From: Candidatus Nomurabacteria bacterium
GTDB lineage: Bacteria > Patescibacteriota > Saccharimonadia > Saccharimonadales > CAIOMD01
Assembly (NCBI GenBank): GCA_020631975.1
Contig: JACKGO010000003.1
Location: forward strand, 106,973-170,972
Length of the DNA: 64,000 bases
Direction: 5' to 3'
Shown here: positions 1-64,000 of the stretch, piece by piece
Numbering within the stretch: position 1 is the stretch's first letter
Layout of the letters: each line of letters begins with the position of its first letter
The notes under the pieces: model-generated
Told to the model about the DNA's origin: nothing
What the model saw: the letters and a program-made list of their open reading frames with translations, nothing else
Database searches by the model: none
Position numbers and translations under genes: made by a program

Positions 1-1818
1 ATATAGTTCTTTTTTTGCACGCGTCATACCAACGTAACAGAGCCGGCGCTCTTCTTCCATTTGTGATTGATCAAACAAAGCCCGTGAATGTGGAAAAATT
101 GACTCTTCCATGCCCGTCATAAATACTACGTCATATTCTAGACCTTTCGCGGCGTGAAGTGTCATTAATGTCACAGCATCTGAATTAGGGTTAAGCGTAT
201 CTAGATCGCTCACGAGTGCAACTTCTTCTAAAAAGCTTGCAAGCCCTTCATCACTGTAGGCTTTGGCCACACTTAATAGCTCTTTTACATTTTCTATACG
301 GGCTTCTGATTGCAACGTACCATCGTCTAAATAATTGTAATAGTCTAAACGCTTAATGACACTTTCTAAAAGGCTCGCTGCAGATAGGTGATCCATTTCT
401 TGCCGATAGACACTTAGCAGTTCATGTAGCGCAAATAATGCTTGTTTAGCCCGAGCTGTGAGTGGTGACGTATCTACGTTATCGAGAGCATCTGTAAGTG
501 TTAGCCCTTGTACTTGGCGCCACTGTAAAAATTTATCTAATGATGTCTTACCAAAACCTCTTGTAGGTGTGTTCACGATACGCTGAAAACTAATAATATC
601 TTCTGGTTGATACAGTAGTCGTAAATACGCAAGAATATCTTTGATTTCAGTTCTGTCATAAAAACGAGCCCCGCCAACCATCTTATAGGGTATGTTAAAG
701 CGAACAAATTGCTCTTCTAGAGCACGGCTCTGAGCATTTGTTCTATAGAGTAGTGCAATATTTTTGTAGGCAAAAGTACGGGTATCGGTGCGTTGTCTAA
801 TAATCTGTATAATTTGTTCGGCTTCGTGCCGTTCGTTGTATGCACTGAGTACCTGCACCGGTGCACCACCACTAATGGCTGTCCAGAGTTTTTTGTCTGA
901 ACGCTGTGCGTTTTTAGCTATAACAGCATGCGCGGCATCTAGAATATGGTTCGTACTACGATAATTTTGCTCGAGACGAATAACGGTAGCGTTTTTAAAA
1001 TCTCGTTCAAAATTTAATATGTTTTTAAAATCGGCACCACGCCAACTATAAATACTTTGCCAATCATCGCCTACCACACAAATATTACGTTTTTCATTTA
1101 AAAGCAGCTTAATCAATTTGTACTGGGCGGTGTTGGTGTCTTGATACTCATCAATAAGAATGTATTTAAATCTATCTTGCCATCTTGCTCGCACTTCGGC
1201 ATTATTTTCTAGTAAACTCACTACCTTACCTATAAGATCATCAAAATCTAAGGCAGCGTGATCTTTAAGAGCTTGTTGATACAACGGGTACACGCGAGCT
1301 GCTGCTCGTTGAGTAGGTGTTTGTGCTAATGAAGCGTATTCAGCTGACGTTATTAAATCATTTTTGGCAGCACTAATAATCGCCCCAATGGCCCGCGCAG
1401 TATGTTGTTTTTCGTCTATACTAAGCTGTTTAGATAATTGTTTAATGAGTGTTGTACGATCACTCTCGTCAAAAATAACAAAATTGTTAGGTACGCCACT
1501 ATATTGGCCATCTTTACGTAATATCCGCACACATATCCCATGAAACGTGCCCATGTAGGGCATAAAAGCTTTGTCGTCACGACGGTACGCAAGCAACTGA
1601 GCGACACGTTCACGCATTTCTTTGGCGGCTTTATTTGTAAACGTCACGGCGAGTATTTCGTATTGAGTTGCCAGTTGTGTATCTAGTAAATGAGCAATTC
1701 GGTGTGTCAGCGTTTTGGTTTTACCACTTCCAGCACCTGCCAGAATAAGCAATGGACCATCGGTTGATTCTACGGCACGCTGTTGCTCAGCATTTAAGCC
1801 TAAAGTGAACTGTGACAT
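1..1818 (-). CDS. UvrD/PcrA-family ATP-dependent DNA helicase; 3' end lies beyond the window edge
   Basis: Own minus-strand translation. The ATG at 1818 gives MSQFTLGLNAEQQRAVESTDGPLLILAGAGSGKT (Walker A). Positions 60-1 give MEEERRLCYVGMTRAKKELY (helicase motif VI). Both are in one frame, 1758 nt apart. It is missing from the ORF track because there is no stop inside the window. Confidence 0.9.
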   Translation of the reverse strand, partial: MSQFTLGLNAEQQRAVESTDGPLLILAGAGSGKTKTLTHRIAHLLDTQLATQYEILAVTFTNKAAKEMRERVAQLLAYRRDDKAFMPYMGTFHGICVRILRKDGQYSGVPNNFVIFDESDRTTLIKQLSKQLSIDEKQHTARAIGAIISAAKNDLITSAEYASLAQTPTQRAAARVYPLYQQALKDHAALDFDDLIGKVVSLLENNAEVRARWQDRFKYILIDEYQDTNTAQYKLIKLLLNEKRNICVVGDDWQSIYSWRGADFKNILNFERDFKNATVIRLEQNYRSTNHILDAAHAVIAKNAQRSDKKLWTAISGGAPVQVLSAYNERHEAEQIIQIIRQRTDTRTFAYKNIALLYRTNAQSRALEEQFVRFNIPYKMVGGARFYDRTEIKDILAYLRLLYQPEDIISFQRIVNTPTRGFGKTSLDKFLQWRQVQGLTLTDALDNVDTSPLTARAKQALFALHELLSVYRQEMDHLSAASLLESVIKRLDYYNYLDDGTLQSEARIENVKELLSVAKAYSDEGLASFLEEVALVSDLDTLNPNSDAVTLMTLHAAKGLEYDVVFMTGMEESIFPHSRALFDQSQMEEERRLCYVGMTRAKKELY

Positions 1819-1862
1819 TATTATATTTTAGCAACCTAAGGTGTGTATAAGTGTTGTGTAAT

Positions 1863-2375
1863 CTATCCACCTATAGCGTATGCCGCAACAATTACTATAA
1901 TAAGCACAACAAGACCACTTACAATACCCGCTACAATTTTACCTGTCGTTCCGTGACTGTGCAGAGTATCGTGTATTGGGACAATATATTCTTTTGTATC
2001 GTAAATTCGGGGTGTTTGCATCTCGTCTGTTAACTCGGTGGTACGTTTTTCTGACATATCTGGCAACGAATCAGACGCCTCGTAGGCGGTCGGGCTTATA
2101 CTACTCTTTTGTTCTTGGGCGTGTTCTACGGGTTCATTTGGCGCCTCCGGCGGATTTTCATTTGTAACCGTTGGTTCGGGCGTGGTTGCGCTAGCTAGTG
2201 GTGTAATATTTGTACCTTTATTAGAAATAATAGTTTCTGTAGGTTGTTCTTCTGCCGGTAATATATTTGCCGCATCTTGTGCAGGCGTCGAACCTGCCCT
2301 ATTTGCTTCGTGCTTTGTAATTGTCGGTGGCTTAACGTCTTCTATTGTTTGTGGTGTGGTTTGTTCTTCTGCCAT
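1863..2375 (-). CDS. Hypothetical Pro/Thr/Glu-rich protein with a C-terminal transmembrane anchor
   Basis: 170-aa ORF. Low-complexity P/T/E-rich N-terminal part. C-terminal hydrophobic stretch IVAGIVSGLVVLIIVIVAAYAIGG. No recognisable domain. Confidence 0.5.
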   Translation of the reverse strand: MAEEQTTPQTIEDVKPPTITKHEANRAGSTPAQDAANILPAEEQPTETIISNKGTNITPLASATTPEPTVTNENPPEAPNEPVEHAQEQKSSISPTAYEASDSLPDMSEKRTTELTDEMQTPRIYDTKEYIVPIHDTLHSHGTTGKIVAGIVSGLVVLIIVIVAAYAIGG

Positions 2376-2379
2376 TTTT

Positions 2380-3177
2380 TTACATATCTCTTAGGGTATT
2401 AATATTTCTCTTTACTCTGTAGGCACTATCTATAATATCGCTAAATGAATGATAATTAAGACTAGCGCCACCAACTAATAACCCATCTATTTCTGGGAGG
2501 CGTAGGTATCCAGATGCTGTATCTGCCGTGACGCTGCCACCATAAAGTATACGTACCCGTTCAGCTGCTTTTGTACCATATAATTCTGTAATATCGTGCT
2601 TAATGACACGCGCTACCGATGCTACGTCAGATGGCTTGGCGTTTTCTCCTGTACCAATTGCCCAGACAGGTTCATACGCAATAACAATTGATTGCACTTC
2701 TTCACTGGTAACGTTCGCTAAAGCACTTACAACCTGATCATGCAATACTTGGTTTGTTTCTTTAGATAGCCGATCTATTTTTGTTTCGCCAACGCATAAA
2801 ATAGGAGTAATGCCATTTCTGTAAGCAGCAGCCACTTTGAGGGTAATTTCATCGAGTGACTCATTAAAAATATGGCGGCGCTCTGAATGCCCAACCAGAC
2901 CATAACTTACTAGGTGACGTAACATGGTGAACGATACTTCACCAGTGTAAGCGCCTTCGTCTTTATGGTAAGCATTTTGAGCAGCTAATTTAAATTTGCG
3001 ATGATCAATTTGCAAACTCAGTGGCTGCAGGTGAAGATGAGTAGGAGCCAGTACAACTTCTACGTCTTTATGGTTTTGGGTACGTTCGTGCAGCCGCTGC
3101 ACGAGTAAACTTGCTTGCGCAACCGTAAGATGCATCTTCCAGTTCCCAGCTATGAGTGTTTTTTTATGTGTTGTCAT
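2380..3177 (-). CDS. tpiA: Triosephosphate isomerase
   Basis: AGNWKMH motif near the N-terminus, GHSERR, and AYEPVWAIGTG active-site region. Confidence 0.95.
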   Translation of the reverse strand: MTTHKKTLIAGNWKMHLTVAQASLLVQRLHERTQNHKDVEVVLAPTHLHLQPLSLQIDHRKFKLAAQNAYHKDEGAYTGEVSFTMLRHLVSYGLVGHSERRHIFNESLDEITLKVAAAYRNGITPILCVGETKIDRLSKETNQVLHDQVVSALANVTSEEVQSIVIAYEPVWAIGTGENAKPSDVASVARVIKHDITELYGTKAAERVRILYGGSVTADTASGYLRLPEIDGLLVGGASLNYHSFSDIIDSAYRVKRNINTLRDM

Positions 3178-3219
3178 ATATATACAATGCTTATGTTTTT
3201 ATAGTACCACGTTCTGCGT

Positions 3220-4521
3220 TTAGTCGCTGTCTTGTAAAGCTTCTACACCAGGGAGAGTATGCCCAGCCATGAGCTCTAAGCTCGCTCCACCACCTGTAGA
3301 TACGTGTCCAAGTTGCTCGCGTAATCCACTTATAGATTCTACATAGCCTACCGTATCACCGCCTCCTACAATGGTAAATGGTACGTTTTTGTCACCAGCA
3401 TGTTGGCCAATGAAGCCTTCTGTGATTACGCGCGTCCCGTGGCTAAACGGGTCAGCTGCGCCGTGTAAGCCACGAATCTCTGTCATGCCAGCTGTGCCAT
3501 TCCATATAGCAGTGTGCGCTTGCGATAGCGCACCTTTTATTGCACTCGCTGTCATTGGGCCTATGTCTAAAATCCATTCATCAGCCGCAACGCTGTAGGC
3601 ATGTTTTGAAGGTTTTTTCGGATACTGTGAAATATCTGCCCATGTATGATTATCTATATCAACAACCCTGGTTTGGTGGGTATTTTCTTTTCCTTTTGCC
3701 ACAACAACGTCTTGGGGTATATAAAACGTAAAGCGCTCTTTTTTCATTCTACTATATGCTTTTTGCAGGAGTTCTTTGGCGGTATGCACAGCGTCTTTTT
3801 CTACCAAACTACTACCAACGGCTACATCTTCTGCGACTAAAAAGGTATTCGCCATGGCACCAACAACCGCTATATAATCTGCTGAATCTATAAATGTGTT
3901 TAACAAATCTATTTTGTCGGATATTTTTGCGCCACCAATCACAATGGCCAGTGGCTTTTTGGGTGTATGCATTGCATTGGTTATTGTGTCTACTTCTTTT
4001 GCCAGTAGTAATCCTGCAACGCTCGGCAGATACCGAGTAATAGCATCTGTGCTAGCATGAGCACGATGCACAACACCAAAGCCTTCTTGTACAAATACAT
4101 CACAACCTTTGGCGAGCTTTTTAGCAAAGTCAGGGTCGTTTGCTTCCTCTTCTGGGTAGTAACGTAGGTTTTCTAGTAGTAAAACATCACCCGGTTGTAG
4201 CTCTTTAATTTTGTGTTTTGCGTCTGCGCTAATACAATCATCAGCAAAGAGCACTGTGGTGTGCAATAAATCATCAAGACGATGAGCAATAGGCGCAAGG
4301 CTGCAGGCAACGTCTTGTTTACTAGTCGGCCTTCCAAGATGAGAAATCAGCACCACCTTGGCGCCAGAGCTCCGTAGGTGCTCTATAGTGGGCAAAGCTT
4401 TACGAATTCGATAATCGTCTGTAATAACACCTAGATCATTGATGGGCACATTAAAATCAACCCGAACAAGCACTGTTTTGTTGGCTACATCTGTTTGAAA
4501 TATAGTTTTTTTGCGAAACAT
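3220..4521 (-). CDS. pgk: Phosphoglycerate kinase
   Basis: VLVRVDFNVP, SHLGRP and GGGDT motifs. At 433 aa it is somewhat longer than typical, with an apparent internal insertion. Confidence 0.95.
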   Translation of the reverse strand: MFRKKTIFQTDVANKTVLVRVDFNVPINDLGVITDDYRIRKALPTIEHLRSSGAKVVLISHLGRPTSKQDVACSLAPIAHRLDDLLHTTVLFADDCISADAKHKIKELQPGDVLLLENLRYYPEEEANDPDFAKKLAKGCDVFVQEGFGVVHRAHASTDAITRYLPSVAGLLLAKEVDTITNAMHTPKKPLAIVIGGAKISDKIDLLNTFIDSADYIAVVGAMANTFLVAEDVAVGSSLVEKDAVHTAKELLQKAYSRMKKERFTFYIPQDVVVAKGKENTHQTRVVDIDNHTWADISQYPKKPSKHAYSVAADEWILDIGPMTASAIKGALSQAHTAIWNGTAGMTEIRGLHGAADPFSHGTRVITEGFIGQHAGDKNVPFTIVGGGDTVGYVESISGLREQLGHVSTGGGASLELMAGHTLPGVEALQDSD

Positions 4522-4542
4522 TGCCCACCTTAACCTTTCTTT

Positions 4543-5973
4543 TTATGTGATGACTCTTACTTTAATAGTGTCTGTTGTGCCTACGACGCCAGGATGCTCG
4601 CCTGATACAATTACAACGATTTCGTTCTTTGAAAGTACTTTGTTTCTTTGTAGCCAATCTGTTAAATGTACTGCTTGGTACATTTCATCTTTGCGCACGA
4701 AACTCTTTATGCCATACACAATAGATAGTTGTTGAGCTACCAGCTGACTACTTGTCACTGCAATAATTGGTAAATCTGACCGATACGACGCAATAATGTA
4801 CCCTGTCGCACCGCTTTTTGTCTCCGCTACAATAGCTATAGCACTAACATCGTACGCTAAGGCAATAATTGCTTTACTTATAGCAGTCTGGCGCGTGTGC
4901 GATTGTTGTGTACGGTTAAATGTAATGTTTTCGTGAGTATTCTCTTCTGCGTAGCGAATAATCTTTTTCATCGTTTTAACAGCATCTATAGGAAACATTC
5001 CATTGGCTGTTTCTTCGCTTAACATGACTGCATCGGTACCACTGAGAACTGCTGTCGCTACATCACTCGCCTCTGCTCGTGTTGGCTGTGGTGCGTCTGT
5101 CATACTTGCAAGCATGTGCGTTGCAATTATGGTAGGTTTTGCATGTGTAATGCCAAGCCTCACAATTTGTCTTTGCAATATAGGGACTTCTTCTACGCTT
5201 GTTTCTATAGCTAAATCGCCCCGTGCAACCATAACTGCATCTGACGCTTCAACGATAGATTCTATATTCTCTACAGCAGAACGTGTTTCTATTTTAGAGA
5301 TAACGCGCGCCTTACTCCCAGCATTGGTAAGTAGACGTTTCACATGAGCAACGTCACTGGCCGTTTGCACAAAGCTCAGTGCAACATAATCTATGTCGCC
5401 CGTTGCTCCAAACAAGATATCTTCTTTGTCTTTCTTGGTAATGATATCGCCATCAAAATTGGTATCTGGTACATTGATCCCTTTGCGGGCGAGTAAATAC
5501 CCAGCGTTTTCGGCACGTACATGCACAACTCCGTCTTTGACACTCGTAATGGTTGTTTTTACTTTTCCGTCAAAAAAGTACAATCGTTCGCCACGTTTCA
5601 CTTTTTTACTTAAATCGTATTGAGTAGGTAACACGCCTTCTCTCTCAAAATCAGCGTTGTAACGCAGCCGAATACTTTGACCTTTTTCTACCTGAAATAT
5701 GCCATCAAATTCACCTAAACGTACTTTTGGACCTTGTAAATCTTGAATAATCGCCACTGGCTTACCGAGTGCTTTAGATGCTTTTCTGACACGCTTAATT
5801 GTCGTTGCGTGTTGCGCATGGTTGCCATGACTAAAATTAAGCCGTATTCCATTAGCGCCTGCAGCGATAAGCTTATGTATCGTGTCATATTCTAGTGAAC
5901 TAGGACCACACGTTGCAATTATCTTTGTACGTTTATACTGGCGAATTGGCTTTTTAGGAACAATACTCTGCAT
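4543..5973 (-). CDS. pyk: Pyruvate kinase
   Basis: TKIIATCGPS, GIRLNFSHG and MVARGDLAIE motifs. Confidence 0.95.
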   Translation of the reverse strand: MQSIVPKKPIRQYKRTKIIATCGPSSLEYDTIHKLIAAGANGIRLNFSHGNHAQHATTIKRVRKASKALGKPVAIIQDLQGPKVRLGEFDGIFQVEKGQSIRLRYNADFEREGVLPTQYDLSKKVKRGERLYFFDGKVKTTITSVKDGVVHVRAENAGYLLARKGINVPDTNFDGDIITKKDKEDILFGATGDIDYVALSFVQTASDVAHVKRLLTNAGSKARVISKIETRSAVENIESIVEASDAVMVARGDLAIETSVEEVPILQRQIVRLGITHAKPTIIATHMLASMTDAPQPTRAEASDVATAVLSGTDAVMLSEETANGMFPIDAVKTMKKIIRYAEENTHENITFNRTQQSHTRQTAISKAIIALAYDVSAIAIVAETKSGATGYIIASYRSDLPIIAVTSSQLVAQQLSIVYGIKSFVRKDEMYQAVHLTDWLQRNKVLSKNEIVVIVSGEHPGVVGTTDTIKVRVIT

Positions 5974-5997
5974 TGTATTATAGATTACTTGATTCGT

Positions 5998-8376
5998 TTA
6001 TCTACCAAGTGATTCTTCGGTTTTCTTAATATCAATAGTTGTTTTAACGACAGTGTCTGGAGCTAAGGAAATACTATCTATGCCTGTTTCTACCAAAAAG
6101 CGTGCAAACTCAGGGTAATCAGAAGGTGCTTGACCACATAAACCAATTTTTGTGTTGGTCTCTTTTGCCACCGCCACAACGCTACGAATTAAGGCTTTTA
6201 CTGCTTCGTTGTTTTCGCTATAGACGTGAGCGACTTCGTGGTTATCCCTGTCTACACCCAAAGTCAGTTGCGTAAGATCATTAGAACCAATTGAAAATCC
6301 ATCGAATAGTTTCGCAAATTCACGGGCCAATAGTACGTTAGATGGTATTTCAACCATAACGTATACTTCAAAACCATTTTCACCACGTTTGAGACCACAA
6401 TACTCCATAATCTCTAACACCTTGCGCGCCTCTTCAAGGTCACGGCAAAATGGAATCATCGCTTTAACGTTTGTAATACCCATTTCATCACGAACTTTTT
6501 TTAGCGCCTGACACTCTAGCTCAAAGGCAGCTCGGTATTGCTCGCTATAGTAACGACTCGCGCCACGCCATCCAATCATCGGATTGTTTTCTTGCGGCTC
6601 AAACTGTGTACCACCAATTAAGTTAGCGTATTCATTTGTCTTGAAGTCACTAAAACGAATAATAACGTCATTGGGGTAAAATGCGGCACCTATTGTAGCG
6701 ATACCTTCGGCTAATTTATCTATAAAGTATTGTGCTTTATCTTCGTAACCGAGCGTTAACTGATTTATCTGAGCACGTACCGCTTTATCTTTAACTTCGT
6801 GGAAACGTAACAACGCTAAAGGGTGAATTTTTATATGTGAATCAATAATAAATTCTTCTCGCGCTAAGCCAACTCCATCATTAGGAATTTGCGAATATGC
6901 AAACGCATGGTCAGGTGAACCAATGTTCATCATAATCTTGGTTTTTGTCCGTGGTAAGTCTTTAACATCGGTTTTATCTACCTCATAGTGCAAAATTCCT
7001 TCGTACACAGCGCCTTCGTCACTACCGCCAGCACAGCTTACTGTTACATCTTGACCATCATGTATGAGTTCTGAGGCGTTGCCTGTGCCAACAACACATG
7101 GAATGCCTAGTTCCCTCGATACAATGGCTGCATGGCAGGTACGCCCACCTTTATCGGTAACAATAGCACTCGCTATCTTCATAATAGGCACCCAGTCTGG
7201 GTCGGTCATTTCTGTAAGCAGAACATCACCCTCTTTAAAATCGTCAATGTCTTTGACGCTCATAATTTTACTTACTTTACCAGTACCTATTTTGCTACCA
7301 ACACTCGTACCAGTTGCCAGCACGTGACCTTCTTGAGCTAAACGATATTCTTCAATAATGTTCGTGTCGCGGCGAGACTGTACCGTTTCTGCCCTGGCCT
7401 GCACAATGTACAATTGACCGTCGTCTTCATCTAGAGCCCATTCAATGTCCATTGGGTGGCCGTAATGCTGTTCAATAAGCATTCCCCAGTGCGCCAGCGT
7501 CTTTACTTGATCATCGTTTATAGAAAAACGGTTTTGATCACTTACTTTTACAGGCAGGTTTTTGGTACGATTAGCACCAATTGGTACCATCTTCATTTTT
7601 TTTGTGCCAAGATGTCGTTTTAGGATAGCCATAGTTGGCTTAAATACAATAAACTCATCGGGGTTAACGTGCCCTTGTACAATGTTTTCTCCTAAGCCGT
7701 AAATTGAACTCACAACTACAGTATTTTTAAAGCCAGATTCAGTATCGATGGTAAAAAGTACTCCAGCACATTCACTGCGCACTGCTACCATTTGTTGAAT
7801 ACCAACCGAAAGCGCTACTTTCATGTGGTCAAATCCGTTAGATACACGGTATACAATCGCCCTATCGGTGAATAATGATGCAATACATTCTTTTACCGCG
7901 GTAACAACATCTTCTTCGCCTTTGATGTTTAAAAAGGTGGCTTGTTGGCCGGCAAAAGAAGCGTTCGGCAAATCTTCTGCTGTAGCAGATGAACGAATCG
8001 CTACCACCATATCACCATCATGGCCACATTTCTGGCTCAATTCGCGGTAACCTTGTTTAATTTCATCTTGAAAATCCTGAGGTAATTGGGCATTAATAAT
8101 CATTTCACGGATAATAGTACCCCGATGTGCTAAATCATGAACATTACTAACGTCTAGGCCTTGTAAGGTATCTGTAATACCCTGGTTTAAGCCAGCGCTT
8201 TCAAGAAAATATCGGTAAGCATCTGCAGTCGTTGCTACCCCATTCGGCAAACTCACTCCCTGCGGTCTTAAGTGTCGATACATTTCGCCAAGAGAAGCGT
8301 TTTTGCCACCTACTTGCGGTATGTCATCAATTGATAGTTCCTCAAAAAATTTTAAATATTTGTACATCTGTTCCAC
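5998..8376 (-). CDS. ppsA: Phosphoenolpyruvate synthase (pyruvate, water dikinase)
   Basis: 792 aa. N-terminal ATP-grasp region (GGKNASLGEM), phosphohistidine swivel (GGRTCHAAIVSRELGIP) and C-terminal PEP-utilising TIM barrel. Confidence 0.9.
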   Translation of the reverse strand: MEQMYKYLKFFEELSIDDIPQVGGKNASLGEMYRHLRPQGVSLPNGVATTADAYRYFLESAGLNQGITDTLQGLDVSNVHDLAHRGTIIREMIINAQLPQDFQDEIKQGYRELSQKCGHDGDMVVAIRSSATAEDLPNASFAGQQATFLNIKGEEDVVTAVKECIASLFTDRAIVYRVSNGFDHMKVALSVGIQQMVAVRSECAGVLFTIDTESGFKNTVVVSSIYGLGENIVQGHVNPDEFIVFKPTMAILKRHLGTKKMKMVPIGANRTKNLPVKVSDQNRFSINDDQVKTLAHWGMLIEQHYGHPMDIEWALDEDDGQLYIVQARAETVQSRRDTNIIEEYRLAQEGHVLATGTSVGSKIGTGKVSKIMSVKDIDDFKEGDVLLTEMTDPDWVPIMKIASAIVTDKGGRTCHAAIVSRELGIPCVVGTGNASELIHDGQDVTVSCAGGSDEGAVYEGILHYEVDKTDVKDLPRTKTKIMMNIGSPDHAFAYSQIPNDGVGLAREEFIIDSHIKIHPLALLRFHEVKDKAVRAQINQLTLGYEDKAQYFIDKLAEGIATIGAAFYPNDVIIRFSDFKTNEYANLIGGTQFEPQENNPMIGWRGASRYYSEQYRAAFELECQALKKVRDEMGITNVKAMIPFCRDLEEARKVLEIMEYCGLKRGENGFEVYVMVEIPSNVLLAREFAKLFDGFSIGSNDLTQLTLGVDRDNHEVAHVYSENNEAVKALIRSVVAVAKETNTKIGLCGQAPSDYPEFARFLVETGIDSISLAPDTVVKTTIDIKKTEESLGR

Positions 8377-8469
8377 CTTGTTGTTATTAGTATCCTTTTT
8401 ATAATACCACTAATGCTTATAATTTTCTTGAGTGAAACACAAGTTTTATTGTGGTGATATACTATTTCT

Positions 8470-9081
8470 ATGGATACACACATACAAACAATCAAAACAT
8501 GGCTCGGTACAGGATCAATAAACATCTTTGGCTTGCCATTTGCGGGTAAAGATACTCAGGGTCGTCTTTTTGCAAACTACTTAGAGGGGGTGCTTATATC
8601 TGGTGGCGATATACTCCGTAAGAGTCAAAGTAACCTAGAGCTACAACGCATTATGGCAGCTGGCGAGATTATTCCTACCAGTTTATGGGAAGAGATTGTT
8701 GTGCCATTTTTAGCAAACCCTGAATTTGCACAAAAACCGCTTATTTTAAGTGAAGTTGGGCGGTTACAGGGCGAAGAACGCATCGTAGAAAAGGCAACCT
8801 TAGCGACAGGTCACCCGCAAAAAGCCGTTATTTTACTCCAGCTGACCGACCAAGAGGTATGGAACAGATTTGATGCTGCCCAACAAGAGGGTGATCGAGG
8901 TGAGCGTGCAGATGATCGTCGTGACGTTATACAAACCCGTTTAGATAGTTATCACCATAAAGTGATGCCCGTTATAGAGCATTACCGTTCTAATGGATTG
9001 CTCATAGAAGTAGACGGTGCACAATCTCGCCAAGATGTCACAGAGCAAATTATTACAAGTTTAGTCGCACGAGCTACGTAG
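8470..9081 (+). CDS. Adenylate kinase-family nucleoside monophosphate kinase, divergent
   Basis: GLPFAGKDTQG P-loop-like segment and ISGGDILR / MAAGEIIP, arranged as in adenylate kinases. The P-loop is atypical (GK followed by D). Confidence 0.6.
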   Translation: MDTHIQTIKTWLGTGSINIFGLPFAGKDTQGRLFANYLEGVLISGGDILRKSQSNLELQRIMAAGEIIPTSLWEEIVVPFLANPEFAQKPLILSEVGRLQGEERIVEKATLATGHPQKAVILLQLTDQEVWNRFDAAQQEGDRGERADDRRDVIQTRLDSYHHKVMPVIEHYRSNGLLIEVDGAQSRQDVTEQIITSLVARAT

Positions 9082-10753
9082 TCGTAGGGCTACTATTGGC
9101 GGGTACTTTTTCTTCTACAACGTGGGTAGTTTTGTGTGTCATGTGGCCGTTTTTATCGACATCATAAACAAGAATGGTGTTAAATATCATTTCAACTTTT
9201 TCTATGTCTTCATCACTAATAGATTCAATGTATTTAATGAGCGCCCGAATACCGTTACCATGAGACACAATTAATATATTTTTGCCAGCAAGTAGCTGCG
9301 GTAGAATAGTTTTTTTATAAAATGCAACAACTCGTTTGTAGACATCCTTGAGCGTTTCGCCATTTGGTACAGGTTCATCCCAACCACGCCTAATGCGCTG
9401 AAACTTTTCTTCACCAATTAAATCACGAACTTCCCACTTATTTTTGCCAGTATAGTCACCATAATCACGCTCGTTAAGTGCAGCTTCTCTTTCATATTCT
9501 AAATCTAACTGCCCAGAAGCGTTTAATATACCTTCTATTGTTTCTAGCGTGCGTATCTGTTGCGAACAATACGCTTTGTCAAATGTCAGGTTTTGTATAG
9601 CTACCTCTTGGCCTAAGTAGCCAGCATCACGAAAGCCTTTACCACTTAAGTGTACGTCGGTAATTCCTGTCCACTGACCAGTTGCATTCCATTCTGATTC
9701 AGTATGTCGCACGATAGTTAGTTTTCCTGTTTGTTTCGCAGGCGGCTTAACAACATTCGGTGTATCGCCATACCAAAATTTGATGATATTTTCGCAGGTA
9801 ACAGCATTGATTCTACCGACTGCTTCTAGTGTGTTAAACGCATTGTGGGGGGTAAGAATAACATTTTCCATATGGCTAAGTGCTAGTATTTCTACACCGT
9901 ACTTAAGCATGTCAGAGCCAACTACATTGCTACGATAGAGCAACTCAACGTCGTCATCTACGTGTATTAAACGTTCACCTTCAACTACATCCAAGGCTGC
10001 GCCAGCAATTTTCTTTTTAGACAAGACCTCAAGGAGTGCTTTTGTATCTATAAGTTCACCTCTTGCGGTATTTATTAAAACCGCAGTTGGTTTCATACGG
10101 GCTAATTGATCCGAACCAATAAGATGTTTATTAGATGGAAAATAAGGTGCATGAATCGTTATAGCATCACTTTGTGACATAACTTCGTCTAGTGTAAGAT
10201 ACTGAAAGCCGAGTTCTTTGGCTGCATCTTTATTGGGATACGGATCATACGCAACCACATTCATACCAAACCCGTTCGCTATTTTTATTGACGATCTGCC
10301 GATGTGCCCCGTCCCAATAACCCCAAGTGTTCGTCCGTGTAAATCCCAACCGCATAGTTTATCTAACGGAGTATTGTCTTGGAACGATTTTAGCGTAGCG
10401 ACAAGCTTTCTCGATAGTGCCAGCAACAATGTAAACGCATATTCAGCAACGGTTTCTTCGCCGTAGGTAGGAACGTTTTCTACTATAATATTTCTCTCTT
10501 CGGCAGCGTTCATGTTGATATTGTTATAGCCTGTAGAACGACATGCAATTAAGCGCAACTTTGGTAGTGCCTGTATTATTTCTGCCGTCACCGAACTGGT
10601 TATAAATACAGATATAACTTCTGTTTCTGGGTCTAGGTTTTCTAGTGATATTGGTTCATCAACGAATTCCCAATGATGATCCGTGCCTATAAGCCCATTG
10701 GTTAGTTGTTGTTTATCTATTTCTGTTGAGTCATAAAAATATATTCGTGCCAT
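9074..10753 (-). CDS. Fusion protein: D-isomer-specific 2-hydroxyacid dehydrogenase (D-LDH/PGDH-like) N-terminal half plus 2,3-BPG-dependent phosphoglycerate mutase C-terminal half
   Basis: N-terminal half has GVIGTGHIGR, INTARG and TPH motifs. C-terminal half has RHTESEWN, RRGWD and VSHGNGIRAL (dPGM). The start was moved from 10933 to the internal ATG at 10753 (MARIYFYD) because the longer ORF overlaps the divergent eno start at 10803. Confidence 0.8.
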   Translation of the reverse strand: MARIYFYDSTEIDKQQLTNGLIGTDHHWEFVDEPISLENLDPETEVISVFITSSVTAEIIQALPKLRLIACRSTGYNNINMNAAEERNIIVENVPTYGEETVAEYAFTLLLALSRKLVATLKSFQDNTPLDKLCGWDLHGRTLGVIGTGHIGRSSIKIANGFGMNVVAYDPYPNKDAAKELGFQYLTLDEVMSQSDAITIHAPYFPSNKHLIGSDQLARMKPTAVLINTARGELIDTKALLEVLSKKKIAGAALDVVEGERLIHVDDDVELLYRSNVVGSDMLKYGVEILALSHMENVILTPHNAFNTLEAVGRINAVTCENIIKFWYGDTPNVVKPPAKQTGKLTIVRHTESEWNATGQWTGITDVHLSGKGFRDAGYLGQEVAIQNLTFDKAYCSQQIRTLETIEGILNASGQLDLEYEREAALNERDYGDYTGKNKWEVRDLIGEEKFQRIRRGWDEPVPNGETLKDVYKRVVAFYKKTILPQLLAGKNILIVSHGNGIRALIKYIESISDEDIEKVEMIFNTILVYDVDKNGHMTHKTTHVVEEKVPANSSPTTT

Positions 10754-10802
10754 TACGTATACTATTATGGCATAAGCATGAGCTTTATGAGAACATATTG
10801 GT

Positions 10803-12074
10803 ATGGAAATTATAAATATTATTGCCCGCCAAATATTAGATTCACGTGGTGTCCCTACTGTAGAAGCAGACGTTTTACTCGCAAATGGCTCAAGCGGTAG
10901 AGCAGCCGTGCCATCTGGTGCATCTACCGGCATACACGAAGCACATGAACTAAGAGATGGCGAAGCGGCTTATCATGGTCAATCTGTATATAAAGCTGTA
11001 GACAATATTCACACACATATATTGCCAGCCTTGCGCGGTATTCCGGCTGACGATCAGTTCAAAATAGATCAAATTATGATTGATCTAGACGGCACGCCAA
11101 ATAAGGCACAGCTCGGCGCAAACGCCATATTGGCTGTATCTTTAGCTGTAGCTCACGCTGCAGCAAAATCTCGTGGAATATTGTTGTATAAGCACATTGC
11201 CGATATTGCGCAACCACAGCAGCTATTGTTACCTATGCCAATGTTAAACGTGCTTAACGGCGGTAAACATGCAAATGGTTCTACAGATATCCAAGAGTCA
11301 ATGATAATGCCCCTAAGCGCCCACACGTTTAGCCAGGCGTTGCAAATGAGTGTAGAAATATTTCAAGAGCTCAAAATGCTTATTCACAGCAAAGGCTATG
11401 CAACTACTGTTGGTGACGAAGGTGGTTTTGCCCCACATCTTAAAAATGGTAACGCCGAAGCATTTGATTTACTATCAGAAGCTACAGATAAAGCTGGGTA
11501 CACCCCAGGGCAAGACGTGGCCTTTGCGGTAGATGTGGCAGCAAGCGAGCTGTACAAAGATGGTTCATATCATTTTACGTCAGAACGTAAACATTTTAAT
11601 ACTCAAGATCTAATTGAATGGTTTAAGCGTGTAGTAAGTCAATACCCTATTGTATCTATAGAAGACGGTTTGGCAGAAGACGATTGGGACGGCTGGAAGC
11701 ACCTTAAAGTGGCACTACCAACCACACAGCTGGTTGGTGATGATTTGTTAGTAACAAACACCGAACGCCTGCAATACGCTATACAAGAAGACGCTGCGAA
11801 TGCCATTTTAATAAAACCAAACCAAATAGGTACGCTTACAGAAACAATTCGGGCAATTCAAATGGCAAAAGAAAACGGCTGGAACACAATAGTGTCGCAC
11901 CGCTCGGGTGAAACAGAAGACGTATCTATTGTACATATTGCCATTGGCACTGGTGCCGGGCAAATTAAAACAGGGAGCCTTTCGCGCAGTGAACGTGTCG
12001 CCAAATATAACGAATTACTCCGCCTAGAGGCCATAGATAGTTCGTTGCTATTGCAAAATCCTTTTACCTCTTAA
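10803..12074 (+). CDS. eno: Enolase
   Basis: ILDSRG, SGASTG, IEDGLAEDDW and SHRSGETED motifs. Confidence 0.97.
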   Translation: MEIINIIARQILDSRGVPTVEADVLLANGSSGRAAVPSGASTGIHEAHELRDGEAAYHGQSVYKAVDNIHTHILPALRGIPADDQFKIDQIMIDLDGTPNKAQLGANAILAVSLAVAHAAAKSRGILLYKHIADIAQPQQLLLPMPMLNVLNGGKHANGSTDIQESMIMPLSAHTFSQALQMSVEIFQELKMLIHSKGYATTVGDEGGFAPHLKNGNAEAFDLLSEATDKAGYTPGQDVAFAVDVAASELYKDGSYHFTSERKHFNTQDLIEWFKRVVSQYPIVSIEDGLAEDDWDGWKHLKVALPTTQLVGDDLLVTNTERLQYAIQEDAANAILIKPNQIGTLTETIRAIQMAKENGWNTIVSHRSGETEDVSIVHIAIGTGAGQIKTGSLSRSERVAKYNELLRLEAIDSSLLLQNPFTS

Positions 12075-12194
12075 ATCAAGTATTTATATCACTAAAAATA
12101 TCACGAATAAAAAATATTATTGTGATTGTTAAAATTTTCTACCAAAAAACTTCAACGATAAAAGTATTTGCTCACCAGATTATAGAAGAAACTT

Positions 12195-12557
12195 CTATTG
12201 TAGATCAGGAATTAACACTTTAGCGTTGCGGAATCTATGTATAGATTCTGCGACGATAGCTGCCTGCTCTGCTTGTGTAAAGCTATCATAAGCTTCGGGT
12301 GATACTCTTTGAGCATAAGCTGCGACACTCATAGTGTCTGGGTATCTCTTTGAAGTACCACGCTCGTTATTACGTTTCATGACTCGTTGTAATGATTCAT
12401 ATGCTATGTTTAGTTGCTCGTGAGTAAGCTCTTGCCCTCGTTCTCTGCTTTCTTCTAATAGTTCTTGCACAATATCTTGTTCAGAATACACGCGCCTTTC
12501 TATTGTCATGTGTTTTATATGTCCTTTCTGTTGGTCCAATTTAAAAAACGCGGGCAA
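12195..12557 (-). CDS. Hypothetical protein
   Basis: 120-aa ORF with no recognisable motif. The true start may be the internal ATG at 12509 (MTIERRVY). Confidence 0.45.
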   Translation of the reverse strand: MPAFFKLDQQKGHIKHMTIERRVYSEQDIVQELLEESRERGQELTHEQLNIAYESLQRVMKRNNERGTSKRYPDTMSVAAYAQRVSPEAYDSFTQAEQAAIVAESIHRFRNAKVLIPDLQ

Positions 12558-12841
12558 ACAGCTATAGCCTACGCTTTATTTTTGGTTAGTTGTTAGTTTA
12601 CAGTGGTGATGTGTTGTCACACCATCGTATGCATATAAGTATATGCTTATGGTTTAGCACAGTCAATATGAAATTGCTCTTTTGTATAATATGTATTTTC
12701 GCATTGCAAATAGCATTTTAATAATTACTAAAATGTTTAGTAATTTTGTAGACAACATACCCCTGTTATGGTACTATTGACTAGCTTATTTATGCGCATA
12801 CTGGCTGGTTCATCCAGATTTTTATGTCACACATATAGCGC

Positions 12842-12858
12842 GGTCCCGTCGTCTAACG
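12842..12858 (+). repeat. Perfect copy of tRNA-Glu positions 1-17 (acceptor 5' strand to D-loop)
   Basis: GGTCCCGTCGTCTAACG is identical to 13037-13053. Confidence 0.9.
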
Positions 12859-13036
12859 TGAGAGTAGCCAGTAGGCTGCTCGCAAGAAAACCTTCCGATG
12901 AAAACTTGTTTTCAGTAGCGAAGTTTTGAGGCCACAGGATGTGGCAGGACATCAGTTTGCAAAGATGTTGTGACGGGCTCGCTAAAAGTGAGTCGATTCA
13001 GAATCGAACCCAGCTGCAGTATAATTAAGCTTACAT
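12859..13036 (+). other. Hairpin-rich non-coding segment (family member A5) between the tRNA-Glu 5' fragment and the intact tRNA-Glu; candidate structured RNA or miniature integrated element
   Basis: Hairpins: GTAGCC-AGTA-GGCTGC, TGAAAAC-TT-GTTTTCA (12899-12914), GCCAC-AGGAT-GTGGC, and GGCTCGC-TAAAA-GTGAGTC. About 33/41 nt match 28686-28726. GGGCTCGC..AGTGAGTCGA is shared with 51118-51140. It contains AGGACATCAG (12946-12955), which equals tRNA-Glu positions 21-30. It ends with TATAAT at 13020-13025. Confidence 0.6.
13020..13025 (+). promoter_or_regulatory. Candidate -10 box (TATAAT) for tRNA-Glu
   Basis: A consensus TATAAT lies 11 nt upstream of tRNA position 1. The same arrangement is seen upstream of tRNA-Lys, tRNA-Arg(TCG) and tRNA-His. 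Confidence 0.4.
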
Positions 13037-13111
13037 GGTCCCGTCGTCTAACGGTTAGGACATCAGGTTTTCATCCTGGAAACAGGGGTTCGATTCCCCT
13101 CGGGATCACCA
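13037..13111 (+). tRNA. tRNA-Glu (anticodon TTC), CCA encoded
   Basis: Manual cloverleaf: acceptor GGTCCCG/CGGGATC, D-stem GTCT/GGAC, anticodon stem TCAGG/CCTGG, loop TTTTCAT, T-arm AGGGG-TTCGATT-CCCCT. 75 nt. Confidence 0.93.
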
Positions 13112-13180
13112 ATAAAAATACCTCAGCTAGTCTGGGTGTTTTTATTGGTTGGTTGTCAACGGCAACCGGACACCTGTAAA

Positions 13181-13234
13181 GGGTTCAGATAATCCCCCTA
13201 AGCAAAGCGACAAACGGGCGGATTATACCCTAGT
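13181..13234 (+). other. Conserved junction module preceding the duplicated tRNA-Glu 3' end
   Basis: GGGTTCAGATAAT is followed by a long hairpin (ATAATCCCCC ... GGGCGGATTAT). The same 13-mer plus an equivalent hairpin (ATAATTT ... AAATTAT) sits before the duplicated tRNA-Arg 3' end at 50753-50790. Confidence 0.45.
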
Positions 13235-13254
13235 ATTCCCCTCGGGATCACCAA
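13235..13254 (+). repeat. Perfect copy of the tRNA-Glu 3' end (T-loop A58 to CCA plus 1 nt); att-type direct repeat
   Basis: ATTCCCCTCGGGATCACCAA is identical to 13093-13112. Confidence 0.9.
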
Positions 13255-13258
13255 AAGC

Positions 13259-13284
13259 GACTCACAGTATGTGGGTCTTTTTTT
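13259..13284 (+). terminator. Rho-independent terminator
   Basis: GACTCAC-AGTAT-GTGGGTC stem-loop followed by T7. Confidence 0.7.
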
Positions 13285-13378
13285 AGGAACGTTAGATTTC
13301 TGATCGCAAACTTAGTAAAACATACTGCCCCTAAAGCCACCCAGGCCAGGCCATAAGCGTCTGTTATAATAAATACCG

Positions 13379-14302
13379 ATGATACAGGGTGATTTACAAG
13401 CCAATACTCCGCTAAAAATGACTAATCTGACCAAACTATATGGTCAATATCGTGGCGTTAAGAATATTAATCTCACACTACAGCACGGTGAAGTTTTTGG
13501 CTTTTTAGGGCCTAATGGTGCCGGTAAAAGTACCACAATACGAACTATTTTAAACTTTATAACGCCTTCTGAAGGTTCTGCTACTATTTATGGCTTAGAT
13601 AGCGTAAAAGATAGTGTAGAAATTAAAAACAATATTGGGTACTTAGCTGGTGATATTGCCCTGTACGACAACATGACGGGTCGCAATTTACTAAAATTTT
13701 TAACGCGTCTGGGCAAGCAAACAGATTGGGCATATGTAGACGAACTCGCCCATAGGCTCGATGCCAACCTGGTAAGACCTATCCATACACTCAGCAAAGG
13801 GAATGTCCAAAAAATTGGCCTTATTCAGGCATTTATGCACAAACCTAGCTTGCTGATTCTAGACGAACCAACCAGTGGCCTTGACCCACTCATGAAGCAA
13901 GTATTTTACGATATGGTGGCCGAACTAAAAGCTCAAGGCAAAACTATTTTTGTATCTTCACACGATCTTACAGAAGTTCAAAAAATATGTGATAGAGCCG
14001 CCTTTATACGCCAGGGTAAACTCATAGCGATTGAAGATATTCAAACCGCCAAAGCAATTAATCTGCGGAAATATCGCGCCCGCTTTGCTAAAAAAGTAGA
14101 TGCAAAGCCCTTTGTGCATCTTGCAAACGTCTCTGATGTAGAAGTAGCAGGTGACGAGCTTACGCTTACCGTCACAGGGAGTATAGAAGCTTTTATTACA
14201 GAGCTCGCTAAGCATAAACCACAAGATCTCAATGAACAAGAAGTAGCCCTAGAAGATTTATTTATTCATTACTATAAGGATGAGTCAGACAATAATGCGT
14301 AA
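13379..14302 (+). CDS. ABC transporter ATP-binding protein
   Basis: Walker A GPNGAGKST, signature LSKGNVQK and Walker B LLILDEPTSGLD. TGTTATAAT extended -10 lies just upstream. Confidence 0.9.
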   Translation: MIQGDLQANTPLKMTNLTKLYGQYRGVKNINLTLQHGEVFGFLGPNGAGKSTTIRTILNFITPSEGSATIYGLDSVKDSVEIKNNIGYLAGDIALYDNMTGRNLLKFLTRLGKQTDWAYVDELAHRLDANLVRPIHTLSKGNVQKIGLIQAFMHKPSLLILDEPTSGLDPLMKQVFYDMVAELKAQGKTIFVSSHDLTEVQKICDRAAFIRQGKLIAIEDIQTAKAINLRKYRARFAKKVDAKPFVHLANVSDVEVAGDELTLTVTGSIEAFITELAKHKPQDLNEQEVALEDLFIHYYKDESDNNA

Positions 14303-15086
14303 TACTATCTACAGCAAAGCTGTGTGGGACCGTAAAATTAGCACTGGTGTATGGAGTATAAGCATGGCAGCTTTTGCACTTATGTTTGCATGGGTTTTTG
14401 AAATATACGCAGGCGAAATAACCAATTTTTCTGATAATTTTCCAGCGGAACTTTCTGCAGTAATAGGTGATCTTGCAGCTGCTACAACCCCAGCTGGATT
14501 TTTGGCAGTAGAACTATATTCGCTCTTTTTACCGTTAATTGTAGCGATAGTAGGCATAACTTTTGGCGCCGCAGCAATTGGCAAAGAAGAAGAATCAGGC
14601 ACATTAGAGCTGTTACTGGCGAGCCCAATCAGCCGTCGTAAAATATTAGTGCAAAAATTTGGCGCTATAGCAACCGTACTTTTTGTTATTCCGTTCGCCA
14701 CATGGCTGGGGGTTGTAGTAGGAAAAAGTATCTTCCCGTTTGACGTAAACGTATGGCACGTTGCGCTCGCATCATTTGCCAGTTTTTTCCTTGGCATGGT
14801 GTATGCATCAGCAGCATTCGCTGGGCAGTCTGTAAGTGGCAAACGCGGTATTGGGCTTGGTATCGGTGGTGGGTTACTTGCAGTTACCTATATTGCAGAT
14901 GTTGTATCAAAGTTAGTAGACCGCTTAGAATTTTTGCAATATATAAGCCCTTTTTATTATTTTGATATAAGCAATGTGCTATTTGGTAATGGGCGTATCG
15001 GTAATTTTGCAGTACTCGCAGGTCTAGTAGCGGTGTTTTATACAGTTGTACATATCGCCTTTAAAAATAGAGATACAGGCGTATAG
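14280..15086 (+). CDS. ABC-2-type transporter permease
   Basis: 268-aa multi-pass membrane protein that overlaps the ATPase gene by 23 nt. Confidence 0.75.
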   Translation: MSQTIMRNTIYSKAVWDRKISTGVWSISMAAFALMFAWVFEIYAGEITNFSDNFPAELSAVIGDLAAATTPAGFLAVELYSLFLPLIVAIVGITFGAAAIGKEEESGTLELLLASPISRRKILVQKFGAIATVLFVIPFATWLGVVVGKSIFPFDVNVWHVALASFASFFLGMVYASAAFAGQSVSGKRGIGLGIGGGLLAVTYIADVVSKLVDRLEFLQYISPFYYFDISNVLFGNGRIGNFAVLAGLVAVFYTVVHIAFKNRDTGV

Positions 15087-15381
15087 CCAATACCCACTTA
15101 AACTATAGCTAATACACTGTTAGCACATACCATACATCTTCTGTACTATTGCATTTTGCCATAGCCAGCCCAACCTTTGCGCAAAAATTTGGCCAGGTTA
15201 CATTAGCATGGTTACTATTTTTAACCATGTACAACCACTGCGTACAATTTTTTTGTGTACGGAAAAGTGATTGTTTTTGATATATTGTTTGTTTAGCTAG
15301 CAGCGGTCAGCCATAATCGCTATATAGTAGCTAGTTCTATATAAGCATATTTTGCAAAATGATGCCTAGGTTATCCACACC

Positions 15382-15415
15382 AAAATCCCCTGCTCGGACC
15401 GGCAGGGGATTTTTA
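15382..15415. terminator. Bidirectional rho-independent terminator between convergent genes
   Basis: AAAA-ATCCCCTGC-TCGGACCG-GCAGGGGAT-TTTT. Confidence 0.75.
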
Positions 15416-15445
15416 GTTTAGGGGTGTGTTTGTGTATGTAGGGGG

Positions 15446-16768
15446 CTATAAGCCAAGCTTGCGGCTAATCCATAGTCTGTGACCAAAGGCGCCTAAGATG
15501 CTTACTCCGCTCATGATTCCGATAACCGAACCTGCACCTGTATTAGGTAGTTCTGGTGTTGGTGTTACGGGTGTTTCGGTACATTTAGGGTCGTCAAAGT
15601 TCAGCTCTGGGTTGGTTGGGCATGGTTTACAGTTTGGATCATCTATTGGCAAACTAGGGTTGGTTGGGCAAGCAACTGGTACTTCTGCAAACGATACGGT
15701 TTGGGTACAGTTTACACCAGATACTGTTACGTCTTTGCCATCTACCTTACCTGTTACGCTTGCAACGATCTTAAAGTCGCCATAGGTTGTGTAGGTGTGC
15801 TCAGCAGTTTGTTTGTTTACTGCTTTTGATCCGTCACCAAAGTTGATGCTGTATGAATCAATTTTGGTATTTTCTGCAGTACCTTTAACAGTTACCTTTA
15901 CATACTTCTTTTCTTTGTTAACAGCGTCTAAGGTAAGTGTTGTACATTTAATAGCTTGATGTTCTGGTTTGGGTTCTGGTTTGGGTTCTGGTGTTGGAGG
16001 TGTTACAAACTCTACTGATTTAGTACAGCCAGCGCTTGTTACTGTTTTGGTCTTATCGTTAACCTTACCAGATACATGTGCCACAATTGTATATTTGCCG
16101 TCAGCTGCATATGTGTGGTTCGCGGACTGCTTGTTCACAACGGTGCCATCACCAAAGTCTATTTTGTAACCATCTATCTTGGTGTTTGATGCACTGCCGC
16201 TAACACTTGCGGATACTGATTTCTTGGTTGTATCTAGCGTTACCTTAAGTGCGTCACAGCTAATTGCTTGTACCTTAGGTTTTGGTGGCTCTACAGCCTT
16301 ACCAGTCACTGGGTTACCACAAGGTGTCATTACGGCAAACATAAATTTACCATTTTTATCTAACGCTACCTTAGCAGCTTGGGCGGTACCCATTTTACTG
16401 GTACTTACCTTACCCATGGTGCGAATATACGTTTTAGCGTCTTTGGCAACAACTTTGTTACCAATTTTTACATCACCATCTTTATAGACAACGCCGTCTT
16501 CAAACTTTGCGCCTTCTATATCTTTAACGCTTAAACCAAACTTACTATAAATATCTTTGATATTTTTAGCACTATTTTGGCCATCGCCGTTTTGTAGTTT
16601 TTTAACAATTTCTGCTTTTGTCATTGACCCACAATACATAACTGCATATTTATCACAGTCACGTGTAGTGTCTATGTTTACGGCTTTAGCCGGCATAGCG
16701 ATAAGCGCTACAATTGCAAGTGCAAAAACAGATGCAATTCCCATTAAAAACTTTGTTGCGATACTCAT
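15446..16768 (-). CDS. Sortase-anchored surface protein with two PKD-like domains
   Basis: C-terminal LPNTGAG, a hydrophobic stretch and RKLGL form a sorting signal. There are two repeats with PKD signatures (IDFGDGT..H.Y..DGKYTIV and INFGDGS..H.Y..GDFKIV) and a PEPKPEPKPE linker. The start was moved to the ATG at 16768 (MSIATKF, signal peptide), which is preceded by AAGGAGG. The longer ORF would run into the promoter. Confidence 0.85.
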   Translation of the reverse strand: MSIATKFLMGIASVFALAIVALIAMPAKAVNIDTTRDCDKYAVMYCGSMTKAEIVKKLQNGDGQNSAKNIKDIYSKFGLSVKDIEGAKFEDGVVYKDGDVKIGNKVVAKDAKTYIRTMGKVSTSKMGTAQAAKVALDKNGKFMFAVMTPCGNPVTGKAVEPPKPKVQAISCDALKVTLDTTKKSVSASVSGSASNTKIDGYKIDFGDGTVVNKQSANHTYAADGKYTIVAHVSGKVNDKTKTVTSAGCTKSVEFVTPPTPEPKPEPKPEHQAIKCTTLTLDAVNKEKKYVKVTVKGTAENTKIDSYSINFGDGSKAVNKQTAEHTYTTYGDFKIVASVTGKVDGKDVTVSGVNCTQTVSFAEVPVACPTNPSLPIDDPNCKPCPTNPELNFDDPKCTETPVTPTPELPNTGAGSVIGIMSGVSILGAFGHRLWISRKLGL

Positions 16769-16823
16769 TATATTGAGCCTCCTTATTACCTTACACACCA
16801 GTTGATAATCAACTGTTATGCAT

Positions 16824-16852
16824 ATTGTATCACGCTTTTGTTTATTTGTCAA
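16824..16852 (-). promoter_or_regulatory. Near-consensus sigma70-type promoter for the PKD surface-protein gene
   Basis: On the minus strand, TTGACA (16852-16847), a 17-nt spacer, then TACAAT (16829-16824). Confidence 0.6.
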
Positions 16853-16949
16853 TACTCTTATGGTTTGTACCTATAAAAATACCCCTACCATTTTACCGAT
16901 AGGGGTATTTTTTTGTAAGTATAGCGGTCAGTCTCGTGCTTACAGATGC

Positions 16950-17831
16950 TTATTGTAAGCGCTTAACCATCCACAAACGGTAGCCAATTGTACCAAGTGC
17001 CGATACAACAGCTGCGATACCAAGTACCGAGCCTGCACCAGTATTTGGGATACTGGTAGGAGGAGTTACTGGTGTTACCGCACACAGTGTAAGGTCTTTA
17101 GTGTATGTTTCACTATTAAATTCGTCTTCTTTAATGTTGACGATTTTTTTAGTAGTTAGATCACATACAGTAATTTCACCTGGCTGTGCACAATCTGCTA
17201 AGTCTTTTGAGTATTTTTCTGTATTAAACTCAGACTCTTTAATTGTAACAATTTGTTTGGTAGTTAAATCACAAACAGTAATCGTTACTGGTGGGGGCGT
17301 GTCACAGTTAAGTTTTGCTTGAAACTGTACATAACGAGCGTTCATAGTAGATACACCGACGCCACCAGGTACATCAGTACCAGATGTCACAATGCTATCG
17401 CTTAATGAACCAAGTCGTGCACCGTTTGCATCAAAATATTCTGCACTACCGGCGACATAACTCATAGAAGCAGTTTTATCGCTTTTTATGCTTGTTGTGT
17501 CTGATTCTGATTTTGGATTAGCGTTAGCAGCGCTAATAGTCATTTTTACGCTAAAACTTGTTGCTTGCCCAGTTGGCAAAACAGCTTGAGCGCGTACGCC
17601 CGTAAGGTCGTTAGGACCAGGGTTGTGTACATATGCACGGATCTTTACTACGTCGCTACATGTAGCGTTAGTAACATCGGCAAACGTACCATTTTTAGTA
17701 ACATTCTTAGAAGTTACTATATTACCGCCCCCAATGGAGCCGTAATCTTCTACAGCTGACGCTGCGTTTACAAAACCAAATGCTGGTACCATTGCAAATG
17801 CAAGTGCCGCAGCAACTAGAAATTTTTTCAT
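16950..17831 (-). CDS. Sortase-anchored (IPNTG variant) surface protein with a tandem Cys-bracketed ~33-aa repeat
   Basis: Signal peptide MKKFLVAAALAFAMVPAFGFVNAASA. Repeats ITVCDLTTKQIVTIKESEFNTEKYSKDLADC and ITVCDLTTKKIVNIKEDEFNSETYTKDLTLC. C-terminal IPNTGAG, a hydrophobic stretch and KRLQ. AAGGAGG RBS. Confidence 0.85.
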   Translation of the reverse strand: MKKFLVAAALAFAMVPAFGFVNAASAVEDYGSIGGGNIVTSKNVTKNGTFADVTNATCSDVVKIRAYVHNPGPNDLTGVRAQAVLPTGQATSFSVKMTISAANANPKSESDTTSIKSDKTASMSYVAGSAEYFDANGARLGSLSDSIVTSGTDVPGGVGVSTMNARYVQFQAKLNCDTPPPVTITVCDLTTKQIVTIKESEFNTEKYSKDLADCAQPGEITVCDLTTKKIVNIKEDEFNSETYTKDLTLCAVTPVTPPTSIPNTGAGSVLGIAAVVSALGTIGYRLWMVKRLQ

Positions 17832-17870
17832 AGTTCCTCCTTAATAAAAAACTACTCAATTGATAATTTT

Positions 17871-17896
17871 GCAAACTAAATAGTCATTTAAGTCTT
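17871..17896. repeat. Left inverted repeat bounding the GC-rich segment
   Basis: GCAAACTAAATAGTCATTTAAGTCTT matches the reverse complement of 19372-19397 at 23/26 positions. An inner 15-mer at 17963-17977 (ACACTAACTACTACA) is the exact reverse complement of 19311-19325. Confidence 0.8.
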
Positions 17897-17981
17897 GGTT
17901 AGTGCGCGGGGCGCACACAGGCTACGGCTGGTGAAAGCCATATACTGTGTACGCACCCGCTAACACTAACTACTACATCTA

Positions 17982-19184
17982 TCAGGTGTCAGGGTGAATG
18001 ATAAACACCGAGACGAACGACAAGGGTTGGGGGTTAAACATTCCCCCCATGCTGTCAGAAGCGGTACCTGTGAGAGTGCCGTTTCCTTCAGCCTGGGCAC
18101 GGAAGTACCCTTGGTAGCAGGTCCATCCCGTTTCACACGGTGTCACACCGTCGCGTTCGGTCGAGACCGACCGCCAATTGTAGACACCACCGAGCGAACT
18201 CGGGGAGACTACCGGAGACCCCAGGGTGACCGTTGCGCCATCGAAGGCCTTTGCTCGTCCGAAGACAGGCATCGTGCCACCAGGATCGACAGCGTGCTCG
18301 CCGAGAAAGTACTCGGCGAGCGGGTTCTGGTGAACCGGCGTCGGCGTCGGCGTCGGATTTTGTTGGCACATAGCGTAAGCATTGCCTTCCATCGCCACCT
18401 CGGCTGACGCTTTCGCATCCGCCGATGCCTTAGTGCGGTTCTGTTGCCAGTACCGCACCGCTTGCCCTTCGGCATCGATTCGTGTCGACGAACGGAAAGT
18501 GATCCGTTCGTCAAACTCGAATTTTGCACTGCCAAGTCCCGTAACCCAGGATTCGGCAATACAGCCACCGAGCTCGACATGGGCTAACGCTCGTGCTTCA
18601 ATACCGACTACACCGTAGCCGGTCACTACCCACGTTAGTACAAGCTTCCGCTTGACATGGATTTGGGAGTACCTATACTTCGGCATCCTCCTTGTAGGTT
18701 CTGGGTTCTTGCACCTGTTCACCCATTTTGACGCCTTCGGATACCCCATGTGGAAGTATTTGCACCCAGCGTTTGGGGCAAAACTCGTCCACGGGGTTGT
18801 GATGGCGTGGTTCGGGATATTGACTCGTCCCGAACTTGAGTTGTAGGTGGTAGGGTAGGTTTTACCCCGCTTGAGCCGAAACACCTTGCAGGTTTTTACA
18901 CCTGCCTGGTAGTTTTTGACAAACGGAGCTTTCCGCGCCTTACCCACCGAGAGCTTTGGAGCGGCAGGGTCGTTGACCCACCCCACCAGCAACCGACCCT
19001 TCGAGTCAGTTGTGATGGCTGTGGATGATATTACATGCACTGCGCTGTCGGCGGTTTCCTTGAAAAAAACCTCCGACTTCATGCTGACCGGGTCTTCGGC
19101 GGCGCTGGCGGAGTTCGTAATGAACCCCCCCAAGCCAATCATCACCGCCAGAGCGGCGATGAAGCTAAATATCTTCCTGATCAT
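17982..19184 (-). CDS. GC-rich secreted protein of unknown function; probable foreign origin
   Basis: Sampled 60-nt lines are about 50-65% GC against an AT-rich background. The ATG at 19184 is preceded by GAAGGAGGG and gives the signal peptide MIRKIFSFIAALAVMIGLGGFITNSASA. PTPTPTP linker. No recognisable domain. Confidence 0.75.
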   Translation of the reverse strand: MIRKIFSFIAALAVMIGLGGFITNSASAAEDPVSMKSEVFFKETADSAVHVISSTAITTDSKGRLLVGWVNDPAAPKLSVGKARKAPFVKNYQAGVKTCKVFRLKRGKTYPTTYNSSSGRVNIPNHAITTPWTSFAPNAGCKYFHMGYPKASKWVNRCKNPEPTRRMPKYRYSQIHVKRKLVLTWVVTGYGVVGIEARALAHVELGGCIAESWVTGLGSAKFEFDERITFRSSTRIDAEGQAVRYWQQNRTKASADAKASAEVAMEGNAYAMCQQNPTPTPTPVHQNPLAEYFLGEHAVDPGGTMPVFGRAKAFDGATVTLGSPVVSPSSLGGVYNWRSVSTERDGVTPCETGWTCYQGYFRAQAEGNGTLTGTASDSMGGMFNPQPLSFVSVFIIHPDT

Positions 19185-19371
19185 CGATCTGCCCTCCTTC
19201 AAGGGGTGTCTTGGCGGAACTTCCGCCACACGCCCCTTATGGGCGCGGTTTATTATTTACAGCTATCTGTGCTATACGCAATAAACCACGCCCATTAGGA
19301 GGTCATAACCTGTAGTAGTTAGTGTCATATGGGCATTCGGCCACAAGCTTAAAAATAAGCTTGGGCTGCAA

Positions 19372-19397
19372 AAGACCCAAATGACTATCTAGTTTGC
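19372..19397. repeat. Right inverted repeat bounding the GC-rich segment
   Basis: AAGACCCAAATGACTATCTAGTTTGC is the reverse-complement partner of 17871-17896. Confidence 0.8.
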
Positions 19398-19654
19398 TTT
19401 GTTTACGTTATTTGTCTTGTTATAGACAACAAAGCATATGTCTAAATTGTTAAGCATCACCAAGCAAACCGGACCCACCTCGCTCGTTGATTGGATTAGT
19501 AACATAATATGACATTATTGACTTTTTGTCAATAGCTATAAGCAATATGTTTTTGGTTATGCTTACCTTTGCTATGTTTTGCCGTACAGGCACTTTGCAT
19601 CACCTTATAACGTTGGTTTATAAGTTACCAGACAGCCTACTATATGGTGTATTT

Positions 19655-21823
19655 TTATTCGTTAGCAGTTTCTGGAATAGGGAACGTAAAGCCAAAGGTG
19701 CTGCCTTTGCCCTCGGTAGTTTTAAATATCATTGCCCCGCCCTGTGCAATTACCACTTTTTTGGCCATATACAGCCCTAGGCCGGTGCCATCTGGGCGTG
19801 ATTTTTTAGCATTCGCTGCGCGGTAAAACTTGGTAAACAAATGGTGTTGGTCTTTTTTTGGCACGCCTATACCTGTATCTGTTACAGTGTATTCGATGCT
19901 ATTTTTTAGTTGCTTAAGGGCAACCGTTATACGGCCACCGCGTGGCGTGTAGTAAATAGCGTTATCTACAAAGTTCATAATCACCTGCCGAATTTTTGTT
20001 TCGTCTAGGTTTAGGGTTACAAATTCAGCTGGCTTGGTAAACACCAGCTCTAATTCACGGGCCTTGGCGGTTTCTTGCAGCTGGTTTATTTCGCTCTCGA
20101 CAACATCTGGTAAATAGGTTGGGTTTGCTTCTATGACAAATTTACCTGTTTTTAAGCGGCTCACATTAAGTAAATCGGCAATTAAATATACCATACGCTG
20201 GCTACTTAAGAATGCTTGGTCTAAAAAGCGTTTTTGGGTGTCATTTACGGGGCCGGCGTCGCCTTCTAAAATCATGCTAATGTAGCCTTTTACGCTAGTA
20301 AGTGGCGTGCGTAGCTGGTGTGATGCCATACTAATAAATTCGTCTTTGGCTTCATCGAGCTTTTGCAGCTTTTCGTTGCTTTTTTGTAGCTCTTTGGTCG
20401 CTTCTTCTATTTTTTTCTGAAGTGTTATGTTGAACTGACTAATTTCATTAAATTGTAGATTATTTTGCACCGCAATGGCTACTTCATCCGCGATAATCTC
20501 AAGAAGTTGCATATCTTCTTTTGTGTAGTCATTACCACTTCTTTTTTCACCAATAATGATATATCCGACATCGACATCACTAGATATCATTTGTACACAT
20601 AGCTCTATACCGAGCGCCTTAAATGCTACTTTGACGGTATCGGGCAAATCCTCGTCATCTATACGTATTACTTTTTTTGAAACACCACTGACATATTCTA
20701 AAACTTCATGCCACTCGTGCTTAGAAAACAATGTCGTGTTTGACCCAGCTATATGAAAATCAACTGTTGCTGCTGCATTTATATAGTAATTACAGAAAGT
20801 GACTTTTATATTGTTTTCGATTAATAGCGCAATCCGACCTATAAGATCATGGAGTTGATTTTTAGATACGAGTAGTGAGTTTATTTGGTTAATGAGCTCT
20901 TGGGAATTGTAGGCATCCTTAAAGAATATTTTATTTGTATATTTATCGAACTTAGAGCGTAGATTGCCTACTGTAAATACTACAAGCAGTGTTGCTATAA
21001 CCGTGACATAAAAGCTTTTATCAAACTGGAGGGCTGATTGTGTTAAACTAGCGCTCAACAGAACAACAATCATGGTATATGTTACGGATATGAACAGGAT
21101 CAAGAATGTATAGCTGATAAGCCTTAGAACGACAAATTTGAACTCAAATAGCTGATATTTAAACATCGCCATAAACATTGCAATTGTATTAATGAGCGTG
21201 AAGGGCGGCCCAAGCCACACATATGTTACATAGCCCAATAATGGCATTGCAACATTAGTTACAAGTGCCAGGCTGCTCGACAACACTACGCCAAAATATG
21301 TATATAACACTTGTAATCGAGCCGTACCTTTAAGCGTTCTAATTTTTTGTAATAAAGTAATATAAACAAGTAAAAAGAAAACTATTAAAAACAAACCATA
21401 CAATAGAAAGCCTGGGTTTCGTGGATTTATTTTGTTAAAAGGTTCTGCTAATTCTATAGGATAAATAATAAAATTCACATTTATTAGCAAAGGAATTGTT
21501 GCAAGTAAAAGGGCTACTACACTACTATATATATGAATTTTTTTTAATCTGCTATTTTCTGGGAATTGAATAGCAAATAACCATAAAAGTACAGGGGTGA
21601 ATAACGGTGCGATATAAAATAACTGTGCCCCAAAATAAGCGGTCGTCGTAGAATCTGACGTTAACATAAGTATGTCACCCACAGCCCATAATATGACTGT
21701 CGCTAATACCGACAGAAAGACATATTTATAAGGTTGCTTCTTCAGAGAAGCTAACACAGTAATTGCAAGCACAGCATTGGCAATTACTGTAATTGCCAAT
21801 AAACTAAAAGCGACAAGTAGCAT
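19655..21823 (-). CDS. Membrane sensor histidine kinase
   Basis: About 8 N-terminal TM segments, a central sensory region, HisKA (SHQLRTPLT) and HATPase_c (DTGIGV, GTGLGL). Confidence 0.9.
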   Translation of the reverse strand: MLLVAFSLLAITVIANAVLAITVLASLKKQPYKYVFLSVLATVILWAVGDILMLTSDSTTTAYFGAQLFYIAPLFTPVLLWLFAIQFPENSRLKKIHIYSSVVALLLATIPLLINVNFIIYPIELAEPFNKINPRNPGFLLYGLFLIVFFLLVYITLLQKIRTLKGTARLQVLYTYFGVVLSSSLALVTNVAMPLLGYVTYVWLGPPFTLINTIAMFMAMFKYQLFEFKFVVLRLISYTFLILFISVTYTMIVVLLSASLTQSALQFDKSFYVTVIATLLVVFTVGNLRSKFDKYTNKIFFKDAYNSQELINQINSLLVSKNQLHDLIGRIALLIENNIKVTFCNYYINAAATVDFHIAGSNTTLFSKHEWHEVLEYVSGVSKKVIRIDDEDLPDTVKVAFKALGIELCVQMISSDVDVGYIIIGEKRSGNDYTKEDMQLLEIIADEVAIAVQNNLQFNEISQFNITLQKKIEEATKELQKSNEKLQKLDEAKDEFISMASHQLRTPLTSVKGYISMILEGDAGPVNDTQKRFLDQAFLSSQRMVYLIADLLNVSRLKTGKFVIEANPTYLPDVVESEINQLQETAKARELELVFTKPAEFVTLNLDETKIRQVIMNFVDNAIYYTPRGGRITVALKQLKNSIEYTVTDTGIGVPKKDQHHLFTKFYRAANAKKSRPDGTGLGLYMAKKVVIAQGGAMIFKTTEGKGSTFGFTFPIPETANE

Positions 21824-21871
21824 AAGTATTATTGTACTACGCAGTTACGTTAAGCTAAATGCTATAATCGG

Positions 21872-23401
21872 TTATGTAATCACGTACTTACCAAAGCTTT
21901 GTAAACGCGCAGGTTTTATATCATATTCTTGAAAAAGCTGACGCCATACAATTACTTTTTCTGGTGTGACTGGGCCTGTTAATGCAATTTCTCTAGTTTT
22001 TGTATCAATCTCTTCTTTACTATATCCTTTACCCGCCAAATCTTTACGGTATCGAGATAAAATAGACGTTTCTATCTCGCAGCCAAATAAATCGTTGTGC
22101 TCATCTGCAAAAGTACCATACCCCCACTGTATTCTACGAGTACCACTTTCATGCATACCAACTACCCAGGCTACAGTCGCCCCATAGCGTGATGCTATAT
22201 CTGGGTCAATACATGCGGGTTGGCTATCATCAATAATAAGGAGGCCTTCTTTGCTGGCGGCAATTTCTTCTTGAGTAAGTTGCGAAGTAATTGCGGATAT
22301 AGCAACCGAGCTACTAGAAAGCAATTCTTCCATTGATTGAGCAATATGCACATTAGCTCCGTCTTGGGCCATTTCTTCTGCGATTGTAAGTGTCAGCGGT
22401 TCTCTGCTGTCATAGAGTGTTATCTTTGCGTCTGGATAATAGCTTGGTGCCAAGCGAGCTATAGAAGCACCGATCTTCCCCAACCCTGCAATTGCTAAAT
22501 GACGAGGTGCATGCTCATCTATTATTCCCTGTTCTATTGCTACGTTTATCGTTTGAAAAATTAAAACTATTGTTCCTGCATGCCCCGTGGTAGTAAAAAT
22601 ACCTTTATTGTCAATGCGAGCACCATAATCTGTAATGCGCGGCAAAACCGCCCCAAACCCTGCTACATCTGCACCCAAACGTCTGGCAAATTCAGTAGCA
22701 TTATTAACACCTTGTATTGCTTGCCAACCGGCAGTCATAAAAGCTGTTGTGTATTCTGTCTCGTCAACATAATCTGCTTTTTCAGGAAACATATCTTCTG
22801 GTGAAACTAAAGCACAGACGACAGCACCACGATCACCATCGTCATCTTCTTCATAAAAATCTAAAATGAACGGTGGCACACCGTGAATAAATAAACTCCG
22901 ATATTTATTAGGTACATAACGAAGAATTGGAATGATTAATTCTGATTCAGCACCATAATCCTGATTCTTGCGAGAAGCTCTACCTGGCACCAGAAACGCG
23001 TATGAAAGAATTGATCGCACATTACTCGCATCTGACGTGTCTGACATAACTTCTTCATATACTCCAAACGTAGACTCAATAAAAAGTCTTGTGGCTTCTA
23101 TTTCTTCGTTTGTAATGTCATCTGAATGATGTACGACTAAATAATCAGCAAGTGCATACATTTTAGATTCGACTGTTGACTTATCATACGTACCATAATC
23201 AATTTCTTGGTCTAGAAACACACGCTCTATCCATTCTCCTGTCGATTCCTGGACTCTTTCTAGACGCTTGTGTTGACCATCCTCAAAACGCGCAGCCATC
23301 GCACGCATTCGCATATCATGATAAGGATGCAAATAATCGTGCATAATGTCTACCGATGCATGGTAATTAGCAGAATTATCTATATCGTATGTATTTGTCA
23401 T
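21872..23401 (-). CDS. Rossmann-fold oxidoreductase resembling the COG5322 / acyl-ACP-reductase-like family, with an N-terminal extension of about 130 aa
   Basis: FTTTGHAGT and IAGLGKIGASIA (GxGxxG) follow the same order as FTTGNTHTA / VGATGDIGSAV recalled from cyanobacterial AAR. The family call is from memory of that pattern only. Confidence 0.4.
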   Translation of the reverse strand: MTNTYDIDNSANYHASVDIMHDYLHPYHDMRMRAMAARFEDGQHKRLERVQESTGEWIERVFLDQEIDYGTYDKSTVESKMYALADYLVVHHSDDITNEEIEATRLFIESTFGVYEEVMSDTSDASNVRSILSYAFLVPGRASRKNQDYGAESELIIPILRYVPNKYRSLFIHGVPPFILDFYEEDDDGDRGAVVCALVSPEDMFPEKADYVDETEYTTAFMTAGWQAIQGVNNATEFARRLGADVAGFGAVLPRITDYGARIDNKGIFTTTGHAGTIVLIFQTINVAIEQGIIDEHAPRHLAIAGLGKIGASIARLAPSYYPDAKITLYDSREPLTLTIAEEMAQDGANVHIAQSMEELLSSSSVAISAITSQLTQEEIAASKEGLLIIDDSQPACIDPDIASRYGATVAWVVGMHESGTRRIQWGYGTFADEHNDLFGCEIETSILSRYRKDLAGKGYSKEEIDTKTREIALTGPVTPEKVIVWRQLFQEYDIKPARLQSFGKYVIT

Positions 23402-23472
23402 AATTATTTGTTTCGCTTGCTTGCAGTACTAATACATGATTGAGCCATCATAGACGAGGCACATTGCAGATA

Positions 23473-23691
23473 CTACAGTTTAATACCACCACGGATAATT
23501 GTAGCTGCCGCTAACGCGATTGGTAACGTTGCAGCATTATATGCTGCACGACCAAGCACCTCACAGCGGCTCGGTAATTCACTGCCAAGACCCTTTTCTA
23601 GTAATGGTTTAGCTGGGACATAAAGTGTAGCTTCTGCTAACTCTCGAGCTATATCATTGATAGGTGAAAATGTATTCTCTCTATTTGCCAT
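23473..23691 (-). CDS. Hypothetical 72-aa protein
   Basis: ORF only. It is co-directional with, and upstream of, the oxidoreductase and kinase genes. Confidence 0.4.
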   Translation of the reverse strand: MANRENTFSPINDIARELAEATLYVPAKPLLEKGLGSELPSRCEVLGRAAYNAATLPIALAAATIIRGGIKL

Positions 23692-23861
23692 GTTTACGTC
23701 CTTATTAATATTGCTATTTGATTATATATATAGTATAGCATTTATTTTAATGAAAGCAATGTTTCTACACGTAAAAATACAGAGTGTTGAGCAGTTTTTT
23801 GTGATGACGATTTAATCGCTACCATAGGCGTGCTCAGGCCTATTTATAGATAAATGATTGG

Positions 23862-24011
23862 TCATCGTGTGCGATGTGGCCGAGACGAACTTGGCCGCAT
23901 ATCACCTATTTTGCGACGACGCTTTGTACCAGAACCAACTGCACGGTACATAGCCCGTTGTTTTGCCTTACCGCGTTTATGTGCACGATAAAGCTGCATT
24001 GGCTTGGCCAC
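23862..24011 (-). CDS. Candidate small, highly basic protein (49 aa, GTG start), not in the ORF track
   Basis: Own translation: VAKPMQLYRAHKRGKAKQRAMYRAVGSGTKRRRKIGDMRPSSSRPHRTR. GGAGG lies 8 nt upstream of the GTG. Confidence 0.3.
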   Translation of the reverse strand: MAKPMQLYRAHKRGKAKQRAMYRAVGSGTKRRRKIGDMRPSSSRPHRTR

Positions 24012-24164
24012 TTCATTCACCTCCTTTGTTACTTGTGTTGATGTGCCGGAAAAGCAAGTGCTCTTCCTATGTGCTATTTAAGCGTATTTAGCAGCGTATT
24101 AACAGCCGTGCACCCAAACAAATAAAATGCTATGCTTATACGTAGCAAAAAGGACAGATGTATT

Positions 24165-24530
24165 ATGGCAAAAAAGATTGCAATTATAGAAGATGATGCT
24201 GCCATTGCGCAGATGTATCGGATGAAGTTTGAGGCCGAAGGTTTTTTTGTAGAAACTGCAGAAAACGGTAAATACGGTCTAGAGCTCGCCGAAGAAATGC
24301 GCCCAGATATTATACTGCTAGACTTGATGATGCCCGAAATGAACGGCGATGAAATGTTAGCTCGCTTACGTGCCACTAATTGGGGCAAAAACATAAAAGT
24401 AATAATTTTGACCAACATGGGCGAACAAGAAGCACCGCAGACATTAAAAGAGCTCAATGTACTAACGTTTATTGTAAAAGCAGATATGACCCCACGCCAA
24501 GTAGCCGACCTTGTGCAAAAATACATTTAA
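24165..24530 (+). CDS. Stand-alone response-regulator receiver domain (CheY-like)
   Basis: IAIIEDD, DIILLDLMMPEMNG and the K in FIVKAD. The start was moved to the internal ATG (MAKKIAII). Confidence 0.85.
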   Translation: MAKKIAIIEDDAAIAQMYRMKFEAEGFFVETAENGKYGLELAEEMRPDIILLDLMMPEMNGDEMLARLRATNWGKNIKVIILTNMGEQEAPQTLKELNVLTFIVKADMTPRQVADLVQKYI

Positions 24531-24562
24531 GCCACACATACTACTAACTGATATAATGGCTA

Positions 24563-25867
24563 GTGATGAAGATTGCTATTGTTGGTTTTGACAGAGAAGG
24601 TCGTGCTTCGTACGATTACTTTAGTGCTCGTGGACATTCTATAGCTGTATTTGACCAAAATCCAAACGTAGTACTACCAAAAGATGTTAGTGGCGTACTG
24701 GGTGATTCATATTTACAAACAGTAAAAAACTATGATCTAGTGGTACGAACCCCTAGTTTACACCCATCACAACTATTAGCCGCTCACGTACAAAACGATA
24801 AAATATGGTCTGGTACCAATGAGTTTTTAAAAGTTTGCCCCACAAAAAATATTATTGGTGTTACTGGCACTAAAGGCAAAGGCACGACCAGTAGCCTCAT
24901 TACAAAAATGCTAGAAAAAGCCGGTAAAACAGTTTGGCTCGGTGGTAATATTGGCATCCCGGCACTAGATATGCTAAAAAACGACATTAAACCAGATGAT
25001 TGGGTAGTGTTGGAACTTTCTAATTTTCAGCTTATAGATTTGCAGTCTTCGCCCCACATTGCGGTATGTCTGATGGTGGTGCCTGAACATTTAGACTGGC
25101 ACAAAGATTTTATTGAATATACTGACGCGAAAAGGAACTTGTTTGCGCATCAGGATAATAAAGATATTGCCATTTACTTTGCAGAAAATGAAACATCAAA
25201 AGCTATCGCCAGCGCCGGAGATGGCAAAAAGATATCATACTATTCAGACGTGGGTGCTTACATAAAAGATAACGCTGTCGTTATTAATGGTCACAGAATA
25301 TGCACGGTTGATGAAATCGCTCTACTCGGCAAACATAACTGGCAAAATGTTTGCGCTGCCGTTACTGCAGTTTGGCAAGTGACCCAAGATGTATCAGCAA
25401 TAGCCAAAGCAATCAAAGAATTTACCGGCTTACAGCATCGTATTGAATATGTTGGTGAGAAAAATGGTATTAAGTTTTACAACGACTCTTTTGCTACTGG
25501 GCTTCATGCGACAAAAGCTGCATTAAGCGCTATAGAAGGGCCGAAGATAGCTATAATTGGCGGTTACGACCGTATGCTAGATATCGATGAATTTGGCGTA
25601 TTTTTACGTGATGAAGCCAAAGACATAAAGCAAATTCTACTTATTGGTGATAGCCAAAATAGAGTAGCAACGATGCTTTCTGGCGCGGGCCTACATAATT
25701 ACACACAAAGTGATGCGAATAATATGAAGCAAATTGTTGCCGAAGCAGTTAAGTTAGCAGATGCGGGCGATGCTATTGTGCTTTCGCCAGGATTCGCTAG
25801 TTTTGGGTTGTTTAGCAATTTTGAAGAACGCGGCACTTTATTTAAAAAAGAAGTAGCAAAGCTATAA
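24563..25867 (+). CDS. murD: UDP-N-acetylmuramoyl-L-alanine--glutamate ligase (MurD-type Mur ligase)
   Basis: N-terminal Rossmann-like IAIVGFDREG, then GVTGTKGKGTTSS P-loop and Mur ligase middle and C-terminal domains. GTG start. Confidence 0.85.
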   Translation: MMKIAIVGFDREGRASYDYFSARGHSIAVFDQNPNVVLPKDVSGVLGDSYLQTVKNYDLVVRTPSLHPSQLLAAHVQNDKIWSGTNEFLKVCPTKNIIGVTGTKGKGTTSSLITKMLEKAGKTVWLGGNIGIPALDMLKNDIKPDDWVVLELSNFQLIDLQSSPHIAVCLMVVPEHLDWHKDFIEYTDAKRNLFAHQDNKDIAIYFAENETSKAIASAGDGKKISYYSDVGAYIKDNAVVINGHRICTVDEIALLGKHNWQNVCAAVTAVWQVTQDVSAIAKAIKEFTGLQHRIEYVGEKNGIKFYNDSFATGLHATKAALSAIEGPKIAIIGGYDRMLDIDEFGVFLRDEAKDIKQILLIGDSQNRVATMLSGAGLHNYTQSDANNMKQIVAEAVKLADAGDAIVLSPGFASFGLFSNFEERGTLFKKEVAKL

Positions 25868-27150
25868 TGGCATACACTACTTTTAGTTTTGATTCTTATT
25901 CTTTTGATATCATCACACAGAAATTAGAATTAAAATACAGTATCGACGAGACTCTGCGGTTTACGGAAGAATTTATCTTTAAAGTCAGTCCCGTTAGCTA
26001 TAACACAGCAGCGCTCGATCGCGCCTGCCAGCTATTATTTTTTATTGCTGGCGTGTCTTACTACAAAACCTACGCACCAAAAAATATTTCAGTAAACATG
26101 GGTGAGATAGACGAAAAGCTAGCTCAATTTTTAAGCAAAACGTACCAGCGCGGATTGCGTGAATTTTTTTATCAAAACAATATACCGATTACAACGGATA
26201 TTACCTTCCCTATAAATCATATTGAAGAATTACCATTACTACATACAGCTACAAAGCCTGGCATGCTAATTGCTGTGGGCGGGGGTAAAGATTCTATAGT
26301 AAGCTATGAATTAGCTAAAAAAAGTAGCTTGCCTATTAAAACCTGGAGCCTAGGGCACAAAAATCAGCTTGAGCCGTTAGTTACAATAATGGCGCCAGAC
26401 CAGCATATTTGGGTTGAGCGCACTATAGACAAGAAGCTGATTAATAGGACCCTACCCGATGCTCTGAATGGGCATATACCAATTTCTGCCATTTTTGCCG
26501 CAGCAAGCAGTATTATCTGTATTTTAACAGGCACACAAGATGCTGTGATGAGTAACGAGCAATCTGCAAACGAACCTACGCTATACGTAGATAATGAGCC
26601 GGTGAATCATCAATACTCAAAATCTGCTGAGTTTGAGCAAGATTACCAATCTATTTTGGAACATCTGTTTGGAGAAACCATACGATACTACTCATTACTA
26701 CGTCCGTATTTCGAGGCTAAAATTGTACAAATATTTAGTGAAAATTATTATGAAAAATATAAAGCAGTTTTTAGTTCTTGCAACCGTGCATTCACACAAA
26801 ATTCAAACAGTATTTACTGGTGTGGCGATTGCCCAAAATGTGCCTTTGCCTACCTGGCGCTTTTTTGCTTTTTACCAGAAGAAAAAGTAAATACCTTGTT
26901 TAAAGGCAAAAACCTACTTATTGATCCCAACTTAACGACAACGTATAAAAAACTTCTCGGCATAACAGAAGATGGCAAGCCTTTTGAGTGTGTGGGTGAA
27001 ATAAAAGAATCACGTGTGCTAATGAATATTGCAAAAGATAAAATCAGTTTATTGAATTTTGGTAATTATAGCATTCCGAAAGGGTTTGATTGGCAAAATA
27101 AAATGCCAAATAATATTCCCCGAGATATCTTAGAAAAAATAGCGCTATAG
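25867..27150 (+). CDS. PP-loop (adenine-nucleotide alpha-hydrolase-like) protein translationally coupled to murD; candidate MurL-type epimerase
   Basis: TAATG stop/start overlap with murD. VGGGKDS PP-loop-like motif. WCGDCPKCAF Cys cluster, QueC-like. The function is inferred, not demonstrated. Confidence 0.55.
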   Translation: MAYTTFSFDSYSFDIITQKLELKYSIDETLRFTEEFIFKVSPVSYNTAALDRACQLLFFIAGVSYYKTYAPKNISVNMGEIDEKLAQFLSKTYQRGLREFFYQNNIPITTDITFPINHIEELPLLHTATKPGMLIAVGGGKDSIVSYELAKKSSLPIKTWSLGHKNQLEPLVTIMAPDQHIWVERTIDKKLINRTLPDALNGHIPISAIFAAASSIICILTGTQDAVMSNEQSANEPTLYVDNEPVNHQYSKSAEFEQDYQSILEHLFGETIRYYSLLRPYFEAKIVQIFSENYYEKYKAVFSSCNRAFTQNSNSIYWCGDCPKCAFAYLALFCFLPEEKVNTLFKGKNLLIDPNLTTTYKKLLGITEDGKPFECVGEIKESRVLMNIAKDKISLLNFGNYSIPKGFDWQNKMPNNIPRDILEKIAL

Positions 27151-27172
27151 TATTATTTTTAGAATAATAAGC

Positions 27173-27982
27173 TTAAGAACTTACTGTGTTGTATGCACTC
27201 CGAATAACGTTGTCAAATAATGCACAAACCGTTAACGGGCCAACGCCACCTTTTTTAGGGGTAATTGTAATATCATCTCTTGTGTAAACATCTTCAGAAA
27301 CATCGCCCTTCAATACACCCTTTTCGCTTGCCACACCAGCGTCTACAACAATAGCACCATGTTTTACAAGCTGCGAAGTTATAAGACTAGGTTTACCAAC
27401 AGCAGTTACAATTATATCTGCGTTAGCAATTGTATCTTCTTTATCTTTGGTATCAACGTCTACGACAACTGGGTCTAAACCGCTATTTTGCCATAATTTT
27501 TGTAGCGGGGCACCAACCAGGCGACCATAACCAACAATACAAATTTGTTTACCTTTTAGCTCTATATTATAGCCACTTAGCAGCCAGTTGATAGCCATAG
27601 GTGTGGCTGCATCAAACAAAGAACCGGGTGCTAACCCATCTACATCTTTTTGGGGCGATACAGCAGACACAACCGCTTCTGTGTCCATGCCTTCTGCTAG
27701 TGGCAATTGCACAATAACACCATGTATAGAGTTGTCTTTATTTAGGCTGTTTATAGTAGATACTATGTCTGAATCTGTAACTGAATACTCTTGTACGGTT
27801 ACACCAATATCCGCCCCGTACTTTTTCTTCAAATTAATATACGTGGCGATGGTGGGGTTGTTGCTTGCTGTAATGATTGCTAATACAGGATGCACATTAT
27901 GTTGTTGCACAAGCTGGCGCACCTGTTTTGCTTGGCGCTCTTTAATAAATCCTGCTAGTTCACTACCTAATAACTGTTTCAT
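27173..27982 (-). CDS. folD: Bifunctional methylenetetrahydrofolate dehydrogenase / methenyl-THF cyclohydrolase
   Basis: HGVIVQLPL, DVDGL, GYGRLVGAPL and PKKGGVGPLT motifs. Confidence 0.93.
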   Translation of the reverse strand: MKQLLGSELAGFIKERQAKQVRQLVQQHNVHPVLAIITASNNPTIATYINLKKKYGADIGVTVQEYSVTDSDIVSTINSLNKDNSIHGVIVQLPLAEGMDTEAVVSAVSPQKDVDGLAPGSLFDAATPMAINWLLSGYNIELKGKQICIVGYGRLVGAPLQKLWQNSGLDPVVVDVDTKDKEDTIANADIIVTAVGKPSLITSQLVKHGAIVVDAGVASEKGVLKGDVSEDVYTRDDITITPKKGGVGPLTVCALFDNVIRSAYNTVSS

Positions 27983-28028
27983 AAAACAGCTACTAGTTTA
28001 ACAGATTAATAAACTAATTTTTACTTTT

Positions 28029-28541
28029 TTAGGCTTTTGTTGATGTGTCGGTATTGTCTGGTGTACCACCTGTTGCGGTGTTTACCGTTAATAAACTCTT
28101 ATCAAATTTATCTTTGCCAAACCCTAGTATAAGAATACCTATTAGGCTAAAGATAACGAGTAAGAATATACTCCACACCGTATCTTTGCCAAATGCTTTG
28201 CCTAGTTCTAGTGCTACAAGCACAAAAACGACTAACACAGCTATCCATGCAACAAAATTAATAAGTGGAATAATCATAAGTAATGGAGCCAAACCCCACC
28301 AGCCTGGTTTTCCCACTATTTCGCATAGAGTCCAGTAGTTATATATAGGTATAATAGCCTTCCAGCCTTCTACCCCTGCTTTTTCAAATATCTTCCACAT
28401 TGCTACAATTTGAATGACTGCAATGGCTAGCCATAAGATTACCCACACCAAGAGAGCTCCCGCTAGTATCCCAGCGCCAGCAGCATCTGATGTTGTTAAC
28501 GTATAATCATAGTTATACGTATCTACTTGTGCAAAAAACAT
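28029..28541 (-). CDS. Small multi-pass membrane protein (DUF5684-like)
   Basis: WKIFEKAGVEGWKAIIPIYNYW motif and 4 hydrophobic segments. Confidence 0.6.
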   Translation of the reverse strand: MFFAQVDTYNYDYTLTTSDAAGAGILAGALLVWVILWLAIAVIQIVAMWKIFEKAGVEGWKAIIPIYNYWTLCEIVGKPGWWGLAPLLMIIPLINFVAWIAVLVVFVLVALELGKAFGKDTVWSIFLLVIFSLIGILILGFGKDKFDKSLLTVNTATGGTPDNTDTSTKA

Positions 28542-28664
28542 ATATCCTCCTCTTTTAATATTAGTATTATACGCCTAGCGCCATGTAAATAGACAGTTTA
28601 CATTTTGTAATTGATATGCAATAATTACCCCTGTTGTTTTTTAACACTCAACATATCTACAACA

Positions 28665-28805
28665 GGTCTGTAGCTCAGCTGGTTACCTTGCGATAAAAAC
28701 TTGTTTTCAATCGAGAAGTTCAGGGGTCGCAGAATGTACCTTGCCTCTTCCAAGCTCCGCTCGCTATAAAGATTGAATAGCACTTTTAGATATAATAGAT
28801 ACTAT
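28665..28805 (+). other. tRNA-like 5' fragment plus hairpin-rich segment (family member B5) directly upstream of tRNA-Lys
   Basis: At 28665-28685, GGTCTGTAGCTCAGCTGGTTA; its 16 nt at 28670-28685 equal tRNA-Lys 28812-28827. At 28686-28726, CCTTGCGATAAAAACTTGTTTTCAATCGAGAAGTTCAGGGG is about 80% identical to 12891-12931. CTTGCCTCTTCCAAG resembles the tRNA-Lys anticodon arm. GCTCGCTATAAAGATTGAAT resembles 12977-13000. TATAAT at 28791-28796. Confidence 0.6.
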
Positions 28806-28882
28806 GGGCCAGTAGCTCAGCTGGTTAGAGCACCTGCCTCTTAAGCAGGGTGTCGAGGGTTCGAGCCCCTCCTGGCCCTCCA
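28806..28882 (+). tRNA. tRNA-Lys (anticodon CTT), CCA encoded
   Basis: Acceptor GGGCCAG/CTGGCCC, anticodon stem CCTGC/GCAGG, loop CTCTTAA, T-arm GAGGG-TTCGAGC-CCCTC. 77 nt. Confidence 0.93.
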
Positions 28883-28912
28883 AAGTAAATTACAACATTT
28901 GTAACTCAAATT

Positions 28913-28936
28913 CGCCTCAAGACAGAGGCGTTTTTT
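28913..28936 (+). terminator. Rho-independent terminator after tRNA-Lys
   Basis: CGCCTC-AAGACA-GAGGCG followed by T6. Confidence 0.75.
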
Positions 28937-28954
28937 AGTTGCATGAAAAGTTGC

Positions 28955-28979
28955 ATATATACCCCCCTGGGGTATATAT
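28955..28979. promoter_or_regulatory. Candidate CsoR operator (inverted repeat with a G/C core)
   Basis: ATATATACCCC-cct-GGGGTATATAT has 11-bp perfect arms and lies 8 nt upstream of the csoR start. CsoR operators are known to be AT-flanked C/G-tract palindromes. Confidence 0.6.
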
Positions 28980-28986
28980 TGTATGT

Positions 28987-29268
28987 ATGATTCAAGATAT
29001 TAAAAAACGCGCAACACACAGGTCAAAGATTATTGAGGGACAGTTTAAGGGACTGGTTAAAGCAATTGAAAAGGAAGAATATTGCATAGATATTCTTACT
29101 CAAAGTTTAGCTATCCAGCAGTCCCTGCGCTCTCTTAATAAACTCGTCCTAGAAAACCACATGAAGACCCATGTTAAAGAAGGTATGACTGAGGGAGATG
29201 CAAAAACTCAACAGGAAATTATCGATGAGATGCTGAAGATTTATGATTTAACAAATGTAAGGGGTTAA
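28987..29268 (+). CDS. csoR: CsoR/RcnR-family metal-sensing transcriptional repressor
   Basis: DUF156-type sequence with HRSKIIEGQFKGL..EEYCIDILTQ..A and the C-H-C ligand pattern. The start was moved to the ATG at 28987 because the longer ORF covers the operator. Confidence 0.8.
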   Translation: MIQDIKKRATHRSKIIEGQFKGLVKAIEKEEYCIDILTQSLAIQQSLRSLNKLVLENHMKTHVKEGMTEGDAKTQQEIIDEMLKIYDLTNVRG

Positions 29269-29272
29269 TTTC

Positions 29273-31285
29273 ATGGATCATCACGAGCATAACCATCATA
29301 TGAATCATTCAGAGCATGGAGGCCATGATAAACATGCGGGCCATAACCCCGATATGTTTAAGCAGAAATTCTGGTTATCGCTACTGTTCACTCTGCCAGT
29401 CCTATATTTTTCCCAAACCATTCAAGATTTATTGGGCTACAACGCTATTTCGTTCACAGGAAGTGAATACATTCCAGCAATTTTTGGTGTAATTATTTTC
29501 TTTTATGGAGGACTTGTTTTTCTAAGGAGCGCAAAAGCTGAAATTGCCAACCGTCAGCCAGGCATGATGACTCTTATCTCACTGGCAATCAGTGTCGCTT
29601 TTGTGTATAGCTCACTTATAACACTCAACATTGTAGATGGCATGGATTTTTGGTGGGAGCTTGCATCACTGGTCACCATCATGTTGCTTGGTCACTGGCT
29701 TGAGATGGCTTCTGTTATGAACGCACAAGGCGCATTAAACGAACTTGCTAAGCTTCTACCTGACGAAGCCGAATTAGTGACAAAATCAGGGACTAAGGTA
29801 GTGTCGGTTGCAGAGCTGAAAATCGGTGATAAAGTCCTCATACGACCCGGCTCCCAGATACCAGTTGATGGCGTAGTGACTAAAGGAGAGTCAAAAGTTA
29901 ACGAGTCCATGCTGACAGGTGAATCGAAGCCAGTAGACAAATCAAAAGACAGTGAGTTGGCTGCCGGAACGGTTAATAAAAGTGGCTCACTTACTATGAA
30001 AGTCACCAAAACTGGAGATGATACAGCTTTAGCAGGAATAATGAAGCTTGTTTCTGAAGCTCAAAGTAGTAAATCTAAGACACAGATTCTTGCTGACAGA
30101 GCCGCAGCCTATCTTTTCTATATTGCACTCGTTGCTGCATTTGTAACTGCAATTGGATGGTCATTCGCTGGCGAATCAGGCGGTTACACACTTGAGCGAG
30201 TAGTGGCAGTACTAATTATTGCCTGTCCGCATGCCTTAGGTCTGGCGATTCCACTCGTAACAGCAATTTCTACGAGCAAGGCAGCGAGTGCGGGAGTAAT
30301 TGTGCGAGAACGAAGCGCTTTGGAGCTCGTGCGTAATGTAGACGTCGTATTGTTTGATAAAACCGGAACTCTAACAACTGGTGAGCAAGGTGTGGTTGAA
30401 ATAGTTGCTGACGATAAAAAAGAATTGCTCGCTATTGCTGCAGGTATAGAACAAGATTCGGAACACCCAATAGCCAAAGCAATAGTCACAAAAGCCAAGG
30501 ATATGAACGTTAAGATAAAGTCAGCCAATACTTTCAGTGCCCTTGAAGGTCGTGGCGCCAAGGCAAAGATTGGAACGGCAACATTCTATGTTGGTGGTCC
30601 TAGAATGCTAAAGGAACAAAAAATTAAACTGAATCCTAAACTGCAAAAAGCTACCGACAAAGTACACGAAAATGGTCAGACAGTTGTCTACACAATAACT
30701 GGAAAAGAAGTTTTAGGTGCTTTTATGATCGCGGATACCATTAGAGAAGAATCTAAATCCGCAGTTAAGACTCTGCGGAAAGCTGGCAAAAAAGTTGCAA
30801 TAGTCACTGGCGACTCCAAGGGTGTGGCTTCTTGGGTGGCTGATCAGCTCGGTATTGAAGACTACCATGCCGAGGTGTTGCCAGAAAATAAATCAGATGT
30901 CGTAAAGAATTTGCAAAAGGACGGCATGAAAGTTGCCTTTGTTGGAGATGGTGTAAATGATGCCCCAGCACTTACGCAAGCCGATGTCGGTATTGCAATT
31001 GGTGCGGGTACAGACGTGGCTATTGAATCGGCTGGTATAGTGCTTGCAAGCAGCGACCCACGAGGGGTGTCGCGGATCATAAATCTATCAAAGGCAACGT
31101 ATAGAAAAATGCAACAGAATCTTGTGTGGGCGACTGGTTACAACGTCATGGCTATCCCACTAGCTGCTGGGGCGCTTGCTGGAATAGGTTTTGTTCTGTC
31201 ACCAGCAATTGGCGCCGTATTAATGTCGCTTTCAACAATTATCGTTGCATTTAATGCACAGCTACTAAGAACTAAGGAGGTGTAA
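29273..31285 (+). CDS. copB: Copper-translocating P1B-type ATPase with a His-rich N-terminus (CopB-like)
   Basis: N-terminal MDHHEHNHHMNHSEHGGHDKHAGH. CPH transmembrane metal motif (IIACPHALGL). DKTGTLT phosphorylation site, TGES and GDGVNDAP. Confidence 0.88.
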   Translation: MDHHEHNHHMNHSEHGGHDKHAGHNPDMFKQKFWLSLLFTLPVLYFSQTIQDLLGYNAISFTGSEYIPAIFGVIIFFYGGLVFLRSAKAEIANRQPGMMTLISLAISVAFVYSSLITLNIVDGMDFWWELASLVTIMLLGHWLEMASVMNAQGALNELAKLLPDEAELVTKSGTKVVSVAELKIGDKVLIRPGSQIPVDGVVTKGESKVNESMLTGESKPVDKSKDSELAAGTVNKSGSLTMKVTKTGDDTALAGIMKLVSEAQSSKSKTQILADRAAAYLFYIALVAAFVTAIGWSFAGESGGYTLERVVAVLIIACPHALGLAIPLVTAISTSKAASAGVIVRERSALELVRNVDVVLFDKTGTLTTGEQGVVEIVADDKKELLAIAAGIEQDSEHPIAKAIVTKAKDMNVKIKSANTFSALEGRGAKAKIGTATFYVGGPRMLKEQKIKLNPKLQKATDKVHENGQTVVYTITGKEVLGAFMIADTIREESKSAVKTLRKAGKKVAIVTGDSKGVASWVADQLGIEDYHAEVLPENKSDVVKNLQKDGMKVAFVGDGVNDAPALTQADVGIAIGAGTDVAIESAGIVLASSDPRGVSRIINLSKATYRKMQQNLVWATGYNVMAIPLAAGALAGIGFVLSPAIGAVLMSLSTIIVAFNAQLLRTKEV

Positions 31286-31286
31286 G

Positions 31287-32147
31287 ATGGCAAAACAGGA
31301 AGAAATAAAGGATGAAAAAGTAGTGGAAGAAGTTAAAGATACTAAAAGCTCTTCCAATAAGAAAACATGGTTTATTAAAGGCGGACTGGTAGCACTGGCT
31401 GTACTGCTGCTGAGTGGTGGTTATTACGGTTACTTGTATGCATCAACCCCTGAACACCTGCGAAACCCTGAGTTTGAGCATTATCATTTGCGGACTCAAA
31501 TTGTTGTAAATGGCGATCCAGTCGACTTCTCTCACCATGACTTCCAAGAAGATTATGATAAAACCTCTTGTAGTGCTGAGCTGACTGGTCAGCCAATCGA
31601 TTTCCATGACGAAATGGACCAAATGGCTCACGTACACTGGAGCGGTATTACTGGTGGTGAATTCTTGAAGTTCTACGGCTGGAATCTTATTGGTGGAGAG
31701 GATGATTCACTTGGTCGACGTTATGACCAAGGAATGATGCGCATGCATCATGTTAGAACAGCTGGCGATCTGTTGCCAGATATCCCGGAAGGAACCAATT
31801 TCTACGTCTATATTGGTGATGAAAACAGTTACGAGCAAAAAGACTGGATCGATTTTCTCAATATGGACCTCGAAGATTTCTTGGGCAAGAAAAGCTACCT
31901 AAATACTGACGAGGAAACCTCGTTTAATCCTCTCAATTGGCTTACCCAAAAAGCCTATGCCCACGGCATGGAAGATGACGGTCATGATGAAACAGAGCTT
32001 GAAAATGATGAGGCAAGGTTGGAGCGTATCAACAATCTAATCGGTAATGTCGTTATATTCGTGCAAGACACGGAACCGACCGAGCAGCAGGTACAAGAAC
32101 GATTCGCTAACCTAGTACCATTAAGTGATAGTGTTTGTGGAGGTTAG
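31287..32147 (+). CDS. Hypothetical His-rich membrane-anchored protein co-transcribed with copB
   Basis: It starts 1 nt after the copB stop, with AGGAGG inside the copB end. One N-terminal TM segment. Several His clusters (EFEHYHLR, FSHHDF, DFHDEMDQMAHVHW, MRMHHV). Confidence 0.55.
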   Translation: MAKQEEIKDEKVVEEVKDTKSSSNKKTWFIKGGLVALAVLLLSGGYYGYLYASTPEHLRNPEFEHYHLRTQIVVNGDPVDFSHHDFQEDYDKTSCSAELTGQPIDFHDEMDQMAHVHWSGITGGEFLKFYGWNLIGGEDDSLGRRYDQGMMRMHHVRTAGDLLPDIPEGTNFYVYIGDENSYEQKDWIDFLNMDLEDFLGKKSYLNTDEETSFNPLNWLTQKAYAHGMEDDGHDETELENDEARLERINNLIGNVVIFVQDTEPTEQQVQERFANLVPLSDSVCGG

Positions 32148-32149
32148 AG

Positions 32150-33028
32150 ATGAATAACAAGATTTTTTGGGGAGTAGTTGTAGTTGTTGTCGTCATATTC
32201 GGATTCTTCGTCCTTTCGGGTAGCGATAGCACCGAGACAAATGAAGCATCCGACACTGTGTCGTTAACGCTATCAGACATTCATGGGCTTGAGGTAGATA
32301 TTAACGATCCAGATCGACTCTATCTGCCCAACCATCAGGGCTTGTATGTGCAAGAATCTGACGGAGAAATTAAGAAGCAAAGTGAAATATCCGATGATTT
32401 GATGAGTTTTGCCGTTCATCCATCAGATGAAAACATTTTCTATGCCAGTGGACACCCACGAACTGGTGGTAATTTTGGGCTTATTAAGTCGGTTGACGGT
32501 GGTGTGTCGTGGCAGGATGTATCGGAAGGCTTAAACGGACCAGTTGATTTTCACACTATGGCTGTTGATTCAGCTAATGGTGACCATATATACGGTTACT
32601 ATGCGGGAGCACTTCAACGAACTCTTGATGGTGGCGAGACTTGGCAATATCTCAATGATGCGCCCGATAAGATCATTCAGCTCAGCGCAGGAAACAAACA
32701 AGACCAAATGTATGCCGCAACAACAAGTGGGCTCTATAGAAGCAACGATCAGGGTAACACATGGGAGCTAGCAGCATTCGAAAGCGAAACAGTAATTGCC
32801 ATTGAGGTTAACCCTTCATCGGATCAGATGCTTGCAAATACGAACGCGCAAGGTTTAGTGCTTTCCAACGACGGTGGCGAAACTTGGGAGAAGAGCGACT
32901 TCAGCACATCCGACACTGTGCTCTACATTGCGTCTTCTGCTTCAGAGCCAACAAAGTCATACCTCATAACAAAATCACTCAAGATTTTCCAAAGCACCGA
33001 TAATGGTAGTACTTGGTCTGCACGCTAA
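32150..33028 (+). CDS. BNR/Asp-box repeat beta-propeller protein, exported
   Basis: Five SxDxGxTW-like boxes (DGGVSWQD, DGGETWQY, DQGNTWEL, DGGETWEK, DNGSTWSA) and an N-terminal TM/signal segment. The start was moved to MNNKIFW, which is preceded by GGAGG. Confidence 0.7.
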   Translation: MNNKIFWGVVVVVVVIFGFFVLSGSDSTETNEASDTVSLTLSDIHGLEVDINDPDRLYLPNHQGLYVQESDGEIKKQSEISDDLMSFAVHPSDENIFYASGHPRTGGNFGLIKSVDGGVSWQDVSEGLNGPVDFHTMAVDSANGDHIYGYYAGALQRTLDGGETWQYLNDAPDKIIQLSAGNKQDQMYAATTSGLYRSNDQGNTWELAAFESETVIAIEVNPSSDQMLANTNAQGLVLSNDGGETWEKSDFSTSDTVLYIASSASEPTKSYLITKSLKIFQSTDNGSTWSAR

Positions 33029-33094
33029 TCGCTAGACAGTCTGCGCCTCAATTTTAGTTGCAACAAGAAGTACGGTTACCTAAGGCTTTTGCAA

Positions 33095-33688
33095 TTACGA
33101 TGCGCATCGCTCAAATGCGGGCAAATGATTGTTTTGTGATGCATTCATAAGGCTCGTGAATACTGAAGTAATATCTGGATAGTTTGAAACTGCAGGTAGC
33201 AATGTGTCGCGATATAATGATGCGTTATCAATTTCTGCCTGCACACCAACTGCGCAATTGTCAGCCTTAGATGAAGCAGCCATTATATTGGCGTATGGGT
33301 CTGCCGGAATGCTAAGGGCGTATTTGTCAAAGAGAGCCTTAAGGGATGATATATGTTGCTCTTCTGCTCTTATTATCATTGAAAACGGACGAATGGGACC
33401 TAATGTATTAATTACTGCTGCGTATGTAGCGTGAGCTTTATACTCATCATCTAATGCCGAATAAAGAGCCTGGGCGACACTATCTGGTAGTTTATCTACA
33501 GGATATTCTAGGTTTTCAACTTTCAGGCAGTCATCAGAAACGCAATTTTGAGCTGTGGTGTTTTCTTCTTGTTGTGTAATACTCTGTTGCGATGCTGTCT
33601 TATTATCTTCATAGGTATTAAATATCATATATCCAAGCCCGGCCACTGTAATGATGGCAATAACTGCGATAACTATTTTTAAGTTCAT
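33095..33688 (-). CDS. DUF2202-like (ferritin-like fold) exported protein
   Basis: N-terminal TM segment. DDEYKAHATYAAV...RAEEQHISSL pattern, as recalled for DUF2202. Confidence 0.5.
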   Translation of the reverse strand: MNLKIVIAVIAIITVAGLGYMIFNTYEDNKTASQQSITQQEENTTAQNCVSDDCLKVENLEYPVDKLPDSVAQALYSALDDEYKAHATYAAVINTLGPIRPFSMIIRAEEQHISSLKALFDKYALSIPADPYANIMAASSKADNCAVGVQAEIDNASLYRDTLLPAVSNYPDITSVFTSLMNASQNNHLPAFERCAS

Positions 33689-33798
33689 ACTCTCCTTTCA
33701 GTATCACTTATACTTAGGCTTATTATTCTATATCATACTGATTAATGCCTGAATGCAACCAATAATTGTTACATAAATAATTTTGATACAATGAACCA

Positions 33799-34771
33799 AT
33801 GAAAGCTGCTGTAAATGAAACCTACGGTCCTCCTTCTGTCATTAAGATAAAAGGGGTTAAAAAGCCAACACCAAGGCCAAATGAAATTTTGGTAGAAGTG
33901 CATTATTCGTCTGTTAATAGAACAGACGTAGGATTTTTAAGGGCCAAGCCTTTTGTAACTCGCTTTTTTACAGGAATAATTAAACCAAAATATCTTACGC
34001 TAGGGTGTGAATATTCTGGAATTGTTAAAGACCTAGGTAAAGATGTAAAAAAATTCAAGTTAGGCGATAGGGTGTTTGGGTTTGACGATAGTAACTTTGG
34101 AGGTTACGCGGAGTATAAGATTGTTAATGAAAACCAAATGGTCGAAACCATTCCGAGTAACACAACACTTGAACAAGCAGCTGTAGCGCTTGAAGGCGCC
34201 CACTATGCCCTTTTTTATATATAAAGTTCCCGAATCTAAAAAAACTAGGGTGTTTGTTAATGGGGCAACCGGTGCTATTGGTTCTGCCGGTGTACAAATT
34301 CTAAAAGCATTAGGTTACTACGTAGAAGCTAGTAGCACTACTAAAGATATTGGAAAAGTTAAAAAATTGGGAGCAGACAAGGTAATTGACTGGGAAAAGC
34401 AAGATATCACGCGCGTAGCATCTAAGTGCGACGTATACTTTGATGCAGTGGGAAAAAGTTCTTTCAAGCAAGCTAAAAAAATACTCAAGCCCCATGGGAT
34501 ATATATGTCTAGCGAGCTTGGACCATATGGGCAAAATCCACTATTGGCGCTGTTCAATGTAGTTCAAAGACTATTTACAAAACGTAATGTATATTTTCCT
34601 ATTCCAAAGACCAGGTTAAAAGAAGCTACGATAATTAAACAATATCTTGCAAATGGTACATTCATTCCTTTAATAGATAAAACATATAGCCTAGTAGATA
34701 TTCAAAAAGCTTTTCAATATGTAGAGTCTGGCAAAAAAGTTGGCAATGTCGTTATAAAAGTAAAAAAATAG
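33799..34771 (+). pseudogene. Zinc-type alcohol dehydrogenase / quinone oxidoreductase (MDR family) split by a frameshift
   Basis: ORF 33799-34224 is the GroES-like N-terminal domain. ORF 34190-34771 carries VNGATGAIGSAGVQ (Rossmann). Removing one T from the T6 run at 34211-34216 joins them as ...GAHYALFIYKVPESKK... Confidence 0.75.
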
Positions 34772-34857
34772 TATTACCATAACAGTTGAGTCAGCACTTT
34801 TCTTAAAAAATATTTTTTTGAAAATTAAATAACACTGTATTTGCTATAGTTATAACA

Positions 34858-35877
34858 GTGAATAAAAACATTGCCACAAAGAATCAGCCTAATAATATAG
34901 TTTTTTCTAAAACAGATGGCTTGCACGCCGCGCTCAATATGATCCCGGCATTTATATTAATTTTATCTGGCAATCTCACGGCAGGCATTGCATTTGCTCT
35001 TGGTACAATACCGGCATCACAGCTTGGCGTGGCCCCAAATCGTAAAAAAAGAATTGTGTTTAGTGTTATTAGTTGTGTTTTTGGATTAGGTATTATTGGT
35101 GGATCTCTTGTACTGCATAATATGAGCCTATGGCTAGCAGCGATTGCCTTTTTTATTGTAGCCTTTGTAGCATCTGTTATTGCAGCCAAAAAGCCAATTG
35201 GTATTGTAATGCTCGCGTTCTTTTTACCGGCTTTGGCTGTAGGTTATAGCTACAGTCCGTCTGTTGGTCTTAGCTTGGGCCTAGTTTTTATTCTTGGTTC
35301 GTTGTGGTCTGGGCTAACTTCTATGCTATGGCCAGAATCTAAAATACAAAATTCTGCAGATGGAGCAAAAGCATTTGTATCTAGCAACCCTAAAATATAC
35401 GGAGTTCTGCTTGGCTTAACTGCTTCTATAGCTTTAGTGCTAGGAACCTATATTGACCCTGTTTTCATTGGCTGGACAGCAACATCTGCGCTTTTAATTA
35501 TGCGACCGTTACGTGGCATGGTGGGCTTACGAGGACTAGCCAGAACACTATCTACAATACTAGGAACATTGTTAGCAATTATTACAGTACAACTAGACTT
35601 ACCTGCGCTAGTGACGGCATTACTTATTAGCCTGATGATGATATTTATCATTGGCACCCGTTTGAGTCGGTGGTACATAGTACCAATGGGCACAGCATTC
35701 TTAATTTTGACATTGCAGTTATATGAAGAGCAAAACATAAATGCAATTAGACAATTAGGCTACAGTAGAATACTAGATAATATTCTTGGTGCTGCCATTG
35801 CCTTATTCTTTGGTTTGCTTGTACCACTTATGTTAATTAAGATTCAAAAACACTCACACACTAAAGCTGGCACATAA
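34858..35877 (+). CDS. Multi-pass integral membrane protein, possibly FUSC/ArAE-like
   Basis: 339 aa with about 9 hydrophobic segments and a GTG start. The family assignment is weak. Confidence 0.5.
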   Translation: MNKNIATKNQPNNIVFSKTDGLHAALNMIPAFILILSGNLTAGIAFALGTIPASQLGVAPNRKKRIVFSVISCVFGLGIIGGSLVLHNMSLWLAAIAFFIVAFVASVIAAKKPIGIVMLAFFLPALAVGYSYSPSVGLSLGLVFILGSLWSGLTSMLWPESKIQNSADGAKAFVSSNPKIYGVLLGLTASIALVLGTYIDPVFIGWTATSALLIMRPLRGMVGLRGLARTLSTILGTLLAIITVQLDLPALVTALLISLMMIFIIGTRLSRWYIVPMGTAFLILTLQLYEEQNINAIRQLGYSRILDNILGAAIALFFGLLVPLMLIKIQKHSHTKAGT

Positions 35878-35963
35878 TAAATTAATGCACGGTGATTATG
35901 AGTATTGAAAATAGATAGTTTTTAAGCACCTACTTTTATATGTGGTTTTGCTATAATCAGCTA

Positions 35964-36515
35964 ATGCCAGCAATTACATTTATCACCGGTAACCAATCAA
36001 AAGCAGACTATGTATCTAGGTATTTAGGATTTAAAGTCAGCCACCGTAAAATTGAACTAGAAGAAATACAGTCTTTAGACCTAAAAGAAGTGGTAGAACA
36101 CAAGGTCAAACAAGCATATGCAATTATCAATGCGCCCGTACTCGTTGAAGACGTGTCGTTAGAGTTCAAAGCGCTTGGTAGGTTACCAGGTACTTTTATA
36201 CGATTTTATGTAGATGAAGTTCCGTTTGAAACAATCTGCAGGACATTAGATGGTTTAAGCCGTGAAGCGACAGCGCGTTGTGTATTTGGTTACTACGACG
36301 GTAACAAATTACGGTTGTTTGAGAGTAGTCTCGACGGCACCATCGCAATGCATCCAAAAGGCGAAAATGGTTTTGGCTGGGACAAAATATTTATTCCACA
36401 AGGATACAACGTAACAAGAGCATCTCTAGATGAAGAAGCTAACAAAATCACCTACCTTAAAATAAAACCATTTGAACAATTAAAGTCTTTTCTAATAGCT
36501 ACGCAGCCAGACTAA
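35964..36515 (+). CDS. Non-canonical purine NTP pyrophosphatase (Ham1/RdgB family)
   Basis: ITFITGNQSKA N-terminal motif and FGWDKIF near the C-terminus. The start was moved to MPAITF. Confidence 0.75.
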   Translation: MPAITFITGNQSKADYVSRYLGFKVSHRKIELEEIQSLDLKEVVEHKVKQAYAIINAPVLVEDVSLEFKALGRLPGTFIRFYVDEVPFETICRTLDGLSREATARCVFGYYDGNKLRLFESSLDGTIAMHPKGENGFGWDKIFIPQGYNVTRASLDEEANKITYLKIKPFEQLKSFLIATQPD

Positions 36516-36648
36516 GCATGTACCTATTATATGCCTGGTACTTATTGCTTCACTTAAGAAAAGTAATCTAAGTGATATCACCTACTACAAGTAATTCTAT
36601 TGCAAATATTAGCACTTATATAAACAGTAATCTGGTACTATTAAATGT

Positions 36649-37581
36649 ATGATTAAGTACTACTTAAGAAAAAGCAAACACGAAGAAGTTGTAACTTCGT
36701 TGAGTTACGAACCCGGCCAGTGGGTGCAGTTAATTGCTCCAACAGAAGAAGAAATACATTATATATCGCGTGAGCTTTCCCTAGAGCCATCACTGCTGCT
36801 TGATGCGACAGATATGGATGAAATGCCTCGTTTTGAAATAGATGATGATACCGCCTATTTGTATACGCGCTTTGCATGGAAGAATGCCGGTGGCACAATT
36901 CATACAGAACCTGTGCTTTTTGTTGTCGGTAAGGGTGTCTTTGTGTCTTTGACAAATCGTAGTTTCCCTGCTTTAGAAGACCTGCTTATACGGCAAAAAC
37001 ACCTAGTCACAAATCGGCCTAAACACTTGTTACTACCTGTATTGAATGTATCTTTACAAAGTTACGCTTCACAACTTGCCCATATAGGCAGGCAAATACG
37101 CACTGCCCGCAACGCCCTGCGTGACGAAAAGTTTTCTAATAAGCATTTTGTACGTTTTGTAGAAATTGAAGATTTTTTAAACGATTTTCTGAGTGAACTT
37201 GTACCTACAAACAATATTTTACTTAACATGGTTGCTGGCAGAAAAGCGTTTAGTTTTACAGAAACAGATCATGATATTTTAGAAGATTTACAACTAGAAA
37301 CTGCCCAATTAATTGACGAAAGTAAAGGCTATTTAAAAACTATTGTTAACATTCGTGAAGCGTACAGCAATGTTATGACCAACAATTTAAACCGGCAAAT
37401 TAAAATCCTTACAACGCTTACCATTGTACTCACTGTCCCAACCATTGTGGGCTCTTTTTTTGGTATGAACGTTGGTATTCCGCTAGACAACAACCCCCTT
37501 GCTTTTCCACTGATTGTTGGAACTACCTTTGGTGTAGCCTTTTTAGTTTTATATTTTCTTAAACGCAAAGACTGGCTTTAA
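36649..37581 (+). CDS. corA: CorA-family divalent cation transporter
   Basis: FFGMNVGIP (GMN motif) between two C-terminal TM helices. Confidence 0.85.
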   Translation: MIKYYLRKSKHEEVVTSLSYEPGQWVQLIAPTEEEIHYISRELSLEPSLLLDATDMDEMPRFEIDDDTAYLYTRFAWKNAGGTIHTEPVLFVVGKGVFVSLTNRSFPALEDLLIRQKHLVTNRPKHLLLPVLNVSLQSYASQLAHIGRQIRTARNALRDEKFSNKHFVRFVEIEDFLNDFLSELVPTNNILLNMVAGRKAFSFTETDHDILEDLQLETAQLIDESKGYLKTIVNIREAYSNVMTNNLNRQIKILTTLTIVLTVPTIVGSFFGMNVGIPLDNNPLAFPLIVGTTFGVAFLVLYFLKRKDWL

Positions 37582-37625
37582 TACTAGCCATTTAAGCTCA
37601 ATATAACGAGTTGTTATTTTTAGTT

Positions 37626-38873
37626 CTAGTATGATGTTTTGTTTATTAAACCCATGATGCGCCACTTTGTACTTGGGTTATTAACATCAGAATCAAGCAT
37701 TATCTGGGCTTCGCTAGCATTTGCGCCATCTTGTGGGACGGTCAGCTTGCCTACAACGGTACCCTTCTGAGTTGTTGTTGTTATGGGGTATAACTCAACA
37801 TATGAGGCGTCTAGCGCATTTGTCCATTTATTTAAGGTGATTGGTTCTTTGGTTATTACGTCTGCATTTTCTCCCCATGGTACATCGTAGTGCCCAACAA
37901 CTGTTCCTGCCGCAATACTGGCTGAACCAGAGAGTGCACTCACTGTTGGATCAATAAGTGCCACAGCATCTTTTTGTGAATCAAAATAACGTTCAGAACC
38001 CATCACCACACTAATGATGGTTAGCTGAGTATTATCAACAGTACGTTTGGCAGCTGCTAATAATACACCGCCTGCTTCATCTGTTAAGCCATTTTTAATA
38101 CCTATAACACCGTTACCTTGGTAGTTTAAAAAAACATTGGTATTAATTTTTTGCGTACCTTCTGGTAAATCAATTGATTCTTGGGCGACAATATCCGCTA
38201 TAACTGGGTTATCTAAGGCATATTCGCCAAGACGCACTAAATCTTCTGCTGACGATATTGTTTTTGGTGACAATCCACTTGCATCATCTATGTGCATAGT
38301 GCTTAACCCCATTTTTTTTACCATATCGTTCGCATACGCTGTGTATTCATCTACTGATCCGAACGCCCATTTTGCAGATATATCTGCAATGTTATTAGCG
38401 GATAGTATAAGCATGTATTGCAACGCTTTGTACTGTGAAATAGACTGTCCTGGTTTAATATCTACAACTACACCTTGATGACTAAGGTAAAAATCATAAA
38501 TGGCTATATCGGCATCAGAAATTACAATTTGTTCACCCTGCTCATTATTTACAAGGGGCTTCTTTTCTAAAATTGCCAGTGCGGTTACCAATTTTGCAAC
38601 ACTTGCCGTAGGCCGTGCGCTTTGGTTTGGGCTAGCACTTACAACACCATGCCCTTTAACACCAACAGCAGATTGGCCATATGCAGGCCAAGGAATGGCA
38701 AGTGTATTGGCTAATTTAACGTCTTGAATATCCGCGGTCGCATATACGGTAGGAAATATAACAAGTAATTTCGCGGCAAATATACCTAACACCGCCAATA
38801 CCATAGCGGTAACATATAAACTTTTCGATTTACGGCTTTTTTTACGACGAATAGGTTTGCGATACGAATACAT
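37626..38873 (-). CDS. D-alanyl-D-alanine carboxypeptidase (PBP5/S11 type)
   Basis: SVAK (SxxK), LSANN (SxN) and KNG (a KTG variant). N-terminal TM anchor. Confidence 0.8.
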   Translation of the reverse strand: MYSYRKPIRRKKSRKSKSLYVTAMVLAVLGIFAAKLLVIFPTVYATADIQDVKLANTLAIPWPAYGQSAVGVKGHGVVSASPNQSARPTASVAKLVTALAILEKKPLVNNEQGEQIVISDADIAIYDFYLSHQGVVVDIKPGQSISQYKALQYMLILSANNIADISAKWAFGSVDEYTAYANDMVKKMGLSTMHIDDASGLSPKTISSAEDLVRLGEYALDNPVIADIVAQESIDLPEGTQKINTNVFLNYQGNGVIGIKNGLTDEAGGVLLAAAKRTVDNTQLTIISVVMGSERYFDSQKDAVALIDPTVSALSGSASIAAGTVVGHYDVPWGENADVITKEPITLNKWTNALDASYVELYPITTTTQKGTVVGKLTVPQDGANASEAQIMLDSDVNNPSTKWRIMGLINKTSY

Positions 38874-39100
38874 ACATCATCTATTTTAGCAGAGTAAAAA
38901 ATACTCGTTATATAGCTCCTCATAGCGTCATATATGTGATTGCGCAAGTATCTCAGTACATATTATGGTTGCTTTTTTAAGATAATAATGCTAAAGTATA
39001 ATCTGAATTGTTTAAGATGAATCCAAGATTAGTACTGTTAATACTTAGGTTTCATTACCACAAATCAAAGTATTAAACTAAACAAAAGGATTCATTTTTT

Positions 39101-40312
39101 ATGTCTTTTAACCGTAATCGCCGTGGACCAAGCGGCTCTTTTGGCGGCCCTGGCCGTTCATTCAAAAATAATAACCGTAGAGGTGCCGGTTCTAAAAAAC
39201 GCACAGGTGAATATATTAACCCAGCTAAATTTGTGCAAGCAGCTAAACCTTCTACCCAAACAGAATACGTCGCGCAAAATAGCTTTGATGATTTTGCTAT
39301 AAACGACGTTATAAAAACGAATTTGGCAAGTGGTGGCTATAGCACGCCTTCGCCTATTCAAGACCAAACTATAGCCTACGGCATAGATGGTCATGATATT
39401 GTTGGCGTAGCTAACACGGGCACTGGTAAGACAGCTGCCTTTGCTGTACCTATTATTCATAACGCTATGCGCTTTTCTGATGCATATGCATTAATTGTAG
39501 CGCCCACACGTGAGCTTGCGCAGCAAATAGAACAAGAAGCTAAAAAAATTGGCAAAAACAGTGGACTGTATAGCGCCCTATTAATTGGTGGCATGCCTAT
39601 GGGCCCACAACTTGGCCAATTACGAGCAAAACCGCAAATTGTTATTGGAACACCCGGCAGAATCAAAGATCATATAGAAAGACAATCGTTTGATGTTAGT
39701 AAATTTAATATGGTTGTACTAGACGAAGTAGACCGTATGTTAGATATGGGGTTCTTGCCTGATGTAAAACACATATTGCAACAATTGTCACCAGAACGTC
39801 AGAGTTACTTCTTTTCTGCAACGCTTGACCAAAGAGTCAAAGGGCTTATTACCCAGTTTGCGCCAAAACATATTTCTGTTTCTGTAAAAACAGCACCAAG
39901 TAGCGAAAACGTAGATCAGAATGTCGTGCAATATGGCACAACAAGTCATAAGATAGAAAAATTACATGACATATTAATTAGTCATCAAGATATAAAAGTA
40001 ATAGTATTTGATGAAACTCAAAGAAACGTAGAGCGACTATCTAAAGAACTGCAAGCGAGAGGCTTTAGCGCAACCGCTATACATGGTGGCAAAACACAAG
40101 GCCAAAGAAAGCGTGCATTAGACGAATTTAAAGCAAATAAAGCCAAAATACTCGTAGCTACTGACGTTGCTGCTCGTGGCATTGATGTAAAAGACATTAC
40201 ACATGTTATTAACTACTCTCTACCTCAGACTTACGATGATTACGTACACCGAATAGGACGTACTGGCCGAGCCGGCAAAACAGGCTATGCACTTACATTT
40301 GTAAGTAAATAG
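39101..40312 (+). CDS. DEAD-box ATP-dependent RNA helicase
   Basis: Q-motif region, ANTGTGKTAAF, PTRELA, DEVD, SAT and HRIGRTGRAG. Arg/Gly-rich N-terminus. Confidence 0.92.
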   Translation: MSFNRNRRGPSGSFGGPGRSFKNNNRRGAGSKKRTGEYINPAKFVQAAKPSTQTEYVAQNSFDDFAINDVIKTNLASGGYSTPSPIQDQTIAYGIDGHDIVGVANTGTGKTAAFAVPIIHNAMRFSDAYALIVAPTRELAQQIEQEAKKIGKNSGLYSALLIGGMPMGPQLGQLRAKPQIVIGTPGRIKDHIERQSFDVSKFNMVVLDEVDRMLDMGFLPDVKHILQQLSPERQSYFFSATLDQRVKGLITQFAPKHISVSVKTAPSSENVDQNVVQYGTTSHKIEKLHDILISHQDIKVIVFDETQRNVERLSKELQARGFSATAIHGGKTQGQRKRALDEFKANKAKILVATDVAARGIDVKDITHVINYSLPQTYDDYVHRIGRTGRAGKTGYALTFVSK

Positions 40313-40331
40313 TACTGTATAATGTACTGTT

Positions 40332-40709
40332 ATGAGTGAATCATTAAATAACGCGAACAAAACAATTGCAAAAAAAGAAGAACTAGTTGCCGAGTTACGT
40401 GCACAATTAAATAACTTTAGACTGCTGGCAGTGGTTGTAATTATGATTGTAACGATTAGTACTTGGTTCTTCCATGTTGTAGAAAAATGGGATTGGCTTG
40501 ATTCTGTGTACTATGTAGTAGTCACTATAGCTACCGTAGGGTACGGCGATTACACACCAAAAACTGACATAGGTAAAATCTATGCTATATGTCTTATTAT
40601 TGTAGGCATAGCCACGTTTGGATTTTTTGCCCAGCAACTTTTAAAACGGCAACAACTTCGGGCGCTTGAACGGCAGTTGGGGCGAACAGAAAAAAAGAAG
40701 CAGACCTAA
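40332..40709 (+). CDS. Small two-TM potassium channel
   Basis: TVGYGD selectivity filter between two hydrophobic helices. Confidence 0.8.
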   Translation: MSESLNNANKTIAKKEELVAELRAQLNNFRLLAVVVIMIVTISTWFFHVVEKWDWLDSVYYVVVTIATVGYGDYTPKTDIGKIYAICLIIVGIATFGFFAQQLLKRQQLRALERQLGRTEKKKQT

Positions 40710-40741
40710 ACGCCTGCCATCTGTTATAATACCTAACGCAT

Positions 40742-40818
40742 GCACCCGTAGCTCAGCGGATTAGAGTACTTGGCTTCGAACCAAGGGGTCGCAGGTTCGA
40801 ATCCTGCCGGGTGTACCA
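40742..40818 (+). tRNA. tRNA-Arg (anticodon TCG), CCA encoded
   Basis: Acceptor GCACCCG/CGGGTGT (G1-U72), anticodon stem CTTGG/CCAAG, loop CTTCGAA, T-arm GCAGG-TTCGAAT-CCTGC. 77 nt. TATAAT lies upstream. Confidence 0.9.
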
Positions 40819-41015
40819 CGTCTATATTTAAGGGCTTCTCTATAGAAGTCTTTTTTTTGTAACTTAGTACGTCAATTTCGACAATAGATAGAAAATACGG
40901 CTCGTATATAACTCAGCGTTTTGCTTCAAATAATTTCATGGTGATAATTTTGTACATAGCCGTTTTTCATGTTTTTATAGTTGTAATATTTTTGATTTTG
41001 TGTTATAGTAATTAT

Positions 41016-42347
41016 ATGTCAGAAAAATCAAAAACTGATATTCCACTCGTAAAAGTCCTAGAAGCTATACAGCCATCTAACTCTGGTAAAGGCGAACCTG
41101 TACTGACCTACGCTGCATTAGGTAGGTTGATAAAAGAGTACGAAACCACTCATCGCGCTCGCGAAAGAAAATTTTGGGAAAGTGAGTCTGGTACTTTAAA
41201 TGAATCTTATACTGCTAGAGAGCTCGCTTTTGAGTATTTTCTACACACTGCTAAAAAGCTTATCGATGCCGATGATACTACTCGTGATATATGGGCAGAC
41301 CGCTATACACAAGCTAGTATTGAACTATACGGCGAGCCAGATAAAGAAGAAGTCACAAACCTTATAACAGAAGAATATCAAGCATTATTAGACTTGCGTG
41401 GTAACGAAGATATATCACAAACACATCTTAGCATCTTACTAGAAGCCTATGGGCCTATGTTGGCTACACGCGCAGACAGCCAAGTAGACATAATAGATTC
41501 ATTACATGAACGAGAAGCTATTCATGAATACGGTAAGGCGATACTCGCAAAGTACAAACCAATCTTTGATTTAGTAGAAGAATCCGGCAAAACTGAGTTT
41601 AGTGCCAAAGAATTACATACTCTTTTTGAAAAAGCTCTAGACTGGCTGAAAAAAAATGACGATCCAGACTGGAAAGATTGGTCTATTGGGGAGGCTAAAG
41701 GCAACTTTATATTTGTAAAGGCCGATAACATGACCATTAATATTCCTCCTCATAGAGAAGCGGCTTCAGCGCAAGAAGCTCGTGGAGTCCTTGCGCACGA
41801 GCTTCTCGTTCATGCCTTGCGTGGTAAAAATGGTTACAAAACTGGCGACAAAGAATTAGCAACAGGTGTGGCTGGATATTTAAGTGCTGAAGAAGGCTTA
41901 GGTATATTAAGCGAAGAAGCAATAAATGGTAAGCTCCCAGAAAAAGCCTATGACCGTTACTTAGACATTGCTCTAGCCCTAGGAAGTGTAGATGGTGTGC
42001 AAAAGACGCGCCAAGAGGTATTTGAAATTAGTTTCGCTCGCCAGATAGTCCGTGGGCAGAAAAATGGAACCCTGCGTGATACTGATATGCCCACGCTTGA
42101 ACGCAGAGTATGGGGCCATGTTGATCGTATATATAGAGGAAGTCCGGGTGATAATACTAATGCCAAACAAGGTATTTTTACAAAAGATATTGCATACTAC
42201 GTTGGCTATAAGCTCATGGCGCAATACATTACCGAGCAAATGACTTTGGGTAAATCTGCCAGTGAAATATTTGAGTATTTATCGCAGGCCAAGATTGACC
42301 CCACCAACAAAGAACATGTCGCCCGCCTAAATAGCGCAAAATCTTAG
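41016..42347 (+). CDS. HExxH metallopeptidase-like protein (DUF1704-like)
   Basis: AHELLVHALRG (HExxH) followed by AEEGLG, reminiscent of the QEGLA motif of DUF1704. The start was moved to MSEKSK. The upstream 26 codons are an AT-rich promoter region (TGTTATAGT). Confidence 0.5.
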   Translation: MSEKSKTDIPLVKVLEAIQPSNSGKGEPVLTYAALGRLIKEYETTHRARERKFWESESGTLNESYTARELAFEYFLHTAKKLIDADDTTRDIWADRYTQASIELYGEPDKEEVTNLITEEYQALLDLRGNEDISQTHLSILLEAYGPMLATRADSQVDIIDSLHEREAIHEYGKAILAKYKPIFDLVEESGKTEFSAKELHTLFEKALDWLKKNDDPDWKDWSIGEAKGNFIFVKADNMTINIPPHREAASAQEARGVLAHELLVHALRGKNGYKTGDKELATGVAGYLSAEEGLGILSEEAINGKLPEKAYDRYLDIALALGSVDGVQKTRQEVFEISFARQIVRGQKNGTLRDTDMPTLERRVWGHVDRIYRGSPGDNTNAKQGIFTKDIAYYVGYKLMAQYITEQMTLGKSASEIFEYLSQAKIDPTNKEHVARLNSAKS

Positions 42348-42437
42348 CATATACACTATTCTAAAGTCACTAAACTGATGCTCTGCTTAAGATGTTTAAT
42401 ACCTACCGTAATAAACATTGTTTGATATACTGCATGA

Positions 42438-42974
42438 ATGACTATATATTTAGCAAGACATTGTGAGTCTGAATATAATGTAAAGGGGCTGCTTAATGGT
42501 GACCCTAGTGTTAAGGTATCATTAACAAAAAAAGGGACCGAGCAAGCTAAAAGCCTAGCCCAGTCGCTAAATAATACCAACTTTGATGTTATATACGCTT
42601 CTGAACTGCTACGTACGCAACAAACGGCCCACTATATAAATGTATATCACAATAAAGATATAGTTATAGACAAACGCCTTAACGATAATATATCTGGGTT
42701 TGAAGGGCGCAAAATAGAAGAATATATTAATGCTATCGATGCGACGCCTGATGGCTATAGGGCAAAATTTAATGATGGTGAAAGTTTAGAAGAAGTTTTT
42801 GCACGGGTTAAAAACTTTGTAGATGAGTTAAAACATCAAAATATACAGTCTTGTGTGATTATAACGAGCGGCTATATTATTGAATGTTTATACGGAATTA
42901 TAAGTGATACATACCCCTCGTTGCCAATAAGCTTTGATATACCACAAGGCACCTATAGTGCGCTGACTATCTAG
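42438..42974 (+). CDS. Histidine phosphatase superfamily (PGM-like) protein
   Basis: IYLARHCESEYN (RHG-type catalytic motif). Confidence 0.75.
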   Translation: MTIYLARHCESEYNVKGLLNGDPSVKVSLTKKGTEQAKSLAQSLNNTNFDVIYASELLRTQQTAHYINVYHNKDIVIDKRLNDNISGFEGRKIEEYINAIDATPDGYRAKFNDGESLEEVFARVKNFVDELKHQNIQSCVIITSGYIIECLYGIISDTYPSLPISFDIPQGTYSALTI

Positions 42975-43027
42975 TTGTGAACACGTTTTCTTAAAAAAAG
43001 TATAACCGATTTGTTGTAGTTGCTCTG

Positions 43028-43567
43028 TTATGATTTGTTACTAGAATCGTTTGTATCTAGCAGTTTTTGTTGCTTATTGGTAGCGTTAAGAGTCTGCTGT
43101 AGCACTTCTAAGAGTGATTGGGCGTGTGCGTGGCTCATACCTACCCGCGCAACAGCCATAGTGTGATCGTCGCTACCAAGTGACTGTAGAAAGTTAATGA
43201 CAACGCCATGCCGATTTGATTTAACATGTACCATATCGGTATACAATATTCTGACGTCCCCTGCTGTAACATAGGCCTTTTGCACACTTTGTTCTGAATC
43301 ATCGGTATTAATGCTAGACGTACCTGTTTTTTCTAGATTATAGCCGGCTAATTCCCACAGACGCAGAGCTTCGTCTTCTTTTAGCGCAAAATGGCTAATG
43401 AGGAGCAAAACAAGATCTTCGCTCGGCTGGTGTGTACCTGCCTCTAGCTTTTCTAGCAACGTTACATCTGTTTCTACAGCACCAGATACATCTACCAGCG
43501 TTTCTTTGGCATGTGAGCGTATCTGTTTAAGTTTGATTCCGAACGATTTGAACGGTGCATCTTTCAT
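43028..43567 (-). CDS. XRE-type HTH domain protein with an unknown C-terminal domain
   Basis: FGIKLKQIRSHAKETLVDVSGAVETDVTLLEKLEAG resembles an XRE HTH. Confidence 0.6.
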   Translation of the reverse strand: MKDAPFKSFGIKLKQIRSHAKETLVDVSGAVETDVTLLEKLEAGTHQPSEDLVLLLISHFALKEDEALRLWELAGYNLEKTGTSSINTDDSEQSVQKAYVTAGDVRILYTDMVHVKSNRHGVVINFLQSLGSDDHTMAVARVGMSHAHAQSLLEVLQQTLNATNKQQKLLDTNDSSNKS

Positions 43568-43652
43568 AAAAATGTCTCCGTGATTATTACTATATTATAC
43601 TATGTTTTTTATGTTCTGCGCAGATTTACGTTATAGATTATACTAGTACCAT

Positions 43653-44669
43653 ATGGAAATACTAAAAAACCAACCACTTGCATCACACATTACTATGAAA
43701 CTGGGTGGTGATGCTTCGTACATGGCGGAAGTAACGACAGAGTCTGATTTGCAAGAGGCCATCGCATTTGCCAAAGAGCGGTCACTAAACGTAATGGTAC
43801 TTGGCGGTGGTTCTAATATTATTTTTGGAGACAAAGGTTATGATGGGCTGGTGATAATCAATGAAATAAAGGGTGTCACCATAGACGAACAGTCGGGTGT
43901 TGTACGCGCAGGGTCTGGTGAAAATTGGGATGATTTAGTAGCAGCGTCTGTTGCGCACAATCTTGCCGGCATAGAGGCTTTATCGTTAATTCCAGGTACA
44001 GTTGGAGCTGCTCCGGTAAATAATATTGGCGCATACGGCCAAGAAGTAAAAGACACCATTACGCGTGTGCGCGCCTACGACACCCAAGCGAATGCCATGG
44101 TTGAACTAACGAACAAGGAATGCCAATTTAGTTATAGAAATAGCGTGTTTAAGACACTGCAGTATGGCAGGTACATTATTACCAGTGTTACATTTCAGTT
44201 ACATGTCGCCGACGATGCATATAGCCCACCAAGCTATGCTTCTGTGCAGACAATGCTCCAAAACCAAAATATAACCGAGCCTTCTGTTAAAACAATACGT
44301 GATATCGTCATTAATATTCGTAAAGCCAAACTACCTGATCCTGCGGTGCTGGCGAACACTGGATCATTTTTTAAAAACCCTATCGTTACTAAAGATATTT
44401 GCAATAATTTACTTTTGTCGCACCCTACTATGCCGTACTTTGAGCACAACAATAATGTTAAGTTGGCGGCTGGCTGGCTTATAGAAGCAGCTGGCTTAAA
44501 AGGGCTTAGTAAAGATGGTATTCGCGTGTATGATAAACAAGCGCTCGTGCTGGTCAATGATGGCACTCGCTCCTTTCAGTCACTTTTAAATATGAAGAAT
44601 CTTATTCAGCAAACGGTGTTTGATAAATTTGGGGTTATGTTAGAGCCAGAACCAGAAATTATTGCATGA
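43653..44669 (+). CDS. murB: UDP-N-acetylenolpyruvoylglucosamine reductase
   Basis: FAD-binding N-terminal region (MKLGGDASY, LGGGSNI) and GSFFKNP motif. Confidence 0.9.
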   Translation: MEILKNQPLASHITMKLGGDASYMAEVTTESDLQEAIAFAKERSLNVMVLGGGSNIIFGDKGYDGLVIINEIKGVTIDEQSGVVRAGSGENWDDLVAASVAHNLAGIEALSLIPGTVGAAPVNNIGAYGQEVKDTITRVRAYDTQANAMVELTNKECQFSYRNSVFKTLQYGRYIITSVTFQLHVADDAYSPPSYASVQTMLQNQNITEPSVKTIRDIVINIRKAKLPDPAVLANTGSFFKNPIVTKDICNNLLLSHPTMPYFEHNNNVKLAAGWLIEAAGLKGLSKDGIRVYDKQALVLVNDGTRSFQSLLNMKNLIQQTVFDKFGVMLEPEPEIIA

Positions 44670-46114
44670 AGATAAGTAGACGAGCCTTTTTTAAATACAT
44701 TAAAAAAGAACTACCAACTGTAACATTTGAAGAAATAGTTACGATAGAGCGAGCATATGAGTTTGCAAAAACAGCTCACGCTGGGCAAACGCGAGCAAAT
44801 GGCGACCCCTACTTTCAGGGGCACTGTGTGCCAGTAGCTATGCACGTTATAGATTTAGGTATGGATAGTACTCTTATTTGCGCAGCGCTCTTGCACGACA
44901 CCATAGAAGATACGAGCGTGACGGTAGAAGACATTCAAACAGAGTTCGGCGATGATGTAGCTAGCTTGGTAGAAGGTGTTAGTAAATTGGGTAAATTAAA
45001 ATATCGGGGCAATGAACGTCATGTAGAATCTTTACGAAAGTTTTTTGTTTCTATTGCTCGTGATGTGCGAGTGGTGATATTAAAACTGGCGGACCGTTGG
45101 CATAATTTAGAAACATTACAATATCTACCAGAAGAAAAGCAAAAACGCATTGCACTAGAAAGTATCATGATACACGCACCACTCGCATCACGTTTAGGTA
45201 TGGGTAAATTAGTAACGACTATTAATGATCTTGCCTTTCCGTATGCCTACCCAGAAGAATATACAAAAACAAAAAAATTAATGGTAGCTAGGCTAAAAAA
45301 AGCAGAAGGCACCATTAAAAAGATATATCGTGGCATGTTAGTAACCGTCAATGCATCTATAGGCTATACACCACAAATAGATAAGCGTGTTAAGGGGACA
45401 TATAGCCTATATAAAAAATTAGAAAGAAAGCACTGGAACGAAGACGAAATATTTGATATTGTCGCGCTGCGTGTCATTACACATACCGTTGCCGATTGCT
45501 ATAGTGCGCTTGGTGCAGTACATAATCACTGGCGACCTGTACCAGGCAGAATTAAAGACTACATTGCTGTACCTAAACCGAACGGATATCAAAGTCTACA
45601 CACCGCAATTTTTAGTGGAGATGGGCCTATTGTCGAGGTGCAGTTTAGAACACAAGAAATGCACGAATTTAACGAATACGGTGTTGCGAGTCATCATAGT
45701 TATAAAAACACTACTCTTCAAAAAGGTATCTACAAAGAAACGTTTGCCTGGATAGAACAACTTCGGGAGTTTCAGAACGCCGAACTCACGCCGAGCGATT
45801 ATTTAAAGCGGCTTAAAACAGACTTTTTTCAAGACAGAATTTTTGTATTTACTCCTAAGGGTGATGTGATAGATCTGCCATTTGGAGCTACGTTACTTGA
45901 TTTTGCCTATGCAGTACATACCCAGATTGGTGAGCACGCTAACGGTGGCAAAATTAATGGTAAGTACATGGCACTAAAGACTATTTTGCATAATGAAGAT
46001 ATCGTAGAAGTTGATACAAACAGTAAATCCCACCCCAGCGATAAATGGCTTGATATGTGCATAACATCTAACGCACAAGGCCGCATCAAACGATACGTAA
46101 AACAATTACGCTAG
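44666..46114 (+). CDS. Bifunctional (p)ppGpp synthetase/hydrolase (RelA/SpoT homologue), short form with TGS
   Basis: HD domain (LLHDTIEDT), synthetase region (DYIAVPKPNGYQSLHT) and TGS (IFVFTPKGDVIDLP). ATGA overlap with murB. Confidence 0.88.
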   Translation: MKISRRAFFKYIKKELPTVTFEEIVTIERAYEFAKTAHAGQTRANGDPYFQGHCVPVAMHVIDLGMDSTLICAALLHDTIEDTSVTVEDIQTEFGDDVASLVEGVSKLGKLKYRGNERHVESLRKFFVSIARDVRVVILKLADRWHNLETLQYLPEEKQKRIALESIMIHAPLASRLGMGKLVTTINDLAFPYAYPEEYTKTKKLMVARLKKAEGTIKKIYRGMLVTVNASIGYTPQIDKRVKGTYSLYKKLERKHWNEDEIFDIVALRVITHTVADCYSALGAVHNHWRPVPGRIKDYIAVPKPNGYQSLHTAIFSGDGPIVEVQFRTQEMHEFNEYGVASHHSYKNTTLQKGIYKETFAWIEQLREFQNAELTPSDYLKRLKTDFFQDRIFVFTPKGDVIDLPFGATLLDFAYAVHTQIGEHANGGKINGKYMALKTILHNEDIVEVDTNSKSHPSDKWLDMCITSNAQGRIKRYVKQLR

Positions 46115-47403
46115 GTTTTTGGTGAGCTATCGGATGGTAGTGGAAACGTTGTAGCGACTGCTTTTACTTCTTGGTTTAATGCATGTAGCTTTTTGTCATC
46201 ATTTCTGTTTTTTAGTGCAGCGACTATCCAGGTTGCTAATTGTGGCATATGTTCTGTCTTGAATCCACGCGTGGTAATTGCAGGTGTTCCCAGCCGAATA
46301 CCGCTTGGTTTAAATGGTGGTAATGTATCGTCTGGAATGACATTTTTATTCACTGTTAGACCAGCTTTATCTAGTGCAACTTCTGCTTCTAGACCATTAA
46401 TACCAAGCGAACGAAACACGTCAATGAGCAACAGATGATTATCTGTACCATTGGTAACCAACTTTACCTCTTGTTTCATAAGCTCGTTCGCAAGAGCTTT
46501 GGCGTTATCGATAGTTTGTTGTGCGTACACGGAAAAACTAGGCTGTTGGGCTTCGTGAAAAGCAACTGCTTTTGCTAGTATGGTGTTCATATGGGGACCA
46601 CCTTGCACCCCTGGAAATACTGTTCTATCTATTAATGTAGGAAGATTTTCTATTGTTTTATCTAGAGCTACGAGCGGATTACTGGCAATACCTTTACTAA
46701 GAATAATTCCAGATCGTGGGCCGCGTAAAGTTTTGTGGGTGGTGCTAGACATAACGTGAAAGCCGTAGTCAAACGGATTGGCCAATGCCTTACCTGCAAT
46801 AAGGCCGGCAATGTGGGCGACGTCAGCCATCAGCATCGCACCGTGTCTTTGGCCAATTTCTGCAAATTTTGCATAATTTAATTCGCGCGGGAACGATGAG
46901 AAGCCAGCTAATATTATTTTTGGTTTATGTTGTGCTGCAAGAGCTTCTAGTTCTTCAAAGTCAATTTCACCAGTTTCTAAATTTTTAACTTTATACCGAA
47001 CAAAGTTGTACTGACGCGCCAAAACCGTTACCGGATGACCATGAGTTAGATGGCCGCCATGGCTCAAATCCATAGCCAAAACAGTATCGCCTGGGTTCAG
47101 CCACGCATGGTAGACAGATTCGTTAGCCTGTGCGCCAGAATGTGGTTGTACGTTAGCATGGTCTGCTGAAAATAATTTTTTAGCCGCTTCTATGGCATAT
47201 ATTTCTACTTTATCGGTGTTTTCTTGCCCACCATAATAACGACGGCCAGGGTAGCCTTCGGAATATTTATTTGTAAAGACACTACCTAGTGCTTCTAATA
47301 CATCTTTACTTACGTAATTTTCTGAAGGAATAAGCTCTAAGCCTTCTCTTTGCCTTTTTTGTTCTGCTTCTAAATATTTTTGAAGTGTGCTAATTGAAAT
47401 CAT
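46111..47403 (-). CDS. glyA: Serine hydroxymethyltransferase
   Basis: LIPSENY, EGYPGRRYYGG and TTHKTLRGPR motifs. Confidence 0.96.
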   Translation of the reverse strand: MISISTLQKYLEAEQKRQREGLELIPSENYVSKDVLEALGSVFTNKYSEGYPGRRYYGGQENTDKVEIYAIEAAKKLFSADHANVQPHSGAQANESVYHAWLNPGDTVLAMDLSHGGHLTHGHPVTVLARQYNFVRYKVKNLETGEIDFEELEALAAQHKPKIILAGFSSFPRELNYAKFAEIGQRHGAMLMADVAHIAGLIAGKALANPFDYGFHVMSSTTHKTLRGPRSGIILSKGIASNPLVALDKTIENLPTLIDRTVFPGVQGGPHMNTILAKAVAFHEAQQPSFSVYAQQTIDNAKALANELMKQEVKLVTNGTDNHLLLIDVFRSLGINGLEAEVALDKAGLTVNKNVIPDDTLPPFKPSGIRLGTPAITTRGFKTEHMPQLATWIVAALKNRNDDKKLHALNQEVKAVATTFPLPSDSSPKT

Positions 47404-47469
47404 AGCTATAGTATACGCTTTTCAGATATTTTATTCATACTTTACCATATGTGATATAATAATCTCATT

Positions 47470-48990
47470 ATGAGTAGTAATAATGTCAAAATAGGTCATT
47501 TAATCACTAAAATTAGACAAGAGCGTGGCTTAACACAGGCTGAGTTTGCGCGGAGGCTCGGTACGAGCCAATCAGCAGTAAACCGCATAGAACAAGGGAA
47601 GCAAAATCTTAGCCTAGAAACCATTGCCCGAATTAGTACTGCACTTGGTAAAGATATCGTTACCCTTAACCACCCTAAGTCACTTAGTTTTGAAATAAAC
47701 GGTGGCAAAGAGTTACATGGCGAAATTACCATGAAATCGTCTAAGAATGCCACAGTAGCGATATTAGCTGCATCGTTACTTAATAAAGGTACGACATATA
47801 TAGAAAATGCACCACGAATTGAAGAAGTTTTTCGGTTGCTAGAAGTGCTCGAAAGTATTGGTGTTCACGTAAAGTGGATTAAAGGCACTGATTTAGAAAT
47901 TAAACCACCTGCAAAACTTCGTTTAGACAAAATAGACGCCGAAGCTGCTAAAAAAACGCGCAGTATCATTATGTTTATTGGTGCAATAATGCATTACCAT
48001 AATGAATTTGAAATACCGTTTGCTGGTGGATGCCACCTTGGTAAACGCACTATCGCAGCACACCAGTTTGCTCTTGAACAGTTTGGTGTATTTATAGAAA
48101 CACAAAGTGGTAAATATGTTATTAAAGTTGGCAAAAAACAGCCAGAAAACGTCACTATGTACGAAATGGGAGACACTGCGACAGAAAACGCCCTCCTTGC
48201 GGCTGCGATGACTAAAGGCAAAACAACGATACGGTTTGCGGCATCTAACTACATGGTGCAAGATCTATGTTTATTCTTGCAAAAATTAGGGGTAAAAATA
48301 GATGGTATTGGCACTGCTACGCTCACGGTTCACGGTGTTGATAAAATTCAAAAAAGGGTAAAATATCACCCCGCCGAAGACCCACTAGAAGCTATGCTTT
48401 TTATTTCTGTGGCTGCTATAACAAATTCTAAAATTACCATTAAGCGATGTTCGATTGATTTTCTTGAACTAGAACTGCTTAAGCTAGAAAAAATGGGGTT
48501 ACGATTTGATTATTCGGATATTTATTATTCCTATAATGGCCATACCAGGTTGGTAGATATTACTACACATCACCATGATGGTTTAGTAGCACTAGAAGAT
48601 AAAATACATCCGCTGCCGTACCCTGGAATAAATATAGATAATTTACCATTCTTTGTACCAATTGCGACGCTCGCAGATGGCGAAACACTTATACACGACT
48701 GGGTTTTTGAAGACCGCGCGCTGTACTTTACTGAGCTTAATAAATTAGGTGCAAAAGTGCGCTTGTTAGACCCCCACCGCGTAATGATAGATGGGCCTAC
48801 TCATTTTAAGGCTGCAGAGGTTATTTGCCCACCCGCCCTACGGCCTGCAACTATTATTTTAGCTGCCATGCTAGGTGCACCAGGTAAGTCAATTTTGCGT
48901 AATGTATACTCTATTAACCGAGGCTACGAATCACTCGCTGAACGCCTACGTTCTATTGGTGCAGATATAGAAACACTGCACGAGTTATAG
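47470..48990 (+). CDS. murA: XRE-HTH domain fused to UDP-N-acetylglucosamine 1-carboxyvinyltransferase (MurA)
   Basis: Residues 1-65 are IGHLITKIRQERGLTQAEFARRLGTSQSAVNRIEQGKQN (XRE HTH). The remainder is a MurA/EPSP-synthase fold with SKNATVAILAASLL and GGCHLGKRT (catalytic Cys region). Confidence 0.85.
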   Translation: MSSNNVKIGHLITKIRQERGLTQAEFARRLGTSQSAVNRIEQGKQNLSLETIARISTALGKDIVTLNHPKSLSFEINGGKELHGEITMKSSKNATVAILAASLLNKGTTYIENAPRIEEVFRLLEVLESIGVHVKWIKGTDLEIKPPAKLRLDKIDAEAAKKTRSIIMFIGAIMHYHNEFEIPFAGGCHLGKRTIAAHQFALEQFGVFIETQSGKYVIKVGKKQPENVTMYEMGDTATENALLAAAMTKGKTTIRFAASNYMVQDLCLFLQKLGVKIDGIGTATLTVHGVDKIQKRVKYHPAEDPLEAMLFISVAAITNSKITIKRCSIDFLELELLKLEKMGLRFDYSDIYYSYNGHTRLVDITTHHHDGLVALEDKIHPLPYPGINIDNLPFFVPIATLADGETLIHDWVFEDRALYFTELNKLGAKVRLLDPHRVMIDGPTHFKAAEVICPPALRPATIILAAMLGAPGKSILRNVYSINRGYESLAERLRSIGADIETLHEL

Positions 48991-49105
48991 TGTACGACTC
49001 ATTGTACTGTAAACTATTCTTTTTAGATTGTTGCAAGGAGAAAACATAATACAGGCTATGGTGTAGTATGTTGTGGTATAATCTTATCTGTTAATAGTTC
49101 TTTTT

Positions 49106-49180
49106 GCGGGATTCGTATAACGGCTAATATATAAGTTTTCCAAACTTAGGACGGGAGTTCGATTCTCCCATCCCGCACCA
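49106..49180 (+). tRNA. tRNA-Gly (anticodon TCC), CCA encoded
   Basis: Acceptor GCGGGAT/ATCCCGC, anticodon stem TAAGT/ACTTA, loop TTTCCAA, T-arm GGGAG-TTCGATT-CTCCC. 75 nt. Confidence 0.92.
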
Positions 49181-49201
49181 CATAGGAATAAACCCAAGCA
49201 C

Positions 49202-49277
49202 GCCCCGGTAGCTCAGTGGATAGAGCAAGTGGGTTCTAACCATTAGGTCGGGGGTTCGAATCCCTCCCGGGGTGCCA
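49202..49277 (+). tRNA. tRNA-Arg (anticodon TCT), CCA encoded
   Basis: Acceptor GCCCCGG/CCGGGGT, anticodon stem AGTGG/CCATT, loop GTTCTAA, T-arm GGGGG-TTCGAAT-CCCTC. 76 nt. Confidence 0.9.
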
Positions 49278-49282
49278 AGCAT

Positions 49283-49307
49283 AAGCGTTATCGAAAGATA
49301 GCGTTTT
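49283..49307. terminator. Stem-loop terminator shared by tRNA-Arg and the convergent NUDIX gene
   Basis: AAGCGTTATC-GAAA-GATAGCGTTT followed by a T-run. A near-copy lies at 51165-51191. Confidence 0.65.
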
Positions 49308-49312
49308 ATATA

Positions 49313-49780
49313 TTATTTTACAATGCCTTTATCAAGAGCCACTTGATAAGATTTCCAAAACTGAGAATGTAGTGGGCTGGGTAGCGTTTTACTAGTGAAC
49401 CAACCGATTTCTTCAATCTTGTCAGGTTCACCAATCTTGACTTTGTCTGGGTCAACTTGTACCGCATGCATTATAGCAACCCAGTGTGTTTTTATTGATT
49501 TATTTACTCTAAATGCATCGTAAACTGTCAGAAAGTCAATCGACATCGGTATTACACAAAGCTCTTCGAAAATTTCTCTGCTTACAGCTTCTGAGATTGA
49601 TTCACCAAATTCTATAGCGCCCCCACCAACATCCCATTTACCATTTTCATCTCGGGCTCGTTGGCCTCGTTTTTGCAACAACACTCTACCTTGACCGTCG
49701 TGCACTACAAAACTAGCCGAAATGCCGATATAGTCAACACCTCTTTTTATATCGTTTATATCATCTATTGAACAGTTCAT
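49313..49780 (-). CDS. NUDIX hydrolase
   Basis: Nudix box GGGAIEFGESISEAVSREIFEELC. Confidence 0.88.
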   Translation of the reverse strand: MNCSIDDINDIKRGVDYIGISASFVVHDGQGRVLLQKRGQRARDENGKWDVGGGAIEFGESISEAVSREIFEELCVIPMSIDFLTVYDAFRVNKSIKTHWVAIMHAVQVDPDKVKIGEPDKIEEIGWFTSKTLPSPLHSQFWKSYQVALDKGIVK

Positions 49781-49861
49781 TTGTAATATTATAACTAATA
49801 TATAGCCATACTTTGCATAAAGGTTTGTATAATTTAATTATTTTAATGATATTATTACTTA

Positions 49862-50658
49862 ATGAAAAGATTCGAAGCATTACTATCTGATGCTGATGGT
49901 ACATTAATCGACAGTGTTCCTCTTATTAAGCATGGGCAATACGAAACAGCTATTACTTTCTTAAAAGCACACGGCTTAGCTGATAGCGATTTACCGGATT
50001 TTCCAACATACGAAACGGCTCTAAATCAAACCGTTGGGGGTAGCGCTAGAGATACGCTGGAACGGACAGTCAGAATGCTTTATTCGGACAGAGAGCATCA
50101 TATAAATGGAGCTGATTTTGATGTTTTACATAATATGCTAAACCCTGTGCAAGATAGGATTGCACCGGGTATATAAGAGCATATCCTGGCCTACAGTTAC
50201 TTCTAAAGAATCTCGGTACACACAGTTTAAAACTTGCAATTTTTACAAGCGGAACACCGCATCATGTAGTAAGAAATATGGGTATAGCTCTGCCAGAACT
50301 TGGGCTTACCAAACTATTTAAAGATGAAACTATATCTGACCGTGAAAAACTAGTACATTTTGAAAAAGAAGTAGAAAAATATTATAGAATTCCTATTTTT
50401 ACTGTTGTAACTATAGAAGATACAAAAGAACCTAAACCAGATCCAGAAGGCTTGCAGATAGCTATGAAAAGATTGAGCGTAGAGCCAAATGATTGTGCCA
50501 TGCTTGGTGATCATAAGGCCGATATGCAAGCAGGATTTAATGCAACTGTGCCAATTAGGATTGGTATAACTCATGGCTTTGACGATAAAGAAACACTGGA
50601 AGAAGCTAAAGCTACTGAGATAGTTACTAACCTTAGCGACATAAAGTTAGAGTCCTAA
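49862..50658 (+). pseudogene. HAD-superfamily hydrolase interrupted by a frameshift
   Basis: ORF 49862-50176 carries motif I (DADGTLIDS). The frame of ORF 50278-50658 extends upstream as AYPGLQLLLKNLGTHSLKLAIFTSGT (motif II) and carries GDHKADMQAG (motif IV). The frames switch near 50165-50185. Confidence 0.7.
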
Positions 50659-50752
50659 CTTTGTATACGACAGTGTGCCATATTAAATCATTCACCTTCA
50701 TGGTGGATTTTTTAATATGACGTCGCTGAAAGCGAATTGAACCCCCCAAGGA

Positions 50753-50843
50753 GGGTTCAGATAATTTGAGTAGTTTACGAAAATTATATGATGAAACCGA
50801 ATTTGCCATTCCATAAATAAAGGCAAATCTGGCTTGAAGCTAT
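50753..50843 (+). other. Junction module preceding the duplicated tRNA-Arg 3' end
   Basis: GGGTTCAGATAAT (50753-50765) plus the hairpin ATAATTT...AAATTAT, then the hairpin TTTGCC...GGCAAA. It parallels 13181-13234. Confidence 0.45.
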
Positions 50844-50863
50844 AATCCCTCCCGGGGTGCCAA
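50844..50863 (+). repeat. Perfect copy of the tRNA-Arg(TCT) 3' end (T-loop A58 to CCA plus 1 nt); att-type direct repeat
   Basis: AATCCCTCCCGGGGTGCCAA is identical to 49259-49278. Confidence 0.9.
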
Positions 50864-50898
50864 TTTATGAAACTACCTTTTATGGTAGTTTTTTAAAT

Positions 50899-51164
50899 TG
50901 ATTCCGAGATAATTCGTACACTCGACCGTTGGTCGGGTGAAAACTGCCTGTGGCAGTTTGCAAGGCCGGAAACTGATTTAAAGCTATGCTTTAAGTAAGT
51001 TGAGGCGGGGTCGCAACCGATTGGCAGCTTGCTGTCAGTAGGATTGTGCCGAGAATTGCCGGTGGCAATTCGCAAGGAAACAAACACTTGAAAACTATGT
51101 TTTCAAAGCTGTTTTTTCGGGCTCGCCGGAAGTGAGTCGAAATTCCTGCCGGGTTACAAAGCAT
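50899..51164 (+). other. Hairpin-rich non-coding segment (family member C5) ending in a decayed tRNA-Arg 3' end
   Basis: Perfect 7-8 bp hairpins with 3-nt loops at 50941-50959, 50978-50994, 51053-51071 and 51088-51106. The unit hairpin-YGCAAGG-AAAC occurs twice. TTGAAAAC-TAT-GTTTTCAA and GGGCTCGCCGGAAGTGAGTCGA are shared with 12899-12998. GTCGAAATTCCTGCCGGGTTACA aligns to GTTCGAATCCCTCCCGGGGTGCCA. Confidence 0.6.
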
Positions 51165-51191
51165 AAGCGTTATCGTAAGATAACGTTTTTT
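51165..51191 (+). terminator. Terminator stem-loop, paralogue of 49283-49307
   Basis: AAGCGTTATC-GTAA-GATAACGTTT followed by T-run. One G-to-A change converts a wobble pair into a Watson-Crick pair. Confidence 0.6.
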
Positions 51192-51210
51192 ATTTGGTAT
51201 AATTAATTTC

Positions 51211-51972
51211 ATGGCTCAAAAACAACCTACTGAAGAAGCTGAATCATACACCAAGATGACGGCAGATGTTTATGATGCTATTTATAGCAGAAAAAACTAT
51301 AAAGCAGAGGCTGAAGCATTAAAAGACCTTATCGATAAATATAAAAAATCTGCTGGTAATGAATTGCTTGATGTGGCTTGCGGAACTGGGCTGCACTTGC
51401 CATATTTAGTATCTGACTTTGACATAACGGGAGTAGATTTATCTAGTGAGCAACTTAAGGCGGCAAAGAATAGATTACCAGAATTACAATTTATCCAAGG
51501 CGATATGCGTGAATTTGAACTTGGTAGACAATATGACGTAGTTACTTGTCTTTTTAGTTCTATTGGGTACGTACACCCATACGAAGAGCTCGTTACAGCT
51601 ATTGGTAATATGAGTAACCACGTAAAACCTGGGGGAGTATTAATCATTGAGCCATGGCTACAACCCGGCGTGTTTGATCCAAACAAACCACCACACACAG
51701 AAACTGGCGAGTTACCAGAAAAAGGGGTTAAGGTTACCAGGACCGGCACAAATAGTCTAGAAGGTAACATTTCTATCCTTAATTTGTATAATGTGGTGGA
51801 AAGTCCTAGTGGTACATATGAATTTACAGAAGAACATAGATTAGCAATGTACAGTGTTGACGAGCTTGCACAAGCATTCCAAGAAGCAGGCCTAAATATG
51901 ACTTGGCTAGACCAAGGTTTATCATCTAGGGGTCTTTGTGTAGGTGTAAAAGCAATAGATGATATTGCCTAA
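51211..51972 (+). CDS. Class I SAM-dependent methyltransferase
   Basis: LLDVACGTGLH (motif I). TGGTATAAT at 51195-51203 lies only 7 nt from the ATG. Confidence 0.85.
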   Translation: MAQKQPTEEAESYTKMTADVYDAIYSRKNYKAEAEALKDLIDKYKKSAGNELLDVACGTGLHLPYLVSDFDITGVDLSSEQLKAAKNRLPELQFIQGDMREFELGRQYDVVTCLFSSIGYVHPYEELVTAIGNMSNHVKPGGVLIIEPWLQPGVFDPNKPPHTETGELPEKGVKVTRTGTNSLEGNISILNLYNVVESPSGTYEFTEEHRLAMYSVDELAQAFQEAGLNMTWLDQGLSSRGLCVGVKAIDDIA

Positions 51973-52131
51973 ACATAATATTATTACGAAGACTATACAG
52001 CGTATACGCTAGGGTACCATACAACACGAGCCTAATTGTCGTGGTTATGGTTATAGGTAATTCTACTATTTTTAAAGAATATGCAGTTTCCTTGAATAAA
52101 CCCCAGTAAAACGATATAATAAGGCAGCTTT

Positions 52132-52209
52132 GGCGGATGTAGCTCAGTTGGTTAGAGCGCCTGTTTGTGGCACAGGAGGCCGTGGGTTCAATTCCCATCA
52201 TTCGCCCCA
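52132..52209 (+). tRNA. tRNA-His (anticodon GTG) with encoded G-1, CCA encoded
   Basis: G-1 plus acceptor GCGGATG/CATTCGC, discriminator C73, anticodon stem CCTGT/ACAGG, loop TTGTGGC, T-arm GTGGG-TTCAATT-CCCAT. Confidence 0.9.
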
Positions 52210-52344
52210 AGACATGAACCCCGCTATCACGAGGTTTTATTATTCGGCTCCTGCTGAGATTCCCATATAGCTTCACGCCAAGAAAAAAGATATTAACCAA
52301 GGAGTTTTCTTGGGTTCTATATATATTCTCACTAATGTTCGAAT

Positions 52345-52360
52345 ATCATTCGCCCCAAGA
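52345..52360 (+). repeat. Copy of the tRNA-His 3' end plus 3 downstream nt
   Basis: ATCATTCGCCCCAAGA is identical to 52197-52212. It is preceded by a T-loop-like GTTCGAAT and followed by its own terminator (ATCCCG-TTTTGA-CGGGAT-TTTT). Confidence 0.8.
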
Positions 52361-52386
52361 TACTGAATCCCGTTTTGACGGGATTT

Positions 52387-53064
52387 TTATATTATAAGTT
52401 GTATTGTTGGTAATATAGCAAATAACCCTGCGACAATTGGCACTAAAATATTATCGCTCCCTTTTGGTGAAACGAGTTCTGTTGCTGCTACGAATATCGC
52501 TGAACTTAGGCTAATTGCTACAGCATTGGTGATAGAATTTTCAAATACTGGCACGCTCGCAAATACCAACCAGTAGCCAAGGTATATAACAAAGGAAGTC
52601 GCTATAAATACAAGTGTACCTGCAATACTCTTTGTTTGTTTATAAATACGAAATTTTTTTGCATTGTTGCCCATCCCTACACCAACTACTGCTGCTAAAC
52701 CATCCGCCATACCCATGTGAAGCACAGCAATTGCATAGATAGCCGGGTTTACAAACAAGATTGCCGATACTCCAATACCTAACGGAAACCAGATTTCCCC
52801 GTATGTGATACGCTTTACAGATTTAAACGAATGTAAGAATGTATATTTTTGAGCGAATACAACCACAGCGACTAAAATAAGGCTAATAAGTGCAATTGTG
52901 GATTGCGATAAATAAAATGCCCATGTTGCTGCGTACAAAGCAACCGAAATATGCAGTAGCTTCCTGGCGTTTTCGCCCTTTATTTTAAAGGTTCTTATAA
53001 CTAATTCGCATAGCAGTATAATTAAAATTCCTACAATACCAGTAGCGATAAAAGGTAAAAACAT
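52387..53064 (-). CDS. Multi-pass membrane protein, possibly of the polyprenol/phytol kinase-CTP transferase family
   Basis: 225 aa with about 6 TM segments and an RKLLHISVA motif. The family call is weak. Confidence 0.45.
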   Translation of the reverse strand: MFLPFIATGIVGILIILLCELVIRTFKIKGENARKLLHISVALYAATWAFYLSQSTIALISLILVAVVVFAQKYTFLHSFKSVKRITYGEIWFPLGIGVSAILFVNPAIYAIAVLHMGMADGLAAVVGVGMGNNAKKFRIYKQTKSIAGTLVFIATSFVIYLGYWLVFASVPVFENSITNAVAISLSSAIFVAATELVSPKGSDNILVPIVAGLFAILPTIQLII

Positions 53065-53104
53065 ACTTTAGTATTATATGTGAAAATGTATTTTTTTGTT
53101 CTAT

Positions 53105-55471
53105 TTAGACGGATTGCAACTGCTGGGCAGACAAGGTAATAGTGCTTCCGTGCTGAACCTGACGCTCTAGTAAGATGTTAGATACAGCTGTCTCGACCGT
53201 TTTTTGCATCATACGTCGCAGTGGTCTTGCCCCTAAACGCTCATCGTAACCTTGTGCGATTAACCATGCAACGGCCGAATCGTCTAATGCTACCGTAATA
53301 CCTTGGGCTGCAAGTGTATTATTGATATTGCGCAATTGAATGGTAATAATGTGCTTAAGCTGATCCTGTGAGAGGGGCGAAAATATAATTACCCCATCAA
53401 AACGGTTAATAAATTCGGGGGCAAATGTACCCTTGTCTATGAGCGTATCTACAAGTGTGTCTTGTAGCTGTGCAATAGGCAGTTGGTTTTTCAGCTGATC
53501 TCTTATCTGTTCGGCTCCGGCATTAGACGTGGCAATGACTATCGCATCTTTAAACGAGACTGTTCTGTTGTCTGCATCTTTTATTTCTCCTTCGTCTAAT
53601 AGCTGCAGTAGTGCATTCACAATATCTGGGTGCGCTTTTTCAATTTCATCGAATAATACGACACTAAAGGGTTGGCGCCGAACTGTTTCTAAAAAGGCCG
53701 ACCCAAAACCACTCTCAGACGAAAGAAGTTTATGAATACTATCTTGGGTAATGTATTCGTTCATATCTACCCTTACAAACCCACTGCTACCACCAAAATA
53801 TACATCTGCAAGAGATTTGCTAAGCTCTGTTTTACCTACTCCAGTTGGTCCAAGGAACAAAAACGTACCAATAGGCCTATTTGGGTTTGCAATGCCCGTA
53901 CGGCTCCTCTTGAGCGCTGACACAAGCTCTTTAATAGCTACATCTTGCCCGACAACGCGTTTTTTTAAGTCTTCTTCTAGGTTCAGTAGTGCGTTTTTAT
54001 CATCAGCATCTGCAGTGGCAATTTTTATACCGGTGGTTTGTTCTACTGTTTTTTGAACATCTGTTTTTTGAATAAGACTATCTTGGCACGAACGAGCTAC
54101 ATCTTCCATAACACTAATTGCACGGCCAGGCATAGCAATTTCTGGGCCATATCGATTTGCCAGTAGATAGACTTCTTTTAACGCCCTGTACGTAAAGGTA
54201 CAATTATATTGAGATTCAGTAAATAACGCTTGGTTTTCTAGTATGCGGAGTGTGTCTTGTTCGTTGGTGGGTGTCACTACTTGGTAATTAAGCAATGCTG
54301 CAATTTGTGACTTGGCTTTTTGTATATATTGCCAGTCTAACTGTGAAAACGAAAATATCATTCTTACTCTACCTGCTTCTATGATTGGGAGAATAATATT
54401 AGTAGCATCAGCAACGGAACCACCTGCACCAAAGAACGCACCGGCGTTATCAAAATAAAGTACAATGTTTTTAGCGTGATATGCTTCTGCGCAAAGTCTG
54501 CGAATAGTATATTCGAGCCGATCTGGGCTAACACGCGTAAGTAATGACGCAATGTCAATTTGATAAACCTGGTTATACGCTATCTTTGCTTTTTTATTAT
54601 CAAACAATAATGATTCTGCAAAAGCCTGAATAATCGTGCTCTTGCCTACCCCCACAGCACCCACTAACGCGATATTAGCGCGCCCATTACTTGTAAATAT
54701 CGCTTTCATCTGAGAAACAACATTTGTATGACCAATGATCTCTCTGTGTGATATGCCTCCGTACTGAATAGAGCGCGAAATATTTACCGCGTAGCTATCT
54801 AGCAGTGGTGTATAGCCAGCAGCCCAATCTCTGGCGATACCGCCTTGGTTTTTTCTTTGTTTAATTGATGCGATAAGCGATTGCACGTACGCTTGCCAAT
54901 GCAAGCCATCAATAATGTCTTCTTCTGTATTTTGTGTATGAGATAAAATGAGTGATTTATCTGGACTACAAAGGATAATTGCTGCGAGCATATGTGCAGC
55001 ATTTACGCCGTGTGTAGAACCACTATTTCTGTATACATCAATTGCAGTCTGCAGCCAGTTTTCTGCTGGTTTTATTGTTTGTATAATATCTGGGTATAAC
55101 AGGTAACGGTTGGTCAAAAACCAGTATTCTTGAGTTTTTTTCAGTGCACTAACAAGCGTATCTATTGTATCTACTTGACTCGGCAGCACAGCTAGTAGGC
55201 TACTATCTATGATGTCTTCTGGAGCTTCTTGCGTCGTCGGTGGCAGCACAAGTAAATCATGCCGATACCATTCGTGCAACATTAATAAAACAACTGGCAC
55301 AATTGACACAAGCCATCCTACTGAAAAACCCAGCACTACTAGTGCAATACTGGCAATCAATGCAACAGCAGCAATCAGTCCTAATGTTGTTCTTAGCGTA
55401 GAGCTGTCAAATAGTCTTTTATATTTAGCCTTAATGACACGCGGGTGATTTTTGTTAATGACTAGAATCAT
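53105..55471 (-). CDS. Membrane-anchored two-ring Clp/Hsp100-like AAA+ ATPase
   Basis: Two N-terminal TM helices. D1 has the Walker A GAVGVGKST but Walker B VLYFDNAG, which lacks the acidic pair. D2 has GPTGVGKTE, VLFDEIEKAH and GARPLRR. The start was set at the ATG at 55471, which forms an ATGA overlap with the upstream gene stop. Confidence 0.8.
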   Translation of the reverse strand: MILVINKNHPRVIKAKYKRLFDSSTLRTTLGLIAAVALIASIALVVLGFSVGWLVSIVPVVLLMLHEWYRHDLLVLPPTTQEAPEDIIDSSLLAVLPSQVDTIDTLVSALKKTQEYWFLTNRYLLYPDIIQTIKPAENWLQTAIDVYRNSGSTHGVNAAHMLAAIILCSPDKSLILSHTQNTEEDIIDGLHWQAYVQSLIASIKQRKNQGGIARDWAAGYTPLLDSYAVNISRSIQYGGISHREIIGHTNVVSQMKAIFTSNGRANIALVGAVGVGKSTIIQAFAESLLFDNKKAKIAYNQVYQIDIASLLTRVSPDRLEYTIRRLCAEAYHAKNIVLYFDNAGAFFGAGGSVADATNIILPIIEAGRVRMIFSFSQLDWQYIQKAKSQIAALLNYQVVTPTNEQDTLRILENQALFTESQYNCTFTYRALKEVYLLANRYGPEIAMPGRAISVMEDVARSCQDSLIQKTDVQKTVEQTTGIKIATADADDKNALLNLEEDLKKRVVGQDVAIKELVSALKRSRTGIANPNRPIGTFLFLGPTGVGKTELSKSLADVYFGGSSGFVRVDMNEYITQDSIHKLLSSESGFGSAFLETVRRQPFSVVLFDEIEKAHPDIVNALLQLLDEGEIKDADNRTVSFKDAIVIATSNAGAEQIRDQLKNQLPIAQLQDTLVDTLIDKGTFAPEFINRFDGVIIFSPLSQDQLKHIITIQLRNINNTLAAQGITVALDDSAVAWLIAQGYDERLGARPLRRMMQKTVETAVSNILLERQVQHGSTITLSAQQLQSV

Positions 55472-55836
55472 GTTATTCCCGCCAAGACCATAAAAACAAT
55501 TGGTAATACGGGGATAATAGGCCACATTAATGCTAATACTACCCCAAGTACAAACGTCAGTATTAGTACTATAAGACCAATCGCAAGTACGGCACTTCTA
55601 ATAATAAAACCAAAAAAACGCGCAAAAAGATTATCTAAGAGTACATGTATTTTAGTATCTAGTGAGGCAGATTCTCCGGCGTATAATGTAATTTGCTTCC
55701 AGGGTTCAAAAAGAGTCCGCAACAAAATGCCCATAGATAGTTCCTGTGCAACTATGTTTACTCTTTGTTGTATTGCATAAAATGAGTTTATCCAACCGGC
55801 GCCGTACCACCAGCGAATAAACAATATAAAACCCAT
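55468..55836 (-). CDS. Small membrane protein translationally coupled to the AAA+ ATPase
   Basis: 122 aa with hydrophobic C-terminal helices and an ATGA overlap with the downstream gene. Confidence 0.6.
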   Translation of the reverse strand: MGFILFIRWWYGAGWINSFYAIQQRVNIVAQELSMGILLRTLFEPWKQITLYAGESASLDTKIHVLLDNLFARFFGFIIRSAVLAIGLIVLILTFVLGVVLALMWPIIPVLPIVFMVLAGIT

Positions 55837-55872
55837 ACGCTTATTGTACCAATACTTTGCATTAAATATATA

Positions 55873-55949
55873 TGGTCGGGGTGAGAAGACTTGAACTTCC
55901 GGCCTCAGCGTCCCGAACGCTGCGCGCTAGCCAACTGCGCCACACCCCG
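55873..55949 (-). tRNA. tRNA-Pro (anticodon CGG), CCA encoded
   Basis: Reverse complement: acceptor CGGGGTG/CACCCCG, anticodon stem CAGCG/CGCTG, loop TTCGGGA, T-arm GGAAG-TTCAAGT-CTTCT. 77 nt. Confidence 0.9.
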
Positions 55950-55963
55950 CTATTTGGCTATTC

Positions 55964-56197
55964 TTAAGAATCTGTCTTGGCGGAAGTGTTTCGTTTGGAA
56001 AACACAAAAATATAGAAGATTTCCAATAAGCCTGCTGTGTTTAATATGATAAGTGCTACAAACCATACTTTATCTTTTTGCCCAGCGGCTTTCCAAAGTG
56101 CAAATGCCTTCCAGGTAAGTGACCATATAGATAAAGCGATTAGCCAAACTAACTGCTGATTTGAAATTGATATTGTTTCCATACTATTAATATACAT
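55964..56197 (-). CDS. Small two-TM membrane protein (DUF5652-like)
   Basis: 77 aa with a WKAFALWKAAGQKDKVWF motif between two hydrophobic helices. Confidence 0.55.
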   Translation of the reverse strand: MYINSMETISISNQQLVWLIALSIWSLTWKAFALWKAAGQKDKVWFVALIILNTAGLLEIFYIFVFSKRNTSAKTDS

Positions 56198-56269
56198 TGT
56201 GTTACCTTATAAAAAAATATAATTAAGACATAACATATAAAAAACCCGGTGTAACACCGGATCTTTATT

Positions 56270-56346
56270 TGGTCGGGGATAAAGGACTCGAACCTTCGAC
56301 CTCGCGGTCCCAAACCGCGCGCGCTAGCCAACTGCGCCAATCCCCG
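56270..56346 (-). tRNA. tRNA-Pro (anticodon TGG), CCA encoded
   Basis: Reverse complement: acceptor CGGGGAT/ATCCCCG, anticodon stem CGCGG/CCGCG, loop TTTGGGA, T-arm GAAGG-TTCGAGT-CCTTT. 77 nt. Confidence 0.9.
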
Positions 56347-56402
56347 TAAAATAATTTTACTAGGGTAATTATACGCGTAAACAGATGAAAATAAAAGCCT
56401 GC

Positions 56403-57194
56403 TTACAGATAGTACTGAATACGTTCAATACTATCTGCCATAAGGCTACCTGGTGCCGTACCAATAAGTACTGCATTAAACTGAAGTTCTTTTTCTTTGG
56501 CCATTACATTCTTAACCTGTTCGCCCTTCCATCTACGCAGTGCGACATCAACGTCTACACCAAGTGAAGAATTGAGCACACCACACATACCTACGTCAGT
56601 AACGTGCGCTGTGTGCTTTGGTAGTAGCCGAGTATCGGCTGTTGGAATATGCCAATGATCGCCCACCGTAGCAGTAACTTTACCATCTAAGTAATGCCCC
56701 ATCATCACCTTTTCACTCGATAAATCACTATGGATATTTACAATAATGGCATCTGGCATATTTTTTTGAATTTTTGGTAAAAGTGCATCTATGCACATAA
56801 GTGGGTTAATAGTATCTTCATTGTATCCGCGCGGGAAAGTGTAGCCAAGTAACGAAACTATTGCCACCTTTTTTACCCCGTTTTTTATTATTTTATAGTT
56901 ATTTTCTAGTGGACCTTTTACATTCGCAGGTGCAACGACAGTACTGTTCGTGTCTTGTACGAGCTTTACAGTATCTGGACGCTCAAAACTATGGTTACCA
57001 CCACTAAAGCCATCTACGCCGCTTTCTTCTAGCTCTCTGTAATGTTTTAGGCTCATACCTTTACCGTGACTAACGTTTTCTGCTTGAGCAATCACTACAT
57101 CAATTTCACGAGATATCCTTAGCCCCGGCAAAACTTTTGCCAATGCTTTTCTACCGGGTTGCCCCATAACATCACCAATGTACAAGATGTTCAT
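56403..57194 (-). CDS. ymdB: YmdB-like metallophosphoesterase (2',3'-cyclic-nucleotide phosphodiesterase family)
   Basis: NILYIGDVMGQPGR, AQAENVSHGKG and GGNH motifs. It lies directly downstream of rny, as in Bacillus. Confidence 0.8.
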   Translation of the reverse strand: MNILYIGDVMGQPGRKALAKVLPGLRISREIDVVIAQAENVSHGKGMSLKHYRELEESGVDGFSGGNHSFERPDTVKLVQDTNSTVVAPANVKGPLENNYKIIKNGVKKVAIVSLLGYTFPRGYNEDTINPLMCIDALLPKIQKNMPDAIIVNIHSDLSSEKVMMGHYLDGKVTATVGDHWHIPTADTRLLPKHTAHVTDVGMCGVLNSSLGVDVDVALRRWKGEQVKNVMAKEKELQFNAVLIGTAPGSLMADSIERIQYYL

Positions 57195-57214
57195 GAAGCC
57201 TCCCTCCTGTGTTG

Positions 57215-58729
57215 TTATTTTGCGAATTCTATAGCACGAGTTTCGCGGATAACGTTAACCTTAATAGTCCCTGGGTACTGCATAGTTGACTCAATCTTTG
57301 TAGCGATATCTCGTGCTAGTTTAATAGCGCTTAAATCATCGACTGTATTTGGCTGTACAATGATTCTTATTTCGCGGCCAGCGCTGATGGCATATGCTTT
57401 ATCTATACCACTAAAGCTTGTTGCAACATTTTCTAGTTCACGCATACGCTCTGCAAAGTTTTCGGCACTAATATTTCTGGCACCTGGGCGTGCTGCACTT
57501 ATTGCGTCTACAACGCGTATGACAAGTGCTTCTACAGTAGTGGCTTCTATGTCATCATGGTGAGCTTCTATCGCATGTACGATGTCGTCTGGCACACCGT
57601 ATTTACGAGCCATTTCTGCAGAAATATGGTGGTGTTTGCCCTCTATTTTATGAGTAAGCGCTTTGCCCATATCGTGTAGGAGCGCAGCATATTTACAGAC
57701 ACGCACGTCTGCACCAATTTGTTCGGCAATAATACCAGCCATATGGGCCATTTCTGTAGAATGCTTTAATACATTTTGGCCAAAACTGGTTCGATACTTT
57801 AACTCACCAAGCAGCTGTAATAGTTCACGTGGTATGCCAACAACACCTACTTCTCTTGCGGCATCTTCACCAGCCCGAATGACTTCTTTATGAACGTGTT
57901 TTTGAGCTTTTTCTACCACTTCTTCTATACGGCCAGGATGAACACGCCCATCTTTAAGAAGCATTTCTAAAGCTACACGGGCTACTTCGCGGCGGATAGG
58001 GTCAAAACTGCTTAAAATAATCATGCCGGGTGTATCATCTACAAGTATATCTACGCCAGTGGCACGCTGTAAGGCTTGTATATTACGGCCTTCTTTACCT
58101 ATGATGCGACCTTTCATTTCTTCGTCTTCTAGCTTTACGGCGGTAACTGTTCGTTCTGCCGTCACGTCGCTTGCCATACGCTCCATGGCGCTTACAATAA
58201 TCATTCCAGCGGTTTCCTCTGCTAGATCTTTGGCGTCATTCTGAAGTTTAGCAATTAAACCGGCAAGATCATTTTTTATATCTCGCTCTGTCATTTGCAT
58301 GAGCTTATCGGCTGCTTCTTTTTTGGTGAGCTTAGCAACCTTTTCTAGCTTTTCTTGTTGCTTAACACGCAATTCTCTAATTTCATTTTTTAATGATTCT
58401 ACTTCGTCCTCATTATAGCGCAACTTTTCAGACCGCTTGTCTAACTCATCAAGCTTTTTATCTAGCGTAGTTTCTCTGTCTATTATGCGCGATTCTTTGT
58501 CTTTTAACTCTTTGCGTAGTTGCTGATCTGCTTTGCGTGCGTCTTCTGCTTTACGAGCAGCTTCTTCTTCTGCTTTACGCGTGATTGCTGCAGCTTCTTT
58601 ATTGGCTTTGGCAAGCTGTTTCTCTGCTTCGTTAGCTGCTGTACCTATTTTTCTTCGCGTTACTACCTGGCTGGCACCAAAACCAGCACCAGCCGCAATT
58701 ACGGCCAATAATAATCCTATTGGTTCCAT
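57215..58729 (-). CDS. rny: Ribonuclease Y
   Basis: N-terminal TM helix, a coiled-coil Lys/Glu-rich region, KH domain (GRIIGKEGRNI) and HD domain (LLHDMGK). The start is set at MEPIGLL, preceded by AAGGGAG. Confidence 0.92.
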   Translation of the reverse strand: MEPIGLLLAVIAAGAGFGASQVVTRRKIGTAANEAEKQLAKANKEAAAITRKAEEEAARKAEDARKADQQLRKELKDKESRIIDRETTLDKKLDELDKRSEKLRYNEDEVESLKNEIRELRVKQQEKLEKVAKLTKKEAADKLMQMTERDIKNDLAGLIAKLQNDAKDLAEETAGMIIVSAMERMASDVTAERTVTAVKLEDEEMKGRIIGKEGRNIQALQRATGVDILVDDTPGMIILSSFDPIRREVARVALEMLLKDGRVHPGRIEEVVEKAQKHVHKEVIRAGEDAAREVGVVGIPRELLQLLGELKYRTSFGQNVLKHSTEMAHMAGIIAEQIGADVRVCKYAALLHDMGKALTHKIEGKHHHISAEMARKYGVPDDIVHAIEAHHDDIEATTVEALVIRVVDAISAARPGARNISAENFAERMRELENVATSFSGIDKAYAISAGREIRIIVQPNTVDDLSAIKLARDIATKIESTMQYPGTIKVNVIRETRAIEFAK

Positions 58730-58897
58730 ATTCTCCCTTTCTGTTCGGCAGACCACCCCTACAAAAGCATCACTATCACATCATTAGCTTTTTTAGGATA
58801 ATCAAATTAATCAAGTAATCAAGTCTGGACATCACCTTCACTGTAGTGTGTATATCCTACGTACTATCATACTCCTGACACAAGTAAATAAACAAAC

Positions 58898-59287
58898 TTA
58901 TTTTTTTGGCTGAGTGATGTGTATATGGCCACCATAGTCTGGTAATACTGGGGTATATTGTTTAACTTTTTGCAATGCTACCAAGCCTTCCGTGAGCCAA
59001 TTTTCACCAGTAGTTCCGGCAATAGGAATATTAAGTGAATAGCCGAGAGTATTTACAACGGTAACGCCTATTCTAAGTCCGGTAAAACTGCCCGGACCTT
59101 TATAGACAATGAGCCCTTGTAACGATGACCAGTCTGCATCATTATTTACCAAAATAGTATGTATTTTAGTATGAATAGTATCAGCAAGTTGCCGATGCGC
59201 TTCCCATGTATACGATGCAACACAATTCGCGTGCTTGTATACATAAAGTTCTGCCTCTAGTTTGTCTGTACGAACAGCTAATATCAT
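58898..59287 (-). CDS. tsaB: TsaB-like t6A biosynthesis protein, short form of 129 aa
   Basis: GPGSFTGLRIGV motif. About half the length of E. coli TsaB. ATGA-type overlap with tsaE. Confidence 0.7.
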   Translation of the reverse strand: MILAVRTDKLEAELYVYKHANCVASYTWEAHRQLADTIHTKIHTILVNNDADWSSLQGLIVYKGPGSFTGLRIGVTVVNTLGYSLNIPIAGTTGENWLTEGLVALQKVKQYTPVLPDYGGHIHITQPKK

Positions 59288-59760
59288 GCCAGTTCCCTTA
59301 AAATATACTGTTTGTTCGTAGGTACATCTATGGTAAATAGCCGTTCGTGCTCTTTGGTGTGCTGAATCGTGATAGTTATGGTGTCTGTTGGTAGTACATC
59401 CTTAACAATATCTGACCATTCTACAATAGTCACCGTGCTTGGATCGCTAAAACCCTCTTGTAGCTCTATACCAACCACACCAGCGTCTTGCAACCGGTAA
59501 AAATCAAAATGACGAATCTTTAGATGAGCTGCTTGGTACTCTTTTGAAACAGTAAACGTAGGGCTTGCTACCACCGCCTTGCAACCAGTACCCGCAACAA
59601 TACTTTTTGTTAAAGTCGTTTTGCCACCACCAATATCACTCACGAGCTGAATAACCTCACCACCTTTTAATGAGCGACCAATTGCTCTACCGAGCTGTGC
59701 TGTGTGCTTTAAACTTGTAGAAAATATTTCTCGCTTCAAATCGGTACTCATACGCTGCAT
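59284..59760 (-). CDS. tsaE: tRNA t6A37 biosynthesis ATPase TsaE
   Basis: GGEVIQLVSDIGGGKTTLTK P-loop context and SPTFT motif. Confidence 0.85.
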   Translation of the reverse strand: MQRMSTDLKREIFSTSLKHTAQLGRAIGRSLKGGEVIQLVSDIGGGKTTLTKSIVAGTGCKAVVASPTFTVSKEYQAAHLKIRHFDFYRLQDAGVVGIELQEGFSDPSTVTIVEWSDIVKDVLPTDTITITIQHTKEHERLFTIDVPTNKQYILRELA

Positions 59761-61495
59761 AGCATACCGCGCCGAACCCTAACATCGCAAGCACCCATGT
59801 AGGTAACGGCTGTGGTGCGGGCGCCAAGGGCTTACTGTCTGTTCCTGCAACTATACCTGCCACCGAGGTTTTACTACTTTTTTTGGGGGCAGAAGCAGTA
59901 ATTATGTTTTTTTCGTTTTTTGTGACCGTTGATGTCCATTGCCACTTACCAAAATCGTCTCTTGCGTATGACTGACCGCTGATTGCTTTATCATATGTTA
60001 CTGTATCTATTTCTTTATCAAAATTATTTATAAGCTGCACTGTTGCTCCGCTGTTCGTTAACGACAATGACGTAGAATCAGACCCAACAACGATATAGCT
60101 TTGTGGCAAAATCACAGATCCTTCAGGAAAAGTGTAGGTATACTTACGGGTCGCTCCAGCACTAATTGTGTAATCAGTAATGTTTATCGCCGTCGGGTGT
60201 GGATTATACAATTCTATAAATTCATCTTTTGCATCGGTTTGAGGTGATTTTGGATCAGGAAATACTTCGTTAATTTGTATAGGAGGTGCAACTGAAAAGT
60301 TAGTTTTCTTTTTGGTTGTTTTTTTCGTACTCTTTTTCTTAGCTGCAGCGGCAGACGTCTTTTTGGTTTTAGCTTGTGCTGGAGGCGGTGGAATGATGAC
60401 ATTTGCCGAACCATTGGTTGGTGCAGTTGTCCACTGCCACGTTCCGACATTGTTTCTGGCCCAAGCTGCTCCAGGAACTGCTGCAGTATATTGCACGCTA
60501 TCTACGACAGTGCCCAGATCGTCTGCCAGCTGAACTGTGCCACCACTATTTGTTAATGCAATTGTAGTCGCCGCAGAGGTTATACTCAAATAGCCATTTG
60601 GGCCTATGATACTGCCACTCGGAAACGTATACTTATATTTTGTTGTCGTACCGGCGGTAATTGTATAGCCACTAATATCTACAGCAGTTTCATTATGGTT
60701 GGTGATTTCTACAAATTCATCTTTACTATCAGTTAACGGAGCTATAGGGTCAATAAATAACTCATTAATAAGTAGCGGTAAACGCATACGCGGCGCCGTA
60801 GCTGGTGGTTTCTGCTCCACAGGCACTAATGGTTCAATAGTATCTGTTTGACTATTATCTTGGGTATCTTCTGATGGCGATAGGCATGTCGCAGACAAAG
60901 GAGTTGGTAAGCCAATGAAATAGTCGTTAGCAACTGTATTTGTATCAATAAAATATTGTTCGGCGTCACATTTTCTTTGTGCAGACATTCCCCCTATTAA
61001 ACCGTTGAGAGTATTGTTATCTATAAAACTCATCGTGTTGACCCACGCTAGCTCGTCTACAACTATATCTGTTTGATTTTTTATCATAACGCTACCAGCA
61101 GTCGCCGCCAGTCCGCTTGACCCATAGCTATAGGTAAAATCCGCTAAAACATCTGGGAGGTAACTTTCTACGGTAAATTCGTTTTTACCAATCATATAGC
61201 TGCTAGGCAAAAGCAAAAATGGTTCTGTAAATGTATGTACTACGGTTTCTTTTCCTGTAGAGTTTTTGTAGACGACGCTCCACCCTAACATATTTACAGG
61301 TTCAGATAGTGGATTATATAGTTCAATAAATTCTTGTAGGGTGGTTCCTGTACCTTCCCCGTTCGTCTGTAGCTCAGTGATGATAACGTTGTTTTCTGTA
61401 GGTTTTGATTGTGGAGTATCTTCTGCGAAGGCTGTGCTGGATGTTGCAATGCATAGGGTTGTAGCTAATAGTAACGTCATTGCACGTTTTATCAT
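59687..61495 (-). CDS. Exported protein with three lamin-tail domains and a C-terminal TM anchor
   Basis: There are three LTD signatures: VIITELQTNG..EFIELYNP, LLINELFIDP..DEFVEITNH and IQINEVFPDP..DEFIELYNP. Lys-rich linker KKKSTKKTTKKK. The start is uncertain (61495 or 61480 rather than 61534); the signal peptide is MTLLLATTLCIATSSTAFA. Confidence 0.75.
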   Translation of the reverse strand: MIKRAMTLLLATTLCIATSSTAFAEDTPQSKPTENNVIITELQTNGEGTGTTLQEFIELYNPLSEPVNMLGWSVVYKNSTGKETVVHTFTEPFLLLPSSYMIGKNEFTVESYLPDVLADFTYSYGSSGLAATAGSVMIKNQTDIVVDELAWVNTMSFIDNNTLNGLIGGMSAQRKCDAEQYFIDTNTVANDYFIGLPTPLSATCLSPSEDTQDNSQTDTIEPLVPVEQKPPATAPRMRLPLLINELFIDPIAPLTDSKDEFVEITNHNETAVDISGYTITAGTTTKYKYTFPSGSIIGPNGYLSITSAATTIALTNSGGTVQLADDLGTVVDSVQYTAAVPGAAWARNNVGTWQWTTAPTNGSANVIIPPPPAQAKTKKTSAAAAKKKSTKKTTKKKTNFSVAPPIQINEVFPDPKSPQTDAKDEFIELYNPHPTAINITDYTISAGATRKYTYTFPEGSVILPQSYIVVGSDSTSLSLTNSGATVQLINNFDKEIDTVTYDKAISGQSYARDDFGKWQWTSTVTKNEKNIITASAPKKSSKTSVAGIVAGTDSKPLAPAPQPLPTWVLAMLGFGAVCYAAYEYRFEARNIFYKFKAHSTAR

Positions 61496-61556
61496 GAGCA
61501 CTATTGTACGATAGTAATTCGCTAACACAAGCATTTTTTATTACAATAAAGACAAT

Positions 61557-62111
61557 ATGTTATTTTTTGGTAGTAGTTTTAATGGTATGCCTCTTATGAG
61601 CCTACGTAGCGCAGCAAAAATTGGTACTATTACTGAACCTGTAATCAACCCACATAATTTACATATAGATGGCTTTTATGCCCAGGCGATGAATGGGCAG
61701 CGCGACGGCATCGTAGTAGATATTGACGTACGTGACCTTAGCCCAACAGGGATGATTATTGATGATCATGAAGACATTGCAGAACAAGAAGAACTCGTAC
61801 GCTTACAGCCTATTATTACTATCAACTTTAAATTGATAGGTAAAAATGTTTACGCTGGGTCTTCTAAAATTGGTAGAGTAGAAGATTACGTTGTAGATAC
61901 AAAAAGTTTATTTATTCAGAAACTATATGTACAACCGTCATTGCTAAAACTTACATCAAGCCAAATGATATTCGACAGACAAAGCATAAGAGAAGTTACT
62001 GATACAAAAATTGTCGTGTCTGGTCCAGAAGTAAAAGATACTCAAAAAGTAAGTAGCAGGTTTCAGGCTCCTTCTTTTAACTCGGCGAGTACTTCTACGA
62101 TATCTGAATAG
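61557..62111 (+). CDS. Hypothetical protein, possibly a tandem PRC-barrel
   Basis: 184 aa with two segments of similar pattern (IGTITEPVINPHNLHIDGFY and IGRVEDYVVDTKSLFIQKLY). The assignment is weak. Confidence 0.4.
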   Translation: MLFFGSSFNGMPLMSLRSAAKIGTITEPVINPHNLHIDGFYAQAMNGQRDGIVVDIDVRDLSPTGMIIDDHEDIAEQEELVRLQPIITINFKLIGKNVYAGSSKIGRVEDYVVDTKSLFIQKLYVQPSLLKLTSSQMIFDRQSIREVTDTKIVVSGPEVKDTQKVSSRFQAPSFNSASTSTISE

Positions 62112-62668
62112 TAAAAACCTTTGCCAGCTAAATACTGTTTAAGCTTATTTTCATCTGGATATTTTGTTTGTAAGCGCTTTAAAACTATTAAATTTTTAAG
62201 GCGAATTTTGGGTGTTACCTCTACTTGTAAATTTTTTGTAATTAGTTCGTCGTTAATGCCTTTTTGCTTTAGCTCAGTTTTAATACTAAGATTACTTTTG
62301 TTCTTACGAACTCTGTTTTCTATCCACCACTTAGTAAAATAATCATCGTCTTGGTATTTTTTTAAGGCAAATGTATGGCAGATAGAATCACTAAGTTCTT
62401 GGCTTGCACCTTTTTTATACAAATAATCACGTAATTCTTTTGAAGATCTTGGTCGGCTCAAACACCATTCTAGTGCCCTAGCTTGCACCTTGCCATCTTC
62501 AGAAAGCTTTCGTAAACGTTTTAACGCCAGCTCATCAACATTAACGCCAACTTTAAGCTTTTGTTCTAAAACTTGATCGATAGTTAATGATAGCTCATAC
62601 GTGCCATCTATAAAGATGTTCGCCCGTTGTGTATCTTTTTGTTGCAGAGTGATTTTCGTAATTACCAT
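62063..62668 (-). CDS. recX: RecX-family regulatory protein
   Basis: It lies immediately downstream of recA. Repeated helical modules are present, with the ALEWCLSRPRSSKELRDYL pattern. Confidence 0.7.
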   Translation of the reverse strand: MVITKITLQQKDTQRANIFIDGTYELSLTIDQVLEQKLKVGVNVDELALKRLRKLSEDGKVQARALEWCLSRPRSSKELRDYLYKKGASQELSDSICHTFALKKYQDDDYFTKWWIENRVRKNKSNLSIKTELKQKGINDELITKNLQVEVTPKIRLKNLIVLKRLQTKYPDENKLKQYLAGKGFYYSDIVEVLAELKEGA

Positions 62669-62671
62669 TTA

Positions 62672-63688
62672 CTACGCAAGAGCAACGTCTCGGACTTTTT
62701 TGTCAATTTCAGCAAGTACTTTAGGGTTGTCCATTAAGTATTGCTTTGCTGCTTCACGGCCTTGTCCAATCTTAGCATCCTTATATTCAAACCATGCACC
62801 ACTTTTACCAACGATATCATTGTGAACTGCTAAGTCTAGTGTTTCACCTTCTCTACTTATGCCAACGTTATACATAATGTCAAACTCAGCTTCCCTAAAA
62901 GGTGGAGCAACTTTATTTTTTACCACTTTCACTCTAACCCTGTTACCAATTACTGAGTCTGCGGTTTTAATCTGGCTAATGCGGCGTATATCCATACGCA
63001 CCGATGCGTAAAACTTTAGGGCGTTACCACCCGTAGTGGTTTCTGGGTTGCCAAACATAACACCTATCTTCATGCGAAGTTGGTTAATAAAAATGACGGT
63101 ACACTTGCTTTTATTAATAACCCCCGTCAGTTTGCGTAAAGCTTGGCTCATTAGGCGAGCTTGCAAACCCATGTGTGCATCACCCATATCACCTTCTATT
63201 TCTGCTTGTGGTACAAGAGCAGCAACTGAATCTACCACGATTAAGTCTACTGCGTTACTACGTACGAGTGTTTCAACGATTTCGAGTGCTTGTTCGCCAT
63301 TGTCTGGCTGTGAAATCAATAAATTAGCAACGTCTACACCAATTCTCTGCGCGTATGATGGGTCTAGTGCGTGCTCTGCATCAATAAATGCAGCTGTACC
63401 ACCTTGTTTTTGTATTTCTGCTACACCATGCAGTGTCAAAGTTGTTTTACCACTACTCTCTGGCCCATAGACTTCTATGATTCTACCTTTTGGAATTCCA
63501 CCGCCCAATGCTATATCTAGCCCTAAGCTACCAGTAGAAAATGTTGGTACATCAACCTTATAGTCAGCTCCAAGTTGCATAATTGAACCTTGACCAAATT
63601 GTTTTTTTATCTGTTCAACGGCGAGATCCAATGCCTGACTTTTGCCGCTCTGTGCTGTCGATTTTTCCTGCTCTTTTTTTGCAGCCAT
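62672..63688 (-). CDS. recA: Recombinase RecA
   Basis: GPESSGKTT Walker [10 protein letters not shown] and [10 protein letters not shown] motifs. The start is set at MAAKKEQ, with GGAGGG upstream. Confidence 0.97.
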
Positions 63689-63847
63689 TATAGTAAGAAC
63701 CCTCCACGTGTTAGTAATACTACCTGCCATTATAGCAAAACCACCGGCGTATTACTTGCCTATATATAACTAGATACGATACCATAAGCGTAAGCATGAA
63801 AACAAATATTCGCATATGTTGCTATCTTGTTACTCACGGAGAATTCA

Positions 63848-64000
63848 ATGAGAGTATCTGATAAATTAGTTGAAGATCTGCTCGCAAAAAGTGAAAAGGT
63901 AACACCTGATCAAATTGCCTCCCTAAAAGAACAAGAAAAAAATGAGCACAAACCACTGCAAGATATTGTTTTACAAGCTAATCTTATTTCAGAAAAAGAT
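63848..64000 (+). CDS. N-terminus of a PilB/GspE-type type IV pilus/secretion ATPase; partial
   Basis: Own translation: MRVSDKLVEDLLAKSEKVTPDQIASLKEQEKNEHKPLQDIVLQANLISEKD. This resembles the T2SSE N-terminal domain. GGAG lies upstream, and the ORF runs off the window. Confidence 0.5.
   Translation, partial: MRVSDKLVEDLLAKSEKVTPDQIASLKEQEKNEHKPLQDIVLQANLISEKD

Follow-up and report, generated by a model that had tools for sequence, protein, structure and literature searches.

Several described systems share features with the locus reported here. CIMEs are remnants of integrative elements that keep flanking att sites without recombination genes; they are kilobase-sized and their parent ICE is known (Streptococcus ICESt). 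The attC sites of integrons and the attP(+) site of the CTX phage are folded, single-stranded recombination sites; their strand-specific folds are conserved and rebuild a duplex core site, and they depend on IntI or XerCD. Saccharibacteria have genomes of some 1 Mb and are regarded as poor in mobile elements, and gene exchange among them is poorly understood. Genomic islands in tRNA genes are catalogued by Islander, which defines an island by an intact tDNA with a cognate fragment oriented like it (downstream if taken from the 3′ end, upstream if from the 5′ end), a tyrosine integrase and a length of 2–200 kb; islands with a 5′ fragment number 159, against 3760 with a 3′ fragment (PMC4383910). 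Group I introns occur in tRNA genes and in the T-loop of tmRNA, a known intron site, including in Patescibacteria (PMC13011429).

The locus lies in a window of 64,000 nt (the whole stretch of DNA analysed), and all features given with window coordinates are on the plus strand. ARAGORN identifies an intact tRNA-Glu(UUC) gene with an encoded CCA end at 13037–13111, and the Rfam tRNA family (RF00005) matches it at 13037–13108 with 63.1 bits against a threshold of 29 and a UUC anticodon, placing it in that family; Rfam gives no tRNA match in the outer fragments and spacers of the locus. The initial annotation placed this gene between exact copies of its own 5′ 17 nt and 3′ 20 nt, and repeat searches with shuffled controls bear this out: GGTCCCGTCGTCTAACG is found in the window only at 12842–12858 and 13037–13053, and ATTCCCCTCGGGATCACCAA only at 13093–13112 and 13235–13254 (up to 2 mismatches allowed; 100 shuffles gave 0 for each). 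The displaced 5′ fragment (12842–12858) is an exact copy of tRNA-Glu positions 1–17, and the displaced 3′ fragment (13235–13254) is an exact copy of positions 58–76 plus one base. Between them and the gene are spacers of 178 nt (12859–13036) and 123 nt (13112–13234; 124 nt in some strains), in neither of which an ORF fits. The spacer lengths, a TATAAT box and a strong terminator after the 3′ repeat were all as annotated. This intrinsic terminator (13259–13284, a hairpin at 13259–13277 and then a T run, from a terminator search) is probably the original one of the tRNA-Glu gene.

As in tDNA islands, a displaced cognate piece of one end, oriented like the gene, lies on the correct side of the intact tRNA-Glu gene, which the insert restores. 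The 3′ repeat was rightly read as a displaced fragment of the integration type, running in the same orientation downstream of the gene from T-loop to CCA, with what is probably the original terminator after it. The 5′ repeat had been described as its unusual mirror image, for which the insert supplies the promoter; this also holds, the pattern being known but rare (Islander, PMC4383910). Units of this kind at other loci extend the likeness, with 3′-fragment and rarer 5′-fragment cases, tandem arrays and genes between copies. They differ from tDNA islands in size (0.1–0.2 kb, and 195 and 142 bp here, while Islander rejects anything below 2 kb), in having no integrase in the units or among the 49 ORFs of the window, and in a conserved structured module that adjoins the displaced fragment, with an inverted T-arm and 2–4 nt of the target replaced.

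On balance, we favour the reading that the two flanks of tRNA-Glu are independent, non-autonomous cassettes that lack an integrase and enter tRNA genes, and that cassettes of this kind recur in Saccharimonadia genomes. Each is non-coding and 0.1–0.2 kb long. It would displace the 5′ 17 nt of the gene if it lies upstream or the 3′ 20 nt if it lies downstream, and would bring a replacement end, which comes with a promoter in the 195-bp upstream unit and with a terminator in the 142-bp downstream unit. The tRNA gene would stay intact because the cassette supplies this replacement end.

The upstream unit consists, after the displaced fragment, of module A, tRNA positions 21–30, half of a module B, a T-loop piece, an inverted T-arm and a promoter-like site. 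Module A (12859–12945) is a conserved module of three hairpins (P1, 12862–12881; P2/P3, 12887–12928; P4, 12931–12945), delimited by covariation, by homologous units at loci L107 and L069, and by covariance model R1, which scores 93 bits at 12857–12949; it occupies the former D-loop site of the old gene copy. A repeat search identifies AGGACATCAG, tRNA-Glu positions 21–30, at 12946–12955, where L107 and L069 have positions 20–53. Alignment A9 assigns 12956–12994 to the 3′ half of module B (a P3 remnant and P4, GGCTCGC TAAAA GTGAGTC), with a deletion of ~72 nt relative to L107 and L069. The stretch at 12995–13011 contains the T-loop piece GATTC (positions 57–61), one A and the inverted T-arm copy GAATCGAACCC (repeat search). 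GAATCGAACCC, at 13001–13011, is the perfect reverse complement of the tRNA-Glu T-arm at 13086–13096 (11/11), and the unit matches the inverted 12-mer of tRNA positions 49–60 in 10 of 12 bases, a score reached by 0 of 300 shuffles. The initial annotation had noted tRNA relics in this spacer, and both AGGACATCAG and a T-arm-like stretch are real and not due to chance; GAGTCGATTC, which it took as one T-arm-like element, is instead the 3′ strand of a module hairpin followed by GATTC and GAATCGAACCC. The unit ends with TTCAGA-17-TATAAT (12997–13025, a consensus match) 11 nt before tRNA-Glu, a putative promoter supplied by the insert; other upstream units have TATAAT at the same place before the tRNA. 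Judged by comparison with other units, the upstream unit is a partly deleted member of this kind of cassette.

Comparison with other strains separates the two units. Of 10 contigs from this species, each assembled independently, 9 have the structure, and these nine identical copies come from several projects and assemblers. Misassembly of a tandem tRNA array, which the initial annotation named as a possible refutation, did not materialise: repeats of tRNA ends can mislead assemblers into collapsing or joining such arrays, but with related structures also in dozens of unrelated metagenomes we regard an artefact as having a negligible probability. Strain L046 lacks exactly 195 bp, the 17-nt repeat and the 178-nt spacer, and keeps the downstream unit; it is otherwise nearly identical, with two single-base differences over ~820 aligned bases. 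Because only the upstream unit is absent, the two are separable. The comparison with close relatives that was proposed initially thus yields an allele of the form expected for an empty site of an integrative element, although a deletion mediated by the 17-nt repeats would give the same result and may be all that happened in L046. In L046 the promoter-like TAGACA-17-TACTAT with TG (12749–12777, a consensus match only) directly precedes the intact tRNA, and on that ground this site is likely the native promoter of the tRNA-Glu gene, now reading into the displaced 5′ fragment.

These observations bear on the proposal, made in the initial annotation, that a 412-nt transcript spanning 12842–13254 folds as a giant tRNA-like RNA, with an acceptor stem formed from the outer fragments around a real tRNA. 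Those fragments are exactly complementary acceptor-stem halves, the minimum-energy fold of the 413 nt does close with them, and the tRNA-Glu of another species (L107) is likewise flanked on both sides. That fold, however, closes the outer 7 bp only by breaking the cloverleaf and the module helices that are supported by covariation. The repeats belong to separate units, only the upstream half being absent from L046, a terminator-like hairpin stands between tRNA-Glu and the downstream spacer, and at related loci 5′ and 3′ repeats occur together no more often than if they were independent (7 observed, ~8 expected). The 5′ fragment of a second unit, at tRNA-Lys, is also mutated at position 1. We therefore abandon this proposal as extremely improbable; the outer halves are most likely DNA-level relics of an older gene copy.

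The downstream unit begins with a hairpin or terminator whose stem takes in the CCA end (ACCAATAAAAATACC ... GGTGTTTTTATTGGT; 13108–13149, from inverted-repeat and terminator searches), and downstream units elsewhere are built alike. The parse of the remainder (13150–13234) is weaker than that of the upstream unit: a search with R1 finds no type-1 module in it, there is a degenerate inverted T-arm at 13163–13177, and a T-arm-like direct copy, AGGGTTCAGATAAT, lies at 13180–13193, with the identical 14-mer at 50752–50765 in another unit. Among 10 strains, no allele lacking the downstream unit was seen.

Units are present at three of the eight tRNA genes in the window, and a fourth array lies on tRNA-Arg fragments 1.4 kb downstream of the tRNA-Arg(UCU) gene. 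The second upstream unit precedes tRNA-Lys(CUU) (28665–28805; R1, 30 bits) and contains a displaced 5′ fragment, (A)GGTCTGTAGCTCAGCTGGTTA, a module without P1 and a TATAAT promoter-like site. A 24-nt module core is common to the upstream sides of tRNA-Glu and tRNA-Lys, where 0 matches are expected by chance. The Lys 5′ fragment, (A)GGTCTG, is complementary to the 3′ fragments CAGACC(C) but not to the resident GGGCCAG/CTGGCCC; it originates from a different tRNA-Lys allele and is mutated at position 1, and the unit is partly decayed. Since the Lys fragments pair with one another rather than with the resident gene, the displaced fragments are most likely pieces of an older gene. Related genomes in which FolD lies beside tRNA-Lys(CUU), as in the window, have downstream units where the window has the upstream one.

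The Arg array (50671–51200; R1 search and strain comparison) is made of downstream-type units on tRNA-Arg(UCU) 3′ fragments. Its first unit, of 182 nt (50671–50852), is carried only by some strains; then follow an inverted T-arm, the T-stem 5′ strand GGTCGGG, a 111-nt long-type module (50936–51047), a type-1 module (51048–51140), the fragment TCGAAATTCCTGCCGGGTTACAA and a terminator. At tRNA-His, a downstream-type unit is bounded by the 16-nt repeat ATCATTCGCCCCAAGA at the 3′ end of the gene (52194–52209) and at 52343–52358 (repeat search); its spacer includes a hairpin made of T-arm-like sequence, with a terminator further on. All four strain-level differences examined (195 bp, 182 bp, 111 bp and the complete replacement of the flank downstream of tRNA-Lys) map to units or begin at a tRNA 3′ end, and they show that units are lost or gained as blocks across a duplicated tRNA segment. 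The closest species by the neighbouring ABC ATPase (71% identity) have neither synteny nor the module in a scan of the genome collection.

A scan of metagenomes with a 19-nt pattern identified at least 120 loci, and the whole module is common to at least about 50 among the matches listed; members were found by this pattern scan and by model R1, and the set is biased by the search pattern. A few of these loci share genes with the window. In all listed copies except L137 the module adjoins a tRNA gene or fragment on the same strand, and the adjoining tRNAs have 13 amino-acid identities among the matches listed. The type-1 module is a ~90-nt fold of three hairpins. In alignment A4, 95.5% of cells are paired compared to 85.4% in shuffles, and 108 cells contain double changes compared to 29.7 in shuffles, none of 500 of which reaches the observed value; slid controls give 28–50% paired. 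With diverged copies added, pairing is 96.2% against 70.6%, and 28 of 30 pairs contain compensatory changes. P4 also contains a conserved G.U pair, and this assigns the fold to the tRNA-sense strand. Rfam 15 contains no family matching the module (E ≤ 10 for the window region, E ≤ 1 for nine related loci), the only Rfam matches on units being to tRNA, and the module sequence has no match in the literature searched, which on this topic consists of general work on tRNA islands and group I introns. Because of the strong covariation and the lack of a match in Rfam and in that literature, we regard the module as a candidate new RNA or single-stranded-DNA motif.

The architecture that emerges from the alignments is a partial tRNA copy whose T-loop, or sometimes D-arm, is interrupted by a predicted structured module. 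The module site is mostly in the T-loop, between T54 and C56, and less often in the D-arm. The module ends are conserved, (G)TGAGA ... GTGAC, and are not inverted repeats; its junctions are imprecise, with 2–4 nt of the target replaced, which is unlike classical site-specific recombination. A crude test of 10-nt ungapped pairing between the T-stem 5′ strand and the flanks gave 8.07 compared to 7.71 in shuffles, not above them, and was replaced by the search for the inverted 12-mer. By this search, 20 of 32 units contain an inverted T-arm copy matching in at least 9 of 12 positions (p ≤ 0.01 in 10 of these). T-loop units usually have this copy, located between module and intact gene and able to pair with sequences on both sides of the module; a full unit is predicted to fold closed as a multi-branch junction (z = -5.9).

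Two forms of unit exist, upstream (with a promoter and a new 5′ end) and downstream (with a terminator and a new 3′ end), and the displaced fragment is ~90–330 nt from the gene across dozens of loci. They occur in tandem and nested, with modules within other modules and in D-arms, and at least three unrelated module types are found at the same position; the module families include type-1, long-type and type-3. Truncation, internal deletion or nesting affects many copies, the Glu and Lys copies in the window among them. At L157, toxin-antitoxin genes lie between two downstream units, and the loci together show that units accumulate in tandem at a tRNA gene and that genes can stand between them. 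In being small, non-coding, multi-copy, patchy between strains and nested, the units resemble MITEs. They differ in lacking terminal inverted repeats and target-site duplications, in the loss of 2–4 nt from the target, in their tie to tRNA genes or fragments (with the one exception of L137) and in the duplication of part of the target gene.

An alternative explanation is that the module-bearing pseudo-tRNAs are host non-coding RNA genes, functional tRNA-derived RNAs kept for the use of the cell, transcribed from the tRNA promoter or by read-through and perhaps processed from the stem formed with the inverted T-arm. Strong covariation and the conserved G.U pair on the sense strand are consistent with this, upstream units lie directly behind the native tRNA promoter, and diverged tRNA-Glu units of two genera retain the same two-module layout with compensatory changes. 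Such structural conservation would be expected of a functional RNA no less than of a recombination site. Host genes would nevertheless not be expected to vary in presence among near-identical strains in which nothing else has changed, to lie behind terminators as the downstream units do, to be so often truncated, internally deleted or nested, or to have at least three unrelated modules at one position, and we consider this explanation unlikely.

A structured RNA in a tRNA loop, in the same phylum, also recalls the group I introns. One could suppose that the module is a self-spliced or protein-spliced intron, or an insertion into a tRNA loop made at the RNA level and fixed by reverse transcription; the insertion points, after G18 in the D-loop and after T54 in the T-loop, meet at the tRNA elbow in three dimensions, and the module ends are conserved. 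The module differs from group I introns in having no group I core and only ~90 nt, in that interrupted copies are never complete and in the intact copy adjoining. No interrupted copy has both exons complete, joining the flanks would leave the T-loop 1–3 nt short, group I, group II and ribozyme families are unmatched (E ≤ 10 in the window, E ≤ 1 at nine related loci), and a reverse transcriptase was not found. An intron-like origin is thus very unlikely. Readings of the module ends and CGAUGA as hammerhead, group II or spliceosomal-like elements were rejected since the core motifs do not fit.

The initial annotation saw no recombinase gene in the window, and a Pfam search of the 49 ORFs concurs: there is no recognisable integrase, transposase or reverse transcriptase, RecA and RecX are present, and 10 ORFs have no match. 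Clustering of ORFs near 43 units revealed no recurrent protein family. Neither a recombinase nor a circular intermediate or an excision junction came to light for the units, and a test for circular contigs carrying the module was negative. Viral contigs scanned for two junctions, the module core, the P1–P2 linker and the type-3 core gave nothing or chance matches, the latter without a tRNA and without an R1 match, and BLAST searches of phage and plasmid records with unit and module gave no match.

These results are relevant to whether the units are ordinary scars, left by integrase-bearing islands or prophages that entered the 3′ and 5′ parts of tRNA genes and were then deleted to ~0.1–0.2 kb, the conserved sequences being island ends. 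The orientation and placement of the fragments match the classical signature of tDNA islands (PMC4383910), genes lie between units at L157, strains differ by a replaced flank downstream of tRNA-Lys, and two tRNAs with upstream units have 3′ ends overlapped by large serine recombinase genes. Debris of this origin would not, however, be expected to keep a narrow size range over dozens of loci or, if neutral, to show compensatory evolution of the module across lineages; integrase remnants were not found in or near units, modules are found within modules and in D-arms, and searches of viral contigs, phage records and plasmid records did not find the module. We consider scars of this sort distinctly unlikely. 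CIMEs are similar to the units in being bounded by att-type repeats, in lacking an integrase and in being, in principle, mobilisable by a tandem helper element, and differ in that the units have no known parent element and have in common a dedicated structured module.

Returning to the integrase-less cassettes that we favour, their movement may be envisaged as follows. An enzyme acting in trans would recombine cassettes into tRNA genes at the T-loop, with the module and the inverted T-arm serving as a recombination site folded on the tRNA-sense strand, by analogy with integron attC or CTX-phage attP; both the enzyme and the folded-site mechanism we purely infer. A strand-specific fold and the inverted T-arm are observed in the units. 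The likeness to attC and attP extends to structure being kept more than sequence, to an inverted core repeat by the junction and to cassette-like accretion. Unlike attC and attP(+), the units carry the structured insert as a side branch of a single strand and not as the apex of a hairpin, and their target is the T-loop of a tRNA. Should they prove to be a recombination system, this lineage would gain and lose genes mainly at its tRNA genes.

The units could also be an undescribed class of non-autonomous, protein-less mobile element specialised in tRNA genes, in which the module, as RNA or single-stranded DNA, would be guided by the inverted T-arm, insert at the elbow loops (T-loop and D-loop) and spread through duplication of the displaced gene end. 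We put this forward tentatively, as a possibility more doubtful than probable; were it true, tRNA genes would be a cassette-exchange platform of the reduced Saccharibacteria genomes. Island finders drop candidates that are below 2 kb or lack an integrase, and this class of unit would escape them.

Three further candidates were rejected. Elements of the IS110 type with a bridge RNA, in which a DEDD recombinase gene adjoins a structured guide RNA, do not fit units that have no ORF and no recurrent neighbouring protein, and split or permuted tRNA genes, whose halves are the sole source of the tRNA and are joined as RNA, do not fit an intact gene of the same sequence between the fragments. In a composite element that carried a whole tRNA gene between two terminal modules, the two repeats would belong together, but they co-occur at the chance rate and the two ends often have different module types. 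As regards a partner enzyme, the serine recombinase genes at the two tRNA 3′ ends are the sole lead.

The tRNA-Glu(UUC) gene at 13037–13111 (ARAGORN; Rfam tRNA, 63 bits) is flanked by an exact copy of its first 17 nt at 12842–12858 and by an exact copy of its last 19 nt plus one base at 13235–13254, with spacers of 178 nt on the 5' side and 123 nt on the 3' side. Allowing up to two mismatches, each repeat has two sites in the 64 kb and none in 100 shuffles. A promoter-like site (TTCAGA-17-TATAAT) lies 5' of the gene, a second hairpin with the CCA end inside its stem lies directly 3' of it, and a strong terminator stands beyond the distal 3' copy; the positions and description given in the initial annotation hold. 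The arrangement is present in nine of ten independent assemblies of the species, and an assembly artefact is therefore excluded as its source. The layout matches that of elements integrating into tRNA genes, which split the gene on entry, restore it, and leave a displaced fragment as a marker of the boundary (PMC4383910). Among such islands, those with 5' fragments form a known minority (159, versus 3760 with 3' fragments; PMC4383910), in keeping with the earlier remark that the 5' repeat is not the usual pattern.

Strain L046 (GCA_041402185.1) lacks exactly 195 bp, corresponding to one 17-nt repeat and the 178-nt spacer, and its tRNA gene stands directly behind the promoter-like site at 12749–12777; the 3' repeat and its spacer are retained, and there are otherwise only two single-base differences from near-identical strains. 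The Glu upstream segment is thus a discrete block with the repeat as its boundary. Among tRNAs of the fetched loci with sufficient flank on either side, 13 have only a 5' repeat, 16 only a 3' repeat, 7 both and 22 neither, a co-occurrence as predicted by independence. The initial annotation had combined the layout of tRNA-gene integration, which stands, with a giant tRNA-like RNA spanning 12842–13254, which is contradicted by the loss of only the upstream side in L046, by a terminator within that span, and by the 5' and 3' sides being independent. The one result in favor of such an RNA is a predicted minimum-energy fold of 413 nt in which the supported structures are broken; it mispairs because the 5' strand of module helix P3, GAUGAAAAC (12897–12913), complements the tRNA-Glu(UUC) anticodon loop and stem, GUUUUCAUC (13059–13075). 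This complementarity is probably a coincidence, given that P3 keeps its sequence next to tRNAs of every type.

A 24-nt sequence of the Glu upstream spacer, CCTTSCGATRAAAACTTGTTTTCA, is also present 5' of tRNA-Lys(CUU), with zero chance matches expected. Scanning metagenomes with a 19-nt pattern gave at least 120 loci, about half of those listed being chance matches, and in approximately 50 of the listed loci the pattern is embedded in a common ~90-nt module. One conserved hairpin seeded the member set, and the family is therefore under-sampled. In all but one of the module-bearing loci listed, the module adjoins a tRNA gene or fragment on the same strand, and these tRNAs represent 13 amino-acid identities. 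An alignment of 35 copies supports four helices, P1, then P2 around P3, then P4: 95.5% of cells are paired compared with 85.4% in shuffles, the 108 double-change cells (29.7 expected) were reached in none of 500 shuffles, and controls with partners slid by 1–3 columns are 28–50% paired. When diverged copies found with R1, the covariance model of the module, are included, compensatory changes are seen in 28 of 30 pairs (96.2% versus 70.6%), in an alignment that is biased towards R1 because it was fitted to it. A conserved G·U pair in P4 assigns the fold to the tRNA-sense strand. The module has no match in Rfam 15 even at E ≤ 10, a test in which intron and ribozyme readings fail, and its sequence was absent from the literature searched.

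We parsed the 178-nt spacer by alignment with a tRNA-Glu unit from another genus (L107) and a tRNA-Gln unit (L069). Module A occupies 12859–12945, in the D-loop of the old gene copy, and is followed by tRNA positions 21–30 (AGGACATCAG, 12946–12955, as recognized in the initial annotation), the 3' half of a second module with a ~72-nt internal deletion before it (12956–12994), the T-loop bases GATTC, an inverted T-arm (GAATCGAACCC, 13001–13011), and lastly the insert's promoter. The 123-nt spacer has the outline of a downstream unit, comprising a hairpin that takes in the CCA end, an inverted T-arm in degenerate form and a direct copy resembling the T-arm; this parse is weaker than the upstream one, and the type-1 module was not found in this spacer.

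Units come in two configurations. Upstream units start with the native promoter and a tRNA 5' copy that reaches the T-stem or is shortened; next come the module, a few bases of the T-loop, the inverted T-arm copy and, ahead of the intact tRNA, a TATAAT promoter. Downstream units contain, from 5' to 3', the intact tRNA, a hairpin that takes in the CCA end, an inverted T-arm copy, tRNA positions ~45–53, the module, tRNA positions ~55–76 with CCA, and a terminator. From this order, the module lies within the T-loop of a partial tRNA copy, splitting it between T54 and C56. A match of at least 9/12 to the inverted 12-mer (tRNA positions 49–60) was seen in 20 of 32 units, 10 of them with p ≤ 0.01, and the 12-mer was not found in units whose module sits in the D-arm. 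The fold predicted for a whole unit is a multi-branch junction (z = −5.9) in which the inverted T-arm copy pairs with both module flanks. The same T-loop position is taken by a 111-nt long-type insert (the end motifs TGARA ... GTGMC being common to both types), by a type 3 insert unrelated to the type-1 module, and by shorter structured inserts; modules are also found in D-loops or D-stems, and nested, one within the P4 hairpin of another. If the units were decayed scars of ordinary islands, their layout and the intervening genes would be accounted for, but the narrow size range, covariation and nested modules would be left unexplained.

All four strain-level differences examined in the species involve unit structures: the Glu unit of 195 bp, a 182-bp unit with fragments of the tRNA-Arg 3' end at its boundaries, a 111-nt module plus a re-made inverted T-arm, and, in two strains (L187 and L189), sequence that is entirely different from the end of tRNA-Lys onwards. 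Within 28665–29300 of the window, tRNA-Lys(CUU) is preceded by its own upstream unit, with a partial tRNA 5' copy and a TATAAT promoter. Identity with L187 and L189 ends at the tRNA-Lys CCA, beyond which the terminator–CsoR–copper ATPase region is replaced by a downstream unit (type 3 module), two 3' fragments, and PNPOx-family and methyltransferase genes; in light of this flank swap the window's copper-resistance genes (CsoR-like repressor and copper ATPase) may have been brought in at tRNA-Lys. The 3' fragments in the two strains (acceptor strand CAGACC) are complementary to the displaced 5' fragment (A)GGTCTG and not to the resident gene (GGGCCAG/CTGGCCC), so that the outer fragments represent both ends of an older tRNA-Lys allele. 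Several metagenomic loci share window genes (RNase Y 73%, FolD 53–55%, pyruvate kinase 60% identity), and in those with FolD, tRNA-Lys(CUU) has a downstream unit where the window has an upstream one. Units pile up at tRNA-Leu(CAG) of metagenomic locus L157, with upstream and downstream units and a second downstream unit further on; an RHH–ParE toxin–antitoxin pair lies ~1 kb further on, between the two downstream units (4049–4526). A host non-coding RNA would account for the covariation and for the same layout being retained at tRNA-Glu in two genera, but not for the polymorphism among strains, the position of units behind terminators, the large number of broken copies, or the several unrelated inserts at one position.

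The units differ from tRNA-integrating islands in being 0.1–0.2 kb, in lacking an integrase, and in having a conserved structured module at the junction and an inverted T-arm copy. We accordingly interpret the Glu locus as a tRNA gene that miniature non-autonomous cassettes of a single recurrent kind have hit from both sides, and class the units among tRNA-gene-integrating elements as a variant not described before; there is a real chance that they constitute a new class of mobile structured element. Upstream and downstream units share one order of parts (T-stem 5' strand, module, T-loop 3' part, inverted T-arm) and differ from each other by circular permutation, as expected if a small circular form were to recombine with the T-loop through a crossover that falls to either side of the module. 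On one folded strand, the inverted T-arm copy would pair with both module flanks, re-forming a duplex like that of the T-arm from which the module branches off sideways; repeat-mediated recombination could then remove the unit, as in L046. Folded att sites exist in the integron attC and the CTX-phage attP(+), which the proposed folded unit would resemble.

Pfam scans of 49 window ORFs identified housekeeping genes, RecA and RecX (10 had no match) and no integrase, transposase or reverse transcriptase, bearing out the absence first noted from the sequence. A neighbouring ABC ATPase best matches Candidatus Saccharimonadales MAG proteins (≤71% identity). Elsewhere, large serine recombinase genes (L169 7395–9097; L069 12905–13808) overlap, convergently, the 3' ends of tRNA-Lys(UUU) and tRNA-Gln(UUG) respectively, the layout expected for an integrase beside its att site; only tyrosine recombinases are known to target tRNA genes according to the Islander paper (PMC4383910).

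An array of tRNA-Arg(UCU) 3'-fragment units (50671–51200; loci L174–L179) lies 1.4 kb downstream of the intact tRNA-Arg, separated from it by NUDIX and HAD hydrolase genes; some strains lack its 182-bp unit, and some its 111-nt module. The HAD-family hydrolase is split in the window (ORFs 49862–50176 and 50278–50658) and intact (265 aa) in six other strains; the split is a frameshift or sequencing error. Only 38 nt separate tRNA-Arg from tRNA-His in a related genome (L073), and the 2.9 kb that lies between them in the window may thus be an old insertion. At tRNA-His (52194–52358) a 16-nt 3' repeat, ATCATTCGCCCCAAGA, is located 134 nt downstream of the gene, with a strong terminator after it; T-arm-like sequence forms a hairpin in the spacer, which has no type-1 module. 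The ARAGORN tRNA-Arg(UCG) on the minus strand (40761–40831) overlaps the real plus-strand tRNA-Arg (40742–40818) and looks like a mirror-image false call, because Rfam supports the plus-strand gene only. A 415-aa ORF (17982–19229) without a Pfam match coincides with the only 2-kb bin at ~51% G+C (~40% elsewhere) and may have been horizontally acquired. A 619-aa ORF (9074–10933), which adjoins enolase and further genes of glycolysis, is an apparent gene fusion, with 2-hydroxyacid dehydrogenase domains and a histidine-phosphatase (phosphoglycerate-mutase-like) domain.

Follow-up and report, generated by a model that had tools for sequence, protein, structure and literature searches.

Why should a functional tRNA-Lys gene be preceded by a broken copy of its own 5' end and by hairpin-forming DNA that recurs beside another tRNA gene? 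The question was raised by positions 28665-28805 of a 64,000-nucleotide stretch of Candidatus Nomurabacteria DNA (referred to here as the window), which the first-pass annotation had interpreted as a mobile, tRNA-directed non-coding insertion, either intron-like or a miniature integrative element, rather than as random decay. In Saccharibacteria and other CPR bacteria the genome is tiny and each tRNA gene is single-copy, and these bacteria exchange genes freely by vehicles that are poorly known. We put at about 50% the probability that 28665-28805 is what erosion has left of an old insertion into tRNA-Lys by an element, E, which forms part of small, non-autonomous, tRNA-directed elements; in the best reading, such E elements insert into tRNA genes and restore the gene with a promoter and a tRNA segment of their own. 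Upstream of tRNA-Lys the locus consists of a tRNA 5' copy, an E remnant, an anticodon-arm remnant, a second E remnant and a TATAAT box, placed as follows with their surroundings.

28597-28625, + strand: native tRNA-Lys promoter, TTTACA-17-AATAAT (promoter scan 10/12; TG-extended), followed by a tACCCCTGTT motif
28665-28685, + strand: displaced tRNA-Lys 5' fragment GGTCTGTAGCTCAGCTGGTTA, 21 nt, the last 16 identical to 28812-28827 (16/16)
28686-28739, + strand: E remnant (helices P2 and P3), covariance-model match of 21.7 bits, E = 0.012
28740-28754, + strand: anticodon-arm remnant CTTGCCTCTTCCAAG, compared with the tRNA-Lys anticodon arm CCTGCCTCTTAAGCAGG
28757-28779, + strand: remnant of a second E copy, with the P3 5' strand GCTCGCTATAAAG (28759-28771) and then a T-loop-like ATTGAAT
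28791-28796, + strand: TATAAT -10 box, separated by 9 nt from the start of the tRNA at 28806, serving the functional tRNA-Lys
28806-28882, + strand: functional tRNA-Lys(CTT) (ARAGORN and Rfam, 69.8 bits)
28913-28930: terminator of tRNA-Lys (terminator scan)

The tRNA fragment with which the locus begins had been described correctly. It contains the acceptor 5' strand, the D-stem 5' strand and the D-loop, and the acceptor part, whose difference from the real tRNA had also been noticed, has diverged at three of its seven positions. When up to two mismatches are allowed, the 16-mer of this fragment has four matches in the window where chance predicts 0.02, the two remaining ones being the D-arms of tRNA-Arg and tRNA-His. 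The adjoining block, said to resemble the spacer upstream of tRNA-Glu, does so at 79-86% identity, with 30 of 35 positions identical over 28686-28720 and a best local alignment of 42/53 (79%), a score reached by 0/1000 shuffles. The 'hairpin core' reported within this block is present, but it is helix P2 of a three-helix unit. P2 (~28687-28718) reads CTTGCGAT-AAAAAC-TT-GTTTTC-AATCGAGAAG and P3 (~28723-28739) reads GGGGTCGC-AGAA-TGTAC, while P1 has been lost together with the GCAAGG joiner; it is because P1 is gone that the remnant scores only 21.7 bits with a model built from relatives in other genomes. Folded alone (MFE), it gives z = +1.5, so that no structure signal is left, consistent with decay. 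The anticodon-arm-like piece, the further block related to the tRNA-Glu locus (locus A) and the TATAAT box were all found as described, GCTCGCTATAAAG matching GCTCGCTAAAAG of locus A (longer form GCTCGCTAAAAGTGAGTCGATTC). To call the tRNA copies 'D-loop-truncated' proved too simple, however: tRNA sequence picks up again past the element, and E was therefore inserted within a tRNA copy.

The pseudo-fragment and the E remnant are now under the control of the native tRNA-Lys promoter. An AATAAT/GATAAT-tacccctgtt motif lies directly 5' of the functional tRNA-Lys in L038, and L046, likewise free of the insertion, carries a TATAAT promoter of its own immediately 5' of tRNA-Lys. In L043 and L035 the native promoter motif precedes the pseudo-fragment, as it does in the window. 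The TATAAT at 28791-28796, replaced by CATAAT in L043, either came with the insertion or evolved in it.

The upstream unit at tRNA-Lys is present in the window, L043 and L035, in the same position and behind the same native promoter, and is absent from L038, L046, L045 and L011. L043, a relative with 67% FolD identity, carries an intact orthologous E (91 bits), and the copy in L035 is more decayed than that of the window. The L043 counterparts of the displaced tRNA fragment and of the anticodon-arm remnant are GGGCCAGTAGCTCAGCTGGTTAGA and, in the same place, CCTGCCTCTTCCGAG; at the position of the second E remnant L043 has GCTCGGCAAAAAC. The window copy has lost about 34 nt since insertion and is identical in 10/10 strain contigs examined. 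The Lys copy is old, not a recent insertion, and being fixed it is itself silent on activity; in this respect the first-pass interpretation, which is supported in part, needs qualification.

E is an undescribed family of ~90-nt non-coding units with three helices, P1-P3. The covariance model gave 24 matches in 14 sources, other genomes included, and E was found in Candidatus Saccharibacteria only. The covariation test that had been proposed gave a strong signal: in an alignment of 20 copies both sides change in 24 of 33 pairs, 94% of cells are paired against 75% in shuffles, and the covariation score of 0.50 (against 0.16) was reached by 0/500 shuffles, with slid controls at or below 0.11. P3 takes in one or two flank nucleotides, and E together with its flanking tRNA arms is predicted to fold as a multi-helix junction (z = -3.65). 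That the tRNA-sense strand is preferred is suggested mainly by two G.T pairs of P3 that never vary; elsewhere the counts (12 G.T against 9 A.C pairs outside P3, and 22 against 11 in the flank helices) weakly favour tRNA-sense. Clustering of the copies shows no clean grouping according to tRNA, genome or type, 90 nt being too short to be informative.

Known families did not account for E. At the Rfam 15 gathering threshold tRNAs alone were reported in the window, and a permissive scan (E <= 10) of locus A and of a third locus gave nothing relevant and no intron, so a known RNA family was rejected. A phage or plasmid origin was rejected likewise: blastn of E against phages and plasmids gave no match, and three pattern scans of IMG/VR returned only chance matches in coding DNA. 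Pattern matches outside Saccharibacteria (L012, L016, L018, L021, L022, L025, L026, L030, L031, L033 and L034) were also judged to be chance, since they lie in coding DNA and the rest of E is missing. E is not a MITE, as it has no terminal inverted repeats (TGAGAA... at one end and ...GTGAG at the other do not form an inverted repeat) and the duplications at its units are tRNA segments of varying length.

The window holds two further loci with E, one at tRNA-Glu and one in the region 50899-51164, to which attention had been drawn as a third locus and which contains 1.5 copies of E (42 and 95 bits). Their parts are as follows.

12842-13036, + strand: locus A unit at tRNA-Glu, 195 nt, covariance-model match of 70 bits (flank analysis)
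12842-12858, + strand: tRNA-Glu 5' fragment of locus A
12858-12949, + strand: first E of locus A (E1), in the D-loop
12946-12955, + strand: tRNA segment AGGACATCAG of locus A
12956-12994, + strand: second E of locus A, 5'-truncated
12993-12999: T-loop of locus A
12997-13025, + strand: promoter of locus A, TTCAGA-17-TATAAT (promoter scan)
13000-13011: antisense T-arm of locus A
50937-51140, + strand: locus 3, comprising E_a and E_b, fold z = -6.5
50937-51020, + strand: E_a of locus 3, 42 bits
51049-51140, + strand: E_b of locus 3, 95 bits
51137-51158, + strand: tRNA-Arg-like 3' fragment TCGAAATTCCTGCCGGGTTACA of locus 3, after E_b
about 51165-51195: terminator of locus 3, after the tRNA-Arg-like fragment

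Two other 18-mers in the window that resemble the tRNA-Arg 3' end, at 58020 and 39646, were discarded as Thr-Pro-Gly codons on the opposite strand (RNase Y and a DEAD-box helicase).

The tRNA-directed character proposed for the locus is borne out by the family as a whole. E is always embedded in an incomplete copy of the tRNA beside it and interrupts that copy at the T-loop (positions 53/55), at the D-loop or at the D-stem/position 26; its flanks match the adjacent tRNA wherever that tRNA is on the same contig, across at least seven identities (Arg-TCG, Arg-TCT, Ala, Lys, Gln, Glu and Leu). Every tRNA copy bearing E is truncated, with 1-4 nt missing at the site. E usually comes with the same tRNA segment in antisense orientation as well; among the flank matches to the neighbouring tRNA, that of the antisense arm was the best or clearly significant (p <= 0.003) in six of the nine downstream copies tested and significant or marginal (p <= 0.04) in four of five well-scoring upstream copies. 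These arms differ from one tRNA to another; the GCCAAG loop and E itself are constant. The layout is the one by which tRNA islands are recognised, with the complete tRNA gene at one end and an incomplete copy of it at the other, and such incomplete copies can mislead tRNA annotation and the prediction of att sites and islands. In the upstream type the original tRNA piece remains at the native promoter, fused to E; in the downstream type the tRNA piece and E remain before what appears to be the native terminator. The adjoining intact tRNA is kept, with a different promoter or terminator. At the promoter side the evidence is the native motif before the pseudo-fragment and the new -10 box before the real tRNA; at the terminator side, AGCATAAGC follows the displaced 3' fragment in L027, and in the window the same module lies directly 3' of tRNA-Arg(TCT).

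These features could also be produced if E were a functional structured host RNA, a tRNA-linked leader or trailer whose antisense arm pairs with the E-bearing decoy or the real tRNA and so controls tRNA folding, maturation or read-through, the partial tRNA copies being functional mimics matched by selection or gene conversion. Upstream copies sit between promoter and tRNA with no terminator between, and would therefore be co-transcribed with the tRNA. L043 has kept E intact at the orthologous position; P2-P3 is ~83% identical between the window Lys copy and that intact copy, against roughly 55-60% for the adjacent spacer (both by eye); and in 5/5 species the flanks track the species' own tRNA-Lys T-stem. 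The strong covariation and the inclusion of flank nucleotides in P3 also speak for such a role. Nevertheless we consider it unlikely, for copies are dispensable within a species, many have decayed (the window Lys copy, that in L035 and the second copy in L038, for instance), the tRNAs carrying E differ among genomes with no consistent set, the same architecture is seen with unrelated inserts, and downstream copies come after a terminator.

Comparison of strains bears on mobility. The 195-nt unit of locus A is exactly absent in L063, where the flanks are 100% identical, and a 17-nt direct repeat bounds it. L047 and L049 lack a 182-nt module whose boundaries are GTGCCA, the 3' end of tRNA-Arg, and a 111-nt segment carrying E_a of locus 3 is missing from strain contig L051. 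In the first two cases the boundaries fall exactly at the tRNA repeats. E units are acquired or lost whole, between direct repeats of tRNA sequence; for the family this follows from the exact presence or absence at tRNA-Glu between otherwise identical strains, which, with the covarying fold, also argues against random decay. The 195-, 182- and 111-nt variants could be deletions between short direct repeats instead of insertions. L027 has two E copies 1.8 kb apart, identical over the aligned E positions and with matching flanking units. ORF432, which lies between them, was considered as a recombinase and is treated as cargo because it has no Pfam match and no homologue at other loci.

Neighbouring genes were assessed by Pfam scans of the window, L011, L017, L019 and L027 and by precomputed Pfam assignments for L035-L046. 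No integrase, transposase or reverse transcriptase was found to adjoin an E copy or to lie in the 10 kb on either side of the tRNA-Lys arrays, the sole exception being an ordinary rve-type IS transposase in L038, and no element-encoded tyrosine or serine recombinase was seen in the scanned E neighbourhoods. Neither a circular or free form of E nor a copy in viral contigs (IMG/VR) was seen. Complete E units are 180-260 nt long and free of cargo, and the tRNA duplications at them measure 6, 17, 22 or >50 nt. An array with cargo is present in L038 (tRNA-Lys / NT5C / E / APH / E / methyltransferase). Different strains carry different islands 3' of tRNA-Lys, with arrays in L038 and L040, and tRNA-anchored islets with partial tRNA repeats, such as tRNA-Arg(TCT) / NUDIX-HAD / fragment, are common here.

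Some of this pattern would be expected of a tiny transposable or retro-mobile insertion, possibly ribozyme-like, that targets the exposed D-loop or T-loop at the tRNA elbow and survives only in redundant tRNA copies, the direct-inverted-direct segments being by-products of fold-back or template-switch repair. All three insertion positions follow a G and replace 1-4 nt, and two of them are at the D-loop/T-loop elbow; two E copies can be colinear in one pseudo-tRNA (window Glu; window Lys/L043); and the antisense copy derives from uninterrupted tRNA, sometimes reaching the CCA end, with direct-inverted-direct order around the terminator. This account appears improbable, however, given that no reverse transcriptase, transposase or match to a known ribozyme family was found and that terminal inverted repeats and a fixed-length target duplication are lacking. 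The unit boundaries are tRNA ends and the units include promoters or terminators, which cassette-like units fit better.

Under the preferred reading of E as part of a tRNA-directed element, an E unit would bring a replacement tRNA segment plus a promoter or terminator, and would recombine with the tRNA gene through the tRNA sequence they have in common, by an enzyme encoded elsewhere. E with its sense and antisense tRNA arms may fold as a single strand, of DNA or RNA, to form an attachment or recognition site like the integron attC hairpin. The window Lys remnant would now merely be transcribed along with tRNA-Lys from the native promoter, within a long leader that RNase P removes. Against this reading, a classical attP x attB reaction leaves the tRNA-matched antisense arms unexplained. 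A bolder version, possible but doubtful, is that E and its arms are the active core of a novel type of protein-less mobile element, in which a folded RNA or ssDNA recognises tRNA genes or tRNAs by its target-copied arms and inserts at the elbow or ends through an as yet undescribed mechanism, in a ribozyme-like manner or with a housekeeping enzyme; the tRNA-anchored cassette arrays would then represent integron-like gene capture with tRNA genes as the docking site. Should E land in essential tRNA genes without inactivating them, through the promoter or terminator and the missing tRNA piece that it brings, this would account for the many partial tRNA copies nearby, and the small gene cassettes stacked 3' of tRNA-Lys may have E as their docking module. 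If E is the cis-acting site of a recombination system, it could be made into a tool for genetic work in those few Saccharibacteria that can be cultivated and are naturally competent.

Among known systems, group I introns had to be considered because they occur in tRNA genes of Patescibacteria (PMC13011429), where they too are structured non-coding insertions in the same phylum. Those introns, however, exceed 200 nt, interrupt the anticodon loop of functional genes and self-splice, whereas E has 90 nt and sits in the D-/T-region of truncated copies. With 1-4 nt missing, removal of E leaves an improper T- or D-loop, so E is not an intron; its size and position, the truncated exons and the absence of an Rfam match (E <= 10) also speak against an intron of group I or II. 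The 'intron-like' option of the first-pass annotation was accordingly abandoned, and 'miniature integrative element' is the better of its two. A guide RNA (of TnpB, IscB or Cas) or an IS110 bridge RNA was considered since a conserved scaffold abuts a variable, target-identical segment, as in IS200/IS605 derivatives and omega RNA, where a compact structured scaffold adjoins such a segment and non-coding copies exist. No gene for TnpA, TnpB or IscB was found at any locus examined, nor any such protein nearby, and a guide matching the adjacent essential tRNA gene would be self-targeting. The IS200/IS605 family makes no target duplication, whereas the tRNA segment is duplicated at E units. Both identities were rejected.

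The tycheposons of Prochlorococcus form tRNA-gene islands by serial integration (10.1101/2020.12.28.424599). E units share with them the anchoring at tRNA genes, the regeneration of an intact tRNA, partial tRNA copies at the boundaries, arrays in which newer units push older ones outward, and the existence of cargo-only and degenerate units. The model (10.1101/2020.12.28.424599), and the frequency of tRNA-anchored islets with partial tRNA repeats here, would also suit the idea that all of these sequences are inert scars, leftover att junctions of integrase-driven tRNA islands with E as the conserved arm of one island family. We regard this as very unlikely: compensatory evolution of E is unexpected for inert scars, complete units are just 180-260 nt and cargo-free, no integrase occurs in or near any array, and E sits inside a tRNA loop whose two flanks are retained, accompanied by an antisense arm. 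Tycheposons have tyrosine recombinases and are kilobases long. Unlike them, E units are non-coding, can replace the 5' part and promoter of a tRNA gene as well as its 3' part, and hold a conserved structured 90-nt module in a tRNA loop together with an antisense tRNA arm.

Integron cassettes offer a further parallel. Like them, E units have no integrase of their own, and they may carry a structured imperfect inverted repeat at the distal end; as in attC, compensatory change keeps the structure, arrays build up beside one fixed site (L038), and the crossover adjoins a G|TT-like core, which is GGTTCGA in the T-loop and GGTTAG in the D-loop. A search of +/-10 kb around the E arrays revealed no intI, attI or Pc. 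The putative attC-like inverted repeat of E units has sense and antisense arms that are significant in most copies, one arm with the 90-nt insert, and a weak strand bias. In contrast to attC, its stem consists of tRNA sequence and the complement of that sequence, with the large, sequence-conserved three-helix insert in one arm; and while attC sites conserve structure and not sequence, E conserves its sequence as well.

The window is a bacterial chromosome segment of ~40% GC with housekeeping genes and eight tRNA genes, and the sequence upstream of its tRNA-Lys(CTT) was found to be arranged as follows.

28665 (start), + strand: tRNA-Lys 5' fragment GGTCTGTAGCTCAGCTGGTTA, last 16 nt equal to tRNA-Lys 28812-28827
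directly 3' of GGTCTGTAGCTCAGCTGGTTA: 54-nt block
after the 54-nt block: CTTGCCTCTTCCAAG
between CTTGCCTCTTCCAAG and TATAAT: CCGCTCGCTATAAAGATTGAAT
28791-28796: TATAAT
28806 (start): tRNA-Lys

Within the window the 16-mer had four matches with at most two mismatches (0.02 expected), all of them tRNA D-arms or the tRNA-Lys fragment itself, and the 54-nt block agreed with the tRNA-Glu upstream spacer at 30/35 positions (local alignment 42/53; shuffles as good, 0/1000). Because these matches lie far from chance, the first-pass annotation's layout of 28665-28805, with its parts and their positions, was accurate.

The motif GGGCTCGCnnnAAGTGAGTCGA, common to locus A (the tRNA-Glu upstream unit, 12842-13036) and locus 3 (50937-51140), was used as a query and recovered relatives from genome and metagenome collections. 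Their alignment defines E, an element of ~90 nt that comprises, 5' to 3', (G)TGARAA, helix P1, TTYGCAAGGAAA, the long helix P2, GTTTC and helix P3 (GGCTCGC...GTGAGTC), in which two G.T pairs never vary; the hairpin core AAAACTTGTTTTCA noticed in the first reading is the tip of P2. RNAalifold predicted 33 pairs from 11 copies, with compensatory changes in 19. Among 20 copies aligned to a covariance model, an alignment itself fitted to that model, 94.1% of cells were paired (shuffles, 74.6%), 24/33 pairs changed on both sides and the covariation score was 0.50, against 0.16 in shuffles and at most 0.11 in slid controls, with 0/500 shuffles equalling the observed values. This covariation contradicts the reading of the units as inert island scars, which we consider very improbable. 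G.T outnumbered A.C 12 to 9 outside P3 and 22 to 11 in the flank helices, and the two invariant G.T pairs of P3 would favour the tRNA-sense strand as the acting strand of E, be it RNA or ssDNA.

In a pattern scan of species-representative genomes, 6/9 matches fell in Candidatus Saccharibacteria (Saccharimonadales) MAGs; the other three were rejected as chance matches in coding DNA. Rfam held no family for E, the phage and plasmid collections no similar sequence, and IMG/VR contigs no true copy. The covariance model placed these copies in the window.

12858-12949: E at the tRNA-Glu locus, 70 bits
12975-12994: E fragment, P3 only
28659-28744: E at tRNA-Lys, 21.7 bits, E = 0.012
50937-51020: E at locus 3, 42 bits
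51049-51140: E at locus 3, 95 bits

The tRNA-Lys copy is an old, eroded one, a fossil. Its MFE fold (z = +1.5) retained no structure signal, and the scan detected no terminator between the native promoter (28597-28625) and tRNA-Lys, so that the remnant is presumably transcribed as tRNA leader. A Saccharibacterium contig, L043 (FolD 67% identical; DUF5684-FolD synteny shared with the window), carries at the same place, in order, the promoter motif AATAAT-tACCCCTGTT, GGGCCAGTAGCTCAGCTGGTTAGA, an intact E (91 bits), CCTGCCTCTTCCGAG, GCTCGGCAAAAAC..., CATAAT and tRNA-Lys. The window copy aligns with this counterpart along its whole length and is ~34 nt shorter, P1 and the GCAAGG joiner being missing. 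In L035 (FolD 75% identical) the upstream unit is more decayed than in the window, and in L038, L046, L045 and L011 none precedes the functional tRNA-Lys; directly 5' of that gene stand a promoter motif of the window/L043 type (L038) and a TATAAT promoter (L046). These unit-free relatives indicate that the pseudo-fragment is the gene's original 5' end and that the -10 box now before the functional tRNA is a new acquisition. The region was 100% identical in 10/10 strain contigs of the window's species. The promoter context (T/A)ATAAT-t-ACCCCTGTT is conserved 5' of many Saccharibacteria tRNA genes (window 28620-28636 and 12757-12768; L027 7604-7620; L038; L043) and may be a discriminator or regulatory motif.

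In every case E lay inside a partial copy of the adjoining tRNA, in one of two arrangements.

Downstream type (L011, Arg-TCG; L017, Ala; L019, Lys; L023, Gln; L024, Leu; L027, Arg-TCT, twice; L029, Glu; L038/L043/L046, Lys): complete tRNA; terminator; antisense T-arm copy of the same tRNA; short loop; sense variable-loop and T-stem 5' strand; E; sense T-loop remainder, T-stem 3' strand and acceptor 3' strand to CCA; second terminator
Upstream type (window, Glu and Lys; L015 and L023, Gln; L024, Leu; L027, Arg; L043, Lys): native promoter; tRNA 5' part; E; next few tRNA nt; antisense segment; new -10 box; complete tRNA

Flanks, and shuffled flanks as controls, were aligned locally to both strands of the cognate tRNA. 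Sense flanks matched the cognate tRNA in nearly all cases (p < 0.004); the antisense arm matched the neighbouring tRNA in 6/9 downstream copies tested (p <= 0.003) and was significant or marginal (p <= 0.04) in 4/5 well-scoring upstream copies. E was inserted in the T-loop between positions 53 and 55, in the D-loop (Glu, Gln) or at the D-stem/position 26 (Lys), always 3' of a G and with 1-4 nt lost. The partial tRNA copies described earlier as D-loop-truncated are therefore interrupted by E and not merely truncated. The suggestion of an intron-like element fails: a functional intron is excluded because taking E out would leave an incorrect loop and because each E-bearing copy has at least one incomplete half. 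The arms vary with the tRNA (at least 7 identities) around a constant E, and the loop GCCAAG is constant in Arg, Lys, Ala and L014 copies. A host regulatory RNA, whose antisense arm would toggle between decoy and real tRNA, seems an unlikely reading of the units.

Unrelated inserts also occupy this kind of frame, with a terminator, antisense T-arm and sense T-stem before the insert and a tRNA 3' end after it (window 13112-13253 and 50671-50862; L027 Gly; L040 Lys; L045 Glu). The two window cases form a second small module family, in which a terminator, antisense T-arm and sense T-stem precede GGGTTCAGATAAT... and an insert at T-loop positions 56/58; a 3' end copy of tRNA-Glu or tRNA-Arg(TCT), respectively, follows. 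More such inserts lay at L040 ~9565-9640 and 8560-8800, L045 17660-17890 and L027 7020-7190; one type, in L040, consists of tandem GGGCCAG-plus-hairpin repeats 5' of tRNA-Lys.

Comparisons of strains and relatives suggest that members of the family move, or disappear, as whole blocks, the variants fitting either insertion or precise deletion between repeats. Among ten contigs with an identical ABC-transporter protein, L063 (GCA_041402185.1) lacked exactly the 195 nt of locus A (12842-13036), the rest of 12700-13300 being identical save for a G run whose length in the window differs by one base. The site is flanked by the 17-nt repeat GGTCCCGTCGTCTAACG, tRNA-Glu positions 1-17, and the unit's promoter (TTCAGA-17-TATAAT, 10/12) has its -35 within the T-loop/antisense hairpin. 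At locus 3, strains L047 and L049 lacked exactly a 182-nt module (~50681-50862) bounded by GTGCCA, the tRNA-Arg(TCT) 3' end, and strain L051 lacked the 111-nt E_a (the 50937-51020 copy) and had a different antisense arm, the remainder being identical. L051 641-1081, compared with window 50899-50936, has a single E and an arm differing at ~8/22 positions, a better T-arm complement, which suggests that the allele was replaced or the arm converted. In L027 two E copies lie 1.8 kb apart; they are identical over aligned E positions, and each forms part of a matching unit made up of tRNA 3' end, terminator, antisense arm and E. In L038 the elements stand in tRNA orientation throughout, in the order tRNA-Lys / NT5C / E / APH / E (decayed) / methyltransferase. 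Upstream of tRNA-Glu in two other species (L045, L046), E had no match.

The units are non-coding, lie within tRNA sequence or at its ends, and have direct tRNA-sequence repeats as their boundaries; the fold of E is conserved. The tRNA stays intact because each unit supplies a second copy of a tRNA segment, together with a promoter in the upstream type and a terminator in the downstream type, the displaced original piece remaining fused to E. We propose, at a probability of about 0.5, that the unit's tRNA segment recombines with the tRNA gene, catalysed in trans, the recognition structure being a five-helix junction of sense/antisense tRNA arms and P1-P3 comparable to a folded attC site; such a junction was predicted for L027 (z = -3.65). 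Genes for a recombinase, transposase or reverse transcriptase were looked for around the E copies and not found, save for an ordinary rve-type IS in L038. The direct-inverted-direct layout, in some copies up to the CCA end, also fits an autonomous loop-targeting insertion with flanks made by fold-back repair, which we regard as improbable.

Neighbouring islets were also seen. The 1.6-kb islet 49202-50862, with tRNA-Arg(TCT) at one end and an exact 18-nt copy of that tRNA's 3' end (50845-50862) at the other, contains small ORFs, NUDIX (-) and a HAD hydrolase gene, which is split in the window (49862-50176, 50278-50658) and an intact 265-aa ORF in other strains (L047-L049, L052). 3' of tRNA-Lys (~28884 onward) stand CsoR and Cu-ATPase in the window and PNPOx, methyltransferase and APH in the strain contigs L006/L007; in relatives (L035, L038, L040, L043) the entire FolD-to-CorA interval is a variable cassette region anchored at tRNA-Lys. 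E-less cargo cassettes end alike, in ACAG and then no more than the final 6-10 nt of the tRNA (acceptor 3' strand and CCA; window 50668-50680, L038 ~9125-9135, L027 ~9600-9640), suggesting a second crossover site at the tRNA's extreme 3' end. One terminator module, AGCATAAGC then a hairpin, recurs behind different tRNAs or fragments in different genomes (window 49278-49310 and 51160-51195; L027 8092-8120; L029), as if travelling with units. Within the tRNA-Lys island, at 33799-34771, a zinc-type alcohol dehydrogenase is split into two overlapping ORFs (ADH_N, ADH_zinc_N) and has probably become a pseudogene by frameshift; a 415-aa ORF without Pfam match (17982-19229), lying in 2 kb with a GC content of 50.6% (~40% elsewhere), may be foreign DNA. 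ARAGORN's antisense 'tRNA-Arg' at 40761-40831 (-) was rejected as an artefact overlapping tRNA-Arg(TCG) 40742-40818, Rfam backing the + gene only. Two 18-mers, 58020-58037 (+) and 39646-39663 (-), 16/18 identical to the tRNA-Arg(TCG) 3' end, are the reverse complement of Thr-Pro-Gly-containing codons in RNase Y and DEAD-box helicase genes and coincidental.

From the fossil tRNA-Lys copy the analysis arrived at a family of elements, so far undescribed, whose structure is conserved and which shows recent polymorphism, in a phylum whose mobile-element biology is largely unknown. Our literature search found no description of E, which we rate as a putative integrative element of tRNA genes, miniature and non-autonomous, whose structured core is novel; that its mechanism is genuinely new is rather doubtful. 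Its context matches that of tycheposons, tRNA-anchored islands grown by serial integration (10.1101/2020.12.28.424599), but E units are without their defining recombinase and two orders of magnitude smaller. E is not of the group I intron type reported in Patescibacteria tRNAs (PMC13011429). In logic it is like integron cassettes and attC sites; unlike them, it comes without IntI and attI.

Follow-up and report, generated by a model that had tools for sequence, protein, structure and literature searches.

Results

Organization of the tRNA-Arg(TCT) locus

In the window (the whole 64-kb stretch of DNA analysed here), an intact tRNA-Arg(TCT) gene is followed by a convergent NUDIX hydrolase gene, a HAD-family hydrolase gene and two adjoining repeat-derived units, beyond which lies the promoter of a methyltransferase gene. 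The features are listed below with their strand where one is assigned.

49202-49277, plus strand: intact tRNA-Arg(TCT) (ARAGORN; Rfam, 64 bits)
49283-49306, strand not applicable: terminator T1, common to tRNA-Arg and the convergent NUDIX gene (terminator scan)
49313-49780, minus strand: resident NUDIX hydrolase gene (PF00293, E=3e-17)
49862-50658, plus strand: allele A of the HAD-family hydrolase gene, lacking 1 nt near 50166 in this genome only (Pfam, alignment)
50675-50680, plus strand: left junction of unit M-Arg, GTGCCA, equal to the last 6 nt of tRNA-Arg
50681-50862, plus strand: unit M-Arg, a 182-nt non-coding, strain-variable unit (indel in relatives)
50690-50708: terminator of M-Arg (terminator scan)
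50723-50733: small hairpin of M-Arg
50738-50759: inverted-plus-sense T-arm hairpin of M-Arg
50753-50765: 13-mer of M-Arg
about 50803-50830: TTTGCC...GGCAAA hairpin of M-Arg
50844-50862: copy of tRNA-Arg nt 58-76 within M-Arg
50844-50863, plus strand: second copy of the 20-mer repeat, at the right end of M-Arg
50864-51160, plus strand: unit S-Arg, sister of M, directly after M (repeat families D3 and D6; motif search; metagenome match)
50869-50895: terminator T2 of S-Arg
50920-50937: degenerate antisense T-arm plus sense T-stem hairpin of S-Arg
about 50938-51049: degenerate core of S-Arg
51050-51139, plus strand: canonical structured core of S-Arg (helices P2, P3 and P4), at T54-T55 of a partial tRNA copy
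51141-51160: degraded tRNA-Arg 3' end of S-Arg
51165-51188, plus strand: terminator T1', a duplicate of T1 that has diverged, shortly before the methyltransferase promoter

An earlier note on this DNA had described perfect 20-nt repeats of the tRNA-Arg 3' end, and these are indeed present: a pattern search found AATCCCTCCCGGGGTGCCAA exactly twice, at 49259-49278 (nt 58-76 of tRNA-Arg(TCT) plus 1 base) and at 50844-50863, with no further site at up to 3 mismatches in the window, and two matches arose in 0 of 100 shuffles. That note had missed a third copy of the tRNA-Arg 3' end and its terminator, which is degraded and occupies 51141-51193 (85% over 53 nt); T1 and T1' are 85-90% identical. The distal 20-mer closes unit M on its right side, M being part of a small tandem array, M then S, derived from the tRNA-Arg 3' part. 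M-Arg begins with TATTAAATCATTCACC..., ends with ...GCTATAATCCCTCCCGGGGTGCCA and has a folding z of -6.0.

Strain variation at the locus

The note had regarded the 1.57-kb interval between the perfect repeats as a decayed islet with the two hydrolase genes as cargo, and had suggested looking for empty sites in relatives. That comparison speaks against the islet on the note's own terms, as seven contigs (L015, L011, L012/L241 and L242-L244) keep NUDIX and HAD without the distal 20-mer. Both genes were found in every near-identical Saccharibacteria relative, in configurations A, B and C; what varies is a stretch of 182 nt with precise boundaries, which is either distal, directly on tRNA-Arg or absent. 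Because configuration B has M between tRNA-Arg and NUDIX (L011, L012 and L014, in which M directly follows the tRNA upstream of NUDIX), the two genes lie outside the unit. The HAD and methyltransferase genes are 536 nt apart where M is present, 354 nt apart where it is absent and 425 nt apart in L245. The empty site reads CGACAGT GTGCCA ATTTATG and the filled site CGACAGT GTGCCA [M] ATTTATG, so that GTGCCA, which precedes T2 as a remnant in strains lacking M, is the sole identity (6 bp, the extreme 3' end of the tRNA) common to both junctions at the distal site. The idea that tRNA 3' repeats mark strain-variable, non-autonomous DNA stands, although not for the extent that had been proposed.

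M is 181/182 identical between its two sites, whereas the adjacent HAD alleles are 74% identical (74.0% for allele A against allele B/C). NUDIX identity between haplotypes is 96.6-99.8%, and GC content is 0.355-0.39 in the interior and 0.38-0.44 in the flanks. Both known M sites lie immediately upstream of ATTTATGAAACTACC (T2), and a recombinase specific for GTGCCA plus T2 would be expected to leave the same pattern. Wherever M is distal it accompanies the divergent HAD allele A, and its "polymorphism" there may simply be an imported haplotype.

NUDIX is intact and HAD, as had been noted, is frameshifted. The latter is split into open reading frames at 49862-50176 and 50278-50658, the HAD_2/Hydrolase Pfam matches falling on the C-terminal one, and alignment with the intact HAD gene of every relative (265 aa, for example in L001-L010 and L246) shows one A of CCGG(A)GT to be missing from the window near 50166. 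The frameshift is private to this genome, a 1-nt deletion or a sequencing error rather than the sign of island decay for which it had been taken, and the distribution of both genes in relatives indicates that they are ordinary residents between the tRNA and a displaced unit array, not cargo. Orthologous MurA loci of other Saccharibacteria were considered as empty sites for NUDIX and HAD in other species and rejected, since they show no island signature: unrelated, different genes stand between tRNA-Arg(TCT) and tRNA-His (nothing at all in L044), with no integrase and no tRNA-end repeats at these loci. The tRNA-Arg to tRNA-His interval is thus variable on a deep timescale, which does not define an integrase island.

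Comparable units at other tRNA genes

Partial self-copies accompany 4 of the 9 tRNA genes of the window on one common plan, the other five being free of units. In addition to the tRNA-Arg array, these comprise the following.

12842-13036, plus strand: 5'-type unit with tRNA-Glu nt 1-17, core-type sequence and a promoter, upstream of intact tRNA-Glu (repeat family D4)
13112-13253, plus strand: unit M-Glu, with the layout of M-Arg, a terminator and the 13-mer at 13181-13193
28664-28805, plus strand: 5'-type unit with tRNA-Lys nt 1-21 and a truncated core (P3, P4), upstream of intact tRNA-Lys (repeat families D4 and D14)
52213-52360, plus strand: unit M-His, 148 nt, bounded by ATCATTCGCCCCAAGA, strain-variable

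The last 19 nt of tRNA-Glu(TTC) (gene at 13037-13111) plus an A, at 13093-13112, recur at 13235-13254. In M-Glu the repeat again comprises nt 58-76 and the next A, the A at 13254 lying outside the unit, so that the Arg and Glu repeats both begin at structural A58 and end 1 nt past the tRNA, as had been observed. M-Glu is fixed in all relatives examined. The related design that had been noticed at tRNA-Glu extends to tRNA-His, which had been overlooked: the tRNA-His 3' end ATCATTCGCCCCAAGA is repeated at 52197-52212 and 52345-52360, and M-His is present in the window, L011 and L012 but cleanly absent from L001, L003, L005, L006, L007 and L246. The odd tRNA-His spacing in L243 was rejected as a variant, being a scaffold gap of Ns. 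The 5'-type units place an antisense T-arm and then a -10-like box ahead of the intact tRNA, and the tRNA-Lys unit is identical in locus L182.

Comparison of the units points to a shared order of terminator, antisense T-arm, short loop, sense T-stem 5' strand, filler and sense T-loop-to-CCA. In S the filler is a conserved structured core of ~90 nt at the T54-T55 position, and a short version without the degenerate core occurs in L011 and L245. The unit terminators appear to be diverged duplicates of the host terminators (judged by eye, the terminator of M and T2 are about 70% alike, and that of M-His and the original tRNA-His terminator about 75%).

The 13-mer GGGTTCAGATAAT is found only at 13181 and 50753 (0.08 occurrences expected). 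It is indeed common to the Arg and Glu loci, but 6 of its 13 bases (GGGTTC) are conserved T-stem/T-loop sequence of both tRNAs, and the independent similarity is limited to AGATAAT. The 13-mer and adjoining hairpin had been interpreted as an integrase arm; they read instead as inverted plus sense copies of the T-arm region, and this region of M-Arg gives a sigma-70-like match, TTGAAC-17-GATAAT. In the M units of the window the antisense T-arm gives a weak signal (p=0.02 for M-Arg, not significant for M-Glu and M-His), and M is therefore placed in the S family mainly by layout and adjacency. Of 39 units from the wider family, 30 have a significant cognate antisense arm, with a mean score of 21.0 for cognate and 12.7 for non-cognate tRNAs.

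A structured core found beside many tRNA genes

Further copies of the core lie in the window at about 12859-12996 and 28685-28740, and at least 120 metagenome loci contain the core as well, next to tRNAs of more than 15 types, in the orientation of the tRNA and always with cognate partial tRNA copies. It sits in the T-loop, the anticodon loop (37/38), the D-loop, position 25/26 and the loops of non-tRNA hairpins, and an intact copy of the target always adjoins the interrupted one. Partial copies begin exactly at tRNA +1. Among 45 non-redundant units, most have an identity block that begins 21 nt ahead of the end of the tRNA, and the block often extends at least 9 nt into the terminator. Some loci carry tandem unit arrays (L047 and L216) or more than one insert within one tRNA copy (L148).

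Consensus structures were built from 110 and from 50 sequences. Compensatory changes affect 19 of the 32 predicted pairs; invariance at the top of P3 and in the 5' half of P4 is due solely to the search pattern, in which these positions were fixed. The alignment holds 193 G-U cells against 25 A-C cells, a bias that places the structure on the tRNA-sense strand; the core also has a conserved G-U pair and is conserved across species. An Rfam 15 gathering scan of the whole window returned only tRNA, permissive scans (E<=10 and E<=1) of 50600-51250 and 12780-13320 gave tRNA and chance matches only, and neither the group I intron model nor other Rfam models matched the core. No paper describing it was found in the searched literature. 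The core is apparently a widespread, undescribed RNA-like structured element next to tRNA genes. A hammerhead-like reading of CUGAUGA in P3 was rejected, the stretch covarying as a helix (CUCUUGA elsewhere), as was a primer-binding-site reading of the TGG... antisense arm, akin to retroviral tRNA priming: the acceptor part is the least conserved, and the phylum reportedly lacks group II introns. Subterminal hairpins (P2 and P4) are present in the core, and a relation to IS200/IS605-type single-strand elements or their non-autonomous derivatives would be conjectural. The neighbouring open reading frames that were checked at the metagenome loci included serine recombinases and one Mutator-family transposase.

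Search for an integrase or a donor element

The earlier note had remarked on the missing integrase, and this holds more widely: no integrase was present among the Pfam families listed for syntenic genes, which span about 0.8-60 kb of the window, the flanking Pfam lists of relatives hold no recombinase family, and no recombinase lies between the repeats, where NUDIX and HAD are the only genes. A blastn search of phage records with M gave no match, and viral contigs contained neither the joined-end, attP-like junction of M (...GGGGTGCCATATTAAATC...) nor the core pattern; a phage or plasmid origin of M was rejected on these three empty searches. Compared with a tRNA-integrated island, the locus has direct tRNA 3' repeats, has no internal integrase, and differs from empty-site relatives by only 182 nt and not by the whole interval. 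Assignment to a T-loop class of integrases likewise fails, as the identity at the distal junction is GTGCCA, the extreme 3' end only. Across the wider family, more than 15 different tRNAs have an identity block beginning at T-loop C56, and this start is a property of the placement of the non-coding core, not the specificity of one integrase. Integrase att sites are thus argued against by the number of tRNA targets, by the antisense copies that are cognate to them and by the missing integrase.

Discussion

The reading that we favor, with about as much confidence as doubt, is that these are tRNA-derived units copied by fold-back and moved by repeat recombination and strain exchange, with no local integrase. 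As the antisense arm directly follows the terminator U-tract, the tRNA 3' half, terminator and antisense arm form one long palindrome. Judging from anatomy only, fold-back copying at the tRNA terminator hairpin would create the units, a second turn at the T-arm would give the order sense, antisense, sense, and the structured core or other filler would occupy the T-loop of the spare copy. Gain, loss and movement could then follow two routes, namely recombination at direct repeats of tRNA origin as short as 6 bp and exchange of homologous DNA between strains. Such units would resemble template-switch inverted triplications and fold-back palindromes in their sense-antisense-sense order and in turning at palindromes (terminator, T-arm), but here they recur over many loci and species, always at tRNA genes, and usually house a conserved core. 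Simple duplication leaves unexplained the presence of that core in the loops of many partial tRNA copies and of non-tRNA hairpins. Tentatively, the core may represent a new class of non-coding, structure-seeking Patescibacteria element that settles in tRNA and hairpin loops by target-copying, with M units as core-less products; it would leave the intact gene beside an interrupted partial copy plus antisense arm, and would act as RNA or as tRNA-sense single-stranded DNA.

It is possible, if doubtful, that M and the core units are active non-autonomous mobile elements (MITE-like or RNA-based), inserted into tRNA loops by an enzyme acting in trans that duplicates part of the target, the candidates being a single-strand HUH transposase, a reverse transcriptase or a ribozyme-type reaction. 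The core in varied tRNA loops and non-tRNA hairpins beside an intact target, the exact +1 starts, the strong core structure with its conserved G-U pair, the at least 120 loci and the near-identity of M at two sites are all consistent with this. On the other hand, M itself lacks the core, terminal inverted repeats and fixed-length target duplications are missing, and the neighbouring open reading frames show no associated protein, bar occasional recombinases or transposases. To these points against it may be added that group II introns, and hence their reverse transcriptases, are reported to be absent from Patescibacteria (PMC13011429).

An origin of M, M-Glu and M-His as minimal attL-attR remnants or cis-mobilisable mini-elements served by an integrase in trans is unlikely. 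Partial tRNA copies from integration are common (PMC9897764), tRNA 3'-end direct repeats flank each unit, and each brings a new terminator, as integrated elements do. The precise presence/absence alleles, the 6-bp GTGCCA junction (the size of a tyrosine-recombinase overlap) and the large serine recombinase genes that immediately follow tRNA genes at related metagenome loci also fit. Against these stand the absence of an integrase from the window and from every relative's flank examined, the failure to find a larger element with M ends, including in the viral and phage searches, and unit terminators that appear to be diverged host duplicates; moreover, sequence-specific integrases do not explain an S family with cognate sense and antisense pieces at more than 15 tRNA types. 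Serine recombinases are not known to create direct repeats of 16-20 nt, which also counts against this origin. Finally, it is very improbable that the units are functional cassettes, that is, terminator-plus-promoter insulators or small RNA genes with a tRNA-like 3' tail kept by selection and varying by allelic exchange: a terminator opens each unit, M-Arg bears the sigma-70-like sequence, 5'-type units put an antisense T-arm and -10-like box before the intact tRNA and the core is conserved across species, but the units are dispensable, with strains lacking M-Arg or M-His and 5 of 9 window tRNAs unit-free, and M-Glu and M-His have no good -35 box.

The units share features with several known systems. 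As in tRNA islands of tyrosine integrases, prophages and CIMEs, an intact tRNA and a partial 3' copy stand in direct orientation, the DNA beyond the tRNA comes from the insert, and strains with and without the insert exist. Unlike in those, the M insert is only 148-182 nt, geneless and with no integrase nearby, the variable unit is not the interval between the perfect repeats, the units contain an antisense T-arm copy and core-bearing relatives occur at more than 15 tRNA types. The small repeats of bacteria (MITEs, REP/BIME, ERIC and Rickettsia palindromic elements) are likewise ~100-200 nt, non-coding, hairpin-rich, multi-copy and strain-variable, and are located in intergenic or structured-RNA contexts, whereas here the copies are cognate to the neighbouring tRNA and the core covaries in the manner of an RNA, with a conserved G-U pair. 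M also differs from a MITE in that its ends (TATTAAATC... and ...GGGGTGCCA) are not inverted repeats and the identity flanking it measures 6 nt and 19-20 nt at its two sites. Structured inserts in the loops of tRNA sequences recall tRNA introns, such as the group I introns known from the anticodon loops of Patescibacteria tRNAs (PMC13011429) and the introns that occupy non-canonical tRNA positions in archaea. The core, by contrast, is only ~90 nt and interrupts truncated pseudo-copies beside an intact gene, so that splicing is not needed.

Since the repeat is part of a tiny variable unit, the island call is corrected, and in these genomes a search for islands that relies on tRNA 3' repeats will give false calls. 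A mobile or catalytic core would offer a new route for the spread of non-coding DNA or RNA without damage to the target; a functional one would point to an unknown step of tRNA gene expression in the Candidate Phyla Radiation. Such abundant non-coding structure beside essential genes is unexpected in genomes of ~1 Mb.

The variable unit near tRNA-Arg

The earlier note had read the NUDIX and broken HAD genes as a 1.57-kb islet between 20-nt repeats of the tRNA-Arg 3' end, decayed or cis-mobilisable and of integrase type. The repeats and the gene content hold. A pattern search placed AATCCCTCCCGGGGTGCCAA at 49259-49278, where it comprises nt 58-76 of tRNA-Arg(TCT) plus one base, and at 50844-50863, and nowhere else in the window, with no further near-matches there and with two hits in 0 of 100 shuffles. 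The HAD frameshift, found in the window alone, is the lack of one A near 50166; all relatives encode 265 aa.

tRNA-Glu(TTC), 13037-13111
tRNA-Arg(TCT), 49202-49277
NUDIX gene, 49313-49780, minus strand, PF00293 match
HAD gene, 49862-50658, split into two ORFs in the window

The DNA comes from a Saccharibacterium (Candidatus Saccharimonadales). About 30 contigs of near-identical strains were collected through exact-protein look-ups (including GCA_020428475.1 and GCA_035404785.1), and alignment of the MurA-to-methyltransferase region defined three configurations. Here M is a non-coding unit and S its sister unit (50864-51160), which follows the distal 20-mer directly; T1 (49283-49306) and T2 (50869-50895, in S) are terminators, and T1' (51165-51188) is the diverged duplicate of T1.

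Configurations of the tRNA-Arg region (L numbers are compared contigs)
A: tRNA-Arg, T1, NUDIX, HAD, M, T2-S, degraded repeat, T1', methyltransferase; window, L001-L007, L246
B: tRNA-Arg, M, T2-S (short), degraded repeat, T1, NUDIX, HAD, no M, T2-S, degraded repeat, T1'; L011, L012/L241
C: order of A minus M; L015

Three further contigs (L008-L010) have the distal M as in A and stop short of the methyltransferase; L014 is of type B, its contig stopping at the visible proximal M, and B comes from three samples. L242-L244 have a distal site without M and stop before the tRNA-Arg side, leaving B or C. The sequence is CGACAGT-GTGCCA-ATTTATG at the empty site and CGACAGT-GTGCCA-(182 nt ending ...AATCCCTCCCGGG-GTGCCA)-ATTTATG at the filled one; because the two differ by those 182 nt, the variable unit is M, 50681-50862, a discrete indel unit found at two sites with GTGCCA common to its junctions. 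NUDIX and HAD occur in all strains, with or without M, and lie outside it in configuration B, so they are not its cargo; the interval occurs in strains that lack the distal repeat, the very pattern on which the earlier note was prepared to give up the islet. M is identical at 181 of 182 positions between the distal site in the window and the tRNA-proximal site in L011, whereas the HAD alleles beside it are 74.0% identical, so that M is either much younger than its surroundings or moving independently of them. The divergence of those alleles at the DNA level (window 49862-50658, L011 12762-13559), against 97-100% in the remaining flanks, suggests that HAD was imported by recombination from a divergent lineage.

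Related units at other tRNA genes

Two further duplications had been overlooked: a third, degraded tRNA-Arg 3' end with its terminator at 51141-51193, and a duplicated tRNA-His 3' end (52197-52212 and 52345-52360). The latter bounds M-His, a 148-nt non-coding unit after tRNA-His (52213-52360; bounding sequence ATCATTCGCCCCAAGA) that the window, L011, and L012 carry and that is cleanly missing from six other contigs of near-identical strains. The tRNA-Glu repeat reported earlier, the last 19 nt of the gene plus A at 13093-13112 and 13235-13254, belongs to a unit (M-Glu) that is fixed among relatives. Every unit starts with a terminator-like hairpin directly after CCA and ends with a tRNA 3'-end copy. 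Mirror-image units, fixed in all relatives, lie upstream of tRNA-Glu (12842-13036) and tRNA-Lys (28664-28805), with tRNA nt 1-17 (Glu) or 1-21 (Lys) first, core-type sequence next, and a promoter last. T1 and T1' are 85-90% alike; by eye rather than by computation, the terminators of M and T2 are ~70% alike and that of M-His and the original tRNA-His terminator ~75%. The unit terminators are diverged copies of neighboring terminators. What the units duplicate, with divergence, is the tRNA 3' part together with the terminator, and the family is not restricted to a single tRNA.

The 13-mer GGGTTCAGATAAT is indeed shared by the tRNA-Glu and tRNA-Arg loci, occurring in the window only at 13181 and 50753. 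In M (M-Arg), GCGAATTGAACCCCCC-AAGGA-GGGTTC reads as antisense T-arm, loop, and sense T-stem/T-loop, and AACCGGACACCTGT-AAA-GGGTTC in M-Glu reads likewise, so 6 of the 13 shared bases are tRNA-derived; the others, AGATAAT, complete a sigma-70-like TTGAAC-17-GATAAT in M-Arg. The antisense signal is weak in these units (p = 0.02 for M-Arg; not significant for M-Glu and M-His), and it is mainly the layout, the tandem position, and terminator homology that point to M and S being of one family. Separately, ARAGORN calls an antisense tRNA-Arg(TCG) at 40761-40831 (minus strand) over the real tRNA-Arg(TCG) at 40742-40818; Rfam backs the plus-strand gene only, and the palindromic TTCGAA anticodon arm is the probable source of the antisense call.

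A structured core next to tRNA genes

Motifs of S recur in the units upstream of tRNA-Glu and tRNA-Lys and in a tRNA-His unit of another species (L047). A core of ~90 nt occurs at:

51050-51139, in S
about 12859-12996
about 28685-28740
L047, 9560-9740
loci L121-L240

One scan with a 21-base pattern from the center of S found the core in at least 120 metagenome loci, and the same pattern had no match in viral contigs. Nearly every locus with enough flank has the motif next to a tRNA gene and on that gene's strand, across more than 15 isoacceptor types. The 3'-type units (45 non-redundant) run from intact tRNA through terminator, antisense arm, a 3-5-nt loop, sense nt ~44-53, and the core to a sense copy from C56 to CCA. 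Their antisense arm copies the last ~33 nt of the tRNA, beginning with TGG directly after the U-tract, and in 30 of 39 units its match to the cognate tRNA is significant (mean score 21.0 versus 12.7 for other tRNAs). In most of these units the identity block begins 21 nt ahead of the tRNA end, and it often reaches at least 9 nt into the terminator. The 5'-type units are upstream pseudo-copies starting at tRNA +1 with the core inside, then a short continuation and the intact tRNA; the core interrupts them at the T-loop, the anticodon loop (37/38), the D-loop, or 25/26, and in L148 interrupts one pseudo-copy twice. It also sits within loops of non-tRNA hairpins adjoining an intact hairpin copy (L136, L233, L147, L151, L169, and L224), for example GAGCCTCCAGAGGG/core/TGGGCACC... 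Downstream of tRNA-Ser, tRNA-Asp, tRNA-Phe, and tRNA-Gly (L140, L163, L186, and L191), the same frame of terminator, antisense arm, and tRNA 3' copy holds other, GA-rich and structured-looking filler, so that more than one core family may exist.

In its fold the core forms three helices, P2, P3, and P4, with compensatory changes in 19 of 32 predicted pairs. The excess of G-U over A-C cells (193 versus 25) and the conservation of one G-U pair in 106 of 110 sequences place the structure on the tRNA-sense strand, whether as RNA or as single-stranded DNA. Rfam gave no match for the core, and no published description was found in the literature searched; group I introns, reported from tRNAs of Patescibacteria, are a different thing. 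The M-type units fall among small non-coding repeats and partial tRNA duplications, both of them known kinds; the adjoining core may be new.

How the units may arise

We put at about an even chance an origin in which fold-back copying makes the frame, cores act as fillers, and recombination and exchange reshuffle the units. Copying would fold back at the terminator hairpin and turn again at the T-arm, giving the sense, antisense, sense frame; the core or other fillers would occupy the spare T-loop; and units would be gained, lost, and relocated by recombination between tRNA-derived repeats and by exchange between strains. An actively inserting non-coding element served by a putative trans-acting enzyme is a tentative alternative, to which we give perhaps a quarter of our confidence. 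Integrase-mediated mini-elements are improbable. Large serine recombinase genes (Resolvase plus Recombinase domains) do lie immediately 3' of tRNA-Met, tRNA-Pro(TGG), and tRNA-Gly(GCC), convergent with the tRNA, at several metagenome loci, an arrangement suggesting that, in these bacteria, serine-integrase elements make use of tRNA flanks:

L192, 1690-3291
L184, 5113-6717
L144, 772-2430
also L162, L153, L191

However, such recombinases are not known to produce 16-20-nt repeats, and the window has none. There is no integrase, as the earlier note held, and no transposase or reverse transcriptase either, in the Pfam lists of syntenic genes covering ~0.8-60 kb of the window; M had no match among phage records, and its joined-end junction was not found in viral contigs. 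Selected terminator/promoter or small-RNA cassettes, though compatible with the other explanations, are the account we consider very unlikely. What stands of the first reading is a variable, non-autonomous repeat family; its extent and cargo fall, and its mechanism probably does too.

The tRNA-Arg/tRNA-His gap and neighboring genes

In another Saccharibacterium (L044), tRNA-Gly, tRNA-Arg(TCT), and tRNA-His are contiguous after MurA (7552-7813), whereas in other species (L045, L049, L052, and L065) tRNA-Arg and tRNA-His stand 1.4-3.9 kb apart, with unrelated genes between them. Over the long term, the gap that follows tRNA-Arg is a variable spot, and the NUDIX-HAD-methyltransferase block is thus a lineage-specific filling of it; the block lacks an integrase and bounding repeats of its own, and its composition gives no clear signal. 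GTGCCAA on both sides of NUDIX-HAD (49272-49278 and 50675-50681) would fit an old insertion through microhomology between tRNA-Arg and an M/S array. The MurA/EPSP-synthase-fold enzyme (47470-48990) bears an N-terminal XRE-type helix-turn-helix domain, and full-length fusions of this kind, 55-62% identical, occur in other Saccharibacteria and many Streptomyces genomes. In one strain (L027, 1559-2488), the position upstream of adenylate kinase that holds pyruvate phosphate dikinase and the glycolysis genes in other strains is taken by a transposase gene with HTH and rve_3 domains.
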